Position numbers and translations under genes: made by a program. 64,000 nt of DNA, taken from the NCBI GenBank assembly GCA_016287815.1, contig JAEEWW010000001.1, forward strand, positions 5,842 to 69,841, given 5' to 3'. The notes beneath the pieces were generated by a model that was not told the origin of the DNA, ran no database searches, and worked only from the letters and a program-made list of their open reading frames with translations. The stretch comes from Treponema sp. (GTDB lineage Bacteria; Spirochaetota; Spirochaetia; Treponematales; Treponemataceae). Shown piece after piece: positions 1-64,000 of the stretch; position 1 is the stretch's first letter; every line of letters starts with the position of its first letter.

Positions 1-282
1 AATATGCGCCGAAGTGATTATTCTCTAAAAAATATGCTTGTTCGTGGACGTCAGAACGGAGTTAGATTTTATTGTACATCGCAGCAGGAAGCTCTGTTGA
101 ATTTTTCTCAGTATGTAACGGGTAAACGTGCATGGCGGGAAGGTGCTGTTCCTATGGGAAGACTTTCTACAGAATCTGCTATAGCTTTGTATTTTGCATG
201 TTCGCTTGTAGCTGACAATGATTCAGAGTTAAATCAGCTGATGGAAACATATACAGAATTGTACGGCGCAGCCGTTGTGTAA
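1..282 (+). CDS. Partial CDS (open at window edge), probable L-asparaginase C-terminal domain
   Basis: GVRFYCTSQ...Y.TG...EGAVPMGRLSTESA resembles the type I asparaginase C-terminus (GxxVVxxSQ...YxxG...GVIxxGDMTxEAA); the frame is open to position 1. Confidence 0.5.
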   Translation, partial: NMRRSDYSLKNMLVRGRQNGVRFYCTSQQEALLNFSQYVTGKRAWREGAVPMGRLSTESAIALYFACSLVADNDSELNQLMETYTELYGAAVV

Positions 283-324
283 AAAAAACGTCAGGTTCTC
301 TATGCTGATTCTATGCAGGCGAAT

Positions 325-2112
325 TTATTCGCCTGCAACTGTTTCTGTAACTGGAACTTCTACAGAAACTTTTACAGGTTCCTGGTAAGACAGTTTTACG
401 GTTTCCCGTTCGTTTCTATGTCTTGATTTCAGTAAAAGAACATTTGATTTTTTAAGATGTACATAACCGGAAGAATTATACATTTCAAAGCGTGAATCAG
501 TTCTAAAATCAATTCCGTAAATCTGTATTTTCTGGAATGCAGGGATTTCGCCGATTATAACGTAATGGGTAAGTCCTTGCGGGAATACAATTTCAATTTC
601 AGTTGTGTTGAATTCATCTTTCTTGTAACTGATATCAGATGCACAGGTCCATGCCCAGACAGTTTTTCCGTTATCTTCTCCTATAATTTCAAAATGTGGA
701 TAGTATGGATTGTCATGCACAAGTACAGGGTATAGGTCTGAATAAGCATACAAATCAGAATCCTTTATCTGCTTAAAATATGAGTTTGCAAGGAAGTAAC
801 CTGTATTTGCTATATCCGTGTTAGAAACTAACAGACCGTACTGGATTAATGTATTCCCGCCTTCAAGCGCGCGTTCAGGAGTAAAAGGAAGATTGCTGTC
901 TTTTATGTTAAGTTCCTGTCCCTCTTCACTTAATGAACATGCCTGAACAATTGTTTCAAGACAAGAAGAGCGGATAGGTTCGCTAATAAGTTCTGCAAGT
1001 TCAGAGTTTGCTTTCTTCAAATTTGTATAAACATTCAGAATTCCTAGAGCCTGGTAAGGAGTAATATCTGTAAGCTGAATTTTTTCAGGAAGGGTCAGAA
1101 TGTCTTTAGCTTTTTGTGAATTCTGATTAAGCAGAATGAAGCTTGTAATTTTAGAAAGTGTAAAAATATCACAGTTATTCTGTTCAAGTGCCTGATTTAC
1201 GGAACTCTGCATGTTTTCTATATTCATTTGCAGGGTTACGTACATTTTTTCAAGAGTATTAAAATATGGTGCTGAAAGATATGTTCTTCGCTGTCCTTTT
1301 TTGAATAAATCCGGAACTATATCAAGGGCACTGTTGTACTGTCCGTTTTTAGCCATAACGGCAACGTAAGAAACAACACTCTGTTCGGTCAGCATAAGAT
1401 TATTCTGCAATGCATCGTTAAAGAGATTAATAATGCCGGTTTCAAGTGATTTTAAATTCTGGCTGTATAGACTTGCAGAAGCTAGTTCATAACTGCCTGC
1501 TGATTCAAATGTGAATGTATCGCTTGTATTAACTGTTGAATAAACAACGGTAGGATGAGCATTAAAAATCGTTACGCGGTTATCGGCAAATTCAAGGCCG
1601 GATAAAATATATTTTTTGCTGGCATCTTCCATATACAAGCTTGAATTTTTCTGTTCTGTAACATGATAGCCTTTAGTTGGTTTAAAATTTATAGAAAGGT
1701 ATTCAATATCCTGCGGCAAATCTGCCTGAATTATAAGGTCAGCAGAATCCGTTGAATTTGAAACAACAAATGTAAGTGAAACGTCTTCCGTAAAGGTAAG
1801 GGTTGAAGTTAAAGGACTTGCTTTATTCCATGAAATTAGTGTAATGTCTTTTGTTGTACTTTCTGTGCTCTTTTTTATTTGTACAGGGCTGTTGTCGTCA
1901 AAGTAGAAAAGTACACCTTTGTATGATGCCTGAAGGCTGTTTTTAAGATGGCTTTCCTGATTGCTTTCAGTTTTAGTAAAAGTAAATCGCAAAGCACCCG
2001 TGCTTTCTGAGAAAACGGATTCTGTTTTAAATTGCAATACAAAAATGCCGACAATAATAACAGCGTAAATAAAAAATAGGCCAAATAATTTTTTTATAGG
2101 ATTAGAATACAT
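325..2112 (-). CDS. Hypothetical protein with N-terminal membrane anchor
   Basis: Long ORF; hydrophobic LFGLFFIYAVIIVGIFVLQF; start moved to ATG 2112, which has TTGAAT-17-TAAACT ending 7 nt upstream. Confidence 0.75.
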   Translation of the reverse strand: MYSNPIKKLFGLFFIYAVIIVGIFVLQFKTESVFSESTGALRFTFTKTESNQESHLKNSLQASYKGVLFYFDDNSPVQIKKSTESTTKDITLISWNKASPLTSTLTFTEDVSLTFVVSNSTDSADLIIQADLPQDIEYLSINFKPTKGYHVTEQKNSSLYMEDASKKYILSGLEFADNRVTIFNAHPTVVYSTVNTSDTFTFESAGSYELASASLYSQNLKSLETGIINLFNDALQNNLMLTEQSVVSYVAVMAKNGQYNSALDIVPDLFKKGQRRTYLSAPYFNTLEKMYVTLQMNIENMQSSVNQALEQNNCDIFTLSKITSFILLNQNSQKAKDILTLPEKIQLTDITPYQALGILNVYTNLKKANSELAELISEPIRSSCLETIVQACSLSEEGQELNIKDSNLPFTPERALEGGNTLIQYGLLVSNTDIANTGYFLANSYFKQIKDSDLYAYSDLYPVLVHDNPYYPHFEIIGEDNGKTVWAWTCASDISYKKDEFNTTEIEIVFPQGLTHYVIIGEIPAFQKIQIYGIDFRTDSRFEMYNSSGYVHLKKSNVLLLKSRHRNERETVKLSYQEPVKVSVEVPVTETVAGE

Positions 2113-2151
2113 TATTTGTAGTTTACTTAAAGGAACAAGGAAATTCAACAG

Positions 2152-3681
2152 ATGAGATTGCAAAATAAAAATATACGTTTCAAAAAAGCTATGCAGTTTT
2201 TTGTCTCTGTTTGTACATTTTTATGTGCGGCAGGATTTGTTTATTCTGCTGATGTTGTATCTACGCAAGATCCGGCGCAAGCCGCACCTTCTTCAGTCAA
2301 TGCAGCAGATTCATCAAAAAAATCTGCGTCTTCTTCTGTATCAGCCTCTCCGGTATCTGCAAGGCAGAAAGTAAATCCGCAGGAAGTTGCATTTGCAAAA
2401 AAAATAAAGGAATCGCTTGCTGAAGATTCTTCAATCGAAAAAACCTTGCAGCTTTTTGAAACTCTTCCGGAACAGTCTAAAAATAGTCCAGATATGCTTG
2501 TTTTGCAGGCTTCCCTGATGCTTTCTGCAAACAAAATGCCTGAACTGAACGAAGTTCTTGCAAAACTTGAACAGATTGCTCCTGAAAATCGTGATGCAAT
2601 TGAATTAAGCATGATTGTTGCAAAAGTTACAGGCAACAGAAAAAAACTTAACGAAAAAGTAAACTCTCTTCTTGCAAAAGATCCGAATAATGATCTGGCA
2701 AATATTGAACTTGCTGAAGATGCGCTGCGCAGTAACAATTATTCAACGGCTGTAAGCTACTATCAAAAAGCCCTTGCAGGAAATGCAAATAGTGAAGAAG
2801 CCATGTTCGGGCTCGGTCAGTGTTATTATTATCTTGCAAGACCTGAACCATCAAGAAAATATTTTAACAAGCTTTTAGAAAAGAATGAAATGCACGCAAA
2901 TGCAAATCTGTATCTTGGAAAGCTTGCTGCGGAAGACGGAAAATATAGAACTGCCTTAAAATTTGTAGAAAAAGCATGTGAAGCAGATCCTGAAAATCTT
3001 GATGCGTATATAGATTTGGGAACATACAGACACAGACTTTTAAATCCAAAAGGTGCAGAAGAAGCATGGAACAAGGCAATTTCGCTTGCGCCTGATTTTT
3101 TCTTAACGTATGCCTACAGGGCAAGCCTTTTTGATGAACAGTCTCGTTATAAAGAAGCTTATGAAGATTATAAAAAGGTTGTTGAACTTAACCCGAAATA
3201 TTTTTATGCATATGAAACAATGGGAGTTCTTGCCTGGCACGAAAAAGATTATGCGGCTTCTTATGAATCTTTTTGCCGCGTACTTGAAAATGTGCCTGAT
3301 AATTTTTCGTATAATATGATGGTTGCGGCCTGTCTTTCAAAAGGTAATAAAAAGCCTCAGATGAAACTTCATCTGGAAAAGGTAATGAAAAAACTCAATA
3401 GAGAAAGCGTTGAATACAATCTTGCACGCCTTTATCACGACGGCGGTGGGGTTAATTCAGAAAATTCTGTAAATCTTCTTGTAAAGCGGGAAAAAAGCGG
3501 AACAAAGCGTGCAAAATATCTGTTTTATTTTGGTTTGTTTTACGAACTTAACGGTTTTATGGAACGCGCGTCCGTTTTGTACCAGCAGTGTATAGAAGCA
3601 AGCCAGCCATTGTTTTTTGAATACCGGCTTGCAGAATGGGAAGCATCCGGCGCAGCGGCTTTAAGCGAGGAAAAGAAATGA
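2152..3681 (+). CDS. Tetratricopeptide-repeat protein with signal peptide
   Basis: N-terminal signal-like segment, Ser/Ala linker, many TPR-like helices (e.g. AMFGLGQCYYYL, ANLYLGKLA, AYETMGVLAW); start could be 2191. Confidence 0.85.
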   Translation: MRLQNKNIRFKKAMQFFVSVCTFLCAAGFVYSADVVSTQDPAQAAPSSVNAADSSKKSASSSVSASPVSARQKVNPQEVAFAKKIKESLAEDSSIEKTLQLFETLPEQSKNSPDMLVLQASLMLSANKMPELNEVLAKLEQIAPENRDAIELSMIVAKVTGNRKKLNEKVNSLLAKDPNNDLANIELAEDALRSNNYSTAVSYYQKALAGNANSEEAMFGLGQCYYYLARPEPSRKYFNKLLEKNEMHANANLYLGKLAAEDGKYRTALKFVEKACEADPENLDAYIDLGTYRHRLLNPKGAEEAWNKAISLAPDFFLTYAYRASLFDEQSRYKEAYEDYKKVVELNPKYFYAYETMGVLAWHEKDYAASYESFCRVLENVPDNFSYNMMVAACLSKGNKKPQMKLHLEKVMKKLNRESVEYNLARLYHDGGGVNSENSVNLLVKREKSGTKRAKYLFYFGLFYELNGFMERASVLYQQCIEASQPLFFEYRLAEWEASGAAALSEEKK

Positions 3682-4868
3682 GTAGCAAGACAGAAAAAAC
3701 TATTGAATTGAACGGTAGAAAATTTACTATCATAGGAACTGCTCATATTTCAGCAGAAAGTATAGAGGAAGTTACATCTTATATTTCTGAAAAAAAGCCT
3801 GATTGCGTTGCCGTTGAATTAGATGAAAAACGCTATGAATCAATGACAAATCCTTCAGAATGGGCAAATCTGGATATTGTTCAGGTTTTAAAAAACAATG
3901 AAGGATTTTTAATCCTTGCAAACCTTGTTCTTGCTTCATTCCAGCGCAGAATGGGCAAAAAAATCGGAGTGCATCCCGGTGACGAAATGAAAGCTGCCGT
4001 TAATCGTGCAAAAATGATGAATATTCCGATTGCAATGATAGACCGCCCTATTTCTGTAACTTTGCGCCGTGCATGGCAGAAAAATTCGTTAGTCGGAAAA
4101 ACCAAACTGCTTTCTACATTGCTTGCAAACAGTTTTACCAGCAGTGAATTTTCTTCTGAGCAGATTGAAACGTTAAAGAAAACAAGCGAAATGGATTCCA
4201 TGCTTACAGAGTTTTCCGGTTTTTTGCCTTCCGTAAAAGAAGTTTTAATTGATGAACGTGACCGCTATATTGCAGCAAAGCTTTTACAGACGGAAGGACA
4301 GAATATTCTTGCCGTTATCGGAGTTGGACATCTTGCTGGTGTTTTGAAACACATGGAAAAGATTGCGTCCGGTCAGGAATCTGGCGATATTTCTGATATT
4401 TCAACTGTAGAAAAATCAGGCTCTAAAACAAAGTTTTTAGGCTTTTTAATTCCGGCTATAATTATTGCCATGCTTGCGGCTGGTTTTTATTTTGGCGGAA
4501 TAAAAACTGGAAAAGCCATGCTTGGTTCATGGATTATCTGGAATGGTCTGCTTGCCGCACTTGGAACGGTTTTGGCAGGCGGTCATATCATTACGATTTT
4601 AACAGCTTTTGTGGCAGCGCCTATAACTTCTCTTTGTCCGCTTGTTGGTGCAGGAATGGTTACGGGGCTTGTTCAGATTTTTGTCTGTAAGCCAAAAGTT
4701 TCTGATATGGAAAATCTGCATGATGACGCTGCAAACCTAAAATCTTTTTACAAAAACAGGATTTTACGCTGTCTTTTAGTCTTCTTTTTTTCAACGATAG
4801 GAAGCTCTCTTGGAACTTTTATAGCAGGTGCTTCATTTTTAAGTTTAAGCGGAATTTTCGGTAAATAG
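3678..4868 (+). CDS. traB: TraB/GumN family (pheromone-shutdown-like) protein
   Basis: IIGTAHIS, VAVELD, GDEMKAA, VLIDERD, VIGVGHL motifs plus C-terminal TM helices; ATG overlaps the upstream TGA. Confidence 0.85.
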   Translation: MSSKTEKTIELNGRKFTIIGTAHISAESIEEVTSYISEKKPDCVAVELDEKRYESMTNPSEWANLDIVQVLKNNEGFLILANLVLASFQRRMGKKIGVHPGDEMKAAVNRAKMMNIPIAMIDRPISVTLRRAWQKNSLVGKTKLLSTLLANSFTSSEFSSEQIETLKKTSEMDSMLTEFSGFLPSVKEVLIDERDRYIAAKLLQTEGQNILAVIGVGHLAGVLKHMEKIASGQESGDISDISTVEKSGSKTKFLGFLIPAIIIAMLAAGFYFGGIKTGKAMLGSWIIWNGLLAALGTVLAGGHIITILTAFVAAPITSLCPLVGAGMVTGLVQIFVCKPKVSDMENLHDDAANLKSFYKNRILRCLLVFFFSTIGSSLGTFIAGASFLSLSGIFGK

Positions 4869-4890
4869 CATGGGCCTTTTGGCGTGCCGT

Positions 4891-6246
4891 CTATTTGCCA
4901 AATAAAGAGGCAATAAGTTCCTTTATGCTTTTTACAGCTATACACCCTTCTTCTATATCCGGCGTGTAAATTGTTGTGTAGCCGAGCTGCTGCGAGGCTT
5001 TTACACGTTGTTTTAATCTTGTTACAGGCCTTATTTCCCCGGCAAGACTTAATTCGCCTGAAAGTACGGTTTTAGGAGGTAATTCTAAATCTGTACGCGC
5101 AGAATATAATGCTGCTGCAAGAGCCGCATCTATCGCGCTTTCAGAAATTTTTATTCCGCCTGCAACGTTAATATATAAATCCTGGTCGCTGAACCGTAGT
5201 CCCAAACGTTTTTCAAGAACTGCGGCAACCCGGCTGATTCTTGCGCTGTCTATTTTTTCGCAATACACTCTTGAAAGCGAAGCCTTGGCCGGCACTGTTA
5301 AAGCCTGAATTTCCACAAGAAAAACCCGGCTGCCTTCAAAAATTGCGGCGGTTGCAACGCCTACAGGCTGTTTGCCGTTTCTTTGGGTAATAAAAATTGA
5401 ACCGGGGTCTTCTGCAATTTTCAGGCCTTTTTCGTCCATTGTAAAAATACCGATTTCGTCTACAGAACCAAAGCGGTTCTTCTGTGAGCGCAAAAAAATC
5501 AATTCATTATTTGAGCGTTCAAAAGAAATTACGGTATCTACCATGTGTTCCAGCGATTTTGGTCCGGCAATAACTCCTTCTTTTGTAATGTGTGCCGTCA
5601 TAATGAGCACGCTGTCACGCTCTTTTACCCAGGAAATTAATTCATTGGCACAGTATTTTAATTGATTGATTGTTCCGGGAATCAATCCTGCTTCAACTGA
5701 ATAAACAGTCTGGATTGAATCAATTATTACAAGAGCCGGATTGATTGAATCCAGTGCAGAAAGAATGTCTTCCAGACGCATGGAACATAAAATTTCGATA
5801 TTATTTACATTAAGACAAAGGCGTATTGCCCTGTTTTTTATCTGCGAAGCAGATTCTTCTCCGCTTACGTAAAGAATTTTCCCATTTAAATTTTCTGCAC
5901 ATTTTGCAGAAGTTTGAAGCAGAAGGGTTGATTTTCCGATTCCTGGCTCGCCGCCAATTAAAATTGCCGAACGTTTTGTAGCGCCTCCACCTAAAACCCT
6001 GTCAAATTCGCTTATCCCTGTAGAAATTCGTTCTGAATCTTTTGCTTCAACAGAAGAAAGTGGAACAGGTTTTATTTTTTGTACACCGGCAGAAGTTTTT
6101 GCAAAAGGTGAATGCACATTTGAATCTTCAATAAATTCTTCAAGAGTGTTCCATGAACCGCATTGCGGACAGCGTCCGAGCCATTTTGGCTGGCTGTAAC
6201 CGCAGGAAGAACATCTGTAGGTAATTGTTCCGTTTTTTTTGGCCAT
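4891..6246 (-). CDS. radA: DNA repair protein RadA/Sms
   Basis: CxxC...CxxC zinc finger, Walker A GEPGIGKS, KNRFG motif, Lon-like C-terminus. Confidence 0.97.
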   Translation of the reverse strand: MAKKNGTITYRCSSCGYSQPKWLGRCPQCGSWNTLEEFIEDSNVHSPFAKTSAGVQKIKPVPLSSVEAKDSERISTGISEFDRVLGGGATKRSAILIGGEPGIGKSTLLLQTSAKCAENLNGKILYVSGEESASQIKNRAIRLCLNVNNIEILCSMRLEDILSALDSINPALVIIDSIQTVYSVEAGLIPGTINQLKYCANELISWVKERDSVLIMTAHITKEGVIAGPKSLEHMVDTVISFERSNNELIFLRSQKNRFGSVDEIGIFTMDEKGLKIAEDPGSIFITQRNGKQPVGVATAAIFEGSRVFLVEIQALTVPAKASLSRVYCEKIDSARISRVAAVLEKRLGLRFSDQDLYINVAGGIKISESAIDAALAAALYSARTDLELPPKTVLSGELSLAGEIRPVTRLKQRVKASQQLGYTTIYTPDIEEGCIAVKSIKELIASLFGK

Positions 6247-6326
6247 TTTGAACCTCTCAAAGTATTATGTTTGTGGTTTTGTATTCTTTTAGGTTTGCTT
6301 CTAAAAGTTTTCTAAATCAGCAGAAT

Positions 6327-6728
6327 TTAGAATGTAGAAACATCAGGCTTAATGTCTTCTGCTTCGTCTTCTTTTTCCACCCGTATAAAAACCTGATTCG
6401 GAAGGCATGCAATCCATTCGAAATTGCCGGAAATAGGTGTGCATGCAACACAGGTTTTATTCGGGCATGGGGAATCTTTTATGCTTGCCTTTCCGTCTTT
6501 AATCTTTACGATTGTAATTCCTATTAATCCTTTTACTGGAATTTCCCTGTCTTTGTTCAGCGGATAGATGTATTGTCCTGTTGGTGTTGTAACAATAAGT
6601 GTAGGTTCTTTTGCGCCTTTTTTGCCGAGTGAAAGAATCGAAAATGCCAGAACAGCAATAAAAATCAGCAAAAAAATAAAATCTATGAACTTAAAACCAT
6701 AACTTTTAAAAAAACTTGACTTTTGCAT
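6327..6728 (-). CDS. NusG domain II-containing protein
   Basis: N-terminal TM, then DSPCPNKTCV...IACLPNQVFI, typical of NusG_II. Confidence 0.85.
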   Translation of the reverse strand: MQKSSFFKSYGFKFIDFIFLLIFIAVLAFSILSLGKKGAKEPTLIVTTPTGQYIYPLNKDREIPVKGLIGITIVKIKDGKASIKDSPCPNKTCVACTPISGNFEWIACLPNQVFIRVEKEDEAEDIKPDVSTF

Positions 6729-6744
6729 TTTGCAGGGGTATCCT
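6716..6744 (+). promoter_or_regulatory. Putative sigma-70 promoter on the + strand, inside a minus-strand gene cluster
   Basis: TTGACT (6716-6721), 17 bp, TATCCT (6739-6744). Confidence 0.5.
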
Positions 6745-6803
6745 TATTTTAAGCTTGTAAATAAGCTGATAAACTCTCTCCGACGTTCAGCTACGCTGAA
6801 CAG

Positions 6804-6842
6804 TAGAGCTTCCTGAATCTTTTGGGAAGCTCTATTTTTTTT
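6804..6842 (+). terminator. Intrinsic terminator with + strand polarity
   Basis: 10-bp stem TAGAGCTTCC/GGAAGCTCTA followed by T8. Confidence 0.65.
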
Positions 6843-7704
6843 ACCGGCTTTGCGTAATCATGGTTCCTTCAGGAACGGATTTTGTAATCCAGGTATTCCC
6901 GCCGATTACACAATTTTTTCCTATTACAGTTTCGCCTCCAAGAATTGTTGCACCGGAATAGATTGTAACATTATCTTCAATAGTCGGGTGTCGTTTTTTG
7001 TTCATTAAATCTTTTTGAACGCTGAGTGCGCCAAGTGTTACGCCCTGATAAAGTTTTACGTTGTCTCCGATTTGTGTGGTTTCGCCAATTACGATTCCTG
7101 TTCCGTGGTCAATAAAAAATGATTTTCCTATTTCTGCACCCGGATGAATATCAATACCGGTTTTTCCATGAATGTATTCGCTCATCATTCGCGGGATTAT
7201 AGGAACGCCCTTTTTGTAAAGAAAGTGTGAAAGTCTGTATACAAGGATTGCCTCGAGTCCTGGATAAGAAAGAATTACTTCTTCTATGCTTTTTGCGGCA
7301 GGATCGCCGTTTAGAATTGCCTGGGCATCTAAGCTGATTGCTTTTTTTATTTCAGGGATTTCTTCTATAAAGGCGACAGAGGTTTTTTCGGCAAGTTCAA
7401 AACAAAAGGATTTTTGAACCTGAGTAGTACAGTTTGTGCTGTTTGAAAGATAGCGGACGGCTTTTTTTATTTCGGCGGTAAGAATTGTTATTACGCGGTT
7501 TACTCTAAGTCCTGTTTCATAGCGCAGGTTTTCTTTGCTTAAAGAATCCGCAGTTTTGAATCCCGGAAATATGAGCCACTGTAAATCCTGGAGGATTGAA
7601 ACAACGTTTTCTCTGTTTGGAAAATTTTCTGTTTCTTTTCTGTTTACGCCGCCATAGGTTTCGTAAGAGTCAAGAATTTTATCAATTAAAGAATCTATGC
7701 TCAA
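6841..7704 (-). CDS. cysE: Serine O-acetyltransferase
   Basis: GDPAA, YPG, GIDIHPGA, FFIDHGTGIVIGET, KRHPTI hexapeptide motifs; TTG start. Confidence 0.92.
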   Translation of the reverse strand: MSIDSLIDKILDSYETYGGVNRKETENFPNRENVVSILQDLQWLIFPGFKTADSLSKENLRYETGLRVNRVITILTAEIKKAVRYLSNSTNCTTQVQKSFCFELAEKTSVAFIEEIPEIKKAISLDAQAILNGDPAAKSIEEVILSYPGLEAILVYRLSHFLYKKGVPIIPRMMSEYIHGKTGIDIHPGAEIGKSFFIDHGTGIVIGETTQIGDNVKLYQGVTLGALSVQKDLMNKKRHPTIEDNVTIYSGATILGGETVIGKNCVIGGNTWITKSVPEGTMITQSR

Positions 7705-8143
7705 AATAAACTCCGCTTCATGCAGGATTTGTATCGGATTTCCGATTTTGCAGCAGCCTGCATTTTGTTCTATTAAAGTTTAAAGTACTATATAATAATT
7801 GCTGATTTTATAAAAAATATGCAGCTTTTGATGATATTTTAGTCTTTAAATGCGAATAGTTTCAATACTTCTTGCGGAGGCAGGTGTAGTTTTGATTATG
7901 TAAATGCCTCTTTTATAGGACCCGTGTATCAAACCGACACGCAAGGTAAGTATGCCGGATAGAATTTCTTTTGTGTAAGCGTATATTGCTTTTTTTTATG
8001 CGGAAAATGCGCCGACGCGACTTATAAAAGATTTTACGAAAGTTATCAGCTGATTTTTGAAAAAAAATAATAGCGCATCTCTCTGCCTATTGAATTCTTT
8101 TCATATTATTGATATTGTATTTGACACTTGGCTGTTAAGAGGC

Positions 8144-8172
8144 TTGACATAAAATATTGGGTCTAGTATATT
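8144..8172 (+). promoter_or_regulatory. Sigma-70 promoter of the tRNA-Thr/rpmG/tRNA-Trp/secE/nusG unit
   Basis: TTGACA, 17 bp, TATATT. Confidence 0.7.
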
Positions 8173-8198
8173 TTTCAGACAACTCATTATTAATTTAT

Positions 8199-8271
8199 GC
8201 CCTTATAGCTCAGTTGGTAGAGCGCAGCCATGGTAAGGCTGAGGTCTGCGGTCCGAGTCCGCATGGGGGCT
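8199..8271 (+). tRNA. tRNA-Thr(GGT)
   Basis: Cloverleaf: acceptor GCCCTTA/TGGGGGC, anticodon arm CAGCC-ATGGTAA-GGCTG, T-arm TGCGG-TCCGAGT-CCGCA; CCA not encoded. Confidence 0.93.
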
Positions 8272-8306
8272 CGTTACTAAGATTTAACATGTTTTAGGAG
8301 ATAGAT

Positions 8307-8483
8307 ATGGCAAGTAAGAAGAAAGGTGCAGTTGAAATTATTGCTTTGCAGTGTTCAGAATGCAAACGCAGAAATTACACAACTTACAAGAATCGTAAGA
8401 ATATTCAGGGTAAACTTGAATTAAATAAGTATTGTCCTTTTGACCGCAAACATACATTGCACAAAGAGACAAAAGTAAAATAA
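8307..8483 (+). CDS. rpmG: 50S ribosomal protein L33
   Basis: Not in the ORF track; translates to [26 protein letters not shown]...[18 protein letters not shown]; SD AGGAG. Confidence 0.97.
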
Positions 8484-8531
8484 TTTAATTAGTGTAAGAA
8501 TCTGTCTGATTTTTGCAGACAGTTTTTATAT

Positions 8532-8604
8532 AGGTCAGTAGTTCAGTTGGTAGAGCATCGGTCTCCAAAACCGAGGGTCGTGGGTTCGAGTCCTACCTGG
8601 CCTG
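8532..8604 (+). tRNA. tRNA-Trp(CCA)
   Basis: Acceptor AGGTCAG/CTGGCCT, anticodon arm TCGGT-CTCCAAA-ACCGA, TTCGAGT T-loop; canonical position before secE. Confidence 0.97.
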
Positions 8605-8640
8605 TTATTTTTATTCTTGTAGTGAATAGTTGAGGGTGTT

Positions 8641-8850
8641 ATGGCTAATAAAACAAATAATAAGATAGAAGTGAGAAAGCCAAACTTTTTCGCAGAATGT
8701 ATGGGTGAATTAAGAAGAGTTGTATGGCCTAAAAGAGATGATGTAGTTGCATCTGTAAAGGTTGTTATTGTTTCTACTCTTATTATTGCAGTATTGCTTG
8801 GCCTTCTTGATTTTGGATTCACTGCTGCTTTCCGCGCAATAATGCGCTAG
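8641..8850 (+). CDS. secE: Preprotein translocase subunit SecE
   Basis: ELRRVVWP motif plus one TM; synteny. Confidence 0.95.
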   Translation: MANKTNNKIEVRKPNFFAECMGELRRVVWPKRDDVVASVKVVIVSTLIIAVLLGLLDFGFTAAFRAIMR

Positions 8851-8861
8851 TAGAGGTTGCC

Positions 8862-9419
8862 ATGTCAAAGCAATGGTATATTCTTCATACTTATACAGGG
8901 TACGAAGGTAAAATAGAGCGTACATTAAATTCTATGCTTGAAGCAAAAGAAATTGATGGTAATGTTCTTACTAATGTAAAAGTTCCTGTTGAAGAAGTTG
9001 TAGAAATTAAAGACGGAAAAAAACGTAGCCGTAAAAATAAATTTTTACCAGGTTATATCATGCTTGAGATGGATCTTCCTGATTTAGGCTGGAAGGCAAT
9101 TTGTTCTCAGATTCGTCGTATTCAGGGTGTTACAGGATTTGTTGGTACAAATCCTAATGTTCGCCCGCGTCCTATTACAGCAGATGAAGCAAAGAATCTT
9201 CTTTTGAAGAGTGGTGAAATTAAGGGTGAAAAACAGGTTCATATAAAACAGAGTTTTGCAGTTGGTGATACTGTTAAAATTACTGACGGACCTTTTGCTA
9301 CTTTCAGTGGAACAATAGAAGAAGTAAATCCGGAAAAAGACAGACTTCGTGTTATGGTTCAGATTTTTGGACGTGCAACTCCGGTAGAAGTAAGCCTGCT
9401 TCAGGCTGAAAAAATATAA
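8862..9419 (+). CDS. nusG: Transcription termination/antitermination factor NusG
   Basis: WYILHTYTGYE, FLPGYI, KOW GPFATFSG. Confidence 0.98.
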   Translation: MSKQWYILHTYTGYEGKIERTLNSMLEAKEIDGNVLTNVKVPVEEVVEIKDGKKRSRKNKFLPGYIMLEMDLPDLGWKAICSQIRRIQGVTGFVGTNPNVRPRPITADEAKNLLLKSGEIKGEKQVHIKQSFAVGDTVKITDGPFATFSGTIEEVNPEKDRLRVMVQIFGRATPVEVSLLQAEKI

Positions 9420-9433
9420 TATAGAAAATTAGT

Positions 9434-9473
9434 AAAGCGGAATATTCTTGTGAATTTTTCCGCTTTCCTTTTT
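9434..9473 (+). terminator. Hairpin/terminator after nusG
   Basis: AAAGCGGAA/TTCCGCTTT stem followed by CCTTTTT. Confidence 0.5.
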
Positions 9474-9556
9474 GGGAGAAGTGTAAATCCGTTGGATAAA
9501 GACGCTTCGTTAGAAGGATTTGTAAGCTTTTACAGTGGAAAATCTTTCATACCAAT
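9473..9556 (+). promoter_or_regulatory. Putative L1-binding autoregulatory site in the rplK leader
   Basis: GGGAG-stem(AAGTGT/ACGCTT)-CGTTAG layout resembles the E. coli rplK leader GGGGAGCC...GGCGTTAT. Confidence 0.45.
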
Positions 9557-9570
9557 GTAAGGAGTAATAT

Positions 9571-10002
9571 ATGGCTCAAAAAAAGGTTACGGCTGTCATT
9601 AAACTGCAGTGTCCTGCAGGTTCTGCGACACCGGCTCCGCCAATTGGACCTGCTCTTGGACCTCATGGTGTAAATGCACCTAAGTTTGTTCAGGAGTTCA
9701 ATGACAGGACTAAGACTATGGAAAAAGGTCTTATCATTCCTGTTGTAATTACAGTTTATCAGGATAAATCTTATACATTTATCTTGAAAACACCGCCTGC
9801 CGCTGTTCTTATCAAGAAAGCTTTGAAACTTGAAAAAGCTTCTGGAAACCCGTTACGCGACAAAGTTGGAACTCTTTCTCAGAAAGATCTTGAAGAAATT
9901 GCAAAGACTAAATTACCAGATGTTAATGCAAATGATCTCGAAGCAGCAAAGAAAATTATTGCTGGTACTGCACGCAGTATGGGCGTAGAGGTGGAACAGT
10001 AA
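9571..10002 (+). CDS. rplK: 50S ribosomal protein L11
   Basis: [20 protein letters not shown]. Confidence 0.99.
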
Positions 10003-10003
10003 A

Positions 10004-10684
10004 ATGAAACACGGAAAAAAATATCGCGCATCGCTTGCAAAATTCGATCTTACAAAAAAGTATCCTGTTGCTGAAGCATGCAAGATGCTTGGTGAATTAA
10101 AGTTCGCTAACTTTGACGAAACAATCGAAGCTCACGTTTGTCTGAAACTTGGTAAAGGTCAGTCTGTTCGTGATACTTTGGTTTTCCCGAATCAGTTTAA
10201 GGCAGAAAAGAAAGTTTTGGTTTTCTGTAGAGATGATCGTGTAAAAGAAGCTCTGGATGCAGGTGCAGCTTTTGCAGGTTCTCAGGAATACATTGACAAA
10301 GTAAAAGGTGGCTGGCTTGATTTTGATATCGCTGTTGCTACACCTGATATGATGAAAGATGTAGGTCGTCTTGGTATGGTACTTGGACGCAAAGGTCTTA
10401 TGCCAAACCCAAAAACAGGAACTGTAACTAACGATATTACAAAGGCTATTTCTGAATTGAAGAAAGGTCGTACAGAATATCGTACTGACAAAGCAGGTGT
10501 TGTTCACATTGCTGTAGGTAAGAGTTCAATGGATTCTGCAAAAGTAGCTGAAAACGTATCAGTTCTTCTTGGTGAAATTTCTCGCAAGAAGCCGGCTGAT
10601 GCAAAAGCAGGTTTTGTTCAGAATGTTTCTGTAAGTTCAACTATGAGCCCTGGTGTTTGGGTTGACTACAAGGAAGGAGAGTAA
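10004..10684 (+). CDS. rplA: 50S ribosomal protein L1
   Basis: LGRKGLMPNPKTGTV, STMSPG. Confidence 0.99.
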   Translation: MKHGKKYRASLAKFDLTKKYPVAEACKMLGELKFANFDETIEAHVCLKLGKGQSVRDTLVFPNQFKAEKKVLVFCRDDRVKEALDAGAAFAGSQEYIDKVKGGWLDFDIAVATPDMMKDVGRLGMVLGRKGLMPNPKTGTVTNDITKAISELKKGRTEYRTDKAGVVHIAVGKSSMDSAKVAENVSVLLGEISRKKPADAKAGFVQNVSVSSTMSPGVWVDYKEGE

Positions 10685-10686
10685 TT

Positions 10687-11211
10687 ATGGCAATCAAAGC
10701 TAAGAAAGTTCAGCCTGCAAAAACACAGGCAATTGAAGACGCAAAAAAAGTTTTCGAAGGCTATAATGACTTTATTTTCACAGAATATCGTGGACTTACT
10801 GTAGAACAGATTACACAGCTCCGTGACAAGCTCCGTGAAAAGAATTCACAGCTTAAAGTTGTAAAAAACAACTTTGCAAAAATCGCTTTTGAAGATCTTA
10901 AGATTGAAAACGTTTCAGAATTCTTAAAAGGCCCAACAGCTATCGCTATGGCTAAAGAAGATTCTAACGAAACTGCAAAAGTTCTTTTTGACTTTGCAAA
11001 AGATGCACCGGCTCTTTCAATTAAAGCTGGTTACATCGGTAAAGAAATTTACGATGTTGCAAAAATGGAAGCTTATTCAAAGGTTCCTGGAAAGAAAGAG
11101 CTTATTGCTATGCTTATGTCTGCTATCAATGGTCCGGCAAGACAGCTTGCTGCTACTTTGAAAGCATACGTAGAAAAGAAAGAAAAAGAAGGTGGTGCTG
11201 CACAGGCATAA
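10687..11211 (+). CDS. rplJ: 50S ribosomal protein L10
   Basis: EYRGLTVEQITQLR, VVKNN, LKGPTA. Confidence 0.98.
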   Translation: MAIKAKKVQPAKTQAIEDAKKVFEGYNDFIFTEYRGLTVEQITQLRDKLREKNSQLKVVKNNFAKIAFEDLKIENVSEFLKGPTAIAMAKEDSNETAKVLFDFAKDAPALSIKAGYIGKEIYDVAKMEAYSKVPGKKELIAMLMSAINGPARQLAATLKAYVEKKEKEGGAAQA

Positions 11212-11422
11212 GCTTGTTTTGCAGAAAGCATTTTCTTTTGAATACCGCAGTCAGGCTTCATAGCTGTCGACTGTCTGCGGTTAATAGCAGCGGTTTTTAT
11301 TGATTTTATCAATGGTCGTTGCAAGAACCTGTTATTTATTCGGTGAATATCAGACAGGTTTGAACAATCCGCAGAAAACCTTTTGGTAACGCGGAAAATA
11401 TTTATTTTTTGGAGAAGACAAT

Positions 11423-11806
11423 ATGGCAGCCTTAACAAATGATCAGATTCTTGATGCAATCGCATCTATGACAGTTCTTGAAGCTTCAGAACTTGTAAAA
11501 GCAATGGAAGAAAAATTCGGTGTAACAGCAGCAGTAGCAGTTGCAGCAGCTCCTGGAGCAGCTGGCGGTGCAGCAGCTGGTGGCGAAGAACAGACAGAAT
11601 TCACAGTAACTCTCGAAAGCTTCGACGCAGCTAAAAAGATCCCGGTTATCAAAGCTGTTCGCGAAATCACAGGTCTTGGACTTGGTGAAGCAAAAGCTCT
11701 TGTTGAAGGAGCACCAAAAGAAGTTAAAGCTGGCGTAAGCAAAGCTGATGCTGATGAAATGATCAAGAAGATCGAAGAAGCTGGTGGTAAAGCTAGCAAA
11801 AAATAA
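11423..11806 (+). CDS. rplL: 50S ribosomal protein L7/L12
   Basis: EEKFGVTAA hinge, [20 protein letters not shown]. Confidence 0.99.
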
Positions 11807-12118
11807 GTTGAGTATTAATTCTGGTATTAGAAATGCCGGAATAATGATTGCAGATTGAAAATAGTTTTCAATCTGCAAAACGGATGAGTCAAGGCCTTGA
11901 ACGAAGCGTGCCTTGACCAGACTTATTTTTCTTATAAATAATTTTACTAGAATGTGTGCTTAATTTTGTTGGGGATGCCTTGAAATGATGATTTGTTTTA
12001 GGGCATCCCAAGTTTGTTCTTAATTACAAAATGTTTTGTGAGAGGGGTTTTGTGCTGTAAAAGAGTTTCTTTTATGTAGCAAAACTTGCTTGACAACTCG
12101 TTTTTAGAGAGGTTTTTG

Positions 12119-15100
12119 ATGTTCGCAAAGAGCCGGACGATTAACCGTCAGTACATTGGAAAAAACATCCAGAAATTTATGGATGTTCCTAACCTTATTG
12201 ATATTCAGTTATCATCCTACGAAAGTTTCCTTCAGAAAAATAAACTTGAAAACAAGGAACCCCTTGAAAATCAGGGTTTACAGGAAGTATTTACATCAAC
12301 TTTCCCTATTGAAAGTCCAAACGGCGATATGGCGCTTGAATTTGAATTCTATGATTTGGACATGGCTAACATTAAGTTTTCTGAATTTGAATGCAAACAG
12401 AAGGGACTTACTTATTCTGCACCTTTAAAAGCAAGAATTAATTTGAATTTTTTACAGACAGGTGCAATTCTTCAGAAAGATATTTACATGGGCGATATTC
12501 CGCTTATGACAGACCGCGGAACCTTCGTTATTAACGGGGCTGAGCGCGTTGTTGTATCTCAGATTCATCGTTCTCCAGGTGTTATATTTAACCACGATAA
12601 AGGTGTTTACGGCAGCCGTATCATTCCTTACCGCGGTTCATGGCTTGAATTTGAAATTGATCAGAAAAAAGAATTAATTTACGCAAAGATTGACCGTAAA
12701 AAGAAAATCCTTGGAACTATTTTCTTAAGAGCTTTAGGATATTCTACTCGTGAAGAAATTATCCGTTGTTTCTATAAAGTAGAAAATGTTTCAGTTGCAG
12801 ACAGTCAGGAAGGACGCGATGCACTTGTAGATAAAGTTCTTGCAAGTCCGGTAATCGTAAAAGATGCTGATTCCGGCGAAGAAAAGAAACTTTACCGTGC
12901 CGGTGACAGAATCCATCTTCATGATGTTGATGAATTGATTGCACATGGTGTTAAAGAAATTTGTGTAATCAAGTTTGAAACACGCAAAAATCCAGGTGAT
13001 AAAAACAGTTCAGAAAAGAATGAATCGTTGAATTCTCAGATTATCATTAACTGTTTTGAACGTGAAGACATTCGTTTCCCGAAAGAAAATGGCGAAGAAC
13101 CTTCTAAAGAAGATGCTCTTTCTGCTGTTTATTCTGTTCTTATGCCAAACGAACCGATTACAGTTGATGCAGCTGAAAAAGATTTGAATTCTATGTTCTT
13201 CTCTTTGCGCCGTTATGATCTTGGTCGTGTAGGTCGCTACAAGTTGAATAAAAAATTCGACTATAAGGAAAATGTAGAAGATCATACATTGGTTAAGCAG
13301 GATATCATTGAAACAATGAAATTCCTTCTTAACGTTTATATCGGCGATGAACAGATAGATGATATTGACCATCTTGGTAACCGCCGTATCCGTTCTGTCG
13401 GCGAATTGATGACAAATCAGCTGAAAACAGCTTTCAGCCGCATGGAACGCATTGCAAAAGAACGCATGAGTCTTAAAGAAACAGAAACAATGAAGCCGCA
13501 GGATTTGATTTCTATCAAACCAATCGTTGCTTCTATAAAAGAATTCTTTGGTTCTTCTCAGCTTTCTCAGTTTATGGATCAGGTTAACCCGCTTGCAGAA
13601 CTTACACACAAGCGTCGTCTTAACGCTTTAGGTCCTGGTGGTCTTTCTCGTGACCGTGCAGGCTTTGAAGTCCGCGATGTTCACTATTCTCACTATGGAC
13701 GTATGTGTCCAATTGAAACTCCTGAAGGTCCGAACATCGGTTTGATTGTTTCTCTTGCAATTTATACAAGAATTAATGAATACGGATTCCTTGAAGCTCC
13801 GTACAGAAAGATTGAAAATGGTAAAGCAACAAAAGATTATGCATATCTTTCTGCAATGGACGAAGATAAATACTACATTGGTCAGGTAAGCGAAAACCTT
13901 AAGGAAGACGGAACCTTTGCTACAGAGTTGATTTCTTGCCGTCACCGCGGTAACTATACTCAGCGTTCTCCAAAAGACGTTCAGTATATGGACGTTTCTC
14001 CGCGTCAGGTAATTTCTGTTTCTGCAGCCCTTATTCCGTTCCTTGAACATGACGATGCTAACCGTGCATTGATGGGTTGTAACATGCAGCGTCAGGCTGT
14101 TCCTCTTCTTTTCCCGGAACCACCACATGTTGGAACCGGTATGGAAAAGAAATGTGCAATGGATTCCGGTGTTCTTGTTAAGGCAAAACGTGCCGGTGAA
14201 GTTGTATGGGTAACAAGTAACCTTATTAAGGTAAAACCTGATGGGGCTCCTGAAGGTGTACTTGATGAATATGAACTTTTGAAATATCAGCGTACAAACC
14301 AGGATACCTGTAACCATCAGAGACCTACTGTTGATGTTGGCGAAAGAGTTGAAGCCGGTACAGTATTGGCTGACGGTCCTGCAACATTCAACGGTGAACT
14401 GGCACTTGGCCGTAACCTTTTGGTTGGATTCGTTCCGTGGAATGGCTATAACTACGAAGACGCCGTACTTATTTCTCAGCGCGTAGTAAAAGAAGATATG
14501 TATACTTCAATCCATATCAAGGAATTCCAGACTGAAATTCGCGAAACAAAGCTTGGTCCGGAAAAAATCATCCGCGATATTCCGAATACAGCTGAAAAAA
14601 CACTTGATAACCTTGATAGTGAAGGTATTATCCGTATTGGTGCAAAAGTTCGTTCTGGTGATATTCTGGTTGGTAAAGTTACACCAAAATCAGAAACTGA
14701 AACTACACCTGAGTTTAAGCTGTTGAACTCTATCTTTGGTGAAAAAGCTAAAGAAGTACGCGATTCTTCTTTGCGTGTTCCACACGGTGTTGAAGGTGTT
14801 GTAATTGACGTTCAGCGTTTGCGCCGCACAGAAGGTGATGACCTTAGTCCTGGTGTAGACGAAGTTGTAAAAGTTCTTATTGCAAACAAGCGTAAGCTTC
14901 GTGAAGGTGATAAGATGGCCGGTCGTCACGGAAACAAGGGTGTTGTTTCACGTATTCTGCCGGTTGAAGATATGCCGTACCTGGAAGACGGTACTCCGCT
15001 CGATGTTTGTTTGAACCCGCTTGGTGTACCTTCTCGTATGAACATTGGTCAGATTATGGAATCTGAACTTGGTATTGCCGGTAAATACCTGAATCAGTTC

Positions 15101-15676
15101 TATGAACTTCCTGTATTCCAGTCTCCAAGCCAGAAGCAGATTGCAGACAAGCTTGAAGAAGCTGGTCTTTCACGTGATTGTAAACAGATTGTACATGATG
15201 GACGTACAGGTGAACCGTTCGTAAACCCAATCTTTGTTGGTGTTATCTATTACCTTAAACTTCATCACCTTGTTGATGATAAGATGCATGCACGTTCAAC
15301 AGGTCCGTACTCACTTGTTACACAGCAGCCTCTTGGTGGTAAAGCACAGTTTGGTGGTCAGCGTCTTGGTGAAATGGAAGTTTGGGCACTTGAAGCTTAC
15401 GGTGCAGCAAATACATTACAGGAAATGATGACAATCAAGTCTGATGATATGAACGGTCGTTCAAAGATTTACGAATCTATCGTAAAAGGTGATCCTGCAA
15501 CTCCAGCTGGTGTTCCGGAATCATTCAACGTACTTGTTCAGGAAATGCGCGGTTTGGCACTTGATTTTACAATCTACGATGCTAAAGGAAAACAGATTGC
15601 TCTTACAGAGCGTGACCAGGAATTGATTGATAAAGCAGCTTCTGGTTTTGATAAGGAGTCTTCTACTAATGCGTGA
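12119..15676 (+). CDS. rpoB: RNA polymerase beta subunit
   Basis: [29 protein letters not shown]; start set at ATG 12119 after AGAGG. Confidence 0.99.
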
Positions 15677-18600
15677 TATTCAGGATTTTGACAGTCTTAA
15701 GATAAAACTCGCTTCGCCGGATACAATCCGTGCATGGTCTTACGGTGAAGTAAAAAAGCCGGAAACCATCAATTACCGTACATTACGTCCGGAGAAAGAC
15801 GGTTTGTTCTGCGAACGCATTTTCGGTACTACAAAAGAATGGGAATGTTACTGTGGTAAATTCAAATCAATCCGCTATAAGGGCGTAATCTGCGACCGTT
15901 GTGGTGTTGAAGTTACACATTTTAAAGTTCGCCGTGAAAGAACCGGACATATTGAACTTGCAGCTCCTGTAAGTCATATCTGGTACTATCGCTCAGTACC
16001 GAGCCGCATGGGCTTGCTTCTTGATCTTCAGGTTGCAGCTCTTCGCTCTGTTTTATATTACGAAAAATATATAGTTATTGATCCGGGCGATACTGATTTA
16101 AAGAAAATGCAGCTTCTTACAGAAGATGAATATCTTGAAGCCCAGGAACGTTACGGACAGGCATTTACAGCCGGAATGGGTGCAGAAGCAATTAAAACAT
16201 TGCTTGAAGGCCTTGACCTTGATGCACTTGCCGCAGAACTGCGTGCAAAAATGGTAGAAAAAGGCGCAAAGTCTGATAAACGCCTTTTAAAGAGAATTGA
16301 AATTGTTGAAAATTTCCGTTCTTCAGGAAATAAAGCTTCCTGGATGATTCTGGATGTAATTCCGGTAATTCCGCCGGAACTTCGTCCTATGGTTCAGCTT
16401 GATGGCGGACGTTTTGCAACTTCTGACCTTAATGACCTTTATCGCCGTGTAATTAACCGCAATAACCGTCTTAAAAGACTTCAGCAGCTTTCTGCTCCGG
16501 ATATCATTATCCGTAACGAAAAGCGTATGCTTCAGGAAGCTGTAGATGCATTGTTTGATAACAGCAAGAGAAAGCGCGTTGTAAAAGGTGCTTCAAACCG
16601 TCCGTTAAAATCAATTTCTGATATGCTTAAAGGTAAGCAGGGACGTTTCCGCCAGAACCTTCTTGGTAAACGTGTAGATTATTCAGGTCGTTCAGTAATC
16701 GTTGTAGGTCCTGAATTGAAACTCTGGCAGTGCGGTCTTCCTACTAAAATGGCTCTTGAACTGTTCAAGCCATTTATTATGAAGAAACTTGTTGATAAAG
16801 ACGTTGTTTTCAATATTAAAAAGGCAAAGATGCTTGTAGAAAGCGAATCTCCGGAAGTATTTGCAATTCTTGATGAAGTTGTAAAAGAACATCCGGTTAT
16901 GCTTAACCGTGCTCCTACATTGCACCGTCTTGGTATTCAGGCTTTTGAACCTGTACTTGTAGAAGGAAAAGCTCTTAAACTTCATCCTCTTGCTTGTAAA
17001 GCATTTAACGCCGACTTTGATGGTGACCAGATGGCTATTCACGTTCCGCTTACTCAGGCGGCTCAGATGGAATGCTGGACATTGATGCTTTCTGCAAGAA
17101 ACCTTCTTGACCCTGCAAACGGTAAACCGATTGTAGGTCCGTCTCAGGACATGGTTCTTGGTATTTACTACATGACTTCTGTAAAGAAGAACGGAAAGGG
17201 AACTGGAAAACGCTTCTCTTCTTCTGATGAAGTTCGTCTTGCAGCTGAATGCGGAAATATTGAATGGCAGTCACTTATTAAGGTTCCTGCTCCAAAAGAT
17301 TCATTTACAGCTAATGTTTACGGTAATAAAGAAACATTTAAAGCAGGGGAATTGATTGAAACGACAGCAGGGCGTCTTGCATTTAACGAAGCTATGCCAG
17401 AAGAAGTTAACTATGTTAACGAAAAAATGGGCGATAAGCAGCTTAAGAAAATGATTGAGCACATTTACCAGACAAAAGGTTCATGGCTTACAATCCAGAT
17501 GCTTGATGCAATTAAAGCTGTTGGTTATAAAAACGCAACATTCTACGGTGCAACTCTTTCTATGGATGATATCATTATTCCTGCTGAAAAGAAGGAAATG
17601 GTAGACAAGGCTAACAAAGAGGTTGAAAAGATTGTAGAACAGTATTCAAGCGGTCAGATTTCTGATAAGGAACGCTACAATAAAGTTACTGACTTGTGGC
17701 AGAGAACTAACGAATCTTTGACAAAAGTCATGATGAATCAGTTTAAGGAAGATAAAGATGGTTTCAATACAATCTTTATGATGGCCGACTCTGGTGCCCG
17801 TGGTTCTCCAAAACAGATTTCTCAGCTGGCTGCAATGCGTGGTTTGATGGCTAAACCGAGTGGAGAAATTATTGAACTTCCAATTAAGTCAAACTTCTAT
17901 GAAGGTTTGTCAGTTATTGAATTCTTTATTTCAACAAACGGTGCCCGCAAAGGTCTTTCAGATACAGCCCTTAAAACAGCCGATGCCGGTTACATGACTC
18001 GTCGTCTGGTTGATGTTGCTCAGGATGTTGTAATTACAGAAGACGATTGTGGAACAATTAACGGTATTGATTATTCAGCAATCAAGAATGGTGATGAAAT
18101 TGTAGAAACTCTTTCTTCACGCATTGTTGGTCACTATACAATTGAGCGCGTTGTTCATCCTATTACCGGTGAATTACTCTGTGATGTTAATCAGTATATC
18201 GATGATGAACTTGCAAAGAAAATCGAAGCTGCCGGTGTAGAAAAGGTAAAACTCCGCACAGTACTTACTTGTGAAGCTAAGCACGGTTTGTGCGTTAAGT
18301 GTTATGGTAAGAACCTTGCCCGCAACAAGATTGTTGAAATTGGTGAAGCAGTTGGAATTATTGCTGCTCAGTCAATCGGTCAGCCTGGTACACAGCTTAC
18401 AATGCGTACTTTCCACGTTGGTGGTACAGCATCTAAAGTTACAGAAGATAACCATATCGCATTGCGCTATGATGCTCTTATTGAAGATATCGAAGGAACA
18501 AAGGTTGATACAAAAGACGGCAACTGGTTGTTTACTCGTAAGGGTTATATGAATACAGTTCACCTTCTTGCAAATTACAAGATTGAAAAAGGTGACAAAC

Positions 18601-19958
18601 TTGCTGTAGCAGACGGCGACCGCATTATGAAAGGTACAGCTGTTATTACACGCAAGGGAGAAGAAATTAAAGCTTCTGAAACTGGCCGTGTAATCATTAT
18701 TGATGACACATTGTATATCGGTGTTGCTAATTCAATTAAAGTTGAAATCAGTAACGGTTCCAAGATTTTTGTAAAACCAGGTGCAATTGTAAAAGCTAAT
18801 TCAGTAATTGGTGAATTTGATGCATTTAGTGAACCGATTATTGCAGAATATACTGGTTACGTTCACTTTGAAGACGTAATTCCGGGTACAACTCTGGAAG
18901 AAAAAATTGATACAAAGACTGGTTCTGTTGAACGCCGTATCAGTGACCTTCACCTTGATACAAAACAGCCTCGTATTCTTATTACAGATGAAGCTGGTAA
19001 TGAACTTGGTGGTTATCACTTACCTTCTGGTGCTATTCTTCAGGTTGAAGACAAACAGGCAGTTGAAGCTGGTGTAACACTTGCAAAAATGGCAAAAGAA
19101 GCTGCTAAGACAAGTGATATTACTGGTGGTCTTCCACGTGTATCTGAATTGTTTGAAGCCCGCAAACCAAAAGAACCTGCTGTACTTTCAAAGATTACAG
19201 GTTCTGTTAAATTCAAGGGTGTTACAAAAGGTAAGCGTGTAGTTGTAGTAGAAGATATTTACGGACATCAGTTTGAACATCTTGTACCAATGACAAAGCG
19301 CATGCTTGTTCGTGACGGAGACCGTGTTGAAGCAGGTGAAAACCTTTGTGACGGTTCACCAAGTCCACATGATGTACTTGCAATCCTTGGCGAAAATGCA
19401 CTTCAGAATTACCTTATGAAAGAAATTCTGGACGTTTACCGTGCACAGGGTGTAGATATCAATGATAAACACATTGGTATTATTGTTCGCCAGATGCTCC
19501 GCAAGGTAGAAATTATCTCTGTTGGTGATACACATTTCATCTATGGACAGCAGGTTGATAAGTACAAGTTCCATGATGAAAACCGCCGTGTAGTAGCAGA
19601 AGGTGGTCAGCCGGCTATTGCTCAGCCGATGTTCCAGGGAATTACAAAGGCATCTTTGAATGTTGATTCATTCATTTCTGCCGCTTCATTCCAGGAAACA
19701 ACACGTGTTCTTACAAATGCTGCAATTTCCGGAGCAACAGACGGTTTGCATGGTATCAAGGAAAACGTTGCAATTGGTCACATGATTCCTGCCGGTACAG
19801 GTATAAAAGATTATCGCGGTGTAAAACTGTTTGATGAATCAGAAAAAGACCTTGATGTTCAGATGGAAGAAATTATTGAACGTCGTCGTCAGGAAGAAGA
19901 ACTTGCAGAACAGGTTGAAGATGTTGTTCAGTCTGCTCCTGCAGAGGATGCTGACTAA
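15669..19958 (+). CDS. rpoC: RNA polymerase beta' subunit
   Basis: NADFDGDQM catalytic motif, zinc-binding Cys; start at ATG 15669 overlapping the rpoB end. Confidence 0.99.
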
Positions 19959-19997
19959 GCATTTGAATGTAAAAACAGAATTTACGGTATGCAAGTA

Positions 19998-20027
19998 TTG
20001 ACTTAAGTGCCGTGAATTCTGTACTAT
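19998..20027 (+). promoter_or_regulatory. Putative promoter of rpsL-rpsG
   Basis: TTGACT, 18 bp, TACTAT. Confidence 0.55.
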
Positions 20028-20145
20028 AGGAAACCGCTCTTTATGAGCGTTTTCGGCTGAATGCAGATTTAGCAGTTCAGTGTTTTTGGTTTTATTGAAA
20101 AACTTGTCCGGAGTGCTGCCGGCAATAAAATAGGAGAATAGGCCG

Positions 20146-20520
20146 ATGCCTACAATAAATCAATTAATTCGTCAGGGACGTAAGTCAGCTGCAAACAGAA
20201 CCAAATCTCCCGCGCTTGAGTCCTGTCCGCAGAAACGTGGTGTTTGTACACGTGTTATGACTGTTACTCCAAAAAAACCGAACTCAGCTCTTCGTAAAGT
20301 AGCTCGTGTTCGCCTGTGTAATGGTATTGAAGTTACTGCATATATTCCAGGTATTGGACATAACTTGCAGGAACACTCTGTTGTTCTTATTCGTGGTGGT
20401 CGTGTTAAGGATCTTCCTGGTGTACGTTATCACATTATCCGTGGTACAAAAGATACTCTTGGTGTAGAAGATCGTAAACGTGGTCGTTCAAAATACGGTG
20501 CTAAAAGACCGAAGGCATAA
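20146..20520 (+). CDS. rpsL: 30S ribosomal protein S12
   Basis: [21 protein letters not shown]. Confidence 0.99.
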
Positions 20521-20532
20521 TGGAGGATTAAA

Positions 20533-21003
20533 ATGGGTAGACATAAGAAATCAATTAATCGTCCGATTTTGCCGGATGCAAAATATAACAGCGTCGTAAT
20601 TTCTAAATTTGTTACACGTATGATGCTCGATGGAAAAAAAGACACATGTGTAAAAATTATCTATGAAGCTTTGGATAAATTAAAGTCAAAGACTGATAAG
20701 GATCCTCTTGAAGTTTTCCTCAAGGCTCTTGATAATGTAAAACCTGTAGTTGAAGTAAAATCACGCCGTGTTGGTGGTGCTACATATCAGGTTCCGGTAG
20801 AAATCCGTGATTCCCGCCGTGAAGCACTTGCAATGCGCTGGGTTATTACTGCTGCCCGCTCAAGAAGCGGTCACGGTATGGCTGATACACTTGCTCTTGA
20901 ATTGTTTGATGCTTATAACAATACTGGTACTGCATTCAAGAAGAAGGAAGATACACATAAAATGGCTGAAGCTAACAAGGCTTTTGCTCACTATCGCTGG
21001 TAG
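20533..21003 (+). CDS. rpsG: 30S ribosomal protein S7
   Basis: [27 protein letters not shown]. Confidence 0.99.
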
Positions 21004-21019
21004 GTTTTATGTATTAAAG

Positions 21020-21069
21020 AATGGCTGTCCTGAAGTTGTTGAAACTTTGTATGGACGGCCATTTTTTTT
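21020..21069 (+). terminator. Intrinsic terminator after rpsG
   Basis: AATGGCTGTCC/GGACGGCCATT stem plus T-run. Confidence 0.8.
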
Positions 21070-21090
21070 GCTTGTTTTTAATTCAGGCTA

Positions 21091-21119
21091 TTGCATTTAT
21101 TTTTAAAAAAAGGTATAAA
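21091..21119 (+). promoter_or_regulatory. Putative sigma-70 promoter of the tuf-S10 transcript
   Basis: TTGCAT, 17 bp, TATAAA, immediately after the rpsG terminator. Confidence 0.6.
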
Positions 21120-21125
21120 TAGGTT

Positions 21126-21598
21126 CACTGCAAATTCGCCTTTTTATGTATTTTGCAGAAGGGTTCTTTGAGAGTCAGGCGAACACAGGATGTTCGGTAC
21201 AGCCGTAAAGTTAACCGAAAGGTTTTCAGGTTTGTACGGCCCATTATGTTGGTTATTCTTGTCGTTGACAAAGATAATATATTTGGTTTGACATTGTGGG
21301 TTTTTGACGGGTTCATGCTTATGAACTTAAGGCTCATGGATGCCAGACCAGTCGTCAGACAGTAGGTTTGATGGTGATAGGTGGTTCCGGCCAATGCATT
21401 CCGAAATTATGGAATGTTTTGTGAGATTCAATCTCTTTTCCGTATTCCAAAAATCACATCAAAACTGTCAAATTAAACTAAGTGTGTATGCGAATGTGGC
21501 TTTTTTCAGCTGAAGATTGCTCATTCTGGCTTAAAGTGCATCACATAAAATAAAGTGTGTCGGCCTGTTAGAAAATTAAAGCCGACAAGGAGAAAAAC
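21126..21598 (+). ncRNA. Unassigned large structured RNA (5' leader of tuf or stand-alone ncRNA)
   Basis: At least 10 complementary segments including nested long-range helices; lies between the promoter and the tuf SD; no credible ORF. Confidence 0.5.
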
Positions 21599-22786
21599 AT
21601 GGCAAAGGAGAAGTTCGTTAGAACTAAACCCCACATGAACGTTGGAACCATTGGTCACGTTGACCATGGTAAGACTACTCTTTCAGCAGCTATCACTATG
21701 CACTGTGCAAAAAAATACGGTGACAAAGCTCTGAAGTATGACGAAATTGATAACGCTCCAGAAGAAAAGGAACGTGGTATTACAATCAATACTCGTCACC
21801 TTGAGTATCAGTCAGACAAGAGACACTATGCTCACATCGACTGCCCGGGACATGCTGACTATATTAAGAACATGATTACTGGTGCTGCTCAGATGGATGG
21901 AGCTATTCTTGTAGTTTCTGCTCCTGATTCAGTTATGCCACAGACACGTGAACACTTGCTTCTCGCTCGTCAGGTAGGTGTACCGAAGATTATCGTATTC
22001 TTGAACAAAGTTGACCTTGTTGACGATGCAGACCTTCTTGAATTGGTAGTTGAAGAAGTAAAAGATACTCTTAAAGAATATGGTTTCTCAGAAGAAACAC
22101 CAATCATTAAAGGTTCAGCATTCAAAGCTTTGGCTGATGGTGCTACAGCTGATGATACAAAGTGTATCGATGAACTTCTTGAAGCTATGGATACATGGTT
22201 TGATGATCCAGTTCGTGATGATGCAAAACCATTCTTGATGCCAATTGAAGACATCTTCACAATTTCTGGTCGTGGTACAGTAGTAACAGGACGTATTGAA
22301 CGTGGTGTAGTAAATATGAACGATGAAGTTGAAATCGTTGGTATTCGTCCTACAGCAAAATCAACTGTTACTGGTATTGAAATGTTCCAGAAGACACTTG
22401 ATCAGGGTATTGCCGGTGATAACGTTGGTATCCTTCTTCGTGGTGTTGAAAAGAAAGATGTTGAACGCGGTCAGGTTCTTGCAAAGCCGGGTTCAATTCA
22501 CCCGCACACAAAGTTCGAAGCTCAGATTTACGTTCTTTCAAAAGAAGAAGGTGGTCGTCACAGCCCATTCTTCTCTGGCTATCGTCCACAGTTCTATTTC
22601 CGCACAACAGATATTACTGGTACAGTAAATCTTGAAGCTGGAACAGACATGGTTAAACCAGGTGATAACGTAAAGATTATCGGCGAATTGATTCACCCGA
22701 TCGCTATGGATGAAGGTCTTAAGCTTGCTATCCGCGAAGGTGGTCGCACAATCGCTTCTGGTCAGGTAACAAAGGTTATTGAATAG
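21599..22786 (+). CDS. tuf: Elongation factor Tu
   Basis: [21 protein letters not shown]. Confidence 0.99.
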
Positions 22787-22855
22787 TTTTTGTTTTTGAC
22801 AGTAAGGTCTGTTGTTTTTACGGCAGACCTTATGTCAGGACATATTGGAGTAAAA

Positions 22856-23164
22856 ATGGCTAACGGAAAGATTCGTGTTAGACTTCGCGCATTTGATGTA
22901 GAATTGATTGATCAGAGCGCAAAGGCCATCGTACAGACAGTACAGAAAGCAGGAGTAAAGGTTTCTGGTCCTATTCCGCTTCCAACAAGAATCAATAAGA
23001 TAACTGTTTTGCGTTCACCACACGTAAATAAGAAGTCACGTGAACAGTTTGAAATGCGCACTCATAAGCGTCTTATTGACATTCTGGAACCAACAGCTGA
23101 TGTTATGGATTCCTTGATGAAACTTGAACTGCCTGCTGGCGTTGATGTAGAAATTAAACAGTAA
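22856..23164 (+). CDS. rpsJ: 30S ribosomal protein S10
   Basis: [21 protein letters not shown]; start at ATG 22856 after GGAG. Confidence 0.99.
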
Positions 23165-23256
23165 TTATTTACTGTAATTAAACGGTATCGGTCCCCTGGA
23201 TCTGGGATGGCGGCCGTAAAAGAGAAGCTTCGTGCTTCTAATAGGAGAATATCAGA

Positions 23257-23877
23257 ATGAAAGGTCTGATTGCAAAAAAAGTGGGAATGACCCAGGTTTT
23301 TGACGAAAGCGGTAATTTAACACCTGTAACCGTGATCCACGTTGAACCTAATGTAGTTGTTTCTGCAAAGACAAAAGAAAACAATGGTTATGAAGCTGTT
23401 GTACTTGGTCTTGACGATGTTAAGGCTTCAAAAGTAAACAAAGCTTATGCCGGACAGTTTTCTGAAAATGTTACGCCAAAACGCATTCTTAAAGAATTCC
23501 GCGATTTTGACAGCGAAGTAAAAGTTGGAGATCAGATTGGTCTTGAACTTTTTGACGGTGTACGCTTCCTTGATGTAACTGCAACTTCAAAAGGAAAAGG
23601 TTTTCAGGGCGTAATGAAGAGATGGGGCTTCCATGGTGGTCGTGCAAGTCACGGTTCAAAATTCCATCGCGAAGCTGGCGGCACAGGAATGTGTACAACT
23701 CCAGGACACAGTTTTAAGAATATTAAGATGCCGGGACGTATGGGCTTTGAGCGCGTAACAGTTCAGAATCTTAAGATTGTAAAAGTTGACCCGGAACTTA
23801 AAGTAATTTTAGTTCGTGGTGCTGTTCCAGGTGTAAAGAATTGTACACTCATCGTGAAGTCCGCAGTAAAGAAATAG
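23257..23877 (+). CDS. rplC: 50S ribosomal protein L3
   Basis: KVGMTQVF, SKGKGFQGVMKRW. Confidence 0.99.
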   Translation: MKGLIAKKVGMTQVFDESGNLTPVTVIHVEPNVVVSAKTKENNGYEAVVLGLDDVKASKVNKAYAGQFSENVTPKRILKEFRDFDSEVKVGDQIGLELFDGVRFLDVTATSKGKGFQGVMKRWGFHGGRASHGSKFHREAGGTGMCTTPGHSFKNIKMPGRMGFERVTVQNLKIVKVDPELKVILVRGAVPGVKNCTLIVKSAVKK

Positions 23878-23891
23878 TCAGGAGATAGGAT

Positions 23892-24530
23892 ATGGAAAAG
23901 AAAGTATATTCAACTTCTGGAAAAGAACTGCGTACAATCACTCTTGATGATAAAGTATTCGGTCTTCCTGTGAATGAAGATGTCATTTATTATGCCATCA
24001 CTAATGAATTAGCAAATAAACGTGTAGGAACTGCTTGTACTAAGGGTCGTGCTGAAGTTCATGGCTCAAATTCAAAGCCGTATGCCCAGAAAGGTACTGG
24101 TCGTGCACGTCGTGGTGATAAAAAGTCACCAATTATGGTTGGTGGCGGTACTATCTTTGGACCGAAACCAAGAGATTTCAGCTATTCAATTCCAAAGAAA
24201 GCAAAACGTCTTGCTATGAAATCAATTTTGAGTCTTCAGGCTCAGAGCGACAGACTTACTGTTGTAGAAGATTTTACAGTAGATAGTGGAAAAACAAAGG
24301 ATTTGGTTAAAATTCTTAACAATTTTGCCAAAGATGAACGCACAGTTATCATTCTTAAAGATGACGATGCAAAAATCAAACAGGCTGGAAAAAATATTCC
24401 AAACTTGTCTTTCCTTTCTTACGAACGCCTCCGTGCACATGATTTGTTCTACGGACGCAAAGTAATTCTGCTTGAAACTGCAGCTAAAAATCTTTCTGAT
24501 TTTTATGCAGATGAAAAGGAGGCTAAATAA
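23892..24530 (+). CDS. rplD: 50S ribosomal protein L4
   Basis: [25 protein letters not shown]. Confidence 0.99.
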
Positions 24531-24814
24531 TGTTTAATGAAGACGTTATTCTTAAGCCTGTAATTTCTGAAAAAGCTAACGCTTTGCGCGAACAGGATAA
24601 ATATGTATTTATCGTTCGTCCAGATGCAACAAAGATTCAGATAAAAGAAGCTGTAGCTAAACTTTTTAATGTAAAAGTTATTGGCTGCACTACAATCAAT
24701 GTATTTGGCAAAATGAAACGCCTGCGCGGACGCCCGGGTCGTACAGCCAGCTACAAAAAGGCCATTGTTCGTGTAGCACATGGCGAAACAATTAAGGTGT
24801 TCGAGGGCGCATAA
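24530..24814 (+). CDS. rplW: 50S ribosomal protein L23
   Basis: PVISEKA, ATKIQIKEAV, YKKAIV. Confidence 0.98.
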   Translation: MFNEDVILKPVISEKANALREQDKYVFIVRPDATKIQIKEAVAKLFNVKVIGCTTINVFGKMKRLRGRPGRTASYKKAIVRVAHGETIKVFEGA

Positions 24815-24845
24815 GCCCGCGACTGCGAATTAAGGGGAAATAGAA

Positions 24846-25670
24846 ATGGCTCTTAAGATTTTTAAGCCGATCACCGCAGGTACTCGAACACGTATCGACC
24901 TGCGTAGAGATGAACTGACAGCCGATAGACCCGAAAAAACATTGGTGTCAGGTAAAAAGTCTCACGGTGGACGCGGAGCTGGTGGACGTATTTCAGTACG
25001 TCATCAGGGTGGCGGACACAAACAGAAGTATCGTGAGATTGATTTTAAACGCGATAAACATGGAATCCCAGGAACGGTTAAATCAATTGAATATGATCCA
25101 AACCGCAGTGCAAACATTGCATTGGTATTCTATGCAGATGGTGACAAACGTTACATCATCGCACCAAAAGGTTTAATGGTAGGACAGAAAATTATGTCTG
25201 GTGATAATGCTGCTCCAACTGTTGGAAATGCATTGCCGCTTTCTGTTATTCCTGTTGGTTTTACTGTACATAATATTGAATTGACCATCGGTCGTGGCGG
25301 ACAGCTTGCTCGTTCTGCCGGTGCCAGTGCACAGGTAGCTGCAAAAGAAGGTGACTATGTTACTATTCGTCTGCCGTCAAGTGAACTTCGCCGTGTAAAC
25401 GGAAAATGCTATGCAACAATTGGTGTTGTAGGTAATGAAGATCACATGAATGTACAGCTTGGTAAAGCCGGACACAGAAGATGGATGGGTGTTCGCCCAA
25501 CTGTTCGTGGTATGGCTATGAACCCTGTAGATCACCCGCTTGGTGGTGGTGAAGGTGCTGGTAAAGGACGTAACCCTGTTACTCCATGGGGACAGCCTTG
25601 TAAAGGTTACAAAACCCGCAACAAGCGGAAGACGTCAAATAATTTTATTATTTCACGTCGGAAGAAGTAG
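24846..25670 (+). CDS. rplB: 50S ribosomal protein L2
   Basis: [29 protein letters not shown]. Confidence 0.99.
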
Positions 25671-25687
25671 TTGCATAGGAGATAACG

Positions 25688-25972
25688 GTGTCAAGATCTG
25701 TTAAAAAAGGACCTTTCATTGAAAAGAGTCTCTATAAAAAGGTTACAGAAATGAACAAAGAAGCAGACAGAAAAATGATTAAAACATATTCTCGCTGCTC
25801 TACAATTATCCCTGAAATGGTTGGTAATACAATTTCTGTTTATAATGGAAAATCATGGATTCCGGTTTATGTTACAGAGAACCTCGTAGGCCACAAGCTG
25901 GGAGAGTTCGCTCCAACTCGTGTATTCCATGGACATGGCGGTTCTGATAAAAAGGCCGCTGGTGCTAAATAG
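25688..25972 (+). CDS. rpsS: 30S ribosomal protein S19
   Basis: [19 protein letters not shown]; GTG start. Confidence 0.99.
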
Positions 25973-25980
25973 GTGGTATT

Positions 25981-26337
25981 ATGACTGTACAGAAAGGTTA
26001 TGTAGCCACTACAAAATTCCTGATTGCATCTCCTACTAAAGTCCGTCCTGTAGCTCATGTAATCAATCAGAAGTCCTGTTCGAAAGCAATGGCTATTCTT
26101 GAGAATATGCCACAGAAAGGTGCTAAGTTAATCCGCGGAACTCTGAAATCTGCAATTGCTAATGCACTTAATGCTAACAACAAGCTGGATGAAGATATGT
26201 TGTATGTTAAGGAAATTCGCATTGACGAAGGTCCGAGACTTAAGAGAGTTTGGTTCCGCGCTCGCGGCAGAGCAGACCAGCTTTTAAAACGTATGTGTCA
26301 TATTACAGTAGTAGTTGACGAAAAGGCGGGGGAATAA
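25981..26337 (+). CDS. rplV: 50S ribosomal protein L22
   Basis: [20 protein letters not shown]. Confidence 0.98.
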
Positions 26338-26338
26338 A

Positions 26339-27097
26339 GTGGGTCAGAAAGTTAGTCCTATCGGTTTACGTCTTGGAATCAACAAGACTTGGCAGTCTCG
26401 CTGGTATGCATCTCCTCGTGAATATGCAGACCTCGTTCTGGAAGATATGAAAATCAGAAAACTGGTTTTAGATTGCCCGGAATGCAAAAATGCTGACATT
26501 GCTCAGATCGAAATTATTCGTCATCCTCAGCGAGTTACTATTGTTATTCATACAGCTCGCCCAGGAGTTATTATTGGTGTTAAAGGCGCTACAATTGAAA
26601 AAATTAGCGCTGATGTTCAGAAGCAGCTTACAAAGAAAGTACAGATTAAGATTAAAGAAATCAAACGTGCTGATGTAAATGCTTCTCTTATTGCACAGAA
26701 TGTTGGTCGTCAGATGATGGGTCGTGCATCTTTCCGCAAGGCTCTTAAACAGGCTGCCAGCAATGCTATGCGTGCTGGCGCACAGGGTATTAAAATCCGT
26801 TTGTCAGGACGTCTTGGCGGTGCCGAAATGAGACGCAGTGAAGAGCACAAGGAAGGACGTGTTCCTCTTCATACTCTTCGTGCAGATATTGACTATGCTC
26901 TTTTCGAAGCTCTTACAACATACGGTAAAATCGGTGTTAAAGTTTGGGTTTACAATGGAATGAACTATGGTCATGAACAGAATGAAGATGCAGGACAGCT
27001 TGTTCGCAAGCCACGCCGCGAAAGATCTTCTCGTTCTGATTCTAAAGGCTCTGCTGAAAAAAGCACTGAAAGTGCAGAAAAGTCTTCAAGGAGTTAG
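26339..27097 (+). CDS. rpsC: 30S ribosomal protein S3
   Basis: [26 protein letters not shown]; GTG start at 26339. Confidence 0.99.
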
Positions 27098-27099
27098 TC

Positions 27100-27519
27100 A
27101 TGCCACTTAGTCCTAAAAGAGTAATGCACCGTAAGGTGCAGCGTGGAAGACAGCATGGTTTTGCCACACGTGATAATAATATTGATTTCGGAGATATAGC
27201 TCTTGTAGCTATGGATCCAGTTTGGTTGAAGGCGATTCATATTGAAGCTGCCCGTGTTGCTATTAACCGTAAGATTAATCGTAACGGACAGGTTTGGATT
27301 CGCGTCTTCCCGGATAAGCCTATTTCTAGAAAACCTGCCGAAGTCCGCATGGGTAAGGGTAAAGGTGCTCCGGAATTCTGGGCAGCAAATATTAAGCCGG
27401 GAATGATTTTGTTTGAAGTTGGTGGAATTGATAAAGCACTTGCTGCTGAAGCTCTTCGCCTTGCTGCAAGCAAACTTCCAATCAGAACAAAAATTGCTTT
27501 TAAGCCAACGAAAGACTAA
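27100..27519 (+). CDS. rplP: 50S ribosomal protein L16
   Basis: [16 protein letters not shown]. Confidence 0.98.
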
Positions 27520-27530
27520 GGAGGTATAAG

Positions 27531-27743
27531 ATGGCAAAGTCAACAAAAAAATCAGACAAAGAACTGTCTTATGCTGAATTAGTAAATCAGCTTACAGAGC
27601 AGAAAAAGAAATACATGGATTTGCGCTTTCAGATGATCATTTCCCATGTTGATAATCCGATGCAGAAACGTACACTTCGTCGTGAAATTGCACGTTTGAA
27701 CACATTCATCCGGCAGAAAGAAATTGCTGGAGAGAATAAGTAG
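27531..27743 (+). CDS. rpmC: 50S ribosomal protein L29
   Basis: LRFQ...NP...RREIARLNT; synteny. Confidence 0.96.
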   Translation: MAKSTKKSDKELSYAELVNQLTEQKKKYMDLRFQMIISHVDNPMQKRTLRREIARLNTFIRQKEIAGENK

Positions 27744-27753
27744 GAGCTGACCC

Positions 27754-28026
27754 GTGGAAGAAAAGGCTGTAAAAGCTAAAGCTCACAAACGTTCATTTGT
27801 AGGACTTGTAACAAGCGATAAAATGGATAAAACCATTGTTGTTACAGTTTCTACAAAGCGAATGGATACGCTTTACAAGAAATATGTTACATGGACAAAG
27901 AAGTATAAGGCTCATGATGAGCAGAATGATGCTCACATTGGCGATACAGTCCGCATTGTAGAATGTCGCCCATTAAGTAAAGATAAATGCTGGCGTTTAT
28001 CAGAAATCATTGAACGTGCAAAATAA
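27754..28026 (+). CDS. rpsQ: 30S ribosomal protein S17
   Basis: [19 protein letters not shown]; GTG start. Confidence 0.98.
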
Positions 28027-28038
28027 GGAGTAGAAACT

Positions 28039-28407
28039 ATGATTCAGATGCAGTCAAACATGACCGTTGCTGATAACTCCGGTGCAAAGATTGTTCAGTG
28101 TATTAAAGTTATCGGTGGTTCACATCGCCGTTATGCCGGTATTGGCGACGTTGTAGTTGTAGCTGTTAAGGAAGCAATTCCTACATCTACTATTAAAAAG
28201 GGTTCTGTTGAAAAGGCGGTAATTGTCCGCCAGGCAAAGGAATACCGTCGTCCAGATGGAACTTATATTCGTTTTGATGATAACGCTTGTGTTATTGTTG
28301 ACGACAATAAGAATCCAAAAGGAAAACGTGTTTTCGGACCTGTAGCTCGCGAGCTTCGTGATATGGATTTTATGAAAATTATTTCACTTGCTCCGGAAGT
28401 TCTGTAA
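28039..28407 (+). CDS. rplN: 50S ribosomal protein L14
   Basis: ADNSGAK, RFDDNA, SLAPEVL. Confidence 0.99.
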
Positions 28408-28417
28408 GGAGATTGCT

Positions 28418-28732
28418 ATGGTAAAGAAATACAAAATTCACAAGGACGATACGGTTCAGGTGCTTGCAGGAAAAGATAAGGGTAAGAAAGGTACTGTAGT
28501 ACGTATTCTTCCTAAAAAAGATGCTGTAATTGTATCTGGCGTTAACATTGTTAAAAAAGCAATGAGAAAGCGTTCACAGCAGGATCAGGGCGGTATTCAG
28601 GAAATTGAAGCACCGCTTAGCATTTCTAATGTAGCGATCGTATGTAAAAAATGCGGTCCTACTAAGATTGGTTACAAGCTTGACGGAGACAAGAAAATTC
28701 GTGTTTGCCGCAAGTGTGGAGAAAAACTGTAA
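28418..28732 (+). CDS. rplX: 50S ribosomal protein L24
   Basis: [20 protein letters not shown]; start at ATG 28418. Confidence 0.98.
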
Positions 28733-29283
28733 TGGAAAATTACGTACCTCGGCTTAAGAAAGTCTATAAGGACACTATCGCTCCTGAGTTGTTTAAAGAA
28801 CTTGGGTATTCATCAGCCATGCAGGTTCCGGCAATCAAAAAGATTGTTGTAAGCATGGGTGTTGGCGAAGCTCTCACAAATAAGAAACTTCTTGATGCTG
28901 CAGTTGAAGACCTTACACAAATAACTGGTCAGAAAGCGGTTAAGACAAAGGCTAGAAAAAGTATAGCTAACTTCAAACTTCGTGAGGGTAATGAGATTGG
29001 CGCAATGGTAACACTTCGTGGAAACATCATGTATGAATTTCTCGATCGTCTTATCAATGTTGCCCTTCCACGTGTTAAGGATTTCCGTGGAATTAAAGCT
29101 ACTGGCTTTGATGGACATGGAAATTTCTCTCTTGGTATTACAGAGCAGATTATCTTCCCGGAAATTGACTTTGATAAAATCACAAAGATTTCTGGTTTGA
29201 ATATTGCTATTGTAACTAGTGCAAAAACAGACAGCGATGCCCGTGCTTTGCTTGCCAAGTTCAACATGCCGTTCAGAAAGTAG
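28732..29283 (+). CDS. rplE: 50S ribosomal protein L5
   Basis: [24 protein letters not shown]. Confidence 0.99.
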
Positions 29284-29290
29284 GTGAAGT

Positions 29291-29476
29291 ATGGCAAAGA
29301 AATCAATGATTATAAAGGCTGAACGCACACCAAAATACAGCACACGGAAATATAACCGTTGCCAGATTTGTGGTCGCGCTCGTGGTTATCTGCGGAAATT
29401 CAAAATGTGTCGTATTTGTTTCCGTAAGTATGCAAGCCAGGGATTGTTACCTGGTATCACAAAATCCAGCTGGTAG
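29291..29476 (+). CDS. rpsN: 30S ribosomal protein S14, zinc-binding type Z
   Basis: 61 aa; RCQICGR...MCRICFR. Confidence 0.98.
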
Positions 29477-29493
29477 CGTGGTAGGAGAATAAA

Positions 29494-29892
29494 ATGAGTG
29501 CATCAGATCCAGTAGCAGATATGCTGACAAAGATCAGAAATGCGGCACAGGCCCGCCACGAAAAAGTAGATATTCCTACTTCCAAGTTAAAACTGGAAAT
29601 CGTGAAAATCCTGAAAACTGAAGGTTTTGTAAAGAACTTTAAAAAGGTTCAGGAAGAGGGACATAGCGTAATCCGCATTTTCCTTAAGTATGATGATCAG
29701 AATGAATCTGTAATCCATGGTCTTGAAAAGATTTCAACACCAGGACGCCGTGTATATTCTGGTTATAAAGATATGCCACGTGTAATGAACGGTTATGGCA
29801 TTGTTATCGTTTCAACTTCTTCTGGAGTAACAACAGGCCGCAAGGCAAAAGAGAAGATGGTTGGCGGTGAACTCGTTTGCAAGGTATGGTAA
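29494..29892 (+). CDS. rpsH: 30S ribosomal protein S8
   Basis: [28 protein letters not shown]. Confidence 0.99.
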
Positions 29893-29904
29893 TAGGAGAG
29901 TAAC

Positions 29905-30444
29905 ATGTCTAAACTTGGTAAACTTCCTGTAGCTATTCCTGCAGGCGTAACAGTAACTGTTGCACCTTCTTTAGTAACTGTTAAAGGTCCTAAGGGAGAA
30001 TTGAAACAGGATTATACAAATAATGTAAAGATTGAAGTAAAAGGCAGTGAAGTAATTGTAACTCCAACTTCTAATGAAAAAGCTGCAAATGCTGCTCATG
30101 GTCTTTACCGCAATCTTATTAGAAACATGGTTGTAGGTGTTACAACTGGTTTCTCTAAAACACTTATTATAACTGGTGTTGGTTATCGTGCAGAAGCAAA
30201 AGGTAAAGAACTTGTAATGAACCTTGGTTATTCAAGTGAATTCATTGCTATGGTTCCGGATGGACTTACTGTTACAACAGACGGTCAGGGAAAAATTACT
30301 ATCTCTGGTATCGATAAACAGCTGGTTGGAGAATTTAGTGCACAGATTCGTAAATTAAGAAAACCTGAACCTTATAAAGGAAAGGGTATCCGTTACGAAA
30401 CTGAGGTCATCAGACGTAAAGTCGGTAAGACTGGTGTTAAATAA
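29905..30444 (+). CDS. rplF: 50S ribosomal protein L6
   Basis: [19 protein letters not shown]. Confidence 0.99.
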
Positions 30445-30456
30445 GGATAGTGAATT

Positions 30457-30819
30457 ATGTTTAAGAAACTTGACGACAAAAGAAGAAAACGCCTGCACAG
30501 AAAGATTCATATTCGTAAGTCAGTTTACGGTACAGCTGCTCGTCCCCGCATGACGGTTACCCGCAGTAACTGCAATCTGTTTGTTCAGGTAATTGATGAT
30601 GACGAGGGTAAAACTCTTGCTTCAATCTCAACACTTGAAAAAGATTTTGCTGCAATAAAGCCGAATATCGACGGTGCAGCAAAACTCGGTGAAGCTTTTG
30701 GGGCACGCCTTAAAGAAAAGAAGATTACAACTGTAGTTTTCGACCGCAACGGTTATCTTTATCACGGTGTTATTAAGGCCCTTGCAGATGGAACCCGCAA
30801 AGCCGGGATTATATTCTAG
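30457..30819 (+). CDS. rplR: 50S ribosomal protein L18
   Basis: [19 protein letters not shown]. Confidence 0.98.
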
Positions 30820-30827
30820 GAGAGGCT

Positions 30828-31343
30828 ATGGAACATCGGAAAAACTTTGATAAAGAACCAAAGGAAAAAGAGTTCGTAGAAAAACTTGTTACCCTTAACA
30901 GAACTGCAAAGACTGTAAAAGGTGGACGCCGAATGTCTTTTGCTGCTTTAACTGTTGTTGGAGATCAGAAAGGTCGTGTAGGTTACGGACTTGGTAAAGC
31001 CAATGACGTAAGCGAAGCTATTAAAAAGAGCATCGATCGTGCCAAGAGAAATTTGGTAACGCTTCCGATTAAAAATGGAACTATTCCACATGACATTATC
31101 GGAAAATATAAGAGCTCTTCTGTTTTGCTTAAACCAGCTTGTTCTGGTACTGGTATTATTGCCGGTGGTGTTGTTCGTGCAATTATGGATGCTGCAGGTG
31201 CAACTGACTTGCTTTCAAAGTGTGTTGGTTCATCATCTGCTGTAAACGTAGTACGCGCTACATTCGACGCTATTTCTAAGATGTTGGATGCTCGTGCTGT
31301 TGCTCAGAACAGAGGCAAAGCTCTTGATGAGTTGTGGGGGTAA
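30828..31343 (+). CDS. rpsE: 30S ribosomal protein S5
   Basis: KTVKGGRR, GTGIIAGG. Confidence 0.99.
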   Translation: MEHRKNFDKEPKEKEFVEKLVTLNRTAKTVKGGRRMSFAALTVVGDQKGRVGYGLGKANDVSEAIKKSIDRAKRNLVTLPIKNGTIPHDIIGKYKSSSVLLKPACSGTGIIAGGVVRAIMDAAGATDLLSKCVGSSSAVNVVRATFDAISKMLDARAVAQNRGKALDELWG

Positions 31344-31346
31344 TTT

Positions 31347-31532
31347 ATGGCAAAAAAACTTAAGATTACTCTTGTTAAAAGTACAATCGGACAGAAACCT
31401 GAAAAGAAAGCTACAGTACGCAGCTTAGGTTTGAAAAAAATCAGCTCTAGCGTTGTACATGAAGATAACGCTGCAATCCGTGGTATGATTGCCAGTGTTT
31501 CTCACATCGTAAAAGTTGAAGAGGTGAAATAA
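31347..31532 (+). CDS. rpmD: 50S ribosomal protein L30
   Basis: [19 protein letters not shown]. Confidence 0.97.
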
Positions 31533-32005
31533 TGGCAGATTACAATCCTATTTTGAATGCTCCTGAAGGTGCAAATAAAAAAGATAGAAGAGTTGGCCGT
31601 GGTTCATCTTCTGGACGTGGTACAACAGCTGGACGCGGTAATAAAGGTCAGCAGTCTCGTTCCGGTGGAAAAGTTTACATCGGATTTGAAGGCGGTCAGA
31701 TGCCTTTATATCGTCGCATTGCTCAGAAAGGTTTTTCTAACTATCCTTTCAAGAAAGAATATGCGATTTTTAATCTGTCTGAACTTGAAGCAAAATTTGC
31801 TGATGGTGAAACAGTAAATAAAGAATCTTTATCAGCTAAAGGACTTATTAAAAAGTCTGCTACATTGATTAAAGTTCTTGGCGATGGAGACATCAAAAAG
31901 AAACTTACAGTAGCTGTTGATAAGGTTTCTGCTTCTGCAAAGGCTAAAATTGAAAAAGCCGGCGGAAAGGTAGTAGATTCAGAAAAAACTGAAGAAAAGA
32001 AATAG
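31532..32005 (+). CDS. rplO: 50S ribosomal protein L15
   Basis: [24 protein letters not shown]. Confidence 0.99.
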
Positions 32006-32021
32006 GTAATGGGGTAATAGA

Positions 32022-33347
32022 ATGGCAAGCAATCCTATCGTAAATATTTTTAAGCTCAAAGAGTTGCGTAATCGTTTATTCTTTACCTTTATTATTCTTG
32101 CTGTTTTCCGCCTTGGTGGTGTTTTGACAGTACCTGGCATTGATGCCAGTGTACTGTTGCAGTACTTTGATAGTCTGGCAAGCCAGAATAAGAATCAGTT
32201 TGCCAGCTACATGGACTTCTTTGTTGGTGGTGCATTCTCACATTTTTCAGTTTTCATGCTGGGTGTAATGCCTTACATTTCAACACAGATTATCCTTCAG
32301 CTTGCCCTTATCATTTTCCCGTCTCTTAAGAGAATTGTTCAGGAAGATGGTGGACAGCGCAAAGTTGCTGCATGGACACGCGTAGGAACTGTTATCGTAT
32401 GTTTGATACAGTCTTTTGCTGTAACAGTATATGCAGACAGTATCCCTGGAGCATGGAGCGGCACAATACAGATGAAACTGCTTGCCATGCTTACAGTAAC
32501 CACTGGAACAATGATAACAATCTGGCTTGGTGATCAGATTACAGCACATGGAATTGGTAACGGTGTATCAATGCTTCTTTTTGCAGGTATTGTTGCACGT
32601 CTTCCTTCAGCTGTTCTTGATTTGTCAAACAAAGTAAGCAACAACGAAATCAATATTGTTTTTGTAATCGTTGTACTTATTATGTTCATCGGAATCATCG
32701 GGCTTGTTATTTTTGAAGAACGTGGTGAACGCCAGATCAAAGTCACCTATGCAAAACGCGTAGTTGGCAGAAAAATGTATGGCGGTCAAAACACATATCT
32801 TCCATTCAAGATTAATCCTTCGAATGTTATTCCTGTAATTTTTGCATCTTCGTTCTTAACATTCCCATTGCAGATTATTTCTAGTATTGGAAGTAACCAG
32901 AATTCTGCCCGCTGGGTAGGAAAGCTTTCTGCTTTCTTAAATCCGGCTGGTTGGTGGTATAATATTCTTATGGTAATTCTCATTGTATTCTTTGCATACT
33001 TCTACACACAGGTAACTATGAACCCCATTGAAATTGCAAAGAGTATCCGTGAAAATGGCGGGTCAATTCCGGCTGCCGGTAGCAAACCTGAAGAATATTT
33101 ACAGAGAGTATTAAACCGTTTGGTATTACCAGGTTCGTTGTTCCTTGCGGCTATTGCTGTATTGCCGACTGTAATCCAGAATTTGTTTGGATTCCCACAG
33201 TCAATTTCAATGTTGATGGGTGGTACTTCACTTATCATTATGATTGGAGTTGATTTGGATACAATGAGTCAGGTAGAAGCCCTTCTTAAGATGCATCATC
33301 AGGATGGATTGACAAAGAAAGGTAAAATTCGGTCACGAAATCTGTAG
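32022..33347 (+). CDS. secY: Preprotein translocase subunit SecY
   Basis: LGVMPYIST, GIGNGVS, GGTSLII; about 10 TM segments. Confidence 0.99.
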   Translation: MASNPIVNIFKLKELRNRLFFTFIILAVFRLGGVLTVPGIDASVLLQYFDSLASQNKNQFASYMDFFVGGAFSHFSVFMLGVMPYISTQIILQLALIIFPSLKRIVQEDGGQRKVAAWTRVGTVIVCLIQSFAVTVYADSIPGAWSGTIQMKLLAMLTVTTGTMITIWLGDQITAHGIGNGVSMLLFAGIVARLPSAVLDLSNKVSNNEINIVFVIVVLIMFIGIIGLVIFEERGERQIKVTYAKRVVGRKMYGGQNTYLPFKINPSNVIPVIFASSFLTFPLQIISSIGSNQNSARWVGKLSAFLNPAGWWYNILMVILIVFFAYFYTQVTMNPIEIAKSIRENGGSIPAAGSKPEEYLQRVLNRLVLPGSLFLAAIAVLPTVIQNLFGFPQSISMLMGGTSLIIMIGVDLDTMSQVEALLKMHHQDGLTKKGKIRSRNL

Positions 33348-33462
33348 GTTTTGTGAGTTACTTGTAGAATAAGATTTGAAATGTGTGTATAATATTTGCT
33401 ACTTGATTGTATCTCATTGCGAGATGCCATGATCAAGTAGACACATTTCAGGGGGACTTTTT

Positions 33463-33576
33463 ATGAAAGTACGAACCAGTGTAAAGCCGATTTGTGATAA
33501 ATGTAAGGTTATCAAACGCAACGGTATTATCCGTATAATTTGTTCAAACCCGAAACACAAACAGAGACAGGGCTGA
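33463..33576 (+). CDS. rpmJ: 50S ribosomal protein L36
   Basis: Not in the ORF track; [37 protein letters not shown]. Confidence 0.98.
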
Positions 33577-33588
33577 GAGGAGTAACAG

Positions 33589-33960
33589 ATGGCTCGAATT
33601 GCGGGAGTCGATCTCCCAAATAAACATGTTGAGATCGCTTTGACTTACATCTATGGTATCGGTCGTTCTGCGGCTAGAACTATTTGTGAAAAGACAAAGA
33701 TTGATCCTAATGCAATGATGAATGATCTTTCTCTGGATGATCTTAGCAAGATTCGCGAAGTTCTTGATAAAGAATATAAGGTTGAAGGTCATCTTCGCAC
33801 AGAAATTGGTCTTAATATCAAACGTCTTATGGACATTGGTTGTTATCGTGGCCTTCGCCATCGCAAGGGGCTCCCGGTACGTGGACAGAGAACTAGAACA
33901 AATGCTCGTACACGCAAGGGTAAGAAGAAGACTGTTGCTAACAAGAAGAAGGCAGTCTGA
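33589..33960 (+). CDS. rpsM: 30S ribosomal protein S13
   Basis: [27 protein letters not shown]. Confidence 0.99.
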
Positions 33961-33976
33961 GGCGGAGGATAAGTAA

Positions 33977-34357
33977 TTGGCTACTGTTAAGAAAAGAAAA
34001 GAAAAAAAGAGTGTCTACGAAGGTAATGTTTACATTCAGGCCTCTTTTAACAACACGATTGTTACAATCACAGATTTAAGAGGAAATACTCTTTCTTGGG
34101 CATCTTCTGGTGGTCTGGGTTTCCGCGGAGCTAAAAAATCTACTCCGTTTGCAGCACAGACTGTTGCAGAAACTGCTGTTCAGAAAGCGGCTAGCTATGG
34201 TTTACGTGAAGTGCATGTATTTGTAAAAGGACCTGGAATGGGACGCGAAAATGCTGTTCGTTCTTTAGGTGCTTTAGGATTGAAGGTTAAATCAATTTCT
34301 GATGTAACACCAATCCCACACAATGGATGCCGTCCACGCAAAACACGCCGTATGTAA
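33977..34357 (+). CDS. rpsK: 30S ribosomal protein S11
   Basis: [26 protein letters not shown]; TTG start after GGAGG. Confidence 0.99.
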
Positions 34358-34418
34358 TGTAGGAAATCAAGAGTTTTTAACTCTTGGTTGGAGTATTTAT
34401 TTATTTTAAGGAGTCCAG

Positions 34419-35474
34419 ATGGCTCGCAAAAATCTGCTTAAAGGTTTTAAAAAACCGAAAGGCATAACATTTGAGCATCTTGAAACGAATCCTAACTACG
34501 GAAAGTTTATTGCTTATCCATTTGAAACTGGATTCGGTACAACGGTAGGTAACACACTTAGACGTGTACTGCTTTCTTCAATTCAGGGATACGCAATAAC
34601 TTCTGTCCGGATTACTTCGTATGATGCAGACGGTGTGCCACACGTAATTTCAAGTGAATTTGAAGCTATTCCAAATGTAGAGGAAGATACACTTGAAATC
34701 TTGAACAGCCTGAAACAGGTTCGTTTAAGACTGCCAGAAGACATTGAACAGGATACACTTCTTTATGAATTTACAGGCCCAGGCACCATCAAAAGTGATG
34801 ACTTTGCAAAAGAAGGTAGCGTGGAAATCCTGTCTAAAGATCAGTTTATCTTTAAAATGATGGACGGATGTCGTCTTGATTTTGAAATACAAGTTGACTT
34901 GGGAAGAGGATATGTACCTGCAGAAGTAAATGAACATTACATTGAAGTAGTTGGAACTATTCCGATGGATGCAATTTTTACACCTGTTCCAAAGGTTAAG
35001 TATTCTATTGAACCATGTCGTGTTGGTCAGAGAAGTGACTATGACAAGCTTGTTCTTGAAATCTGGACAGATGGTACAATTAAGCCGGAAGATGCACTTG
35101 CAGAAGCTGCAAAGATTGCTAAAGATCATTTTGCAATTTTTGTTAACTTTAATGACAGTGAATGTTCAGGCGGTGATGAGCTTGAAGAAGGCGATGAACA
35201 TATTCGTCAGTTGCTTAATACTCCTGTTGAGGAGCTTGAGCTTTCAGTTCGTTCATCAAATTGTCTTAAAAATGCCAATATTCGTACAATCGGTGAATTA
35301 ACAAAAAAGACAGAAGATGATATTGCGAAGACCCGCAACTTTGGTAAAAAAAGCCTTACCGAGATTAAAGAAAAACTCCATGAATGGAATCTTACACTCG
35401 GCATGACCGATTACAGTCATCTTAAAAATGCTGTCAATCTAACAAAGCAGAAGGAAGAATCAGATGAATCATAG
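34419..35474 (+). CDS. rpoA: RNA polymerase alpha subunit
   Basis: [34 protein letters not shown]. Confidence 0.99.
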
Positions 35475-36024
35475 AAATGGTTTTAATCCGCTTTCCCGTA
35501 CAACAGCTCACCGCCGTGCTATGTCACGGAATATGGTAACTTCTCTCTTTAGATTTGAGAGAATTACAACTACAAAAGCTAAGGCTTTGGAAGTTAGAAA
35601 AGCTGCTGAAAAACTCATTACACGTGGAAAGGTAGACACAGTTCATAACCGCCGTCAGGTAGCTAAATTTATTCAGGATGAAAAGATTTTGAATAAATTG
35701 TTTACAGAAATTGGTCCGAGAATGAAGGATCGTCAGGGTGGATACACACGTATTCTTAAAATTGGTTTCCGCCAGGGCGATGCTGCCGATATGGTAATTC
35801 TTGAACTGGTTGACTATAAACTTGATACTGATGCTCCAGCTAAGAAGGCGGAAAAGAAAGCTGCTAAGGCTGACAAATCAGCTGCTCCAGCTGAAAAAAA
35901 GGCTGAAAAAGCTACTGCCAAAAAAGCAAGCAAAAGTGCAGACAAAGAAGCTCCTGCTAAAGCTAAAAAAGCTGGTGCTACAAAAAAAGCAAAGGCTGCT
36001 GATTCAGCAGAAAAGAAGGAGTAG
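35464..36024 (+). CDS. rplQ: 50S ribosomal protein L17 with Lys/Ala-rich C-terminal tail
   Basis: [18 protein letters not shown]; tail starts around [10 protein letters not shown]. Confidence 0.98.
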
Positions 36025-36027
36025 AAA

Positions 36028-36276
36028 ATGTCTAAGACACATCGCGGAAGTGGTTTACGTGAACAGCCTTCACATGGCAGAGGCACATGTCCTATTTGCC
36101 ACAAAGAAAATATCAAAGTTATCTATGAACAGGAAGTTGATGGTAAGCAGGTTAAGATTTGCAAATACTGCAATGCAGCTTTGAAAAACAAAGCAAGATT
36201 AAATAAAGCATCTGCAGCTCCAGCAACTGAAGCTCCTGCAGAAGAATCTGCAGCAGAAGCTCCTGAACAGGCTTAA
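36028..36276 (+). CDS. Small basic putative zinc-finger protein
   Basis: 82 aa; CPIC...CKYC; starts 3 nt after the rplQ stop and lies before the operon terminator. Confidence 0.8.
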   Translation: MSKTHRGSGLREQPSHGRGTCPICHKENIKVIYEQEVDGKQVKICKYCNAALKNKARLNKASAAPATEAPAEESAAEAPEQA

Positions 36277-36297
36277 TTTTTAGCCCAGGTGCTTTCC

Positions 36298-36332
36298 AGC
36301 CGCTCTTTTTATAAGGGCGGCTTTATTTTTTT
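36298..36332 (+). terminator. Terminator of the alpha operon
   Basis: AGCCGCTCT/AGGGCGGCT stem plus TTATTTTTT. Confidence 0.75.
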
Positions 36333-36429
36333 AAATAACATAATGCGGACTTAATTAGCCTTCTAATTGAATATTCTTGATAAAAATACAGTATAATTAA
36401 AAAAAATTAAGTATTTTTGTAAAATTCTA

Positions 36430-36458
36430 TTTACAAACAGTTTTTTTTTATATAGAAT
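36430..36458 (+). promoter_or_regulatory. Putative promoter of livK
   Basis: TTTACA, 17 bp, TAGAAT. Confidence 0.55.
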
Positions 36459-36488
36459 TATTAAAAATTTTCAAGTATGGAGGCATAT

Positions 36489-37637
36489 ATGAAAAGAATG
36501 TTGACTAAAGGTGCTGCTTTAGCAGCCGTAATGCTTATGGCAGTTTCTGCTTTTGCTGCTAAAGCTAAAAACAGCAAAGAAGTTAAAATTGGTGGAATTT
36601 TCCCTCTTTCTGGTGCTGTAGCTGTTTATGGTGTTGAATGTAAGAATGGTATTGATCTTGCAATTGAAGAAATTAATAAAGCCGGTGGAATTGACGGCAA
36701 ACCGATTGTTCTTATCAGCGAAGACGATGAAGGAAATCAGGATAAAACTGTAAACGCTTTTAAGAAACTTACAATTAAAGATAAAGTAACTATGGTAATC
36801 GGTTCATTGACATCCGGATGTACAATGGCTATTACACCACTTTCTCAGGCAAGCAAGGTTGTTCAGATTGCTCCGGCTGCAACAGCAACTGCTGTAACAG
36901 ATGCAGGTGATTTTGTATTCCGCGCATGTTTTATTGACCCGTTCCAGGGAACAGTTGGTGGTCGTTTTGCTTCTGAAAATCTTGGAAAGAAAAGAGCTGC
37001 AATTCTTTATGATGCAGGAAATGACTATTCTGTAGGACTTACAGAAAACTTTGAAATTGCATTCAAGAAAAATGGTGGTTCAGTTGTAGCTAAAGAAGCT
37101 TACAGCACTGGTGATAAAGATTTTAATGCACAGCTTACAAAAATTAAGAGTGCAAAACCAGATGTTGTATATCTCCCGGATTATTATGGAACAGTTGCAT
37201 TGATTGCAAGTCAGCTTCGTGCTCAGGGTATTGATACTCCTATTGTTGGTGCAGACGGATGGGATGGTTTGGCTACAAATGCCGGTGATGAAGTTCTTAA
37301 CGGATTCTATTCTAACCACTATGCTCCAGACTCTACTTCTCCAAAGGTACAGAAATTCGTAGCTGCTTTCAAAGCAAAATATAATAAAGAGCCAAATGCT
37401 TTTGCTGCTCTTGGATATGACAGTCTTTACATGTTAAAAGATGCAGTCCTTAAAGCTGGTTCTACAGATGCAAAAGCCGTGCGTGATGCACTTAAATCTA
37501 CAAACGGTGAATATGTAACAGGTAAATTGAGTTTTGACGGCAAGAGAAATCCTGTAAAATCAGCTGTCATGGTTGAACTTGTAAAAGATAAACAGGGTAA
37601 ACTTACTTCAGTTTATAAGACAACAGTTAATCCATAA
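36489..37637 (+). CDS. livK: Branched-chain amino acid ABC transporter substrate-binding protein
   Basis: Signal peptide, KIGGIFPLSG, GIDLAIEEIN, DKDFNAQLTKIK; start after GGAGG. Confidence 0.92.
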   Translation: MKRMLTKGAALAAVMLMAVSAFAAKAKNSKEVKIGGIFPLSGAVAVYGVECKNGIDLAIEEINKAGGIDGKPIVLISEDDEGNQDKTVNAFKKLTIKDKVTMVIGSLTSGCTMAITPLSQASKVVQIAPAATATAVTDAGDFVFRACFIDPFQGTVGGRFASENLGKKRAAILYDAGNDYSVGLTENFEIAFKKNGGSVVAKEAYSTGDKDFNAQLTKIKSAKPDVVYLPDYYGTVALIASQLRAQGIDTPIVGADGWDGLATNAGDEVLNGFYSNHYAPDSTSPKVQKFVAAFKAKYNKEPNAFAALGYDSLYMLKDAVLKAGSTDAKAVRDALKSTNGEYVTGKLSFDGKRNPVKSAVMVELVKDKQGKLTSVYKTTVNP

Positions 37638-37675
37638 TTCTTGCGGAAAAACCGTAAGTTTTTAAAGAGTGGTAA

Positions 37676-37708
37676 AGAGGCTGCCTTATAAAGAGGCGGC
37701 CTTTTTTG
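37676..37708 (+). terminator. Terminator/attenuator between livK and livH
   Basis: AGAGGCTGCC/GGCGGCCTTT stem plus T-run. Confidence 0.7.
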
Positions 37709-37853
37709 TATGTTTTGTCTGCTGTTATTTGTAGATGAAACATTCTGGCAACGGTTACTTACCTTTACTAAATGCTTTTAGATAAGGTAAAATATTAAAT
37801 CTTTAGCAAAAAAGTTGATTTGCGATTTTTGAAATAAAAACTCGGAGGTTAAG

Positions 37854-38753
37854 GTGGATACCGGAATTATGTTTTTACAGCAGCTTATCAACGGGCTGTC
37901 TCTGGGTAGTATATACGCCCTTATTGCTCTTGGTTATACCATGGTTTATGGAATTGTAAAATTAATAAATTTTGCCCATGGTGATATTATGATGATAGGT
38001 GCTTACACTGCCTATTTTGTTTTAAAAGCTTTTGGCACAAATGTAACGGGTATGACTATTGCCTTTATTATTGCGATGATTGTGTGCGGCTTGCTTTCTA
38101 TAGTAATCGAACGATTTGCATATCGCCCGCTGCGTTCTGCTCCAAGACTTAATTCTCTGATTACGGCGATTGCTGTTGAACTTATTCTGCAGAATGCAAT
38201 GCGTGTAATTCCGTTTATTGGGCCTGATCCTCGCTTGTTCCCGACTTTTACAATAAAAAACTTTGCACTTGGTTCGGTTTCTGTTTCTAACATTCAGTTA
38301 ATTGTAATTGTGTTAAGTGCAATTCTTATGCTTGCATTGAATTATATTGTTAACCATACAAAAACAGGGATGGCCATGCAGGCTGTTTCTTATGATTTAC
38401 AGGCTTCAAGCCTTATGGGAATCAGTGTAAATAAAACAATAGCATTTACTTTTGCCTTGGGCTCGGTTTTAGCCGCTGCAGGAGGAATCCTTTATGCTAT
38501 TGCCTATCCGCAGATTGACCCGCTGCTTGGCTATATGCCAGGTCTTAAAGCCTTTATTGCAGCTGTACTTGGCGGAATAGGTTCAGTTCCTGGTGCAATG
38601 TTTGGAGGAATTATTCTTGGTGTTGCCGAAACTTTGACAAAGGGTTTCCTTTCTTCTCAGTTTGCTGATGCCATTTCTTTTTCTATTTTGATTATTATTC
38701 TTTTGGTTAAACCAACAGGAATTTTTGGTAAACCTTCACGCGTTAAGGTTTAA
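37854..38753 (+). CDS. livH: Branched-chain amino acid ABC transporter permease
   Basis: QQLINGLSLGSIYALIALG, INFAHG, AAVLGGIGS. Confidence 0.95.
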   Translation: MDTGIMFLQQLINGLSLGSIYALIALGYTMVYGIVKLINFAHGDIMMIGAYTAYFVLKAFGTNVTGMTIAFIIAMIVCGLLSIVIERFAYRPLRSAPRLNSLITAIAVELILQNAMRVIPFIGPDPRLFPTFTIKNFALGSVSVSNIQLIVIVLSAILMLALNYIVNHTKTGMAMQAVSYDLQASSLMGISVNKTIAFTFALGSVLAAAGGILYAIAYPQIDPLLGYMPGLKAFIAAVLGGIGSVPGAMFGGIILGVAETLTKGFLSSQFADAISFSILIIILLVKPTGIFGKPSRVKV

Positions 38754-38763
38754 GGAGTCCGTT

Positions 38764-39783
38764 ATGAAAAATATAAAGTTACGAAATTTTATTGTTTTAG
38801 CTGGTTTTTCATTAATTGCGGTTTTTGTAATCGGGCTTTTGATTAACTTAGAAATTATTGATGCCTATACAGCACAGATTTTAACTTTGGCCGGAATTAA
38901 TTCTATTATGGCTCTTTCTGTTAATATAATCTGTGGAATTACAGGTCAGCTTTCTTTAGGTCAGGCTGGATTTATGGCAATTGGTGCGTATTCAACTATC
39001 TTTATAGCGAATGCAGGCCTTCCGTTGCCGGTAAGTATCGTACTTGCAGGTCTTGTAACAGCATTCTTTGGTTTTTTGATTGGTTTTCCGACCTTAAAGC
39101 TTGAAGGTGATTATCTTGCAATTGTAACACTTGGTTTTGGCGAAATTATCCGTGTAGTTTTTGTAAACTTGAAAAAGTATACAGGCGGTCCAAACGGTAA
39201 ACAGTTTCCTACTATTATGACGTTAAATCCGGCTATAGCATATATGGTTATTATAGGAACTTTAGTTTTACTTGTAATATTGATTCAGAATTTCATCCGT
39301 TCAACTTATGGTCGTGCAATTCTTGCCGTTCGTGATGATGAAATTGCTGCAAACTCAAGTGGAATCAGTGTTTTCCGTTACAAGATGATTGGTTTTGTAA
39401 TTGCTTCATTTGTTGCAGGAATAGGTGGTGCTTTGTATGCACCGTTTATTGGATTTATAAAACCTGATATGGCTTCTTTCAATAAAAGTATTGATTATTT
39501 GATTTTTGTTGTTCTTGGCGGAATGGGTTCCACAACAGGTTCAATTCTTGCTTCATTTGTATTGACTTCTCTACAGGAATTCCTGCGATTCTTACAGAAC
39601 TACAGACTTTTGTTCTATCCGGTAATTCTTATGCTTGTAATGCAGTTCAGACCTCAGGGGCTTTTGGGCACAAAAGAATTTTCATTTATCAAAACCTGGG
39701 AATCAATTCCTGGTTATAAAGCAAAAATTGCTGCGCGTCTGAAATCAAAAACCGGTTCTGAAAAAGAAGGAGGAAAAAAATGA
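38764..39783 (+). CDS. livM: Branched-chain amino acid ABC transporter permease
   Basis: GQLSLGQAGF, GDYLAIVTLGFGE, VVLGGMGS. Confidence 0.95.
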   Translation: MKNIKLRNFIVLAGFSLIAVFVIGLLINLEIIDAYTAQILTLAGINSIMALSVNIICGITGQLSLGQAGFMAIGAYSTIFIANAGLPLPVSIVLAGLVTAFFGFLIGFPTLKLEGDYLAIVTLGFGEIIRVVFVNLKKYTGGPNGKQFPTIMTLNPAIAYMVIIGTLVLLVILIQNFIRSTYGRAILAVRDDEIAANSSGISVFRYKMIGFVIASFVAGIGGALYAPFIGFIKPDMASFNKSIDYLIFVVLGGMGSTTGSILASFVLTSLQEFLRFLQNYRLLFYPVILMLVMQFRPQGLLGTKEFSFIKTWESIPGYKAKIAARLKSKTGSEKEGGKK

Positions 39784-40580
39784 GCGAAGTAAAGACTGTT
39801 TTAAAAGCTTCTGATATTTCTATTGTTTTTGGTGGACTTCGTGCTGTTAGTAATTTTTCCTGCGAATTAAAAAGTAATGAACTTGTAGGCTTAATCGGTC
39901 CTAACGGAGCCGGAAAAACTACTGTATTCAATATGCTCAGTGGTGTTTACCGGCCGACAGAAGGTCAGATTTCTTTCTGGGATAAAAATGACATGGTAAA
40001 AATCATTAATAAGGCAAGCCCTGCAAAGCACAATAAAATCGGCATTGCAAGAACTTTCCAGAACATCAGGCTTTTTTCTAAAATGTCGGTTGCAGACAAT
40101 GTCAGGGTTGCCCTTCATAATAGCCGCTCAATAAATCCGTTAGATGTGCTTTTACGTACACCTCGATTTTTTAAGGATGAACAGCGAATGACGGCGGAAG
40201 TTGAACAGCTTCTGGATTTGTTTAAAATTCTTGATAAAAAAGATGAACTTGCGAAAAATTTGCCTTATGGTGAACAGCGGAAACTTGAAATTGTACGTGC
40301 ACTTGCTTCAAAACCTCAGCTGCTTTTGCTTGACGAACCTGCCGCCGGCATGAATCCGCAGGAAACTGAAGAATTGATGAAGCTTATTGCTTTTATCCGC
40401 GAAAAATTTCATCTTACAATTCTTTTGATTGAGCATGATATGCGCCTTGTTATGGGTATTTGCGAAAGAATTATTGTTCTTGATTACGGAAGAATTATTG
40501 CTGAAGGCAAACCTGAAGAAATTCAGTCTAATCCACAGGTAATAAAGGCTTATTTGGGCGAGGAGGCGTTAAATGCTTGA
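39780..40580 (+). CDS. livG: Branched-chain amino acid ABC transporter ATP-binding protein
   Basis: GPNGAGKT, ARTFQNIRLF, LPYGEQR, LLLDEPAAG. Confidence 0.96.
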   Translation: MSEVKTVLKASDISIVFGGLRAVSNFSCELKSNELVGLIGPNGAGKTTVFNMLSGVYRPTEGQISFWDKNDMVKIINKASPAKHNKIGIARTFQNIRLFSKMSVADNVRVALHNSRSINPLDVLLRTPRFFKDEQRMTAEVEQLLDLFKILDKKDELAKNLPYGEQRKLEIVRALASKPQLLLLDEPAAGMNPQETEELMKLIAFIREKFHLTILLIEHDMRLVMGICERIIVLDYGRIIAEGKPEEIQSNPQVIKAYLGEEALNA

Positions 40581-41277
40581 GGTTAAAAATCTTACGGTTT
40601 CTTATGGTGCTATAAAGGCTCTTCGTGGAATTTCTTTTGAAGTAAAAGAAGGAGAAATTATTACCTTAATCGGTTCTAACGGAGCCGGTAAAACTACAAC
40701 GCTTCATTCTATTTCTAATATCATAAAGAAACAGTCTGGCAGTGTAGTTTTTAACGGTGAAGATATAACAAATCTTGATGCAGACAAGATTGTCCGCAGA
40801 AATTTGATTCAGGTTCCGGAAGGCAGACGTATCTTTGCAAACCTGACTGTAAAGGAAAATCTTGAACTTGGTGCGTTTACGCGAAAAGATAAAACAGGAA
40901 TTAAGGCTGATATGGAAAAGGTTTATGAACTTTTTCCGCGTATGAAAGAACGTATCAAGCAAATTGCAGGAACTTTAAGCGGTGGCGAATTACAGATGCT
41001 GGCTATGGGAAGAGCGTTGATGGCTCAGCCTAAACTTTTGCTTCTTGATGAACCGAGTATGGGGCTTGCACCAATCCTTGTTGATGAAATTTTTTCGATT
41101 GTACAGAAAATAAATGAAACAGGTACAACAATTCTTCTTGTAGAACAGAACGCATTTAAAGCACTTTCAATTGCAGATCGTGCGTATGTTCTTGAAACAG
41201 GAACTATTGTAAAGGAAGGAAAAGCAGAAGAACTTGCAAAAGATCCGGCAGTAAAAGCTGCTTACCTTGGCGGATGA
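40573..41277 (+). CDS. livF: Branched-chain amino acid ABC transporter ATP-binding protein
   Basis: GSNGAGKT, VPEGRRIF, LSGGE, LVEQNA. Confidence 0.96.
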   Translation: MLEVKNLTVSYGAIKALRGISFEVKEGEIITLIGSNGAGKTTTLHSISNIIKKQSGSVVFNGEDITNLDADKIVRRNLIQVPEGRRIFANLTVKENLELGAFTRKDKTGIKADMEKVYELFPRMKERIKQIAGTLSGGELQMLAMGRALMAQPKLLLLDEPSMGLAPILVDEIFSIVQKINETGTTILLVEQNAFKALSIADRAYVLETGTIVKEGKAEELAKDPAVKAAYLGG

Positions 41278-41432
41278 TTTGCTTTTCGTTTACATTGCTT
41301 TTTGCTCGCACTTTGCTTATATTGAAAGTAGAGTTATAATAAATAGGGGGTGTAGAGATTTACTCTGCACCTGTCAAAATTGTTTTGCATCTGCAAAATT
41401 AATCCCATAAAAAAAGCAATTCTGGAGGAATT

Positions 41433-42077
41433 ATGAGAGTAAAAGACGTAATGACACATAATCCTGTGTATATTTCTCCGTCGGCTTCAGTTATTGAAGC
41501 AAAGACTTTAATGTCTAAACAGAATATAAGCAAATTGCCTGTTTTGAATAACGAAAAAAAACTTGTTGGAATTATTACAAAGAATGATTTGAACAGGGCA
41601 GGTCCTTCGCAGGCAACAACTTTAGATATGTATGAAATCGGCTATCTTCTTTCTAAGCTCGATGTTGAAAAAATAATGCACAAAAATGTTATGACAGTCG
41701 ATGAAGAAGAAGTAATTGAAGAAGCTGCAAGAATTATGGTAGACAGCGGAATAGGTTGTCTTCCGGTAATGAAAGGCGACTTAATGGTCGGTATTATTAC
41801 AGCCAGTGATTTGTTTAAGACTTTGATAGAACTTTTTGGTGTTCGCCAGAAAGGTGTAAGGGCAACTTTCCTTGTAGAAGATGTTCCGGGAGAGCTTGCA
41901 AAACTTACAAAAACTATTACAGATTTAGGTGGAAATATTATTTCTTTAATCACCTGGGGTGGTGAAGATCCTGCTCACAAGCGGATTACCGTAAAAGTAA
42001 CAGGTATTACACTTGAAAAAATGAAGGATATTACTAAAACCATTAAAGGTGAACTTAGAAATATCAGTGAAATCTAG
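41433..42077 (+). CDS. CBS + ACT domain protein (AcuB-like)
   Basis: Two CBS repeats (LVGIIT, MVGIIT) plus ACT-like EDVPGELAKL. Confidence 0.88.
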   Translation: MRVKDVMTHNPVYISPSASVIEAKTLMSKQNISKLPVLNNEKKLVGIITKNDLNRAGPSQATTLDMYEIGYLLSKLDVEKIMHKNVMTVDEEEVIEEAARIMVDSGIGCLPVMKGDLMVGIITASDLFKTLIELFGVRQKGVRATFLVEDVPGELAKLTKTITDLGGNIISLITWGGEDPAHKRITVKVTGITLEKMKDITKTIKGELRNISEI

Positions 42078-42083
42078 GAAATT

Positions 42084-43532
42084 ATGCAGGATTCAGCAGA
42101 AGCAGTAATAAGTCAGTTTCTCAGAACTTATCCATACCCTTTTACAATAGAAGCCTTGCGGGGATTTATTGAAGAGAGTATTGGAAAAATCTCTTTTGCT
42201 GAATGCAAAGATTTTTTAGCTGATAATCCTTATGTATTTGAACTGAAGCGGGGAATTTTTTTAACCCGCGCAGGAGCTTTTACAAGAAAAAAATTTTCTA
42301 TTAAGCCTACCGCTGAAGAAATTGAAAAAAAAGTTCTTATTATAGGCGACCGCTGCATTCCCTATGCAAACCCGGAAATTGTTTCTTCAACACTGAATTT
42401 TTCTTTTAATGGAAAAAGACTTCCCAAAAAAGTAAGTGAATTTGACAGTTTTTCTGCGATGCAGTTTTTTATGCTTTATGGCGAAGAATACATAAGTCAA
42501 TATATAGCATCAGATCCGGCCAATGAAAACATGGATCTTGTTCAACTTGATTTTGAACTTCCCGCAAAAGTAAGGTTAACAGGGATTTCCCTGGAACCGT
42601 TTATCGAAAAATATGATTTTAAATATGGCGACAGGCTTTTGTGTGAACTTCAGGATTGGGATTCCGGAAGTTTTTCGGTAGAACCGCTGATTTTACACAA
42701 TCATAAAAATAAAATCGATGCTATCGACGTAAGGCGCCAGGAATGGTTTGATCTGCTCGAAAAAATGCTAACGCAGAGTTTTGAACTTTCAGGTCCGCGC
42801 TGCTCAATAGAAGAACAGATTGCAATAGCAACTTTTGCATATCAGGATATGCTTTCTAAAGACTATTGCGGTTCAATTGAAGAATATTTAAAACAGAGTA
42901 AAAAAATTGGATTTGAAAATTACGGTGTAGAAACCCGATTGTGGTTTAAAGGTCAGGATGTTCCGGCGATTGGTGTGTGGAATGAAATTAAAGGTGAAGC
43001 TGTTTCTCTTGTTCCGGAAGAATGGTTTCCGAATTTCAGCCTGATTACTGATATTTTTATAAAAGACTGCTTGTATCAGAAAAAAAATGATTTTTCTGTA
43101 TTTGATGACTATATAAAGAAAATTCCTTTTGATAAGAAAGAAAGAAAACAGATTAATGAACTTATTGAAGTAAGAAAGGCAGATATCAGTGCTGAATATA
43201 ACTGGTTTGCAGACTTTGTTGTTGGCGCTGTACGTCACAGAGCGCTGAATCTTTATAAAAAAGTAACAGATTTACTTACGGATGTAGAGTCTGAAACTTC
43301 TGATGTTCTTACAGGTTATCCGCAGCAGGAACTTGTAATTCTGATGCAGCTTTATATTCATCTTGTAAAAATATTTGAAACTGTTGAAAATCAGGCACAG
43401 TATGTGAATAATGAATCAGAAACAATAATGCTTTCTCTTGAAGGCATGGAATTTAATTTTGAAGATATAAAACCGCTTATTTGTGCTGCCGGTCTAAAAC
43501 AGCAGGGTAAAGGTTTTAAGGTAATAAAATAA
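42084..43532 (+). CDS. Hypothetical cytoplasmic protein
   Basis: 482-aa ORF with coding-like composition; no motif recognised. Confidence 0.8.
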   Translation: MQDSAEAVISQFLRTYPYPFTIEALRGFIEESIGKISFAECKDFLADNPYVFELKRGIFLTRAGAFTRKKFSIKPTAEEIEKKVLIIGDRCIPYANPEIVSSTLNFSFNGKRLPKKVSEFDSFSAMQFFMLYGEEYISQYIASDPANENMDLVQLDFELPAKVRLTGISLEPFIEKYDFKYGDRLLCELQDWDSGSFSVEPLILHNHKNKIDAIDVRRQEWFDLLEKMLTQSFELSGPRCSIEEQIAIATFAYQDMLSKDYCGSIEEYLKQSKKIGFENYGVETRLWFKGQDVPAIGVWNEIKGEAVSLVPEEWFPNFSLITDIFIKDCLYQKKNDFSVFDDYIKKIPFDKKERKQINELIEVRKADISAEYNWFADFVVGAVRHRALNLYKKVTDLLTDVESETSDVLTGYPQQELVILMQLYIHLVKIFETVENQAQYVNNESETIMLSLEGMEFNFEDIKPLICAAGLKQQGKGFKVIK

Positions 43533-43546
43533 AAGTGAGGTAATTT

Positions 43547-45517
43547 ATGAACGAAAAAGGTGTTGCTGCCGTAGCTTTGTCTATTCGTAGTCTGGCAATG
43601 GATGCAATTCAAAAGGCAAAGTCCGGGCATCCTGGAATCGCAATGGGGGCATCTGAATTAGCAGCCTTATTATATGGCGAAATTATGAAACATAATCCTG
43701 CAGATTCAAAATGGGCAGACCGTGACCGGTTTGTACTTTCAGCAGGACATGGTTCCATGCTGCTCTATTCAATTTTGCATTTGGCAGGATATAAGGTATC
43801 TCTGGATGATATAAAAACATTCCGTCAGATTGGTTCAAAATGTGCAGGTCATCCTGAATATGGTTTAACAGACGGTGTTGAATGTACAACTGGCCCGCTC
43901 GGACAGGGCGTTTCTATGGCCGTTGGTATGGCGATTGCAGAAACAATGCTTGCTGCACGCTTCAATACTGCAAAACATACGGTAGTAGATCATTATACAT
44001 ATTCACTGGTTGGAGAAGGCTGTCTTCAGGAAGGTGTTTCTTCTGAAGCGTGCAGTCTTGCAGGACACTTAAAGCTTGGAAAACTGATTGTTTTCTATGA
44101 TGAAAACAGAATAAGTATTGACGGTTGTACAGACATAGCATTTACCGATGATATTCAGAAACGTTACGAAGCATATGGCTGGCAGGTTCTTAAAGGTTCA
44201 ATGTATGATGTAAAGCAGATTCTTAAATTAACGGAAGAAGCAAAGGCTTGCAAAGATAAGCCTACTTTAATCATGCTTAAGTCAATAATCGGTAAAGGTG
44301 CTCCAAATCAAGGAACAGCCGGAGTTCATGGTGCTCCTCTTGGTGAAGAAGGTATTATTGCTGCTAAAAAGAATCTTGGTTTGCCGGAAGATAAGCAGTT
44401 CTATGTAGTACCGGAAGCTTATGAATATTTTGCTTCTAAAAAAGCAGATTTTGCAAAAGCTGAAGAAAACTGGAAAAAGGTTTTCGAAGAATGGTCAAAA
44501 GAAAATCCTGAACTTAGAAAACAGTGGGATGCTGATTTTGCAGGTGTTGCAACTGGCAAAGCCGACGAGCCTATTTACAAAATCGGTGATAAAGATGCAA
44601 CCCGTAATGTAAACCAGAAAATGCTTAATGTTATGGTTCAGCGCTACAAGAGTCTTGTGGGCGGTTCTGCTGACCTTACAGGTTCAAACAAAACAAAACT
44701 GGAAAATGCAGACGGTACATATTCAGCAGAAAACCGCAAAGGCCGCTACCTTGAATACGGAATCCGTGAATTTGCCATGTCTGCGGTATGCTGTGGTATT
44801 ACACTTCATGGCGGTTTAAGAGCTTTTGGCGCTACATTCCTTGTGTTTGTAGATTATCTGCGTGGTTCACTGCGTCTTGCTGCTTTACAGAAAATAAATC
44901 CGATTTACATTCTTACACATGATTCAATTTACGTTGGCGAAGACGGACCTACACATCAGCCTGTAGAAACATTTGCAGGTTTAAGGGCAATTCCTAATGT
45001 TCAGTTCCTGCGTCCGGGTGATCCTGAAGAAACTGTAGTAGCCTGGGAAATGGCAATGGAAAGCAAAGACCATCCGGTTTGTATGGCCTTTACAAGACAG
45101 AATCTTGCAGTGTATGAAAAAGCTGATAAAGACTGGCGTAATACAGCACGCAAAGGTGCTTATGTTGTTCTTGAAGGCTCTGCAAACCCTGAAATTACAA
45201 TTCTTGCAACAGGTTCAGAAGTTAATATGTCTTTGGATGCCGTTAAACTTGTTCCGAATAAAAAGATTCGTGTTGTTTCTGTAACAGATTTAACATTGTT
45301 CGGCAAGCAGGATAAGTCATTCCAGAATAAGATTATTGGCGGTGCAAAACGTGTTGTAACGGCAGAAGCTGGAATCAGCATGGGCTGGGATCGCTATGCT
45401 ACAAGTCACGAAGATATTTTCTGTATTGACCGCTTTGGTGAATCAGGTCCTGCAGAAAAAGTTGCAGAGTATCTTGGCTTTACAGCTGAAAAACTTGCAG
45501 AACTGCTTAAAAAATAG
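43547..45517 (+). CDS. tkt: Transketolase
   Basis: SGHPG, DRFVLSAGH, TGPLGQG, THDSIYVGEDGPTHQP. Confidence 0.98.
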   Translation: MNEKGVAAVALSIRSLAMDAIQKAKSGHPGIAMGASELAALLYGEIMKHNPADSKWADRDRFVLSAGHGSMLLYSILHLAGYKVSLDDIKTFRQIGSKCAGHPEYGLTDGVECTTGPLGQGVSMAVGMAIAETMLAARFNTAKHTVVDHYTYSLVGEGCLQEGVSSEACSLAGHLKLGKLIVFYDENRISIDGCTDIAFTDDIQKRYEAYGWQVLKGSMYDVKQILKLTEEAKACKDKPTLIMLKSIIGKGAPNQGTAGVHGAPLGEEGIIAAKKNLGLPEDKQFYVVPEAYEYFASKKADFAKAEENWKKVFEEWSKENPELRKQWDADFAGVATGKADEPIYKIGDKDATRNVNQKMLNVMVQRYKSLVGGSADLTGSNKTKLENADGTYSAENRKGRYLEYGIREFAMSAVCCGITLHGGLRAFGATFLVFVDYLRGSLRLAALQKINPIYILTHDSIYVGEDGPTHQPVETFAGLRAIPNVQFLRPGDPEETVVAWEMAMESKDHPVCMAFTRQNLAVYEKADKDWRNTARKGAYVVLEGSANPEITILATGSEVNMSLDAVKLVPNKKIRVVSVTDLTLFGKQDKSFQNKIIGGAKRVVTAEAGISMGWDRYATSHEDIFCIDRFGESGPAEKVAEYLGFTAEKLAELLKK

Positions 45518-45559
45518 CGCTGCTCATAGTTATCATTGTTGAACACAATATAATGTTAT

Positions 45560-45592
45560 AAACCGTCCTTTATTACAAGGGCGGTTTTTTTA
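45560..45592 (+). terminator. Terminator after tkt
   Basis: AAACCGTCCTT/AAGGGCGGTTT stem plus T-run. Confidence 0.75.
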
Positions 45593-45691
45593 TGTAAATG
45601 GCTGTCCAGCAAGTATGTAGTATAGTGGCATTCTGAACTAGCAGGAAATTTTGCAGCGAATTGACCGTTTGTATGAAAATATCAGTGTAAT

Positions 45692-46681
45692 TTAGCTGTT
45701 GCTTGATTTTTTTGAGCGGTCAGAAAAATATGCAAAAACTCCAAGTAAGATACCGCTTGCAATCATTGTAAGACACAGAATCTGGCCTGTAGAAAGATTT
45801 AAGAATGAAGTGTTTAAATATAGCGGTGCATCGGAATTTACTGCGAATCTATAGCCTAAATCGCTGTCAGGTTCGCGGAAGTATTCGATAAAGAAACGGA
45901 AAATTCCGTAGCCTGTTATATAAACTGAAGTTAAAAAACCATTGTACGGCTTTTTTTTGCGCAGGTTCCAGATAATAAGCCATAGAATTACACCTTCAAA
46001 CAGGGCTTCGTAAAGCTGACTCGGATGACGTGGCAAATTAACAAGGTTTGGAAGTGTTTCCGGGTCAAATCCGCATTTTTGAGCAAACTCTGCTACCCAT
46101 GGCAGGGATTTGGAAAATTTCTGGGCTGCAGGGAAAATAATTCCCCATGAAACTGTAGTAATCCTGCCGTAAAGTTCACCATTAAAAAAGTTACCTAAGC
46201 GACCGAATGTATAGCCAAGTGGAAGTGCACAGGACATTGCATCAACCCATTTTAAAATTGATTTATTATTCAGTCTGCACCAGAGACACATTCCAAATAA
46301 TCCGCCTATGAATCCGCCGTGGTACGACATTCCCTGTAAGCCAACAAACTGTCCGTTTGAAGAAAAAGGCCAGAAAATCAGATACGGCTTTTTCCAGTAT
46401 ATACCGCTTGTATCGTAAACCAGGGCTGAAAAAACTCTTGCACCGATAAGAAGAAAAATAATTCCTGTAGAAATAAAACTGAAAATATCATCTTCTGTGC
46501 ATGTATAGTTATATGTGTTTAAGGCACCTTCGTTCATAACTTTTTTGAGCAAAACGAATGCAATGGAAAACGCAACAACATACATAAGCCCGTACCAGCG
46601 TATCACTCCCAATACAGGAATGCCTGGTAAAATTTCCGGATGAATCCAGGAAGGGTAGGCAAGAGAAAGTAAAAAGTTCAT
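45692..46681 (-). CDS. lgt: Prolipoprotein diacylglyceryl transferase
   Basis: RWYGLMY, GMSYHGG, GRLGNFFNGEL, RHPSQLYE, RFFIEYFREPD. Confidence 0.97.
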   Translation of the reverse strand: MNFLLSLAYPSWIHPEILPGIPVLGVIRWYGLMYVVAFSIAFVLLKKVMNEGALNTYNYTCTEDDIFSFISTGIIFLLIGARVFSALVYDTSGIYWKKPYLIFWPFSSNGQFVGLQGMSYHGGFIGGLFGMCLWCRLNNKSILKWVDAMSCALPLGYTFGRLGNFFNGELYGRITTVSWGIIFPAAQKFSKSLPWVAEFAQKCGFDPETLPNLVNLPRHPSQLYEALFEGVILWLIIWNLRKKKPYNGFLTSVYITGYGIFRFFIEYFREPDSDLGYRFAVNSDAPLYLNTSFLNLSTGQILCLTMIASGILLGVFAYFSDRSKKSSNS

Positions 46682-46682
46682 T

Positions 46683-47834
46683 TTAAATTTTAAATCCCTG
46701 ATTTGCAGCTTTCAGTAATTTTGATTTAAGGAGGAGGTTTTCTTTTTTTACCTGAGTAAGTTCATACTGAACTGTTTTAATCATTTCGGTTAACTCACCG
46801 GTAGAGAAAGTTCCACTGCCAACTAAATCCTGAAGGCTCTGCATTTTTAATGCATAATCTTCTTCTGCTTCTTCGCTTATAACGTCAAAGGATGCGGCTG
46901 TATCTGCTTCTATATCTGAAGCGATTCCCAAATCATAGCTCTGAGTTTCTGAAGCAATTATTTTTTCTGCAATTCTGTAAATTCCCTGTGAAATAATTGT
47001 TTTTGGTTTGTAAACAATTACAGGAAGTCTTGAAGAAAGAGCTTTGTCCTGGTAAGCATCGCGGTACATGACGCCCATATATTCAACATTTAATCCAAGA
47101 TACTGATTGCATGAACGGCGTATTTTTAAAGCCTTATCCGTATCTTTAGGATCATCAATCATGTTTATAATAAGCCGCGGGCAGAATTTCTGTATACGCT
47201 CTTTTAAAACTGCTGTTGTTTTAGGACTAACTTTTTCAAGTTCTTCAATCAATTTCGGGATATAAAGACGCTGCATGGACTGAGAAGTTTTTTTAAGGTT
47301 TTTCAGCCAGTTTTTGCCTTTTGGATCGTCTTTAAATGTTGTGCTTATAAGTTTAAACACGGCATTCTTTAAGAAAAGGTAAGCATTTAATGTTGAAGTA
47401 ACAGTTGGAGCGGAAACAATAAGTCCCTGCGATGAAAGAAGGAACATTTCAAGAATTATGGAATGTGTTCCGGCTCCAAGGTCAAGAATAACATAGTCTG
47501 CATCTATACTTTGAAGCTTCTGCACAAGTTTTTTCTTTCGCTCGGCAGATAAGGCCGAAAGCCCTGGAATTTCACTATCGCCGGCTATAAAATCGACATT
47601 TTCATAGTCAGTAATCGTAACAATGTCTTCAAAATCGGTGTTGTCGGCTATCCATGTACCGATTCCCGTTTTAGGAGAACTTTGTCCGAGAACAAGATGA
47701 AGATTTGACGCGCCTAAATCAAGGTCAACAAGAACTACTTTTTTTCCTGCCTGTCCCAACGCTATAGCTAAGTTTGCAGATAAAAGGCTTTTTCCAACAC
47801 CGCCTTTTCCGCTCGCAACAGGTATAATTTGCAT
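46683..47834 (-). CDS. MinD/FlhG-family P-loop ATPase with C-terminal extension
   Basis: Deviant Walker A SGKGGVGKS, DLDLGASN, ILDLGAG. Confidence 0.85.
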   Translation of the reverse strand: MQIIPVASGKGGVGKSLLSANLAIALGQAGKKVVLVDLDLGASNLHLVLGQSSPKTGIGTWIADNTDFEDIVTITDYENVDFIAGDSEIPGLSALSAERKKKLVQKLQSIDADYVILDLGAGTHSIILEMFLLSSQGLIVSAPTVTSTLNAYLFLKNAVFKLISTTFKDDPKGKNWLKNLKKTSQSMQRLYIPKLIEELEKVSPKTTAVLKERIQKFCPRLIINMIDDPKDTDKALKIRRSCNQYLGLNVEYMGVMYRDAYQDKALSSRLPVIVYKPKTIISQGIYRIAEKIIASETQSYDLGIASDIEADTAASFDVISEEAEEDYALKMQSLQDLVGSGTFSTGELTEMIKTVQYELTQVKKENLLLKSKLLKAANQGFKI

Positions 47835-47897
47835 GAAATAATTATACCATAAGACCCTTGCCTTGACAAATCCTTATCTGAAATTAAAATGACAATT

Positions 47898-49415
47898 ATG
47901 AATAAAAAATCTTTGCATCGTCTGCTCGTTGGCAGTTGTTTCGTTCTTTCTTTTCTTTTGGTTTCTCAGTGTTTTGCACAGTCTTCTTCGGCTACAGCAG
48001 CGGAAGCTTCTTCCGAGGATAGCAAGAAAAACTCTATACAATATTATTCAAAAATATTGGGCGGCGTACTTGATTTTGCCAATAAATTCTATGTAGATGA
48101 AATAGATCCTAAAGTTTTGTATGAAGGTGCAATGAAGGGCATGATGGAAGCTCTTGGAGATCCTCATACAATATACATGGAATCTGCAACCTTTAAAGAT
48201 TTAACATATACAACTTCAGGCAGTTTTGGCGGCATCGGCGTAACAATAACAAAAAATCCTGTTAATACACCGGAAAAACCTGCTTATGTAGAAGTTATGT
48301 CGCCTATAGAAGACATGCCGGCCGCAGTTGCAGGCGTTCAGGCAGGCGATTTTATTATTGAAGTTGACGGCGTTTCTACACCGGAACTTACTATGAATGA
48401 AGTTCTTTTTAAACTGCGCGGAAAAGTAGGAACAAAAGTAGAATTGACTTTCCTTCGCGGTGCTAATTTAAAATTTACAAGAACTTTAACGCGCACCCTT
48501 ATAGAGCTTCCGACTGTAAAATCAGCAATGATAAATTCAACCGGATATATCAGAATAATTGAATTTACGCCTGATACAGCAAAACGTTTTCAGGAAGCTC
48601 TTTCAGATTTTAAGAAAAAGAATTTTACAGGACTTATAATAGATTTGAGAAATAATCCTGGCGGACTTTTAACGGCTGCTGTTGATGTTGCTGATAAATT
48701 TATAGATTCCGGCGTAATTGTTTCTACAAAAGGAAGAATTGCTGCGCAGAATTCTGAACATAAGGCAAGCTGGATAAAGACAACAATGCCAAAAAACATT
48801 CCGATTGTCGTAATTGTAAATAAAGGTTCTGCCAGTGCATCTGAAATTCTTGCCGGAGCATTAAAAGATAATCATCTTGCATACATAATCGGTCAGAATA
48901 CCTATGGAAAAGGTTCTGTACAGCAGATGATTCCACTTAGTGATACAGACGGATTTAAACTGACTATAGCACGTTATTATTCTCCGTCAGATTCAAATAT
49001 TGATAAGATAGGTATTCCACCGGATCTGGAAGTTACATATCCTGCATTTACAGAGGAACAGGAAAAGAATTTTGCAAAGCTTATGGAAGAAGATGCAATC
49101 CATAAATATGTAGAAGCTCATCCCGATATGGAAGAAAAAGATATTGCCGCAGCTGCAGAAGAGTTAAACAAAACGTATCCGTTTGATTTGCGCACATTGC
49201 GCCGCTTTATCCGTGTTGAAGTAAACCACCAGAAGCACGATGTTTCTGAAGTATATGATTTAGACTACGATATTCAGCTTAATAAGGCTTTGGAGATAAT
49301 AAAAACAGAAGATTTTAACACGCTGCTTAAAAATGCCAAAACATTAAAAGAGCTTGAAAATGAGCGGCTTGAAAAAGAAGCGTTAAAAGCACAGGAAACT
49401 AACGACAAAAAATGA
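47898..49415 (+). CDS. ctpA: Carboxyl-terminal processing protease (S41, PDZ)
   Basis: FGGIG PDZ, IIDLRNNPGG, SASASE, GKGSVQ; start probably ATG 47898 because TTGACA-16-TAAAAT overlaps ATG 47889. Confidence 0.93.
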   Translation: MNKKSLHRLLVGSCFVLSFLLVSQCFAQSSSATAAEASSEDSKKNSIQYYSKILGGVLDFANKFYVDEIDPKVLYEGAMKGMMEALGDPHTIYMESATFKDLTYTTSGSFGGIGVTITKNPVNTPEKPAYVEVMSPIEDMPAAVAGVQAGDFIIEVDGVSTPELTMNEVLFKLRGKVGTKVELTFLRGANLKFTRTLTRTLIELPTVKSAMINSTGYIRIIEFTPDTAKRFQEALSDFKKKNFTGLIIDLRNNPGGLLTAAVDVADKFIDSGVIVSTKGRIAAQNSEHKASWIKTTMPKNIPIVVIVNKGSASASEILAGALKDNHLAYIIGQNTYGKGSVQQMIPLSDTDGFKLTIARYYSPSDSNIDKIGIPPDLEVTYPAFTEEQEKNFAKLMEEDAIHKYVEAHPDMEEKDIAAAAEELNKTYPFDLRTLRRFIRVEVNHQKHDVSEVYDLDYDIQLNKALEIIKTEDFNTLLKNAKTLKELENERLEKEALKAQETNDKK

Positions 49416-50230
49416 GGCAGTTTATAGCTGAAAGTTTTCCAGATTCTCGAGGCATTTTACGGCTTAAAGGTAAAGATTACAGATACTTTAAGCAGGTGCT
49501 GCGGATGAAAACCGGTGATATGATTGCCGTCCGCCTGCCGGATGGGAGACTGCAAAACATGACTGTTTGTACTGTAGAAGAAAAAGAGCGCTGTATTGAA
49601 CTGCAAATTTGTGCTGAATCTTCTTTTGGCGGAAATGGCGAAAAAAATAAGATACAAAGTATTACCCGTGGAACTCAGGCAGAAAATGTTTCCGGCGTAA
49701 ACATTAATTTCTGGCTTTTTCAGTTTGCTGCAAAAAGTTCTAAAATGGATTTGATCATCCGGCAGGCGGTTGAATGCGGAATTTCAAAAATTATACCTGT
49801 AATTGGCGAATATTCTCAAAAGGAAAACTGTAAAAACAGTCCTGCAAGAACGGCTCGCATAGAAAGAATCATAAAAGAAGCAAGGCAGCAAAGCGGTTCG
49901 CCAGTAGAAACAGTCTGTATGGAACCTGTTACGCTTGAAAAGGCTGTTTCTCTTTGGAAAGAACAGAATTTTCAAGATTCCCTTGCTGTAGCACTTTATG
50001 AGCGCACTGATGACACAAAAGAATTGAATTCTTTGTTAAGTGGTGATACAAATGTAAAAAACGTAGGAATTGCTGTTGGTTGTGAAGGAGGAATAAGTCC
50101 TTCTGAAATAGAATTCCTTAAGGCAAACGGGTTTTTGCCGATTCATTTTGAAACGAATATTCTGCGTTGTGAAACAGCCGCTTTGTATGGTATTGCGGCA
50201 ATTCAAACGCTTATATTAGGAAAAAAGTAA
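49412..50230 (+). CDS. rsmE: 16S rRNA m3U1498 methyltransferase
   Basis: QVLRM, EAR.QSG, VGCEGG, ILRCETAA. Confidence 0.92.
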   Translation: MRQFIAESFPDSRGILRLKGKDYRYFKQVLRMKTGDMIAVRLPDGRLQNMTVCTVEEKERCIELQICAESSFGGNGEKNKIQSITRGTQAENVSGVNINFWLFQFAAKSSKMDLIIRQAVECGISKIIPVIGEYSQKENCKNSPARTARIERIIKEARQQSGSPVETVCMEPVTLEKAVSLWKEQNFQDSLAVALYERTDDTKELNSLLSGDTNVKNVGIAVGCEGGISPSEIEFLKANGFLPIHFETNILRCETAALYGIAAIQTLILGKK

Positions 50231-50970
50231 TGGCAGTACAAAGAATAGAAGTTTTAGGTGTTCCTGTTGATGTTTGTCCTATTGAAGATTTGGAATCAGA
50301 AGTTCTTGAACTTCTTGCAAAGCCTGGTACAAAACAGATTATTTTTCTTTCAATATGGAATTTACTGAAAGCAAGAGGGCATAATGACTATGCCGAATGC
50401 CTGAAAAATGCTGATTTAATAATTCCTGTATCAAAAAGCATTTTGCGTGCAGCAAAGTTTTTAAGGCTCCCTGTTCCGGCTCGATACAATCCTTTTTATG
50501 CAATGATAAACCTGTTTTCTATTCTTGAAATGCATTATAAGTCGCTTTATTTGTTTGGCGGTTATAAAAAGCAGCTTCAGGTTGCAGAAAAAAACGTACG
50601 TTCAACTTTCCCGAAATTACAGATTGTAGGTCGTTATGTAGGCAAGTATCCTGCAGAAGTTGAAAAAGATGTAATATCTGCCATTTTTAAAGCTTCTCCT
50701 TCATTGGTTCTGCTTTCCGGCGGAATAAGGGAAAAAGATGTCTGGTCTTACCGCAGACGTAACCGGTTTTCTTCCAGTATCTTCCTGTATTACAAGGATG
50801 CTATTGGAATTCTTTCTAAACGTGTAAAAAGAGTAAACGACAAAACCTTTGATAAAGGACTGGAAATTATTCCTGAAATTTTACACAACCCATTTAAATT
50901 GTTTCTTGCATTTCCGTATCTATGGTTTACAATACTGTTAGTTTGGGCTCGTTTGCGCCAAAAAAAATAA
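50230..50970 (+). CDS. WecB/TagA/CpsF family glycosyltransferase
   Basis: LGVPVD, LKNADLIIP, LYLFGG, PKLQIVG. Confidence 0.82.
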   Translation: MAVQRIEVLGVPVDVCPIEDLESEVLELLAKPGTKQIIFLSIWNLLKARGHNDYAECLKNADLIIPVSKSILRAAKFLRLPVPARYNPFYAMINLFSILEMHYKSLYLFGGYKKQLQVAEKNVRSTFPKLQIVGRYVGKYPAEVEKDVISAIFKASPSLVLLSGGIREKDVWSYRRRNRFSSSIFLYYKDAIGILSKRVKRVNDKTFDKGLEIIPEILHNPFKLFLAFPYLWFTILLVWARLRQKK

Positions 50971-50988
50971 TAACAGAAAAGTATTGAA

Positions 50989-52119
50989 ATGATTCCTAAA
51001 ATTGTTTTACCTTCTGAAATTGATGTTTATTCTGAACGACCTGAGATTTTGGACTTTTTTAAAAAACAGCAATTTTCTGGAACACGCGTTTCTTTTTTCA
51101 AAAAGTATTCGCTGAGATTTGAAAATCTAAAAACGCTGGCCGATAATTCGGTCTTTGTTGATCCTAAAGTTACCAGTCTTGAAACTGAGCCTTTTGAGTT
51201 TTTAGAAACAAAATATGTTTCGGGCAAAATGCATTTTATTATGCCGCAGGAAGAAGTTCTTGATTTTCTGCACGTTACGCATTTGCCGGAAACAGCCGTT
51301 ATCCCTGTTCCGTGCGACGGGGATGTTTTTAAGCAGCGGCGAAAGAAAATCACCCTTTTTTGTGATGAGCAAAAATTAAAAAATAATTTGAATGTACTTT
51401 CTGGGATAGCCGGAAGTTCAGATTCTACCAAGATTTTAAAATCTAAGTTGATTTTAGCTTCTGAATCTGAACTTCCGGTTTTGCTTTTAGGCGAAAGTGG
51501 AACTGGAAAAAGTTATGCAGCTTCTTTTATTCATAGACTTTCTAACCGCAGAAAGAAATCTTACAAGGAAATCGATATCGGGACTGTTGCTGAAAATCTT
51601 GCAGAAAGCGAATTGTTCGGTTCTTCTTACGGGGCATTTACCGGAGCTGTAAACAATAAAGGCCTTCTGCTGGAATCTGATGGTGGTACTTTGTTTATTG
51701 ATGAAATAGGCAATGCCTCTCTTGCGATGCAGGCAAAACTTTTGCGTTTTGTGGAAACCGGGAAAATACGTGCGGTCGGCAGCTCTGTTGAAAAGCAGAT
51801 AAATACAAGACTTATTTTTGCAACTAACGGAAATCTTTCGTCAATGGTAAAGCAGAATTTATTCCGTGCGGATTTTTACAACCGCATAAATGTTTTTACT
51901 ATTGAGTTTGAGCCATTGCGGGAACATGCGGAAGACATAAGCGAAATAGCACAGGCATTCCTGGCAGAAAAATCATATACAATAACTTCCGGGGCAATTT
52001 CGCTGCTTGAATCTTACAATTGGCCTGGGAATATCCGTGAATTACAGAATTGTCTTGACCGTGCGATGCTTTTTTGTCAGGGTAAATGCATTGATGAGCA
52101 GGATATTACTTTTGGTTAG
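50989..52119 (+). CDS. Sigma-54 interaction domain (bEBP) ATPase
   Basis: LLLGESGTGKS, ELFG..GAFTGA, TLFIDEIG, YNWPGNIRELQN. Confidence 0.9.
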   Translation: MIPKIVLPSEIDVYSERPEILDFFKKQQFSGTRVSFFKKYSLRFENLKTLADNSVFVDPKVTSLETEPFEFLETKYVSGKMHFIMPQEEVLDFLHVTHLPETAVIPVPCDGDVFKQRRKKITLFCDEQKLKNNLNVLSGIAGSSDSTKILKSKLILASESELPVLLLGESGTGKSYAASFIHRLSNRRKKSYKEIDIGTVAENLAESELFGSSYGAFTGAVNNKGLLLESDGGTLFIDEIGNASLAMQAKLLRFVETGKIRAVGSSVEKQINTRLIFATNGNLSSMVKQNLFRADFYNRINVFTIEFEPLREHAEDISEIAQAFLAEKSYTITSGAISLLESYNWPGNIRELQNCLDRAMLFCQGKCIDEQDITFG

Positions 52120-52891
52120 TTTTATCTTGTGAATTTGAACTTTTGCATGCGAGCTCTGCCTTGGCTGTGTTTCCTGCTTTGCCAGAAAGCCCTGCGGCTT
52201 TTGTAAAAATCTTTTCTATGTATTGGGCTTCGCCTTCTGAAATTGCAGAGCGGGATAAAAGATTTTTCCAGAAATGTTCCATGTCTGGTCTGCCTGTAAT
52301 GCTGAAAAATCCGATTTTCTGAAGATTATCGGTAATAACCTGTACTGTTGAATTGATTCTTGAAAGGCTTACAGGCGTATACCCGTGTTTATCCCGGCTG
52401 TTTTCCCTAAAGCATTGGTAACACATAATCTGAACGGCATGCGAAAGGTTTAGCGATGGAAAAGCATCGCACGATGGAATTGTAACGCCGGCTGTACATT
52501 CATTTAATTCATCATCTGTAAGGCCTGTTCTTTCGTTGCCAAAAACAATGGCAATTTTTCCACTGCTGTCTGTAATCTGTGAAGCTCTTTGTGCAAATTC
52601 TTCAGGAAAGAAAAGTTTTCCCTTACGTTTTTTTCCGCGGCGTCTGGTTGTACCTGCGGCAAGTACGCAGTCTTCAGAAGCTTCTTTTACGGATTTATAA
52701 AATTTTGCATTTTCCCAGATGTCTGCGGCATGTATTGCAAGAATACGAACGCGTTCTTCATCATAATCTTCTTTATTGCCTACGATTCTAAGTTCATGTA
52801 TATCGTTATTCGCCATTGCCCTGCATGCAGCGCCTATATTACGGCTTTCTTCCGGATGTGAAAGGACAATACAGATATTATTCAAATTCAT
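52106..52891 (-). CDS. trmJ: TrmJ/LasT family RNA methyltransferase (SPOUT)
   Basis: NIGAACRAMAN, IVFGNERTGLTDDEL, PSLNLSHAVQI. Confidence 0.88.
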   Translation of the reverse strand: MNLNNICIVLSHPEESRNIGAACRAMANNDIHELRIVGNKEDYDEERVRILAIHAADIWENAKFYKSVKEASEDCVLAAGTTRRRGKKRKGKLFFPEEFAQRASQITDSSGKIAIVFGNERTGLTDDELNECTAGVTIPSCDAFPSLNLSHAVQIMCYQCFRENSRDKHGYTPVSLSRINSTVQVITDNLQKIGFFSITGRPDMEHFWKNLLSRSAISEGEAQYIEKIFTKAAGLSGKAGNTAKAELACKSSNSQDKTNQK

Positions 52892-52937
52892 GGTTCCAAG
52901 TATACTGTTTTTTCCATCATTACGCTATAATCTGTTT

Positions 52938-53708
52938 ATGGGCGTATTTTCAGGAAAAAAAGCTGTTGTTATTGGCGGTTCTGGTGGAATTGGCAGGGCA
53001 GTGTCAAAAAAACTTGCTCTTGCAGGAGCTTCTCTTACTGTTCACGGCGGGCATGATTCAAAAGATTTTGATTTTTTTATTGAAGAACTGAATTCAATTT
53101 CTAAAAAAAATAGCCCTGAATCAAAAGTTGAAAAAGCCGTATTTCAGTTAAATTTAAAAAATTACAGGGATATCTTTACTGTTCAGTTAAAAAAAATAGT
53201 AGAAAGTGCCGATATAGTATGTGTATGTTTCGGTCCGTTTATTCAAAAGAGTTTTGTTGAAACTTCCCTTGAAGATTGGGAAACAATGGCTTTGATGGAT
53301 TATGCATTACCAGGTTTCTGCATAAGTTCTGCATTGCCTTATATGATTAAAAAAAACTGGGGAAGGTTTCTGCTTTTTGGCGGAACAAGAACCTTTGGAA
53401 TTAACGGCTTTAAAACGAATCCGGCATACGGTGGAGCAAAGACAGGTGTTTGTTCGCTTGTCCGCTCTGTTGCAATGGAATATGCAGGATTTGGAATTAC
53501 ATGCAATGCAGTTCTTCCTGGTTTTACAGAAACAGAATATCTTTCTGAAAAAACAAAGGAAGTTTTACGAAAAAAGATGCCATCCGGTTCGTTGATTCCG
53601 CCTGAAACAATAGCCGATGGCGGAATGTATTTGTTACAGTCGCCTGAAATAAACGGAGTGTTACTTAATATCGACGGTGGTTGGGATGGAAGGGTACAAA
53701 GTTCTTAA
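52938..53708 (+). CDS. SDR family oxidoreductase
   Basis: VIGGSGGIG, YGGAK, GITCNAVLPG; start at ATG 52938. Confidence 0.88.
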   Translation: MGVFSGKKAVVIGGSGGIGRAVSKKLALAGASLTVHGGHDSKDFDFFIEELNSISKKNSPESKVEKAVFQLNLKNYRDIFTVQLKKIVESADIVCVCFGPFIQKSFVETSLEDWETMALMDYALPGFCISSALPYMIKKNWGRFLLFGGTRTFGINGFKTNPAYGGAKTGVCSLVRSVAMEYAGFGITCNAVLPGFTETEYLSEKTKEVLRKKMPSGSLIPPETIADGGMYLLQSPEINGVLLNIDGGWDGRVQSS

Positions 53709-53742
53709 AATTAAGGTTTTATTCAGCTTTTGTCCCAAATAT

Positions 53743-53771
53743 TTGACATATTGAATTTTTTTAGTTATCAT
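53743..53771 (+). promoter_or_regulatory. Promoter of the STAS gene
   Basis: TTGACA, 17 bp, TATCAT. Confidence 0.65.
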
Positions 53772-53828
53772 AAAATATAGTGTAGTTTATGATAAAAAAT
53801 TTATCTTAGAGGGCATAAGGTAGTAGTT

Positions 53829-54377
53829 ATGATAAATAATAATCTGGTTCCTGGGTTTAACGATGAAAGAGATGACAGCCTCAAGATTTCGTTGGAAAAA
53901 GTTGATGATGTAAAGAACTGTATGACCGTCTATTTGAACGGCTATATAGATACATATAACTCTACGTATTTCCAGAAAGCGATAGCTAAGGTTGTTGAAG
54001 CAGGATATATTAATTTGATTTTTAACTGTAGCTCATTAAACTATGTTTCTTCTACAGGTATTGGATCATTTACTGCCTTCCTGAAGCTTGTAAAACCAAG
54101 AGGAGGAGATATCGTTCTCCTTGAAATTCAGCCTAAGGTTTTTGAAGTATTCCAGTTATTGGGATTTTCTCAGTTCTTTAATATTAAGAGCTCTTTCTCT
54201 GAATCTCTTGAAATTTTCCAGTCTGGTTCAGAAAGTTCAAACAGTCTGTTCCCGATTATTTTTTCTTGTCCGGTTTGCTCAAAACGTCTTAAGGCAACAC
54301 ATTCAGGCCGCTTCCGCTGCTCAGAATGTAAGTCAATTTTAACTGTAGATGCTCAGGGACAGGTTTCTTTAGGTTAA
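53829..54377 (+). CDS. Anti-sigma-factor antagonist (STAS) with C-terminal zinc ribbon
   Basis: NYVSSTGIG, VFQLLG; C-terminal CPVC...CSEC. Confidence 0.9.
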   Translation: MINNNLVPGFNDERDDSLKISLEKVDDVKNCMTVYLNGYIDTYNSTYFQKAIAKVVEAGYINLIFNCSSLNYVSSTGIGSFTAFLKLVKPRGGDIVLLEIQPKVFEVFQLLGFSQFFNIKSSFSESLEIFQSGSESSNSLFPIIFSCPVCSKRLKATHSGRFRCSECKSILTVDAQGQVSLG

Positions 54378-54409
54378 GCTGATTTCTAGCGAATTGATTT
54401 TATTATAGA

Positions 54410-54453
54410 AAGGCTGTTTGGTTTGTTCGGCAAACTGAACAGCTTTTTTTTTT
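54410..54453 (+). terminator. Terminator after the STAS gene
   Basis: AGGCTGTTT-GGTTTG/CAAACT-GAACAGCTT stem plus long T-run. Confidence 0.75.
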
Positions 54454-54509
54454 AGAAAAGAGCCGAAATCCTGTGCAACTTTGCGTAAAGCGATGTTTCT
54501 TTAGTTTGA

Positions 54510-54753
54510 AGGGGATAACTTGTGGAAAACTCTCCTTTAACCAACCTTAAAACAGCTGAAAAATAAATAATATTCATTTTCTAGTAAAAAAAGATAAATT
54601 TTTTGAGTCTGTATTTATTTAATTCTTTGTAGTATAATGAAATAAAATAGTAAAAACCTAATTCGTTATATTATCGTAAATTAAGGAATGTTTTTTAATA
54701 ATGGAGATTTTGACATTATTTTTGTGGATAACTTGTGACTAAGTTTTGGAAAA
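54510..54753 (-). promoter_or_regulatory. Cluster of DnaA-box-like 9-mers
   Basis: TGTGGATAA (54723) and TGTGGAAAA (54521) match TTWTNCACA exactly; neighbours at 54510, 54734 and 54745 have 1-2 mismatches and an 11-bp period. Confidence 0.65.
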
Positions 54754-54852
54754 AAGGGCAAAATCCTATATTTATTGTTTATAGAATAAGAAAATAGCTT
54801 ACATGTTCAATATTTGTTGTTTTTAGCAAAATTTCATGGTATCCTATTATAG

Positions 54853-55788
54853 ATGAAACAGATTCTTAGATTATTTGCAGCCTTTTTTCTAATCTGCATA
54901 ACAGGAACATTTTGCGGCGCTTTTCTGTTTATTCTGTACGTGCAATCTATCGGATATGTTGCCGGTACTGCTGTTGTTCCTTTTTCTTTAACGCTGCTTG
55001 AACTTGGATTTCTAAAATCTGTACCTGTGGCACTTATGCTGTCGCCACTATTTTTAATTCTCTATGAAATTCGTCATCCTTCTAAAATAACTGGTGCGGC
55101 TTCGTTTTTTACGATTCAGGTAATTGTATGGCTGTTTTTATTTCCGCTTTCCGCAAAAGTTCTTGCAGTTGAGACTTCTTTGGCGTTTTCTAAGAACATG
55201 GTTTCAACAGGGTATTTCAGGCAATACGGAAATTACCTTTATTATTATTCACGCATTGAGCCGAACCAAACCCGTTCATACGAAGTTGGTTCCGGCCTGA
55301 AATATAAGTTAAATGAACTTTCTGTTACTCAGGTAAAAAAGCCGGAACTTATTGTAAAAGAAGGGTTACGGAAAACCCCGTCAAATTTTTCTGACAGTCT
55401 GGCAGAAGAAATTCTTGCAACTCCGTTCCTTATAAAAAAAATACAGAACTTTTTGCTTATTCCTATGCATGTTTCTAAAAATCTTGATACATGGCTTGAT
55501 TATCTGATTGTGGTTTCCATGGGATTTGCTCTTATGATGCTTTATACGGTAAAAAAAATGTTTTCATGGAAACTTGTGGATACTCTTGTCATAATAATCT
55601 GTTCTGCGGGAATTCTTGCAATTAATTCAATGTACTATACCCGGTCAGCTTTTATTGTCGATTTTTCGTCCAGAGTACAGGGATTTTTGCCGTTCAGTAT
55701 TCCGCTTGTTTTCTGTGTAAATCTTGCGCTGTTTTTTATTTTGCTGGTTATCGGAATAATTATGCTGTTCAAGCATAAGGGTGAATAA
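54853..55788 (+). CDS. Hypothetical integral membrane protein (3 TM + soluble domain + 3 TM)
   Basis: Hydrophobicity pattern of the translated ORF. Confidence 0.8.
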   Translation: MKQILRLFAAFFLICITGTFCGAFLFILYVQSIGYVAGTAVVPFSLTLLELGFLKSVPVALMLSPLFLILYEIRHPSKITGAASFFTIQVIVWLFLFPLSAKVLAVETSLAFSKNMVSTGYFRQYGNYLYYYSRIEPNQTRSYEVGSGLKYKLNELSVTQVKKPELIVKEGLRKTPSNFSDSLAEEILATPFLIKKIQNFLLIPMHVSKNLDTWLDYLIVVSMGFALMMLYTVKKMFSWKLVDTLVIIICSAGILAINSMYYTRSAFIVDFSSRVQGFLPFSIPLVFCVNLALFFILLVIGIIMLFKHKGE

Positions 55789-57664
55789 AATGAAACGAGG
55801 AAAAATTGTTACGCTTATATGTGTTGTTCTTCTTGGAATCGCCTGTTTCTGCTGGAGTTCGTTTTACGGAAACCTGCCGGTGCTTTTGCCGCACAGCGTA
55901 AGTTATTATAAATTCCTTAGAGCAGTAAAAACATTTTTAATTCTTTTGCCGGCTGTTTTGTGTACGGCTTTCTTAGTTGATTTTTCCATATATTTTGGAA
56001 GAAATCCGGGCGAAACTTTACAGCGTTTTTCTTCAGAAATGATGAGCAAATATAAAATTGTAATTTTTGTTTCGCTCATTTATGTTTTTTTGCTTTCTAT
56101 GGCAAGTCTTGTTTTTCTGCCTCACGTAAGTAAAACAATTTCTTATGTGGAACGGCAGCCAGATCTTTTTTCTTTGTATTACGAGCTTGGCCTGAAAAAT
56201 AAAGAAGAAGGAAACGATGATATTGCCTACAGGTACATGTATCTGGCCGCGCAAATCAATCCCTATGATTCTGAAATTCAGGCACTTAAAACAAAATATG
56301 AAATTGAATCAGAGCACATTGTAAAAGTTGAAAAAAACGAAAACTTTTTACAGGTTGAAAAGAATATTCCTAAAGATGAAGAAATCCCGGTTCATACAAA
56401 CTGTTACGATTTAGTCTGCAAGGCAAGAAAGGCGTTTGAAGAAGAAAAATGGCTGGATGCACATTATTTTGCAAGAATGGCTATAAGGGTTTCTGAGCCA
56501 AAAGATATAAGCGTAACCGACGCAGAAAAGATTTCTTTTGAAGCCTGGAAAAAACTTTCTGAAGTTGAAAATACGGGAGACAAAGAACTTGCCGCCTTAT
56601 TCAGCAGAAAAATGGAAGGCTACAATGCGCTTATCAGGGGAGATTATCTTGAATCGTATTATATTTTTAATGAATTACAAAGACAAAACCGTACGCCAGA
56701 TCCTGATGTAGAACGATATTTTGCCCTTGCCAAGAATAATCTTGAAGGTCAGTATTTTTTTAACGATGAATATAAGGATTTACAGAAATACGAATCTGTT
56801 TCTAATCTTCATTTTGCAATAAAACATGCGGATAAATCTTCTGAAGTTTATTTTGCGCGCGGAGTTACAAGCCTAAAAAAACAGGGAAACCTTGTACGCT
56901 TTTTAAGGGATTTTTCCATTACGTATTTTGATGAAAAAGGTCAGTTTGTAAAAATGATTTCCGCCCCTTATGCAAAAATGTTTTCGGTGCCTGTAAATCT
57001 TATTTCACTGGAACAGAAATTAAAATTCCGCTTAATTGAAATGAAAGAATTGGTTTCAGCTGATGAGAATTCTTCTAAAAAGCAAAAAACAACTTTTGTT
57101 CCGTACATTCTGCTTTCTTCCGTAAACCGCGAATTTAACACTGGCATTGCAGAACCGGAATATGATTATGCTTCTGTGAACAGGGATGTACAGAAGGAAA
57201 AACAGGAAGAAAGTAACTATGTTTTTGTTCCTATGGATTTTTCAGACTTTGACAGCATTGCAGAAGCTTCCGGCGGCTCTGAAAACATGGATTTGTTCTC
57301 TTTGCTTTCGTTTGTAAACATTGCTTCAAAATACGGCTATTCTACGGAAGTGTTTAATATAATCCTTCAGGAAAAACTGCTGTATCCTTTATCTCTTATG
57401 CTGCTGCTTCTTCTGTTTGCAAATATGGCCTGGAATTATAGAATCGGCGAAGAAACAATCTTTAAGTTCAAATGGGTATTTCTTATGCCGTTCTTTGTGG
57501 TGGTTGTTTATTTTTTCATGCAGACAGGATTTTATATCTTGCGTCTGATTTATCTTGTCGTTACATATGCTGGCGGTGCACAAAATGCCTTGTTCCTTGC
57601 GGTTATTTTGAAACTCATAATCTTTATCGGGTTGTCCGTAATGTTCATTGCAAGAAAGTATTAG
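55781..57664 (+). CDS. Hypothetical integral membrane protein with large soluble helical domain
   Basis: About 3 N-terminal and 3 C-terminal TM segments; start GTG 55781 or ATG 55790. Confidence 0.8.
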   Translation: MNKMKRGKIVTLICVVLLGIACFCWSSFYGNLPVLLPHSVSYYKFLRAVKTFLILLPAVLCTAFLVDFSIYFGRNPGETLQRFSSEMMSKYKIVIFVSLIYVFLLSMASLVFLPHVSKTISYVERQPDLFSLYYELGLKNKEEGNDDIAYRYMYLAAQINPYDSEIQALKTKYEIESEHIVKVEKNENFLQVEKNIPKDEEIPVHTNCYDLVCKARKAFEEEKWLDAHYFARMAIRVSEPKDISVTDAEKISFEAWKKLSEVENTGDKELAALFSRKMEGYNALIRGDYLESYYIFNELQRQNRTPDPDVERYFALAKNNLEGQYFFNDEYKDLQKYESVSNLHFAIKHADKSSEVYFARGVTSLKKQGNLVRFLRDFSITYFDEKGQFVKMISAPYAKMFSVPVNLISLEQKLKFRLIEMKELVSADENSSKKQKTTFVPYILLSSVNREFNTGIAEPEYDYASVNRDVQKEKQEESNYVFVPMDFSDFDSIAEASGGSENMDLFSLLSFVNIASKYGYSTEVFNIILQEKLLYPLSLMLLLLLFANMAWNYRIGEETIFKFKWVFLMPFFVVVVYFFMQTGFYILRLIYLVVTYAGGAQNALFLAVILKLIIFIGLSVMFIARKY

Positions 57665-57740
57665 CTGAATTAGTTGCCGGCGGTGGTGCCGGTCGAATAA
57701 AGACAGAATATATTTAAAATTAAAAAATTGGCTTAGGCTT

Positions 57741-58541
57741 ATGAAAAACTTATTCTTCAGACAGATTTACGCTTTTTGCAAAAGCCATTGGTGCTTTTTA
57801 TTATGCGCAGCACTGGGACTTTGTGCAGGATTATTTGGTTTTGTTATGGGAATAATAATCGGAATAATCCTTGAAAAAATCAAAATCCGCTATCTTGAAG
57901 AAAAAAGACTGATAAAAGCACTGGAAGACGGACGGTATGAAAAAATCTGGGGCGAGCCTTTCCCAGGTGCGCTTTATGTAAGTGCCCTGGCTTTTCTGTG
58001 CCTTAAAGATATAGAATGTGCCGTTTTTCAGCTTAAAACGATTTTTGCTTCATATGGCAACTATAACACATGGAATTTGTATTGCAGATGCGCTTCCATG
58101 AGCCCGGCATTGAATGAAGATTTACTGGTTGAATGTCTTTCTTCTGTAATAAGGGGAAAGAACGCCTCTGCAACAGAAAAAAATGATTTTTCAGATGAAT
58201 ATAAAAGCAGTTCACAAGTGCCTGTGCAGGATATTTTCAGGCTTTTAAGTTCTGTAGAATTCATGTGGGATGAAAAAACGCGCGGGCAAAAACCTTCTGC
58301 TTATCTTGCAGAACTGCTAAATTATAAATACATAAGTGATGAACTTGCTGATGCTTACAGAGTCCTTGGTTTAAAACCTGGCGACAGTATGGAAAAAGTA
58401 AAAAGCGCACATAGAAAGCTCGCTGCAAAGTTTCATCCGGATGTTAGCGACGCATTTGCCGCACCTGATAAAAAAAACAGCCTGTCATCTTTTTTAAGAA
58501 TTCAGGCTGCCTATGAAACTATTGTACGTCAACTTTCTTGA
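57741..58541 (+). CDS. Membrane-anchored J-domain protein (DjlA-like)
   Basis: N-terminal TM; C-terminal AYRVLGL...KLAAKFHPD...IQAAYE. Confidence 0.85.
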   Translation: MKNLFFRQIYAFCKSHWCFLLCAALGLCAGLFGFVMGIIIGIILEKIKIRYLEEKRLIKALEDGRYEKIWGEPFPGALYVSALAFLCLKDIECAVFQLKTIFASYGNYNTWNLYCRCASMSPALNEDLLVECLSSVIRGKNASATEKNDFSDEYKSSSQVPVQDIFRLLSSVEFMWDEKTRGQKPSAYLAELLNYKYISDELADAYRVLGLKPGDSMEKVKSAHRKLAAKFHPDVSDAFAAPDKKNSLSSFLRIQAAYETIVRQLS

Positions 58542-59802
58542 TGTGTGCACCAAGCCCCTGCAGGCGTTCTACAAGATTTTCGTAACCGCGCTCAATCTGG
58601 TAAACATTGCTTATTACGCTTTCTCCGCGCGCAACCATTGCCGCTATTACCATGGCCATACCGGCGCGCACATCAGGGGATACAAGATTATCGCGATGCA
58701 ATGTAGAAGGACCTGAAACAACAGCACGATGAGGATCACACAAAGTAATGCGCGCGCCCATACTGATAAGCTTGTCAACAAAGAACATGCGCGATTCAAA
58801 CATCTTTTCAAAAATAAGAACTGTACCTTCTACCTGGGTAGCAACTACGGTCATTATGCTTGTAAGATCCGGCGGAAAACCAGGCCATGGAGAATCGTCT
58901 ATTTTAGGAATCATTCCACCTAAATCTGTATTGATTTTCATTTCCTGTTCGAGCGGTACGGTAAGGTTGTTACCTTCAATGGTCCAGCGAATGCCTAGTT
59001 TGCTGAAAGCTACGCGCATCGGCCGCAGATCCGGAGGATTAATGTCTGTAATTGTTATAGAACCTTTTGTAGCCGCCGCAAGCCCGATAAACGAGCCAAT
59101 TTCCATAAAGTCAGGACCGATTTTAAAATCTGTTCCGTGAAGTTTTTTTACGCCTTCGATGCTAAGAATGTTACTGCCAATACCTGAGATTTTAGCACCC
59201 ATCTGAGTTAATAAGCGGCATAAATCCTGAACATGCGGTTCGCTTGCGGCGTTGTTAATTATTGTTTTGCCTTCTGCAATAACCGCCGCCATTACGGCGT
59301 TTTCTGTTGCCGTTACCGAGGTTTCATCAAGAAAGATATCTGCACCGACAAGTTTGTTTGCTGTAAACTCAAAAGCACCTGTTGTATTTACGTTTGCGCC
59401 TAATTCAGTTAATGCAAGAAAGTGTGTGTCCAGCCTTCTGCGGCCGATAACATCGCCTCCAGGCGGCGGCATTATTACTTTACCCGTCCTTGCCAGAAGA
59501 GGACCTGCAAAAAGAATTGAAGCCCTTATTTTTTTTGAAAGTTCTCTTGGAATAGTGCTTGTGTTCACATTTTCTGCACAAATTTTCCAGACATTTGGCT
59601 CCGGATTTTCAACCTTTGCGCCTAATGCTTTTAAAACTTCAATCATTACACCGGTGTCTTCAATCTTAGGAATATTCCTTAAAGTTACACATTCATCTGT
59701 CAGCAAAGTTGCTGCAAGGCAAGGTAATGCTGCGTTTTTATTTCCGCTGGCTTTTATTGTTCCTTTTACCGGGAACCCGCCTTCAATATGATATTCGTAC
59801 AT
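58519..59802 (-). CDS. murA: UDP-N-acetylglucosamine 1-carboxyvinyltransferase
   Basis: SGNKNAALP, RASIL, WPGFPPDL, FESR, DVRAG, RGYE. Confidence 0.96.
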   Translation of the reverse strand: MYEYHIEGGFPVKGTIKASGNKNAALPCLAATLLTDECVTLRNIPKIEDTGVMIEVLKALGAKVENPEPNVWKICAENVNTSTIPRELSKKIRASILFAGPLLARTGKVIMPPPGGDVIGRRRLDTHFLALTELGANVNTTGAFEFTANKLVGADIFLDETSVTATENAVMAAVIAEGKTIINNAASEPHVQDLCRLLTQMGAKISGIGSNILSIEGVKKLHGTDFKIGPDFMEIGSFIGLAAATKGSITITDINPPDLRPMRVAFSKLGIRWTIEGNNLTVPLEQEMKINTDLGGMIPKIDDSPWPGFPPDLTSIMTVVATQVEGTVLIFEKMFESRMFFVDKLISMGARITLCDPHRAVVSGPSTLHRDNLVSPDVRAGMAMVIAAMVARGESVISNVYQIERGYENLVERLQGLGAHIKKVDVQ

Positions 59803-61064
59803 TATTTGCCTCCTATAATTTCTGCCAGGTTAATTAGAATATCGGCAGCTGAGGCCATTTGCGTTAAGGAAGCCCATTCACTTCTTGAATGATAGTTATG
59901 TCCGCCCGTAAAAATATTCGGAGTTGGAATGCCCATTTCTGTAAGGCGCGAACCATCTGTTCCTCCGCGGATAGGGATGTTTACAGGCGTTATATCAGAC
60001 AGCTTATATGCAGTAAATAAATCTTCAACAACTTCCGGATGTTCGTTAAGTTTTTCTTTCATGTTCAAATACTGCTGTGTGTGTACAACTTCTACTTTGC
60101 CGCCAAAAGAGTCTGCCGTAACTTTAGCAAGTGAAGTAATAAACTTTTTCCGTTTTTCCATTCCGTCCAGAGTGAAATCGCGCAGTAAAAGCATTATATG
60201 CGATTTTTCGATTGAACAGTCCATTTCCAGCGGAGCGTAAAAGCCCTGTACATTATCTGTTGTTTCCGGGGCTTCGTGGCGCGGAAGGTTTGCAACAAAA
60301 GAGGCCGCCATTGTTACTGCATTTACAAGTCCTCCTTCACGTGCAGAACCCGTATGCACGGAATGTCCCGTAAAAGTAATGTCTGATTTCCAGGCATTAA
60401 AACATTCATCTTCAAGCTCGCCTATATGGCCGCCGTCAACAGTGTAAGCCCGTTTTGAAGAAAGAAGATTTAAAGGAACGTTGTCCATACCGTGTCCGGT
60501 TTCTTCATCTGGTGAAAAGATAACTTCTATTTTGCCGTGCTTGATTTCTGAATGTGCCTTTAAATAAGCAAGGCAGGTCATAATTTCTGCAATACCTGCT
60601 TTGTCATCTGCGCCAAGTAACGTTGTTCCGTCAGTTGTAATTATCGTATCTTTTTCCTGTGCAGCCTGAAGCAGCGCTGCATCTTTTGCAGGATCAAGAG
60701 TTACGCCGCACTTTAATTCTAATATTCTACCGTCGTAGTTTTTTATTATCTGAGGTTTTACATCTTTACCGGTAACTTCACCTGCCGTATCCATGTGGGC
60801 AATAAGGCAGTAAGGCGGAACTTTTTCTAAGCCAGCAGATGCAGGCAAAGCGCCGTAAACATAGCAGTGTTCTGTAATCTGAATGCCGGTAAGTCCTAAT
60901 GCTTTCAGCTCTTCTGCAAGAATATTTGCAAGGTCATATTCTCGTTCTTCGGAAGGCTGAATGCCTTTATCTGCTTTTTCTGAATTGCTTGTCGTATAGA
61001 TTTTTACATATCTTAAAAACCTTTCAAGCAGTTCATTCTGTTCTTTTTGTGTAATATATTTCAT
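59802..61064 (-). CDS. pepT: Peptidase T
   Basis: FLRYVKI, AHMDT, LGADDKAG, PDEE, IRGGTDG, GGHNYH. Confidence 0.95.
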   Translation of the reverse strand: MKYITQKEQNELLERFLRYVKIYTTSNSEKADKGIQPSEEREYDLANILAEELKALGLTGIQITEHCYVYGALPASAGLEKVPPYCLIAHMDTAGEVTGKDVKPQIIKNYDGRILELKCGVTLDPAKDAALLQAAQEKDTIITTDGTTLLGADDKAGIAEIMTCLAYLKAHSEIKHGKIEVIFSPDEETGHGMDNVPLNLLSSKRAYTVDGGHIGELEDECFNAWKSDITFTGHSVHTGSAREGGLVNAVTMAASFVANLPRHEAPETTDNVQGFYAPLEMDCSIEKSHIMLLLRDFTLDGMEKRKKFITSLAKVTADSFGGKVEVVHTQQYLNMKEKLNEHPEVVEDLFTAYKLSDITPVNIPIRGGTDGSRLTEMGIPTPNIFTGGHNYHSRSEWASLTQMASAADILINLAEIIGGK

Positions 61065-61065
61065 T

Positions 61066-61998
61066 TTACTGATCCAGTAGTTTTTTTAGTACGACATCTT
61101 TCTGCCGCCAGTTCTTGTCAACTTTAACCTGAAGGTCCAGGTCAATGCGGTAGTCAAAAATTTTGCGCAGTGCTTTTATAGATTCAATTCTGATTGTCTT
61201 AATCATAGAAGCACCTTTCCCTATTACAATGCCTTTCTGACTTTCCCTTTCAACGCATAAGAATGCGCGAACCCAAAGTTCCTTTCCGTTTTTGCGCATT
61301 TCTGTATCTGCAATTTTAACGTAAACTGCATGCGGAATTTCCTGTTCAAGGCGGTTTATTGCCTGTCCTCGTATAACTTCTGCAATACGGAATTCAACTT
61401 CCTGATCTGTGTAAAACTCTTCAGAATAAAGATGAGGAGCAACCGGAGCCAAGGCATACAAAGCTTTTAACACTTCGTTTATGCCCTTATCTTCCTTGGC
61501 TGAAATTTCAAAAATCCGTTCAGAAGGAATTTCAGGCAGGGCATCTGATATAAACTTATGTACTGCAGCCAAAGGCTTTTCTTTTGCCTCGTCAATTTTG
61601 TTTATTGCAACTACAGTTTTATCAGCATGGGCTTTTACAAGATTTGCCGTAAGCTGTTCTTCGCTGCCGGTTTCGCGTGTTGAATCGATTATATAAAGAA
61701 TACATTCAGCTTCTTCAAGCTGTTCTTCAGTTATGCTCTTTAGTTTAAGATTGAGTTTTTTATCAGATTCGTGATAACCGGGAGTATCTATAAAAACAAG
61801 CTGTCCAAGTGATGTGTTTACTATGCCGCGGATTGCATTGCGTGTTGTCTGCGGGATTGGAGAAACAATAGAAACAGGTTCTCCGCTTGCAGTATTTAAA
61901 AATGTTGATTTACCTGCGGAAGGTCTTCCAACTATTGCTACTATAGCGGTTTTGTCGCCTACAGGTTCTTGTGCCTGGTTTGAATTTTCTTTATCCAT
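61066..61998 (-). CDS. era: GTPase Era
   Basis: GRPSAGKST, QTTRNAI, DTPG, NKID, KH domain with SQKGIVIGKG. Confidence 0.97.
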   Translation of the reverse strand: MDKENSNQAQEPVGDKTAIVAIVGRPSAGKSTFLNTASGEPVSIVSPIPQTTRNAIRGIVNTSLGQLVFIDTPGYHESDKKLNLKLKSITEEQLEEAECILYIIDSTRETGSEEQLTANLVKAHADKTVVAINKIDEAKEKPLAAVHKFISDALPEIPSERIFEISAKEDKGINEVLKALYALAPVAPHLYSEEFYTDQEVEFRIAEVIRGQAINRLEQEIPHAVYVKIADTEMRKNGKELWVRAFLCVERESQKGIVIGKGASMIKTIRIESIKALRKIFDYRIDLDLQVKVDKNWRQKDVVLKKLLDQ

Positions 61999-62059
61999 GT
62001 AAGTGAATATATAACAGATTATGTGTTTTGTCAGTTAGGAAAATAAGGTGTTTTATACG

Positions 62060-62107
62060 AAAAAAAAACAGCTCTGTTTGTTTTTCAGTCCCTAACAAAC
62101 AGAGCTG
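62060..62107 (-). terminator. Strong intrinsic terminator (minus polarity) upstream of the era promoter
   Basis: 14-bp perfect stem CAGCTCTGTTTGTT/AACAAACAGAGCTG with an A9 run on its left (U9 on minus). Confidence 0.7.
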
Positions 62108-62236
62108 ATAAGGTATCGGGTACCAGGATACTAGGTACAGAATACCAGCCTCTTACGTTGCTTTTATTATCGGGTAAGAAGTGAAAAACTAAATAATTTC
62201 TTTTTATTTGCATTTTTTTGTGATAAAATTATATCT

Positions 62237-64000
62237 ATGAATAAAAAAAGTAGTGCCGGAAGACCGTATCCACTTGGAGCGACTGTTTGTGAGAACGGCA
62301 TAAACTTTGCGGTTTTTAGTGAAAAAGCGGAACATATAATACTTGAGCTTTATAAAAAGTCAGATGATTCAGAACCTTATCAAATATTCTATCTTGATCC
62401 AGAAATAAACAGAACGGGTTCGGTGTGGCATATATTTGTTGAAGGGCTTAAAGAGGATGCCCTTTATCTTTATCGGGCTGAAGGCGAATATGCGCCTGAA
62501 AAAGGCCTGCGCTTTGACGGCGATGCACATCTTTTTGACCCGTATGCAAAGGCCTTTACCGAAGGTTCTGTTTTTAATGCTTTTCGTTCTGCGAGAGAAA
62601 AAGGCATAAATGTGATTTCCGGTTCGCCAGAAATGCCTGTAATCTGCAACAAAGCAGATATGAGCCTTTTTCCTAAATGCGTTGCTGTAGATGAAAGTTT
62701 TGACTGGGAAGACGACAGACCGCTTCGCATTCCGCTTCGTAATTCGATTATGTATGAACTGCATGTGCGCGGATACACTGTAGATAAATCTTCAAAAGTA
62801 AAAAATCCCGGAACGTTTGCAGGCTTAATTGAAAAAATCCCTTATCTTAAATCTCTTGGTATTACAGCGGTGGAACTTCTGCCTGTTTTTGAATTTGATG
62901 AAAACGAAAACGACAGAAAAAATCCTGCCACAGGTGAGCAGCTGAAAAATTTCTGGGGCTACAGTACAATCGGATTTTTTGCACCAAAACAAGGCTATTC
63001 AAGTTCGGCGCAGTCACACAGTTCTAAAAGCACTGCAACACCCGGTGCTGTCGTAAAAGAATTTAAAACCATGGTAAAAGAAATGCATAAGGCCGGGATA
63101 GAAGTTATTCTGGACGTGGTTTTTAATCATACGGCAGAAGGCAATCATTATGGAAATACGTTTATGTTCCGTGGTTTTGCAAACGATGTTTACTATATTC
63201 TTTCTGAAAATGACCGGCGCTATTACAACGATTATACAGGCTGCGGAAATTCAGTTAACTGTAATCATCCGGTTGTTACACAGTTCATTTTAGACTGTCT
63301 GCATTACTGGGTTTTGCAGATGCATGTAGACGGTTTCAGGTTTGACCTTGCAAGTGAAATGTGCCGTTCAGAAAAAGGCGCTGTTCTTGAAAATCCTTTT
63401 TTAACGCGTGCAATTTCTGAAGATGCTGTTCTTCGTGATACTAAAATCATAGCCGAACCCTGGGATGCCGCAGGTTCTTATCATGTCGGCAAATTTCCTG
63501 GCGGACGCTGGTGTTCATGGAATGACAGATTCCGTGATGCAATGCGCCGTTTCTTCCGTGGTGAAGACAACGTTATAACGGAAATGGCAACTCGTCTTGC
63601 AGGAAGTTCTGATATCTATGCAGGCCAGGGGCCGGAGCGCTCTGTAAATTATGTCTGCGTGCATGACGGTTTTACGATGAATGATCTTGTAAGCTACACT
63701 TCAAAGCATAATGAAGCTAACGGCGAAGGAAACCGCGACGGAACAGAAAATAATTTAAGCTATGATAATGGTGTTGAAGGTGAAACAGACGATAAAAATG
63801 TAAATAAAACCCGTCTGCGTACTATAAAAAACATGCTGCTTTCTCTGCTGATTTCTCAGGGCGTTCCGCTTTTACTTGCAGGCGATGAGTTTTGCAGAAC
63901 CCAGCAGGGAAACAACAATGCATATTGTCAGGATAATAAAATTTCCTGGGTAGACTGGACTCTTGCAGAAAAAAATGCGGGTTTAATCCGTTTTGTACAG
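62237..64000 (+). CDS. glgX: Glycogen debranching enzyme (isoamylase), truncated by window end
   Basis: Not in the ORF track; PYPLGAT, YELHVRG, NFWGYST, DVVFNHTAEG, DGFRFDLAS, IAEPWD, SQGVPLLLAGDEF. Confidence 0.96.
   Translation, partial: MNKKSSAGRPYPLGATVCENGINFAVFSEKAEHIILELYKKSDDSEPYQIFYLDPEINRTGSVWHIFVEGLKEDALYLYRAEGEYAPEKGLRFDGDAHLFDPYAKAFTEGSVFNAFRSAREKGINVISGSPEMPVICNKADMSLFPKCVAVDESFDWEDDRPLRIPLRNSIMYELHVRGYTVDKSSKVKNPGTFAGLIEKIPYLKSLGITAVELLPVFEFDENENDRKNPATGEQLKNFWGYSTIGFFAPKQGYSSSAQSHSSKSTATPGAVVKEFKTMVKEMHKAGIEVILDVVFNHTAEGNHYGNTFMFRGFANDVYYILSENDRRYYNDYTGCGNSVNCNHPVVTQFILDCLHYWVLQMHVDGFRFDLASEMCRSEKGAVLENPFLTRAISEDAVLRDTKIIAEPWDAAGSYHVGKFPGGRWCSWNDRFRDAMRRFFRGEDNVITEMATRLAGSSDIYAGQGPERSVNYVCVHDGFTMNDLVSYTSKHNEANGEGNRDGTENNLSYDNGVEGETDDKNVNKTRLRTIKNMLLSLLISQGVPLLLAGDEFCRTQQGNNNAYCQDNKISWVDWTLAEKNAGLIRFVQ

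Follow-up and report, generated by a model that had tools for sequence, protein, structure and literature searches.

A family of large structured RNA leaders precedes tuf in rumen and gut Treponema

In Treponema sp., tuf is preceded by a large structured RNA. We analyzed a window of 64,000 nucleotides (i.e., the whole stretch of DNA under study), in which this non-coding leader of ~470 nt extends from 21126 to 21598, and found that it is a well-supported new RNA family with ~130 members, ~59% identity and dense covariation, carried by a Treponema clade of the rumen and gut. It very probably constitutes a cis-acting structured RNA family, and we lean slightly towards its working in cis as a regulatory switch. 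Our best reading, to which we would give about an even chance, is that of a leader regulating the tuf-S10 operon in cis, with its folding controlled by a factor. The leader fronts one of the most highly expressed operons of abundant rumen fibre-degrading Treponema and unites in one RNA an invariant core, a boxA-like element and two competing helix sets; its alignment has already reached a depth that suffices to create an Rfam entry and to design experiments.

The leader has its own transcription signals, downstream of those of the preceding operon. The rpsG gene ends at 21003 and the tuf ORF occupies 21599-22786 (+ strand, as do all the features described here). Between them, the rpsL-rpsG intrinsic terminator (21021-21069), made of the stem ATGGCTGTCC/GGACGGCCAT (21021-30/21053-62) and a run of eight U (RNAfold -26.8 kcal/mol), is followed by a sigma-70-type promoter (21091-21119) composed of TTGCAT (21091-96), a 17-nt spacer and TATAAA (21114-19), from which transcription probably starts near 21126. 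This promoter had been pointed out in an earlier note made from the sequence, whose coordinates and sequences we found to be correct; its TTG and TATA do not vary in 11 relatives and are conserved across 102 copies. In five of eight metatranscriptome assemblies, RNA contigs begin at 21137-21143, and the RNA depth is zero over 20954-21136 in four runs. The leader is present in 16 rumen metatranscriptomes (each holding at least 81% of its sampled words), and contigs run unbroken from 21137-43 to 21615-17, i.e., to +17 of tuf. The RNA thus covers the leader and continues into tuf, rather than starting close to the tuf ATG. No intrinsic terminator was found between the leader and tuf, and no U run follows any leader hairpin. 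Since the leader is not closed by such a terminator and the contigs continue into tuf, regulation in cis of the tuf-S10 transcript, which the earlier note had put forward, is the best reading. Downstream of the leader, the gene order is tuf-rpsJ-rplC-rplD-rplW-rplB..., tuf being the first gene of the operon.

The association with tuf is strict. The ~130 homologues, collected from Treponema genome bins and from rumen and gut metagenomes, all end exactly at the tuf ATG; their median length is 471 nt, with sizes ranging from about 400 to 540 nt. The leader had been described as occupying the position of fusA between rpsG and tuf. Only the junction with tuf is a constant feature, and the rest of this description is incidental: in several relatives rpsG lies 1-4 kb off, and even at these loci leader and tuf are adjacent. 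A fusA remnant was also considered and rejected, tblastn with a partial EF-G (379 aa) giving only noise (E = 9.6). A block of the 3′ domain matched 120 metagenome contigs, each time upstream of tuf. The covariance model of the core, a hairpin formed by helices P9, P7 and P6 (21331-21392; 86 distinct copies), gave exactly one match per locus and no other in the window; no further copy was found in the ~1.3 Mb made up of the window and the flanking DNA of the scanned loci, a search space biased to tuf neighbourhoods. The core was also recovered in intergenic regions of termite-gut Treponema, whose EF-Tu is ~75% identical. A leader peptide or other protein-coding role was rejected: the distances separating invariant blocks differ by 1-2 nt (13, 14 or 15 nt from GGUGGU to UUCGAA). 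Indels in the leader copies fall in hairpin loops.

No known family accounts for this RNA. At gathering thresholds, Rfam 15, whose families include T-box, ribosomal-protein leaders, tRNA, tmRNA, RNase P, 6S and OLE/GOLLD/ROOL/raiA, gave no match to the leader, the only matches in the window being two tRNAs located elsewhere; at E <= 10, nothing credible appeared in 20950-21650, and among 16 relatives no family recurred within the leader. The Rfam 15 search thus bears out the view that this is not a tmRNA, RNase P, SRP, T-box or riboswitch, and the absence of a match, the strong covariation and the transcription into tuf bear out the broader one of an undescribed structured RNA tied to tuf. Our search found no literature on a bacterial tuf leader or cis-regulatory RNA, on a spirochaete boxA, or on the balance between EF-Tu and ribosomal-protein synthesis in spirochaetes. 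Three motif-based candidates were also discarded. The GGUGGUnCCGG sequence looked T-box-like; no T-box model matches it, no terminator is present, and its GGUGG pairs internally with CCA-ACC. The GGAUG motif, a potential CsrA site, is not conserved and reads AGAUG or AAAUA in other clades. The UGAUGA...CUGA strands, finally, misfit the geometry required of a K-turn or box C/D.

The case for a conserved structure rests on comparison with relatives because the folding of the single sequence exceeds that of its shuffles only modestly (z = -2.26 on the + strand, -2.81 on the - strand). In our arm test, each arm is matched with its own partner and with permuted ones and the resulting duplex energies are compared; the outcome is backed by RNAalifold and by pair counts. 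Over the supported helices that the earlier note had listed, z ranges from -5.8 to -21, with negative controls at +0.5 and +1.5. Unbiased covariation analysis, by a G-test with average-product correction, ranked 21 column pairs at the top, all of them Watson-Crick stacks, and RNAalifold detected compensatory changes in 28 of the 29 pairs of the 5′ domain. On the model-based alignment of the 86 distinct copies, the whole model is 92.4% paired (83.0% in shuffles) and reaches a covariation score of 0.429, against 0.244 in shuffles, none of the 500 scoring as high. Altogether, ~14 helices maintain their pairing through compensatory changes; for the near-invariant P7, Pa and Pb, these changes are few or none. 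Nearly all the helices of the earlier note, its 17-bp long-range helix included, belong to this conserved set. That note had named four outcomes that would speak against it, namely a known Rfam family, no folding excess over shuffles, no conservation or covariation among relatives, and a tuf transcript starting near the ATG; all four were looked for and none was found. Indeed, the folding excess is present, if modest, and the regions upstream of tuf are strongly conserved, with covarying helices.

The 5′ domain begins with P1 (21128-21158), a hairpin of variable sequence (CTGCAAA/TTTGCAG in the window; z = -14.5) that sits at the position of boxB in rRNA leaders. It is followed by an invariant boxA-like block, GGGUUCUUUGAGAG (21161-21174; near-invariant over 102 copies), whose GGG can pair with CCC at 21240-42 to form P2; the flanks of this GGG and of this CCC covary (z = -7.3). 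Next come the hairpin P2b (CGAACA/TGTTCG, 21180-21196; z = -21.4, six of seven pairs compensated in RNAalifold) and P3, which surrounds the hairpin P4 (21197-21237), provides some of the top covarying column pairs and carries a conserved internal loop, CCGUAAAG / UUUCAGG. For P3/P4 (GCCGTA/TACGGC with the AACC/GGTT hairpin), z is about -21 and all 13 pairs are compensated in RNAalifold. P5 (21240-21300) is a hairpin with a conserved CCGUUGG loop, whose inner stem has nine of nine pairs compensated and whose extension joins CCC and its flank (21240-49) to GGG and its flank (21291-21300; z = -12.2). This extension and P2 cannot coexist. The conserved columns at 21298-21307 form a GGGUUUCUGA-type block that nearly repeats the boxA-like one, and the hairpin Px (GTTCAT/ATGAAC, 21311-21326; z = -9.2) comes next. 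All the helices proposed for this region, i.e., CTGCAAA/TTTGCAG, CGAACA/TGTTCG, GCCGTA/TACGGC, the hairpin at 21241-21300 and GTTCAT/ATGAAC, were thus recovered, with z from -9.2 to about -21. The competition of TTTGACGG for CTGTCAAA, proposed alongside them, found no direct support; the adjoining upstream segment (21270-97) gives a weak signal against the same partner (z = -3.9).

The block that follows P1 resembles a boxA. Within it, GUUCUUUGAGA (21163-73) matches GYUCUUUAANA at 10 of 11 positions, this consensus being taken from the literature (PMC5725501); by our own arithmetic, the chance of such a match is ~0.002 per leader. The median distance from the -10 hexamer to the start of the block is 39 nt, P1 lying ahead of the block, and UUCUUUGAGAG has no covarying partner, pairing being possible for the GGG alone, in P2. 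In rRNA operons, boxB, boxA and boxC sit just after the promoter, and the Nus factors bound to boxA have been proposed to aid the formation of long-range helices (PMC10250234); putative boxA sites are also known upstream of rpsJ or of rpsJ-containing operons in gamma-proteobacteria (PMC5725501). On the other side, the leaders of the termite group carry UUUUUGAAA, and the C that is critical for the E. coli boxA is absent at the equivalent position. A boxA function is a serious possibility that we would nevertheless place below even. If it were true, a boxA reading GUUCUUUGA would be expected in the rRNA leaders of the same genomes; rRNA genes, in which we sought this native boxA, do not occur in the window or in 200 loci.

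The 3′ domain (21482-21546) folds into an invariant three-way junction, UUCUGGCUUAAAGUGCA, formed by Pa (GUGUGU/ACACAU), Pb (UGC/GCA) and the variable Pc (21492-98/21520-26; z = -19.8, three of four variable pairs compensated). Pa, Pb and a mini-hairpin of this domain show no sequence variation among the copies. An A/U-rich single-stranded linker (21547-21557; mean unpaired probability ~0.8 across the family) leads to the last hairpin, TGTCGGC/GCCGACA (21558-21587), which had been noticed earlier as abutting the tuf Shine-Dalgarno sequence and which covaries (z = -15.7), with no U run after it. The region is completed at 21588-21601 by the Shine-Dalgarno sequence, AGGAG at 21588-92, and by the start codon of tuf at 21599-21601; AAGGAG and ATG are invariant. 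We found no covarying helix that sequesters the Shine-Dalgarno sequence or connects the ribosome-binding site with the switch; the region of the 3′ strand of the long-range helix P10, described below, gave z from -0.6 to +1.7 against the 3′ domain, the linker and the Shine-Dalgarno hairpin. RNAalifold also proposed that UUCUUUG pairs with CAAAGGA in the codons of tuf; this pairing was rejected since a synonymous GCA-to-GCT change breaks it in several relatives without compensation.

This architecture bears on two other explanations. The leader could be a stable trans-acting non-coding RNA, co-made with tuf and then cut off, the last hairpin remaining as a protective 5′ end of the tuf mRNA. Its size and ornate fold do recall large non-coding RNAs, its boxA-like element is of the kind seen in rRNA operons, the linker that leads from the three-way junction to the last hairpin is single-stranded and A/U-rich, and the leader was assembled from many small metatranscriptomes. 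However, the RNA contigs are continuous from ~21138 to 21615 over the supposed cleavage site, which is still compatible with partial processing, and the element has never been seen apart from tuf, so that we regard such a release as unlikely. The second explanation is that of a constitutive high-expression device, in which Nus antitermination, RNase-protective 5′ structures and an A/U-rich enhancer beside a strong Shine-Dalgarno sequence would act together and the alternative helices would be mere folding steps. The tuf gene is among the most highly expressed genes, the Shine-Dalgarno sequence and the AUG are mostly unpaired in the predicted ensembles (unpaired probability ~0.5-0.75), next to an abutting hairpin, and the boxA-like block would fit here too. 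Yet ~14 helices, invariant internal loops and a three-way junction far exceed the usual needs of a stabiliser, and the core sequence is kept across distant lineages, which points to a specific binding partner; we judge a purely constitutive role improbable.

The core itself is built from three helices. P9 (21331-34/21389-92; z = -7.9 for its arms) encloses P7, in which CC-A-(GA bulge)-CC pairs with GGUGG (21342-45 and 21348-49 with 21380-85; 97.1% paired), and P6, a weak, G·U-rich helix (GUCGUC/GAUGGU, 21351-56 with 21370-75; 99.8% paired). Single-sequence thermodynamics disfavours P7 (pair probability 0.05-0.1). The long-range helix of 17 bp seen in the earlier note, P10 (21358-78/21453-69), covaries (z = -9.5) and is formed by complementary sequences that are lineage-specific: its duplex energy is -11.08 kcal/mol with its own partner versus -8.92 kcal/mol with permuted ones, and 72% of its duplexes reach -9 kcal/mol or lower versus 45% of the permuted ones. 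P6 and P10 are mutually exclusive because 21370-75 is common to both; P10 also crosses P7 and P9, and would make a pseudoknot if both formed. Between the strands of P10 lie P8 (GCATTCC/GGAATGT, 21395-21418; 94.9% paired, eight of nine pairs compensated, z = -18), with its conserved C-G and G·U closing pair and its AAAUUA loop, and the variable hairpin GAGAT/ATCTC (21423-21435; z = -5.8), two further helices of the earlier note that comparison sustains. Nearby, UCCGU (21439-21443) is conserved in the rumen and termite groups, and no partner was found for it, its pairing with 21298-21312 (GGGUUUCUGAYGG) giving z = -0.3. By contrast with these two hairpins, the third that had been placed inside P10, TGGT-tccg-GCCA, is not conserved: its bases belong to P7 and P9. 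The cloverleaf-like four-way junction is consequently not a conserved feature.

Two pairs of mutually exclusive helices, P2 versus the P5 extension and P6 versus P10, thus have comparative support for each of their members. The four switch combinations lie on average within ~1-3 kcal/mol of each other; for the window sequence, the P10 state is ~10 kcal/mol more stable than the core-hairpin state. Thermodynamic coupling between the two switches was considered and none was seen. Such a design would also suit a metabolite or alarmone riboswitch, with the core as an aptamer whose ligand (for example (p)ppGpp, GTP/GDP or an ion) stabilises P6 against P10 and thereby tunes the operon. The core is compact and near-invariant, its internal-loop bases are conserved and kept across distant Treponema, it contains one of two mutually exclusive helices, and its fold is not thermodynamically favoured alone, as expected of a ligand-stabilised one. 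We nevertheless give this explanation little credence: the leader was seen upstream of tuf only, in one copy per locus (in a search biased to tuf neighbourhoods), no Rfam riboswitch matches it, and neither a terminator nor a Shine-Dalgarno-sequestering helix is there to serve as an expression platform. Far less credible still is a tRNA mimic closed by P10 that would bind EF-Tu for autogenous feedback, an idea of the earlier note that draws on the regulated gene being tuf and on P10 and two of the three enclosed hairpins being real, but against which stand the silence of the Rfam tRNA model and of ARAGORN in the leader (in the window ARAGORN found only tRNA-Thr and tRNA-Trp genes, at 8199 and 8531), the bases of TGGT/GCCA forming the different, conserved P9-P7-P6 hairpin, and the lack of a free aminoacylated CCA end, a requirement for tight EF-Tu binding.

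Under the cis-regulatory reading that we prefer, early local helices, P2 and the weak P6 within the invariant core hairpin, would fold first during transcription and could later be displaced by the P5 extension and P10, long-range helices of greater stability. A factor binding the invariant core (CCA-RA-CC/GGUGG and the internal loops) would hold the early fold and so decide the final structure, and with it the operon's output. An operon-encoded ribosomal protein or Nus factors are the likeliest candidates for this factor. The former comes first, the model being the action of L4 on the S10 leader of E. coli; as effector, a ribosomal protein is a tentative proposal, more doubtful than probable. 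Besides, the invariant GGGUUCUUUGAGAG that follows the 5′ hairpin may load NusB/NusE(S10), which would render RNA polymerase Rho-resistant over ~470 untranslated nt and might also act back on S10. Once found, the core's partner would show how the translation apparatus is regulated in a whole phylum-level lineage.

A more specific version of this cis-regulatory reading arises from a resemblance to rRNA. E. coli 23S 1606-1623, CCAAACCGACACAGGUGG, resembles the core, a likeness that is weak after allowing for multiple testing; the stretch includes the stem-loop H49a, with a CC/GG stem that is borne out by the Rfam LSU consensus structure. The fraction of shuffled rRNAs with a match is 0.19, 0.06 and 0.0015 for the loose, middle and termite-type patterns, respectively, all of which were chosen after viewing the rRNA. 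Smith-Waterman comparison of the conserved blocks with rRNA gave nothing meaningful, only trivial 9-10-mers. Matches of 7-mers to rRNA are expected by chance. A similarity to the L1 stalk (GAUAGGUGG) was set aside as not significant, its strands being in reverse order. In the ribosome, extensions of uL2, uL22 and bL34 lend stability to the surroundings of H49a (PMC9687910), and uL23 is near H49 (PMC11087509). One may imagine a bistable co-transcriptional switch over tuf-S10, and possibly spc-alpha, that would be organized as an rRNA operon leader in miniature. It would combine a boxB/boxA module, where Nus factors including the operon's own S10 would load and then direct the long-range folding, with a core mimicking 23S H49/H49a and capturing uL22, uL2 or uL23; taken as a whole, this combination has a low probability in our eyes. 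If it were true, two feedback loops would reside in one RNA, which has no described counterpart. The partner of the core, if identified, could also reveal a new case of mimicry of rRNA, or of an mRNA controlled by Nus factors.

Several known systems share parts of this organization. OLE, GOLLD, ROOL, HEARO and raiA are of similar size, with many conserved helices and junctions, whereas the Treponema RNA is a strict 5′ leader joined to a coding gene, restricted to Treponema and without an Rfam match. Riboswitches, T-boxes and attenuators likewise have competing early and late helices around a conserved sensor-like core; the Treponema leader, however, has neither a terminator/antiterminator pair nor a leader peptide, occurs in a single genomic context and is far larger than typical riboswitch aptamers. 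In the E. coli thrU-tyrU-glyT-thrT-tufB operon, too, a strong promoter drives an EF-Tu gene together with structured RNA lying upstream of it. There, four upstream tRNAs are cut out of the transcript, while the Treponema leader is devoid of tRNA-like elements and its RNA contigs reach into tuf without a break. Another structured 5′ leader with several hairpins, the L4-regulated S10 leader of E. coli, precedes rpsJ, rplC, rplD, rplW and rplB, and a logic of product feedback is presumed common to both. Nevertheless, the Treponema leader precedes tuf and not rpsJ, matches no Rfam leader and contains no attenuator terminator or regulatory helix overlapping the ribosome-binding site. Its length is ~470 nt, compared with ~170 nt in the E. 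coli case, and it exceeds the size of known ribosomal-protein leaders several-fold. As for boxA, the survey of Baniulyte et al. 2017 (PMC5725501) covered up to 50 nt from gene starts, whereas the Treponema block lies ~430 nt from the start codon. The rRNA leaders, together with the boxA of suhB and rpsJ, offer the same order of elements, i.e., a promoter, a hairpin, a single-stranded GYUCUUU-type block and a long structured untranslated RNA with long-range helices, and rpsJ, which encodes NusE, is the second gene of the Treponema operon.

We show that the region upstream of tuf (window 21126-21598) is a genuine structured leader of the Treponema tuf-S10 operon. It is expressed, is unusually large and had not been described before. 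A cis-acting switch is its best-supported mechanism, for which we infer the effector and the output step. On the + strand, tRNA-Thr, tRNA-Trp, nusG, rplK, rplA, rplJ, rplL, rpoB, rpoC, rpsL and rpsG (3' end 21003) precede a gap of 595 nt, followed on the same strand by tuf (21599-22786), rpsJ, rplC, rplD, rplW and rplB. The mechanical rpoC ORF (TTG, 15627) overlaps the rpoB end (15676) by about 50 nt (window 15627-15676), and the true start is probably further downstream. In many bacteria, tuf lies between tRNA-Thr and tRNA-Trp. Here, tRNA-Thr(GGU) and tRNA-Trp(CCA) are 260 nt apart (window 8199-8605), upstream of nusG-rplKAJL-rpoBC, and tuf is relocated to the front of rpsJ. The gap opens with a strong intrinsic terminator (+ strand, stem 21021-30/21053-62 and an eight-U run, -26.8 kcal/mol), followed, as the earlier note had read it, by a new promoter (+ strand, TTGCAT, 17-nt spacer, TATAAA, 21091-21119). 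No hairpin with a U-run was found from this promoter to the tuf Shine-Dalgarno. A coding region is rejected, the spacing between invariant blocks varying by 1-2 nt, and the leader region has no similarity to EF-G. The leader has no match in Rfam 15, in agreement with its description as an unrecognised RNA, and we found neither a tuf leader nor a spirochaete boxA in the literature.

Between 81 and 100% of the sampled leader words are present in 16 rumen (cattle, sheep) metatranscriptome runs from at least 8 studies; the contigs show presence and continuity and speak to neither processing nor abundance. In five of the eight assemblies examined, a single contig extends without mismatch from 21137-21143 to 21615-21617, so that a transcript does cover the region, as opposed to a tuf start close to the ATG. 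In four of these five runs, depth is zero over the terminator and promoter (20954-21136). This fits transcription that begins near 21126, from the predicted promoter, and passes through the leader into the tuf coding region. The other three assemblies reach further upstream, which could reflect read-through or DNA carry-over. In run X18, an RNA contig passes directly from 21416 to 21582 and so omits 165 nt, and its loose end derives from the leader of another family member; this is most likely an assembly chimera of related species and not a processed form.

Using ribosomal protein S7 as query against species-representative genomes, we recovered gut and rumen Treponema bins whose rpsG-tuf gap (580-712 nt) is homologous to that of the window across nearly its full length. 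Scanning metagenomes for a single invariant 22-mer added 120 contigs. The 102 distinct full-length leader copies have a median length of 471 nt (range 391-539) and a mean pairwise identity of 59%. In profile searches, all copies terminate precisely at the tuf ATG, and in several contigs (L169, L193, L089, L086, L191) rpsG is 1-4 kb from the leader-tuf unit, other DNA being inserted between them. Hence, the element is tied to tuf, and not to the "fusA position" by which it had first been defined. In two close relatives by S7 (L006 and L007), no tuf was found in the 4 kb that follow rpsG. One contig titled Paratractidigestivibacter, an actinobacterium (L004, CAVIQW010000002.1), carries a Treponema-type rpsG-leader-tuf locus (S7 identity 85%) and is probably mis-binned or mislabelled.

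Folded alone, the leader exceeds its shuffles only modestly (z = -2.26 on the + strand, -2.81 on the - strand); the case for a leader RNA therefore rests on comparison with relatives. A structure-free G-test with average-product correction was applied to all alignment column pairs, and the top 21 pairs are all Watson-Crick-compatible antiparallel stacks. With RNAalifold on tool-made alignments, 28 of 29 pairs of the 5' domain present compensatory changes; of the 3'-domain helices, the outer ones are without any variation and Pc covaries. Because variable hairpins align poorly, we added an arm test, in which each arm is paired once with its own partner and once with partners from other family members and the duplex energies are compared. 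It gave z = -15 to -21 for established hairpins, -14.5 for P1 (21128-58), -12.2 for the P5 extension, -9.5 for P10, -9.2 for Px (21311-26), -7.9 for P9, -7.3 for P2 and -5.8 for a variable hairpin, against +0.5 and +1.5 for negative controls. Nearly all helices of the earlier note are thus real, including its 17-bp long-range helix (P10, 21358-78/21453-69), whose own partner beats permuted ones. The exception is the note's TGGT-tccg-GCCA hairpin, whose bases belong to P7 and P9. The proposed tRNA mimicry is not supported. The covariance model R1 (core and P8) re-aligned 99 copies (86 distinct), with 92.4% of paired cells against 83.0% in shuffles and a covariation score of 0.429 against 0.244 (0/500 shuffles as high; slid controls 0.05-0.14). 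Pairing reaches 99.8% in P6, 97.1% in P7 and 94.9% in P8.

The best-conserved part of the leader is a core hairpin absent from the first list of helices. It consists of P9 (21331-34/21389-92), an asymmetric loop, P7 (CC-A, RA bulge, CC; with GGUGG), a 1-by-4 internal loop and P6 (GUCGUC 21351-56/GAUGGU 21370-75), a weak, G·U-rich helix. Termite-gut Treponema have shorter tuf leaders, in which the core (CCAAACCGAUCAU...AUGRGAUAGGUGGAAC) is the only recognisable part, and R1 matches there are weak (E = 0.03-1.7) and fall precisely in the intergenic regions of these leaders. P7 is not favoured in single-sequence ensembles, which suggests that an agent beyond the RNA itself may stabilise the core fold.

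Two pairs of mutually exclusive helices had also been missed. Bases 21370-75 are common to P6 and P10, and the CCC at 21240 has two alternative partners, the upstream GGG of a boxA-like block (P2) and the downstream GGG 21298 (P5 extension), flanking bases covarying in both pairings. The alternatives are on average near-equal in energy (at most 1-3 kcal/mol apart); in the window sequence, the fold with P10 is favoured over that with the core hairpin by about 10 kcal/mol. No thermodynamic coupling was found between the two switches.

Two further elements had escaped the first reading. The invariant boxA-like block GGGUUCUUUGAGAG stands directly behind P1, downstream of the -10 hexamer (median distance 39 nt), and agrees at 10/11 positions with the boxA consensus GYUCUUUAANA (PMC5725501). 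Further downstream, an A/U-rich single strand separates an invariant three-way junction (UUCUGGCUUAAAGUGCA) from a covarying hairpin abutting the Shine-Dalgarno. The invariant blocks GGGUUCUUUGA (21161-21171) and GGGUUU(U/C)UGA (21298-21307) are near-repeats competing for one CCC segment (21240-42), and could be two sites for one protein. The P3/P4 internal loop (CCGUAAAG/UUUCAGG, 21204-21210 and 21224-21230) and the P5 loop (CCGUUGG, 21262-68) are almost invariant; either could be a further candidate site for protein binding or tertiary contact. In termite-gut Treponema (L014, L016-L020), the Shine-Dalgarno lies inside a different conserved hairpin, GUGU(G)CC...AAGGAGGACAC, with which the leaders end just upstream of tuf; the output module may thus differ between lineages despite the common core.

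We propose that a factor binding the invariant core would fix the leader fold during transcription. The canonical bacterial S10 operon encodes uL2, uL22 and uL23, and rplB and rplW are confirmed in the window. The core resembles E. coli 23S 1606-1623 (CCAAACCGACACAGGUGG), a stretch that includes stem-loop H49a; the Rfam LSU consensus structure bears out its CC/GG stem. The H49a region is stabilised by uL2, uL22 and bL34 extensions (PMC9687910), and uL23 lies near H49 (PMC11087509). The outer bases have a third strand as their partner in 23S rRNA, not each other, and the loop adenines are not kept in the leader. The resemblance is no more than suggestive, with shuffle fractions for the match of 0.19, 0.06 and 0.0015 by pattern tightness, for patterns drawn after the fact.

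Loading of Nus factors at the boxA-like block is probably involved as well. A stretch of about 470 untranslated nucleotides would be open to Rho. In rRNA operons, boxA-bound Nus factors render RNA polymerase resistant to Rho and are proposed to aid the formation of long-range helices (PMC10250234). On the other hand, the block lacks the critical C in termite-group relatives. In rRNA operons, boxB, boxA and boxC directly follow the promoter (PMC10250234); the Treponema block is likewise near the promoter, behind the P1 hairpin. In gamma-proteobacteria, putative boxA sites were reported upstream of rpsJ or rpsJ-containing operons (PMC5725501). In the tuf-S10 operon, rpsJ is the second gene, behind the leader and tuf.
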